A DNA stretch of 18,157 nt from a virus, in the IMG/VR virus record IMGVR_UViG_3300027604_000052. One strand, given 5' to 3'. Below are positions 1-18,157 of this stretch, in pieces (positions within the stretch are counted from its first letter, which is position 1; each line of letters begins with the position of its first letter). Below the pieces are notes generated by a model that saw nothing but the letters and a program-made list of their open reading frames with translations, was not told the origin of the DNA and made no database searches. Both the position numbers and the translations under genes were made by a program.

Positions 1-7161: not shown

Positions 7162-7485
7162 TCATCGACGTTTTTTGCCCTTGTAGAATCCGAGCGCGAC
7201 GGTCCGGTAATCGAGCGCCGCACGTTTGCCGCGCGCGGTGAGCTTGAAGTAGATCCTCGGACGGCCGCCTCGTTTCGGGTCCTGTTTGCGAACGCGCGAC
7301 GCCAGGAGTCCTTCGTCCTCCATGCTTCGGAGCACGGGGTAGATGCTGCCCTGGTAGAAACGGATTTTCTTGCCCGCCTTGGTGTTCATCTTACGTTTCA
7401 GGCGGTCGAGCATCTCGAGCCCGTAGCACTCGCCCCCGAGGAGCGACTGAAGCACTACTGCCCGACTGGTGAACGGTGATTGCAT
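7162..7485 (-). CDS. PadR-family transcriptional regulator, 107 aa
   Basis: LLGGECYGLEMLDRL...FYQGSIYPVLRSMEDEGLLASRVRKQDPKRGGRPRIYFKLTARG matches the PadR winged-helix consensus (xGYEL...GtLYPaLxrLEeeGlv...GrpRkyYrLTeaG). Confidence 0.85.
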   Translation of the reverse strand: MQSPFTSRAVVLQSLLGGECYGLEMLDRLKRKMNTKAGKKIRFYQGSIYPVLRSMEDEGLLASRVRKQDPKRGGRPRIYFKLTARGKRAALDYRTVALGFYKGKKRR

Positions 7486-7509
7486 CCGACCGACGATAGT
7501 TCCGGATCC

Positions 7510-7526
7510 CGAGGATTGCAACCTCG
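7510..7526 (-). promoter_or_regulatory. Imperfect palindrome CGAGGATTGCAACCTCG about 25 nt upstream of the padR start. Candidate PadR operator overlapping a -35-like TTGCAA-N17-TATCGT
   Basis: Inverted repeat seen in the sequence. Its position relative to padR and the promoter-like spacing are the basis. Confidence 0.35.
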
Positions 7527-7540
7527 AAAACAAAGAAAAC

Positions 7541-7870
7541 TTACGGGCAGACCGCCTGGTCGTAGCCCTCGTCCTTGCACTCATGATGCAGAAGGTGGTC
7601 TTCGCACTTCTCGCCGGTCTTCATGAACATGACCTCGCAGACTTCGTTCCCGACGCGCACATACCTCTTCGCGGGTTTGGGCGGGTTCACGATGACGAGG
7701 ACGACCACGACCCAGATCGGCGATAGGACGATCAGGAGCTGCATCCAGTACGGCATCCAGCGTGGAAAGGCGTCAGGATCGGGCCGATGGCAGAGGCACG
7801 TCTGCTTGCAAGGACAGTTTCGTTCCCTCTCTTCTCCGCGCTCTCGTGCGCGTCTCAGCATACCGAGCAT
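7541..7870 (-). CDS. Hypothetical small membrane protein, 109 aa, with a Cys-rich N-term (CPCKQTCLCH), one transmembrane segment (WMQLLIVLSPIWVVVVLVIV) and a Cys/His-rich C-term
   Basis: Track ORF. GGGGGAGG lies 4-5 nt upstream of the ATG. GC3 is lower in the N-terminal part, so the start could instead be at 7756. Confidence 0.5.
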   Translation of the reverse strand: MLGMLRRARERGEERERNCPCKQTCLCHRPDPDAFPRWMPYWMQLLIVLSPIWVVVVLVIVNPPKPAKRYVRVGNEVCEVMFMKTGEKCEDHLLHHECKDEGYDQAVCP

Positions 7871-7885
7871 CAGACCTCCCCCATC

Positions 7886-8239
7886 TCAATAGGCCCGCTG
7901 CCACTCGCGCAGGTAGCAGCTCGCCTCGGGCGCCGACAGCGCGCTGTCCGTGAGCGGCGTGATGCGGACCACGAGGCCGCCGTCTTGATTTTTGACGTCC
8001 ATCACGAAGTTCATCGCAGCGCTCGTGCGACCGTCCTGGAACTTGATCCAACCCGTCCAAGCGTGGTGCCCACGACCCCGAGCGTAGGTCATGGAGGAAA
8101 ACTTGGCGTCCGGGTGGAAGCACTGGAGGAGGCGGGGCCCGAAACCCTCCGCGTCGTCGGCGTGGACGGACGCCGGCAGCGCGACAACGGCCGCCGCAAG
8201 GAGGAAGGAGACCAGGAACTTTTTGCCGGTGTTCGTCAT
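7886..8239 (-). CDS. Hypothetical secreted protein, 117 aa, with a Sec-type signal peptide (MTNTGKKFLVSFLLAAAVVALPASVHA) and two Cys
   Basis: Track ORF with a clear signal peptide. Its ATG directly follows the stop of the RHH gene (TAAATG). Confidence 0.6.
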   Translation of the reverse strand: MTNTGKKFLVSFLLAAAVVALPASVHADDAEGFGPRLLQCFHPDAKFSSMTYARGRGHHAWTGWIKFQDGRTSAAMNFVMDVKNQDGGLVVRITPLTDSALSAPEASCYLREWQRAY

Positions 8240-8464
8240 TTAGCTTTTGTAGCTACGTTGTAGCCCGCCGTCAAGACCGTCAAGACTCACTTTCAACCGC
8301 ATCGCGTGACGGATCCACTCCGAGACCGTAGTGAAATTAGCTTTCTGTGCCGCGCACTGCCACTTCTCCCACTCGTCCTCCGAGACGCGGACCCTCACGG
8401 TGTGATCGAGGTTCGCTCTCCCGCTCTTGGGCTCGCTCTTGGGCTCTTTAGCCTTCTTCCGCAT
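8240..8464 (-). CDS. Ribbon-helix-helix (CopG/MobC-like) DNA-binding protein, 74 aa
   Basis: TVRVRVSEDEWEKWQCAAQKANFTTVSEWIRHAM fits the RHH pattern (beta-strand xVRLTxEE ... helix ... SEyIRxA). Internal ATG of track ORF 8240..8527. Confidence 0.55.
   Translation of the reverse strand: MRKKAKEPKSEPKSGRANLDHTVRVRVSEDEWEKWQCAAQKANFTTVSEWIRHAMRLKVSLDGLDGGLQRSYKS
8245..8264 (+). repeat. Copy 1 of the 20-bp motif TTTTGTAGCTACGTTGTAGC. It lies inside the 3' end of the RHH gene and immediately upstream of the secreted-protein gene
   Basis: Exact 20-mer shared with 8544..8563. It contains the palindrome GTAGCTAC. Confidence 0.6.
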
Positions 8465-8466
8465 GC

Positions 8467-8486
8467 GCCACAACGTAGCCACAAAA
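8467..8486 (-). repeat. Copy 2 (inverted, variant: TTTTGTGGCTACGTTGTGGC) of the 20-bp motif, ending 2 nt upstream of the RHH start codon
   Basis: 18 of 20 positions match, in the opposite orientation. It overlaps a -10-like TACGTT. Confidence 0.55.
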
Positions 8487-8543
8487 ATACCGCCCCGCAA
8501 GACCCGGCTCGAGATAATTGCCCGCACCCCTGGCGCCCTCAGA

Positions 8544-8563
8544 TTTTGTAGCTACGTTGTAGC
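8544..8563 (+). repeat. Copy 3 of the 20-bp motif TTTTGTAGCTACGTTGTAGC, in the divergent intergenic region about 40 nt upstream of the plus-strand gene
   Basis: Exact copy. Confidence 0.6.
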
Positions 8564-8600
8564 TCGACAGACCGCAAAGCGGTCAGGAAAGACGGAAAAC

Positions 8601-8879
8601 ATGATCATCCAGAAAGCATTCCTCGCCCTCGCCATGGTGGCAGGCGTCTCGGCAGTCACGCTCACCCCCGCCGTCGCGGAGGCTCGAGGCGGCCATGGCG
8701 GTGGCCACTTCAGTGGCGACCATTCCAGCAGCGCCCATTACGGCGCAGGTCACTCTTACGGCGGGCACTACGGCTATCGCACTCCCTACGGCTACGGCTA
8801 CCGTCCGTACTTCAGCGGCTGCGCGTACGTGACGGCGTGGGGTCAGTGCGTCCGGCCAGGCTACCGATACGGCTGGTAA
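8601..8879 (+). CDS. Small secreted Gly/His/Tyr-rich peptide, 92 aa, with a signal peptide (MIIQKAFLALAMVAGVSAVTLTPAVAEA) and a C-terminal CxxxxxxxxC pair
   Basis: Internal ATG of track ORF 8427..8879 with very high GC3. It is the only convincing plus-strand gene. It is divergent from the RHH gene and convergent with the gene at 8965..9369. Confidence 0.65.
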   Translation: MIIQKAFLALAMVAGVSAVTLTPAVAEARGGHGGGHFSGDHSSSAHYGAGHSYGGHYGYRTPYGYGYRPYFSGCAYVTAWGQCVRPGYRYGW

Positions 8880-8964
8880 ATCGACGTCGATCCCAAAGAA
8901 AAAACGCAACAACCGGTGCTCGCCACCCCCTGTTAAGAGTAGAGGCTCTGACGGATAGCTCCGC

Positions 8965-9369
8965 TCATCCCGATTCCTTCTCCGTAACCAACGGCAACTC
9001 GATATTTTTCCGGCGCTCGATCTCGAGGAGGATGGCAGCGTGGGCTCGCACCCAGTCACCCTTGCGCATCAGCCTGCAACTCATGAAGATTGGGTAACCG
9101 TTGACCGAGCGCGGCCCCTGCGCGTCGAGGTACTCGTAGACGACCCCGATGTCCGCGATGTCCTCGGGCGTGTAGCCGTCGAGCGCGCCAAACGCGAGGG
9201 GCATGAAGATCGTCTTCATCATGTCGAGGTCACTCGCGGGTAAATGGTTCGACGTGAAGATCTGCCCGCTCGCGAAGTCGTCCACGAACTTGCGCAGCTC
9301 GTCGTCCGTGAGGCGCACGAGCTTGTGGTCGCCCGGCTTCACCTGCTCTTTGGTCTCGCTCGCGCTCAC
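8965..9369 (-). CDS. Hypothetical protein, 134 aa
   Basis: Track ORF. Its GTG start overlaps the upstream stop (GTGA). Acidic composition typical of coding sequence. Confidence 0.55.
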   Translation of the reverse strand: MSASETKEQVKPGDHKLVRLTDDELRKFVDDFASGQIFTSNHLPASDLDMMKTIFMPLAFGALDGYTPEDIADIGVVYEYLDAQGPRSVNGYPIFMSCRLMRKGDWVRAHAAILLEIERRKNIELPLVTEKESG

Positions 9370-9857
9370 GGCGACGCCTGAAGAATGGGTGGCGTCAAAG
9401 GGCTCGTCGACAACGCTTCGAAGGCGTCAAGACGAACACAGCCTTCGTCATCATCCAGATCCCCGACGTACCATTCGCACGAACGGTGGGAGAAGATGGC
9501 GATGATCGGCGTGCCTTTGTACCGGATCCAGTAATATCCCTCCGGCCGGAGGGTCCGCTTCGCTTGCAGCTCGACCTCCCACTCCCGCTGCCTCTCCGCG
9601 TGGTCGGTTCGGGACTTCGCCTCCATGGCGATCTGCTCATCGCAGTCCTTGGACTCCACCACGCGCACGGCCCCGTGAGGGCCGTAGCAAGCCTTCGACC
9701 TCAGCGGCGAGTCCTTCAAAAGCTCGACCTGCTTTCCCATCCCGCACTTGCCGATGCACTTGTACGTTTGGGTGGGCTCAGTGCCCGGCATGTTTCCGTT
9801 GATCGTGTTCGTCGGCACCCAGTTGTCGGGGTTCGTGTGATCGACATTTTCGCTCAT
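9366..9857 (-). CDS. Hypothetical Cys-rich protein, 163 aa (YKCIGKCGMGK ... SKACYGPHG ... SHRSCEW)
   Basis: Internal ATG of track ORF 9366..10166 that overlaps the upstream stop (ATGA). The track's 103-aa Arg-rich N-term is an artifact. Confidence 0.55.
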   Translation of the reverse strand: MSENVDHTNPDNWVPTNTINGNMPGTEPTQTYKCIGKCGMGKQVELLKDSPLRSKACYGPHGAVRVVESKDCDEQIAMEAKSRTDHAERQREWEVELQAKRTLRPEGYYWIRYKGTPIIAIFSHRSCEWYVGDLDDDEGCVRLDAFEALSTSPLTPPILQASP

Positions 9858-10621
9858 GGAGAAGTAGCCCCTGAGGCGACAGTCGACCAACACCCATAGC
9901 TCGCGCACCCGACGAGCGGGCAGAGCGCGCCATGCATCTTCGGCACAAGCTCGGGCTCCGTGACGAAGCAGGCGGCGAGCTTGCACGCGATGCCGAACGT
10001 GTTGCCCGAGTGTTCCTTGTAGAGCAGGCCGACCACGCGCTTCTGCTGCTCCTCGTACGACGACCGTGCGAACGTGGCGATGGCGTCGCCGTCCTCCAGC
10101 GCCGCCGCGATTTTGATAGCCTCCTCGCAGCAGAAAAGCTCGTACGGGCCGAAGTTCCAGCCCCACTCGGGCTGCCGCATGAAGAACTCAAAGCGTGCAC
10201 GGAATTGCTCCGGCATGGCCGTGATCCGCTTCGCGGTCTCCTCGGCTTTCGTGGCCCACTCGGCTTGTTTCTTCTCGTTATCCGTCTCCACGGACAAGAG
10301 GTGCGCGGCTTGCTCCTCCTCGGCGGTCTGGTAGCGGTAAAGTCCGGCAAGCCTGACACGATCCATCGAGCGCGCCGGCAATATCGGCGTTCGCTCGACT
10401 AGCCCGATGCCGCGCACGACGTACCCGAAGCCGCGACCGAATAGGCGCAGCGTGTCGCCGGGCTCGGGTAGGCGCAGGCCGTACTCGCTGCGCACAACGA
10501 GGGAGCTTCCCTCGACGAAGTCCACAATACAGCCGTCGTCCGATTCCCTCACGGACTTCACGACCCAGTCTTTGTGCTCAGCGTCGCGCGCCGCGACGTC
10601 CATCTTGTCTTGCAGATTCAT
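9854..10621 (-). CDS. Hypothetical protein, 255 aa
   Basis: Track ORF. Coding-like composition. Confidence 0.6.
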   Translation of the reverse strand: MNLQDKMDVAARDAEHKDWVVKSVRESDDGCIVDFVEGSSLVVRSEYGLRLPEPGDTLRLFGRGFGYVVRGIGLVERTPILPARSMDRVRLAGLYRYQTAEEEQAAHLLSVETDNEKKQAEWATKAEETAKRITAMPEQFRARFEFFMRQPEWGWNFGPYELFCCEEAIKIAAALEDGDAIATFARSSYEEQQKRVVGLLYKEHSGNTFGIACKLAACFVTEPELVPKMHGALCPLVGCASYGCWSTVASGATSP

Positions 10622-10625
10622 CCGA

Positions 10626-11069
10626 TCAATTCTTTTTCTTGCGCTCGTACGCGGCCGAACGCTGCTGGATTTCGGAGAGCTTCTTCTCCGCCGACATGGC
10701 CCTCGCCAAAAGGCTCCTGAACTGGGTCCTCATGAAATCGTCGGCGTTTGTTGTCGCGCGCGCTCCGACTCCACGGATCACGACGAGACCGCGGCCATGG
10801 TGATCGAAGAGCGCGCGGCGGATCGCGGAGGCCTGGTTGTGGACGGCAAGCTCGAGAGCGCTACCGGGATTAGGAGCCCGTTCCAGGCTGAGAGTGTGTT
10901 TGGCGATCAGACTCCACTGGACGACGTGCAGCGGCAACTTCCGTGCAGCGAAATCGAGCAACGCGGCGGCGCGAGCCGCGCGACTCCTCCCGCCACGACG
11001 TTCCTTCGCTGAGTCAGGGAAAGTGAACCCCGCGAGCGTAGCTTCGAACTTTTGCTGGAACGACGGCAT
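10626..11069 (-). CDS. Hypothetical protein, 147 aa
   Basis: Track ORF with a 4-nt gap to the next gene. Confidence 0.5.
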   Translation of the reverse strand: MPSFQQKFEATLAGFTFPDSAKERRGGRSRAARAAALLDFAARKLPLHVVQWSLIAKHTLSLERAPNPGSALELAVHNQASAIRRALFDHHGRGLVVIRGVGARATTNADDFMRTQFRSLLARAMSAEKKLSEIQQRSAAYERKKKN

Positions 11070-11072
11070 GAA

Positions 11073-11315
11073 CTAAGTCTTCTCGGCCGGATGCCGCTCG
11101 CGTCCGCACCTGCGGCACTTGAAGTCCGAGACGACGGGCGTTCCTCCGATGGTCTGGGGAAGCGGAGGAAGCATCCCGGCGTGACCGGCATGCACGTAGT
11201 CGTGGCCCCACGTTTTGCAGCACAGCTCCGCTTGCTGCTGCACGTGCTCAGCACTCGCTGGCTGGTCGGACATGAGATGGGTCAAGAAAAGCTTCTCGCG
11301 AAAATCCGTCGTCAT
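11073..11315 (-). CDS. Hypothetical zinc-binding protein, 80 aa (CCKTWGHDYVHAGHAGM ... CRRCG)
   Basis: Internal ATG of track ORF 11073..11348 with GGAGAGG 9-15 nt upstream. Confidence 0.5.
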   Translation of the reverse strand: MTTDFREKLFLTHLMSDQPASAEHVQQQAELCCKTWGHDYVHAGHAGMLPPLPQTIGGTPVVSDFKCRRCGRERHPAEKT

Positions 11316-11408
11316 GATGAGCACCTCTCCACAAGTTCCAAGTCCCAAGCGATGGGAGGCTCACGCCTCTGGCGCTCGGCACGCCTATCGAGTTCAACCC
11401 GATGATCC

Positions 11409-11729
11409 TCATCCCGACCTTCCTAACCGATCGAGATTCACAAGGAGCCAGGAGCGCTCCCCTTCATCCATGAACCACGGAAACGCTTTCGCCTTGGACC
11501 CGGTCTTAGTCATCGCCATGTCGAGACCATCGCCCCATACGAGGAGCTGCGGGCGACCGGTCGCGTCGTTCTCCGTCCGACACCACCAACGATCGCCTTC
11601 GTCACTCGTGTACATCGACTGGAATTCCTCAGGATTACTCGGGACTTCTCCTTTTTTGTATTCCCAATCCCTGAGTATGGCCTTCTTCACCTTCGCGAAC
11701 ACAGACGGTACGGGCGCCTTCGCCTTCAC
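11409..11729 (-). CDS. Hypothetical protein, 106 aa
   Basis: Track ORF. Its GTG start overlaps the upstream stop (GTGA). Confidence 0.5.
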   Translation of the reverse strand: MKAKAPVPSVFAKVKKAILRDWEYKKGEVPSNPEEFQSMYTSDEGDRWWCRTENDATGRPQLLVWGDGLDMAMTKTGSKAKAFPWFMDEGERSWLLVNLDRLGRSG

Positions 11730-12046
11730 AGTGACCCCGTCGCGAGCATGTTGATGCGCTTGCAGAAGAGGAGCGCCTCGGCCTCATTGCCGAACCCGAT
11801 CTCCTCGCCGTCCACGTCGGCCTTCGAGAAGACCGCGGGCCCGACGATGCACTCACCGTCGAGCACGAAGTTGAGCGGCAGCTCCTTCGAGAGGCCATCG
11901 TCGTCCACGTAGCCGTGGACGTCCGGCGTGAGCTTGATCCCGCAGAGGTACCCGCCGTCGAGGAGGTGCTGGAGCGACTCGAGCGAGTTCTCGATCGTGA
12001 CGACCTCCGCGGGGAGCGCGGGCCTCTTGTGAACGACCCGGATCAT
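11726..12046 (-). CDS. Hypothetical acidic protein, 106 aa
   Basis: Track ORF. Its ATG overlaps the upstream stop (ATGA). Confidence 0.55.
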   Translation of the reverse strand: MIRVVHKRPALPAEVVTIENSLESLQHLLDGGYLCGIKLTPDVHGYVDDDGLSKELPLNFVLDGECIVGPAVFSKADVDGEEIGFGNEAEALLFCKRINMLATGSL

Positions 12047-12432
12047 CGGGTTTCAGGCTCCCCGATCGCCGCGCAACCTGCAGGCGTGAGCTTGTACGAC
12101 CACCGGTACTGCGCCGTCTTTCGCCCCGCCGACATCGAGTACATCTCCCATCGACGTTCGAGGAGACCGAGCCGGCCCATCTCGAAGGCGAAGTTCTCCT
12201 GCGACGCTGTCTTCGGGAACTCGTGCTCGTGCGAGAAGAGCCGAAGCCGCCGGAGGTCGGATTTCGTCAGCTCCATCTTCTTCGTGCTCGTCGCCACCGT
12301 CATCACGCCGCCGCCTCCATTCTTGACATACTTTCGTACCGTCACCTTGCCGTCAATAGGTAACGCATCACCGCTTCTCTGGTCGAACTCTCGCACTCTG
12401 GCTTCCGTGATTTCTTTCGGTTCATCGCTCAT
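12043..12432 (-). CDS. Hypothetical protein, 129 aa
   Basis: Internal ATG of track ORF 12043..12684 with AGGAGAGG about 10 nt upstream. The track's 84-aa Arg/Ala-rich N-term is an artifact. Confidence 0.6.
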   Translation of the reverse strand: MSDEPKEITEARVREFDQRSGDALPIDGKVTVRKYVKNGGGGVMTVATSTKKMELTKSDLRRLRLFSHEHEFPKTASQENFAFEMGRLGLLERRWEMYSMSAGRKTAQYRWSYKLTPAGCAAIGEPETR

Positions 12433-12455
12433 GATCGCGATCCTCTCCTGGACGC

Positions 12456-12776
12456 TCACCAAATGCCGGGTGCTCTCAAGCAATGCTCGAAGTGATCGAT
12501 CGCGATGGACAGCTCGCACTTGTCGTCGTGGAGATCCTGCCGCTGCTTGTCCTTGGGGGGCTTGTCGGGACTCCACTTGGGCGGGCTCCCGCAGACGGGG
12601 CACGCGCCCTGCCCCGCGAACATCTCGACGGCTCGCAAAAGCGTGAGCATGCGCGCGTTGCGCCTGGTGCGCACCTCCGCCCACCGGGCCTCGGTCTCCT
12701 GAATCGCGAGGACAGTTTGGCCGATGCGATCAGCGGAATCTACAAGAGCTTCCAACGCCTTCGCATGAAGATTCAT
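12456..12776 (-). CDS. Hypothetical zinc-ribbon-like protein, 106 aa (CPVCG ... CELSIAIDHFEHC)
   Basis: Track ORF. Its start ATG overlaps the upstream stop (TGATG); a GTG at 12779 is an alternative. Confidence 0.5.
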   Translation of the reverse strand: MNLHAKALEALVDSADRIGQTVLAIQETEARWAEVRTRRNARMLTLLRAVEMFAGQGACPVCGSPPKWSPDKPPKDKQRQDLHDDKCELSIAIDHFEHCLRAPGIW

Positions 12777-12988
12777 CACGAACTCGCCGTGTAGCGCCGG
12801 TCGAGCGAACCGAGGAACTTGGCGATCTCGCCGAGCAGCTTCGCCTGGGCTTGGGCCGCGTTCGGCGCCCCGGCGGCATGAAGCTCGTCGCTGATGATGT
12901 CCCGCGCGAGGACGAGCAGGCGAATGCTCCTCTTCTGCTGCGCGCCGGTGAACATGACCATCGGGTCATTCTTCTTCCGCGCCCTCAT
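12776..12988 (-). CDS. Hypothetical protein, 70 aa
   Basis: Internal ATG of track ORF 12776..13180 that overlaps the upstream stop (ATGA). Confidence 0.45.
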   Translation of the reverse strand: MRARKKNDPMVMFTGAQQKRSIRLLVLARDIISDELHAAGAPNAAQAQAKLLGEIAKFLGSLDRRYTASS

Positions 12989-13323
12989 AGCCCGAGCTTC
13001 TTTCGACGCTCGAGCCAGTCCTTCTCGAACTCGTCCTTCGCCTTCTCGACGCGCTTCGCCTGCGCCCTCCAGCCCGTCACCTCCGCCTTGAGCGCCGCGA
13101 TCGTCTTCTTGTGCTTCTGCGCGATGATCTTCGCAGCTTTCGTCACCGCCGCGCGGAGGATGGGCGCGCACCTGTCGCACGTGTCGTTGATGCAGTGGAA
13201 CCCTGGCCGCCGATCGTCAACATCCCAACCGCCGAAATCCTCGCCCGTCGTCTGAAATCCGCCGTTGTTGTCCGGCGCCGAGCTGATCCGGTTTCCGCAT
13301 GCCCCGCAATAGACGCCCATCAT
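12985..13323 (-). CDS. Hypothetical protein with an N-terminal zinc ribbon and a C-terminal coiled coil, 112 aa (CGACG ... HCINDTCDRC)
   Basis: Internal ATG of track ORF 12985..13464 that overlaps the upstream stop (ATGA). Confidence 0.55.
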   Translation of the reverse strand: MMGVYCGACGNRISSAPDNNGGFQTTGEDFGGWDVDDRRPGFHCINDTCDRCAPILRAAVTKAAKIIAQKHKKTIAALKAEVTGWRAQAKRVEKAKDEFEKDWLERRKKLGL

Positions 13324-13679
13324 CCACGCTCTCTTTCCGGCGCAACGAGGTTCTCCCACGCGCCCTCCTTGTAGATCGTCGCCTCGACGTCCCACGGACC
13401 CGCCGTGTAGCAGCCGCCGGCCACGAAGACCTTCTTGCCCTTGTACTTCACGAGCGCGCCACACGACCCGTTGCCCTGCGCGTAGGCCGTCGCGTGCATC
13501 TTGATGTCGAGGCCGCGACCCTTGTATTTCATCGTGAGCGCCGAGTGCATGGGGCTCGACTCCTTGGCTACGACTTCGCCCTTCTGATCGACGAACTTGA
13601 GCACGCGGAGCATGAGCGCGTCGAGCGGCTTGGCCTCCTCGTCCCCCTCGTCCTCATCACGCATGCGACTCCTCGCCAT
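13320..13679 (-). CDS. Hypothetical protein, 119 aa. The start is uncertain; alternatives are at 13664 or 13613
   Basis: Track ORF. It overlaps the end of the AAA gene by 23 nt if the 13679 start is used. Confidence 0.45.
   Translation of the reverse strand: MARSRMRDEDEGDEEAKPLDALMLRVLKFVDQKGEVVAKESSPMHSALTMKYKGRGLDIKMHATAYAQGNGSCGALVKYKGKKVFVAGGCYTAGPWDVEATIYKEGAWENLVAPERERG

Positions 13680-18157: not shown

What the first reader, a model, noticed from the sequence alone, without database searches (positions are those of the whole stretch)
8240..8610. Three copies of a 20-bp motif (TTTTGTAGCTACGTTGTAGC) around the RHH gene and its divergent promoter region
Two exact direct copies lie at 8245-8264 and 8544-8563, and one inverted variant at 8467-8486, all within 320 bp. 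The inverted copy ends 2 nt before the RHH start codon and overlaps a -10-like TACGTT. One direct copy lies about 40 nt upstream of the divergent Gly/His/Tyr peptide gene. The other lies inside the RHH C-terminal codons, just before the secreted-protein ATG. The motif contains the palindrome GTAGCTAC and a TGTAGC direct half-site pair. It looks like an operator set for the RHH or PadR repressor, that is, an autoregulated bidirectional switch
Basis: seen in the sequence. Interest (0 to 1): 0.6.

Follow-up and report, generated by a model that had tools for sequence, protein, structure and literature searches.

The report
Three binding sites for small repressor
Three copies of a 20-base sequence around a small regulator gene, in a phage-like element from peat soil, are most likely the sites where that regulator binds to shut off its own gene and two neighbouring secreted-protein genes; this is a familiar kind of control, here unusually well supported by comparison with other genomes.

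Summary
TTTTGTAGCTACGTTGTAGC is exact at 8245-8264 and 8544-8563. A 2-mismatch inverted copy lies at 8467-8486. No shuffle gave a match.

All three sites keep their position and orientation in two diverged relatives, where 85-95% of site columns are invariant against 24-38% in flanking non-coding DNA. The site inside the ribbon-helix-helix (RHH) gene's 3' end is read in a different frame in those relatives, so the constraint is on the DNA.

Relatives that keep the PadR and secreted-protein genes but lack the RHH gene have no motif.

In reference genomes the motif is single-copy, not a dispersed repeat. 56 of 77 hits lie within 60 nt upstream of a DinJ/RelB-type RHH antitoxin gene, and the antitoxin strand arginines (R-x-R) align with R24/R26 of the window protein. 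Two unrelated small RHH genes carry the motif at their promoters.

Best reading: these are RHH operators that overlap the -10 regions of three promoters: its own leaderless gene, the divergent Gly/His/Tyr peptide gene, and tentatively the downstream secreted-protein gene.

It is a new member of a known kind. Binding and transcription starts are inferred, not shown.

The parts
8544..8563 (+). Site A: operator copy facing the Gly/His/Tyr peptide gene (TTTTGTAGCTACGTTGTAGC)
   Evidence: Exact match. Conserved at the same place in L038 and L039, with 17 of 20 columns invariant.
8467..8486 (-). Site B: operator copy over the RHH core promoter (TTTTGTGGCTACGTTGTGGC), ending 2 nt before the RHH ATG
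   Evidence: Conserved in L038 and L039, 17 of 20 columns invariant. The A-B start-to-start spacing is exactly 77 bp in all three lineages.
8245..8264 (+). Site C: operator copy inside the last RHH codons, 5 nt before the ATG of the secreted 117-aa protein gene
   Evidence: 19 of 20 columns invariant. Read in a different reading frame in L038/L039.
8240..8464 (-). RHH gene (74 aa): basic N-tail, strand TVRVRVS, two helices. It is the proposed repressor.
   Evidence: Pfam NikA-like, E 6.8e-5, 23.4 bits, below the cut-off of 27. The family profile hits PDB NikA 2BA3 at E 9.5e-4. hhalign against the DinJ N-domain gives 78.9% probability, with R24/R26 aligned to DinJ R8/R10. The ATG at 8464 is the start conserved in L038/L039.
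8495..8500 (-). Putative -35 of P_RHH (TTGCGG)
   Evidence: 6 of 6 columns invariant in three lineages, within poorly conserved flanks. It lies 17 nt upstream of TACGTT.
8472..8477 (-). Putative -10 of P_RHH (TACGTT; TACGAT in relatives), inside site B and 7 nt before the ATG, which would make the mRNA leaderless
   Evidence: The same geometry is seen at the motif-bearing RHH promoters in L112, L127 and in DinJ-type loci.
8530..8535 (+). Putative weak -35 of P_GHY (CTGGCG; CTAGCA in L038)
   Evidence: It lies 17 nt upstream of TACGTT in site A, and 4 of 6 columns are invariant. This is inference only.
8553..8558 (+). Putative -10 of P_GHY (TACGTT; TACATT in L039), inside site A
   Evidence: Inferred by symmetry with P_RHH.
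8601..8879 (+). Gly/His/Tyr-rich secreted peptide gene (92 aa). It is the only + strand gene here and the proposed target of site A.
   Evidence: Conserved at 74-79% identity, with a signal peptide and a C-x8-C tail, in L038/L039. Absent, together with the RHH gene and the motif, from L040-L042.
8269..8274 (-). Putative -35 of P_sec (TTGACG; TTGACA in relatives), inside the RHH coding sequence
   Evidence: TTGAC is conserved in all three lineages although the reading frames differ. It lies 17 nt upstream of TACAAA.
8246..8251 (-). Putative -10 of P_sec (TACAAA), formed by the end of the site C palindrome plus its A-tract, 6 nt before the ATG at 8239
   Evidence: geometry scan. Tentative, because the hexamer lacks the usual final T.
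7886..8239 (-). Secreted 117-aa protein gene, the proposed target of site C
   Evidence: ORF with a signal peptide. Homologs of 50-76% identity exist in relatives. There is no Shine-Dalgarno sequence; the stop and start are adjacent (TAAATG) or overlap (ATGA).

Best explanation
The three 20-mers are operators for the 74-aa ribbon-helix-helix (RHH) protein encoded between them. Each site is one full 8-bp palindrome, GT(A/G)GCTAC, plus a further GT(A/G)GC half-site 11 bp (one helical turn) away. This layout suits two RHH dimers bound side by side on one face of the DNA, each placing its two-stranded beta ribbon (TVRVRVS, with R24 and R26 facing the bases) in the major groove.

In every site the TAC of the full palindrome begins a -10-like hexamer that lies 17 nt downstream of a -35-like hexamer:
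- Site B: TTGCGG-17-TACGTT-7-ATG. This is the promoter of the RHH gene itself and would give a leaderless mRNA.
- Site A: CTGGCG-17-TACGTT. This faces the divergent Gly/His/Tyr secreted-peptide gene.
- Site C: TTGACG-17-TACAAA-6-ATG. This faces the downstream secreted 117-aa protein gene and lies inside the last RHH codons.

Bound RHH would therefore block RNA polymerase at its own promoter (negative autoregulation) and at one or two neighbouring promoters.

Shown here:
- The sites exist and are conserved.
- The constraint on site C is on the DNA, not the protein.
- The motif goes with the RHH gene.
- The motif recurs at RHH gene promoters elsewhere.

Inferred:
- Binding by the RHH.
- The stoichiometry of binding.
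- The transcription starts.
- The direction of regulation (repression).
For: 1. Non-random occurrence. There are three copies within 320 bp and none elsewhere in 18 kb; 0 of 200 shuffles gave a match.

2. Phylogenetic footprint.
- Contigs at 99-100% identity keep the sites but are uninformative.
- Two diverged syntenic relatives, L038 and L039 (RHH 72-80% identical), keep all three sites in the same place and orientation.
- Invariant columns: site A 17/20, site B 17/20, site C 19/20 and the RHH -35 6/6, against 24-38% in the surrounding non-coding DNA.
- Sites A and C are not kept identical to each other within a lineage (1 difference in L038, 3 in L039), so gene conversion does not explain the conservation.

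3. Site C is read in another frame. The window reads ..GLQRSYKS* and the relatives read ..SYNVATKTK*. The constraint is therefore on the DNA.

4. Co-occurrence with the RHH gene. L040-L042 keep the secreted-protein gene (about 55% identity) and PadR (70% identity) but lack the RHH and peptide genes. They have no GTAGCTAC at all in 11.6 kb.

5. Independent recurrence at RHH genes.
- A scan of 185,579 reference genomes for TTTGTAGCTACRWTGTAGC gave 77 single-copy hits.
- 60 of these loci hold a DinJ homolog, and in 56 the motif lies within 60 nt upstream of its start.
- 45 loci also hold a YafQ homolog.
- 55 of the 56 have an R-x-R strand.
- The sampled proteins are Pfam RelB.
- Two unrelated small NikA-like RHH genes carry the motif on their promoters, together with a second copy facing a divergent gene. 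These are L112 (Pirellulales genome assembled from a metagenome) and L127 (metagenome; 37.8 bits, above the cut-off). Their strands are ILRIRLT and VVRFRLS, and both look leaderless.

6. The window protein is an RHH whose arginines are in register with those of DinJ. The evidence is Pfam NikA-like at E 6.8e-5, a family-profile hit to PDB 2BA3 NikA at E 9.5e-4, and hhalign against the DinJ N-domain at 78.9% probability and E 1.6e-5, with R24/R26 aligned to R8/R10.

7. Promoter geometry.
- In motif-bearing loci of other genomes the central TACAWT lies 17 nt downstream of a TTGNNN hexamer.
- In the window, TTGNNN-16..18-TANNN[T/A]-5..8-ATG/GTG followed by an ORF of at least 60 aa occurs 4 times, against a mean of 0.33 in shuffles.
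- Three of the four are the starts of the RHH, secreted-protein and PadR genes, all with 17-nt spacers.
Against: - No binding or transcript data exist, and the host is unknown.
- The consensus promoter scan found no sigma-70-type promoter in 7800-9100 at its own thresholds.
- The -35 proposed for the peptide gene is poor (CTGGCG).
- The -10 proposed at site C (TACAAA) lacks the conserved final T, so site C may be an auxiliary operator or a roadblock rather than a promoter.
- The Pfam match of the window protein is below the curated cut-off: 23.4 bits against 27.
- The AlphaFold monomer model is poor (pLDDT 60.6) and shows only the two helices.
- Only three diverged lineages carry the module, and their DNA-reading strand is invariant, so no protein-operator co-variation could be seen.
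- Co-occurrence cannot formally separate the RHH from another factor that travels with the cassette.
- A host RHH with the same specificity, such as a DinJ-type antitoxin, could also occupy the sites.
Confidence: 0.78

Rival explanations
1. The PadR-family regulator encoded about 0.8 kb downstream (7485..7162, minus strand) is the protein that binds the motif.
For: PadR is a real DNA-binding regulator in the same gene cluster (Pfam PF03551, E 2.5e-12). It is present in every lineage that carries the motif. The motif contains dyad symmetry.
Against: L040-L042 carry a PadR 70% identical to the window protein but have no motif in 11.6 kb. PadR has its own conserved promoter block without GTAGCTAC, and that block is also conserved in L040. 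In other genomes the motif tracks RHH genes, not PadR genes. From general knowledge, typical PadR operators are inverted repeats of the ATGT-N8-ACAT type, which the motif does not resemble.
Confidence: 0.04
2. The repeats act at the RNA or DNA-structure level. Site B is complementary to sites A and C. In read-through transcripts from upstream a 20-bp stem (A-B with a 57-nt loop, or B-C enclosing the RHH ORF) could act as a processing, attenuation or stabilising element.
For: The arms are 90% complementary. Both window-specific changes in site B are A-to-G and would keep G-U pairs with A and C in RNA. The A-B spacing is exactly conserved.
Against: In L038 and L039 the central base of site B (GAT) mismatches sites A and C (AAC), with no compensating change. 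If the RHH mRNA is leaderless, site B is not in it. The same motif in 56 DinJ-type loci and in L112/L127 is usually a single copy at a promoter with no distant partner. The B-C distance varies (222, 176 and 188 bp).
Confidence: 0.05
3. The repeats are recombination or mobility sites: boundaries of an inserted RHH-plus-peptide cassette (direct repeats A and C flank 279 bp), or an oriT-like site for a NikA-like relaxosome accessory protein.
For: The RHH-plus-peptide module is absent from L040-L042, so it behaves as an insertion between the 134-aa gene and the secreted-protein gene. The best family and PDB matches of the protein are to NikA, an oriT-binding protein. In L127 the RHH lies next to a gene for a 408-aa protein with a SWIM-type zinc-finger motif that looks like a transposase.
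Against: Direct repeats A and C flank only the RHH gene and its promoter. The peptide gene lies outside them, so they do not bound the module that is missing from L040. L040 has no single 'empty-site' copy of the motif. No relaxase or recombinase family was matched among the genes called on the longest related contig (23 kb), although most of those genes match no family at all. The sites coincide with -10/-35-like elements at three gene starts. The motif's main habitat elsewhere is toxin-antitoxin promoters.
Confidence: 0.04
4. The sites are real RHH operators, but their main occupant is a host protein with the same specificity, such as a DinJ-type antitoxin. Host toxin-antitoxin status would then control the module, with the element's own RHH secondary or competing.
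For: The operator sequence is essentially that of DinJ-YafQ-type modules across many phyla. The DNA-reading arginines align.
Against: The host is unknown, and no DinJ or YafQ homolog is present in the window. The strict linkage of the sites to the element's own RHH gene is explained more simply by self-regulation.
Confidence: 0.07

Closest known systems
DinJ-YafQ (RelB/DinJ family) toxin-antitoxin autoregulation
   Same: Both use an RHH DNA-binding domain with an R-x-R strand, and the arginines align in register. The operator is essentially the same sequence, GTAGCTAC-N3-GTAGC, placed over the -10 region of the regulator's own promoter in 56 DinJ-type loci. E. coli dinJ has a degenerate version, TTTGAGCTACAATTCAAGC, over its TACAAT.
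   Different: The window protein has no Pfam RelB match and no phmmer match to DinJ. It lacks the C-terminal toxin-binding region. No YafQ/RelE toxin follows it; a signal-peptide protein does. There are three sites, including one on a divergent promoter and one within the gene.
Arc and Mnt in the immI region of phage P22 (named from general knowledge)
   Same: These are small phage RHH repressors that bind as a dimer of dimers to operators of about 21 bp with subsites about one helical turn apart. They autoregulate and control divergent promoters.
   Different: In P22 one operator serves overlapping divergent promoters. Here separate operators 77 bp apart each cover one promoter, and a third lies in the 3' end of the regulator's coding sequence. 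No sequence relationship to Arc or Mnt was tested or seen.
NikA of plasmid R64 (PDB 2BA3; Pfam PF21983 NikA-like)
   Same: It is the closest solved structure by sequence profile (E 9.5e-4 over the whole RHH fold) and the only Pfam family matched. Both proteins have a basic N-terminal tail ahead of the strand.
   Different: From general knowledge, NikA is a relaxosome accessory protein that binds an oriT repeat. No relaxase family was matched among the genes called on a 23-kb related contig. The sites lie on promoters, and the match is below Pfam's cut-off.
Operators inside coding sequence (lac O2 in lacZ, gal OI in galE) and the leaderless repressor mRNA of lambda cI from P_RM (named from general knowledge)
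   Same: Site C is an operator inside a coding region. The RHH repressor gene appears to be transcribed as a leaderless mRNA from an autoregulated promoter.
   Different: lac and gal auxiliary operators work by DNA looping, which depends on helical phase. Here the B-C distance is not phase-conserved: the palindrome centres are 226, 180 and 192 bp apart (computed). Site C also has promoter-like elements of its own.

Membership tests
Ribbon-helix-helix (RHH, Arc/MetJ/CopG) superfamily DNA-binding protein | N-terminal beta strand of alternating polar and hydrophobic residues, followed by two helices; detectable similarity to proteins with a known RHH fold | tested here: met
   The strand TVRVRVS is followed by two predicted helices, 29-41 and 47-68 (low confidence). 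The family profile hits the NikA RHH domain, PDB 2BA3, at E 9.5e-4 over residues 7-50. hhalign against the DinJ RHH domain gives 78.9% probability and E 1.6e-5.
Pfam PF21983 NikA-like | Score at or above the curated gathering cut-off (27 bits) | tested here: not met
   The window protein scores 23.4 bits (E 6.8e-5); P0002 scores 23.5 and P0003 25.7. The analogous L127 protein passes at 37.8 bits. The window protein is best described as a distant relative.
NikA-type relaxosome accessory protein | Encoded beside a relaxase gene and an oriT, and binds an oriT repeat | tested here: not met
   No relaxase or mobilisation family was matched among the genes called on a 23-kb related contig, though most of them match no family. 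Nor was one matched among the 20 window ORFs scanned here. The sites coincide with gene starts.
RelB/DinJ antitoxin (Pfam PF04221) of a type II toxin-antitoxin module | Match to the RelB/DinJ profile, including the C-terminal toxin-binding region | tested here: not met
   There is no PF04221 match and no phmmer match to E. coli DinJ at E up to 10. Only the RHH core aligns by profile-profile comparison.
RelB/DinJ antitoxin (Pfam PF04221) of a type II toxin-antitoxin module | Cognate RelE/YafQ-type toxin gene immediately downstream | tested here: not met
   The downstream gene encodes a 117-aa protein with a signal peptide and no Pfam family. No YafQ homolog is present in the window.
Autoregulatory operator of a transcriptional repressor | Site overlaps the core promoter of the regulator's own gene | tested here: met
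   This was tested in silico only. Site B spans the spacer, the -10 (TACGTT) and the start region of TTGCGG-17-TACGTT-7-ATG, with the -35 invariant in three lineages.
Autoregulatory operator of a transcriptional repressor | Site conserved in orthologous loci and co-inherited with the regulator | tested here: met
   The sites are conserved in L038 and L039. They are absent where the RHH gene is absent, in L040-L047.
Autoregulatory operator of a transcriptional repressor | Specific binding by the regulator and repression of transcription | not testable with these tools
   This needs gel-shift or footprinting assays and reporter assays.
Dispersed repeat (REP/MITE-like) | Many copies scattered in a genome without a positional link to promoters | tested here: not met
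   There are only three copies in the window and in 19-kb relatives. All 77 genome hits are single-copy per locus (one is a self-overlapping palindrome), and 56 lie at DinJ-type gene starts. The host chromosome itself is unknown and could not be searched.

The most novel reading that the evidence does not exclude
The element's stand-alone RHH has the same DNA specificity as the widespread DinJ-YafQ-type antitoxins: the same GTAGCTAC-N3-GTAGC operator and aligned R-x-R reading strand. A phage-like element could use it to bind and silence, or otherwise disturb, the promoters of host toxin-antitoxin modules of this type, which would be an anti-defence function. Conversely, the host antitoxin could control the element's secreted-protein genes. 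More broadly, one operator 'word' would be shared across two RHH families and many phyla. No paper in the open-access library searched reports this.
Probability: 0.12. Interest if true: 0.6.

Novelty: new member of a known kind. Interest (0 to 1): 0.35.

Why it matters
This gives a small, testable regulatory module from an uncultured peat-soil phage-like element. One 74-aa repressor, three 20-bp operators and up to three promoters, two of them apparently leaderless, control two secreted proteins of unknown function. The comparison also turned up something of wider use. The same operator sequence marks the promoters of DinJ-YafQ-type toxin-antitoxin modules in many phyla. That gives a simple sequence handle for finding such promoters and for asking how an R-x-R beta ribbon reads GTAGCTAC. 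For genome annotation, it is a clear case of a conserved regulatory site hidden inside coding sequence and read in two different frames in relatives.

Tried and rejected
- Megablast of the whole window against the phage and plasmid collections gave no match.
- A scan of viral contigs for the 17-mer core gave 27 single hits. I first took these for chance. On inspection some lie next to DinJ-like genes (L001, L006) and others fall inside ORFs. None is related to the window.
- Ten contigs carrying the identical secreted protein are 99-100% identical to the window and so say nothing about conservation.
- Word-indexed protein searches with the RHH, alone and as a 3-sequence profile, found only three clusters.
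- The exhaustive profile search found 24 remote small RHH proteins, but no genomic context can be fetched for them.
- A single-sequence search of the PDB gave only spurious hits to designed repeat proteins.
- The AlphaFold monomer model was too poor (pLDDT 60.6) to justify a fold search.
- The dual-site pattern scan of metagenome contigs returned only two loci. It missed the window's own clones, so that collection is incomplete for this purpose. One hit (L126) is an unrelated tandem-repeat array.
- The consensus promoter scan found nothing at its thresholds.
- The structural papers on the E. coli DinJ operator are not held in the library, and a full-text search for TGTAGCTACA returned only primer sequences.
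- DNA looping between sites B and C was considered and judged unlikely, because the spacing is not phase-conserved.
- A toxin-antitoxin reading of the RHH plus its downstream gene was rejected, because the downstream protein has a signal peptide and there is no toxin homolog.
Full report
**1. Observation**

- The 20-mer TTTTGTAGCTACGTTGTAGC is exact at 8245-8264 (site C) and 8544-8563 (site A).
- A copy with two A-to-G changes lies inverted at 8467-8486 (site B).
- No other match with up to 3 mismatches exists in the 18,157-bp window, and none appeared in 200 dinucleotide-preserving shuffles.
- The palindrome GTAGCTAC occurs nowhere else in the window.
- The motif is one full palindrome, GTAGCTAC, plus a GTAGC half-site 11 bp further on. 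GCTAC-GTT-GTAGC forms a second, overlapping dyad.

**2. Genes around the sites**

- Almost all genes are on the minus strand.
- On the minus strand the order is: RHH gene (8464..8240, 74 aa), a 117-aa protein with a signal peptide (8239..7886), a 109-aa protein, and a PadR regulator (7485..7162).
- The only plus-strand gene nearby encodes a 92-aa secreted Gly/His/Tyr-rich peptide (8601-8879).
- Site B ends 2 nt before the RHH ATG. Site A ends 37 nt before the peptide ATG. Site C covers the last RHH codons and ends 5 nt before the ATG of the 117-aa gene.
- The element occurs at 99-100% identity in many peat and soil metagenome contigs.
- It carries RtcB, a phosphoribosyltransferase, and an AAA ATPase whose best phage matches are jumbo phages PBS1 and AR9 at 35% identity.
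- It has no close relative in the phage or plasmid collections.
- I treat it as a phage-like element of unknown host.

**3. Conservation**

- The near-identical contigs keep the sites but are uninformative.
- Two diverged syntenic loci exist: L038 (RHH 72% identical) and L039 (80%).
- Both have a divergent 91-aa Gly/His/Tyr peptide gene, the RHH gene and a 121-aa secreted-protein gene. All three sites are at the same places and in the same orientations.
- In the three-way alignment the invariant columns are: site A 17/20, site B 17/20, site C 19/20, and the hexamer TTGCGG upstream of site B 6/6. The other non-coding segments score 24-38%.
- The A-B start-to-start distance is 77 bp in all three lineages, although the spacer sequence has diverged. 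The B-C distance is 222, 176 and 188 bp.
- Sites A and C differ from each other in the relatives (1 difference in L038, 3 in L039), so they are not simply homogenised by gene conversion.
- Site C is translated in different frames..GLQRSYKS* in the window and ..SYNVATKTK* or ..SHNVATKAK* in the relatives. This places the constraint on the DNA rather than on the protein.

**4. Which protein binds**

- More distant relatives, L040-L042, were found through the secreted protein (about 55% identity). They keep that gene and a PadR 70% identical to the window's. Between the 134-aa gene homolog and the secreted-protein gene they have a different 62-aa gene.
- They lack the RHH gene, the peptide gene and every trace of the motif: no GTAGCTAC in 11.6 kb, and no 20-mer match with up to 6 mismatches.
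- The motif therefore travels with the RHH-plus-peptide module and not with PadR.
- PadR has its own conserved upstream block, TTGCAA-17-TATCGT-7-ATG. This block is also conserved in L040 and contains no GTAGCTAC.

**5. Independent evidence from other genomes**

A scan of one genome per species (185,579 species) for TTTGTAGCTACRWTGTAGC gave 77 loci, each with a single site.
- 60 of the 77 loci contain a homolog of E. coli DinJ. In 56 of these the motif lies within 60 nt upstream of its start.
- 45 loci also contain a YafQ homolog. The sampled proteins are Pfam RelB.
- 55 of the 56 have R-x-R in the DNA-reading strand, for example VVRARID.
- In these loci the motif is often the full double palindrome TGTAGCTACAWTGTAGCTACA. 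Its central TACAWT often lies 17 nt downstream of a TTGNNN hexamer, so it doubles as the -10.
- E. coli dinJ carries a degenerate version over its TACAAT.
- Two unrelated small RHH genes of the NikA-like type show the same design as the window:
  - L112, from a Pirellulales genome assembled from a metagenome, has TTGACA-17-TACAAT-6-ATG with the motif over it, and a second copy 58 bp away next to a divergent gene.
  - L127, from a metagenome, has the motif ending 1 nt before the RHH ATG. Next to a divergent 408-aa gene it has a run of three GTRGCTAC units at 11-bp intervals.
  - Their strands are ILRIRLT and VVRFRLS.
- The motif is thus a recurrent operator of RHH proteins with an R-x-R strand.

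**6. The window protein**

- It matches only Pfam NikA-like, at E 6.8e-5 and 23.4 bits, below the cut-off of 27.
- Its family is tiny in the 5.8-billion-protein index, with three clusters. The exhaustive search found 24 remote small RHH proteins.
- A 17-sequence profile hits the NikA RHH domain (PDB 2BA3) at E 9.5e-4.
- Profile-profile comparison with DinJ N-domains gives 78.9% probability and E 1.6e-5. It aligns TVRVRVS with FVRARID, so R24/R26 match the invariant R8/R10.
- The monomer AlphaFold model is poor but shows the two helices.
- The protein is not a DinJ antitoxin. It has no RelB match, no toxin-binding tail and no toxin partner.

**7. Mechanism**

- Site B lies within TTGCGG (8500..8495)-17 nt-TACGTT (8477..8472)-7 nt-ATG (8464). 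This geometry predicts a leaderless RHH mRNA and is conserved in L038 and L039 (TACGAT).
- Site A lies within CTGGCG (8530-8535)-17 nt-TACGTT (8553-8558). In the relatives a short leader with a Shine-Dalgarno sequence (AGGTGA or AGGTGG) follows. The window has an extra hairpin there.
- Site C, in the opposite orientation, lies within TTGACG (8274..8269)-17 nt-TACAAA (8251..8246)-6 nt-ATG (8239). The TTGAC is conserved in all three lineages despite the frame difference.
- A scan of the whole window for TTGNNN-16..18-TANNN[T/A]-5..8-start followed by an ORF of at least 60 aa gives four hits, against a mean of 0.33 in shuffles. Three are exactly the RHH, secreted-protein and PadR starts, all with 17-nt spacers.
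- In each site the TAC of the full palindrome opens the -10 hexamer. RHH bound there would therefore block open-complex formation.
- I conclude that the RHH represses its own promoter and the divergent peptide promoter (fairly confident).
- I also conclude that it probably represses a promoter for the secreted-protein gene (tentative, because TACAAA is a weak -10). The alternatives for site C are a transcriptional roadblock or an auxiliary operator.
- Looping between B and C is not favoured, because their spacing is not phase-conserved.

**8. Rivals**

- PadR as the binder conflicts with L040.
- An RNA stem between the inverted copies conflicts with the uncompensated central mismatch in L038 and L039, and with the single-copy use of the motif elsewhere.
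- A role as recombination or oriT sites conflicts with the lack of an empty-site copy, with no relaxase or recombinase family being matched among the genes called, and with the fit to promoters.
- Occupancy by a host DinJ-type protein cannot be excluded. It is the basis of the novel case.

**9. Verdict**

- This is a new member of a well-known kind: RHH autoregulation through promoter-overlapping operators.
- Two points are worth noting. One operator is kept inside coding sequence across a frame change. The operator word is shared with DinJ-YafQ-type modules in many phyla.
- Binding, stoichiometry, transcription starts and the sign of regulation remain to be shown.

Noticed in passing
genome loci L048-L124 (e.g. 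L048:770-788, L087:348-366, L097:596-614): TTTGTAGCTACRWTGTAGC marks promoters of DinJ-YafQ-type toxin-antitoxin modules in Chlorobi, Proteobacteria, Bacteroidota, Actinobacteria, Firmicutes, Acidobacteria and others. 56 of 77 hits lie within 60 nt upstream of a DinJ homolog, and 45 loci also have a YafQ homolog. A full-text search of open-access papers for TGTAGCTACA found only primer sequences.
   Followed up: partly
window 7493-7521 (minus strand): The PadR gene has its own conserved upstream block with leaderless-type geometry: TTGCAA (7521..7516)-17-TATCGT (7498..7493)-7-ATG (7485). The block is also conserved in L040, which lacks the RHH module, and may contain PadR's own operator around GGTTGCAATCC.
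   Followed up: partly
window 8601-8879 (+): The secreted Gly/His/Tyr-rich peptide (92 aa) has a signal peptide, GH/GY repeats and a conserved C-terminal CAYV.AWGQC..(Y)RYGW. It is 74-79% identical in L038/L039, matches no Pfam or PHROG family, and its function is unknown.
   Followed up: partly
window 8570-8584 (+): A hairpin, GACCGCaaaGCGGTC, lies in the leader of the peptide gene. It is present only in the window lineage. In L038 and L039 the operator lies 12-13 nt from the start codon.
   Followed up: no
window 8420-8443 and 8269-8286 (minus strand): The RHH gene has two window-specific tandem duplications. One is a pair of 12-mers, CCCAAGAGCGAG/CCCAAGAGCGGG, encoding PKSEPKSG in the basic tail. 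The other is a pair of 9-mers, GTCTTGACG x2, encoding the LDGLDG stretch. The second duplicates the -35-like TTGACG upstream of site C.
   Followed up: no
window 8880-8891: A perfect 12-bp palindrome, ATCGACGTCGAT, lies immediately after the stop codon of the peptide gene and is followed by an A-rich run. It is not a classical terminator on either strand.
   Followed up: no
window 1-2295 (minus strand; full gene L028:14604-17216): An 870-aa protein with a major-vault-protein shoulder domain (PF11978) is encoded in this phage-like element. Nearby are RtcB (6464..5040), a phosphoribosyltransferase (4437..3640), a protein with a SWIM-type zinc-finger motif (seen by eye; no family matched), and an AAA ATPase (15501..13657) that is 35% identical to those of jumbo phages PBS1 and AR9.
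   Followed up: no
L127:10131-10221: An unrelated metagenome contig has a NikA-like RHH gene (60 aa) facing a divergent 408-aa gene whose product has a SWIM-type zinc-finger motif and looks like a transposase. Three GTRGCTAC units at 11-bp intervals abut the divergent gene's start, and one more site ends 1 nt before the RHH ATG. This may be an RHH-regulated mobile element.
   Followed up: partly
L126:1300-1870: A tandem-repeat array built from CTGTAGCT(A/G)CACTGTA units matched the dual-site pattern. It appears unrelated to the operator.
   Followed up: no
L040:2188-3177: The RHH-less relative carries an IS1595-family transposase (DDE_Tnp_IS1595) about 2 kb upstream of the secreted-protein gene, so gene content around this region varies between lineages.
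   Followed up: no
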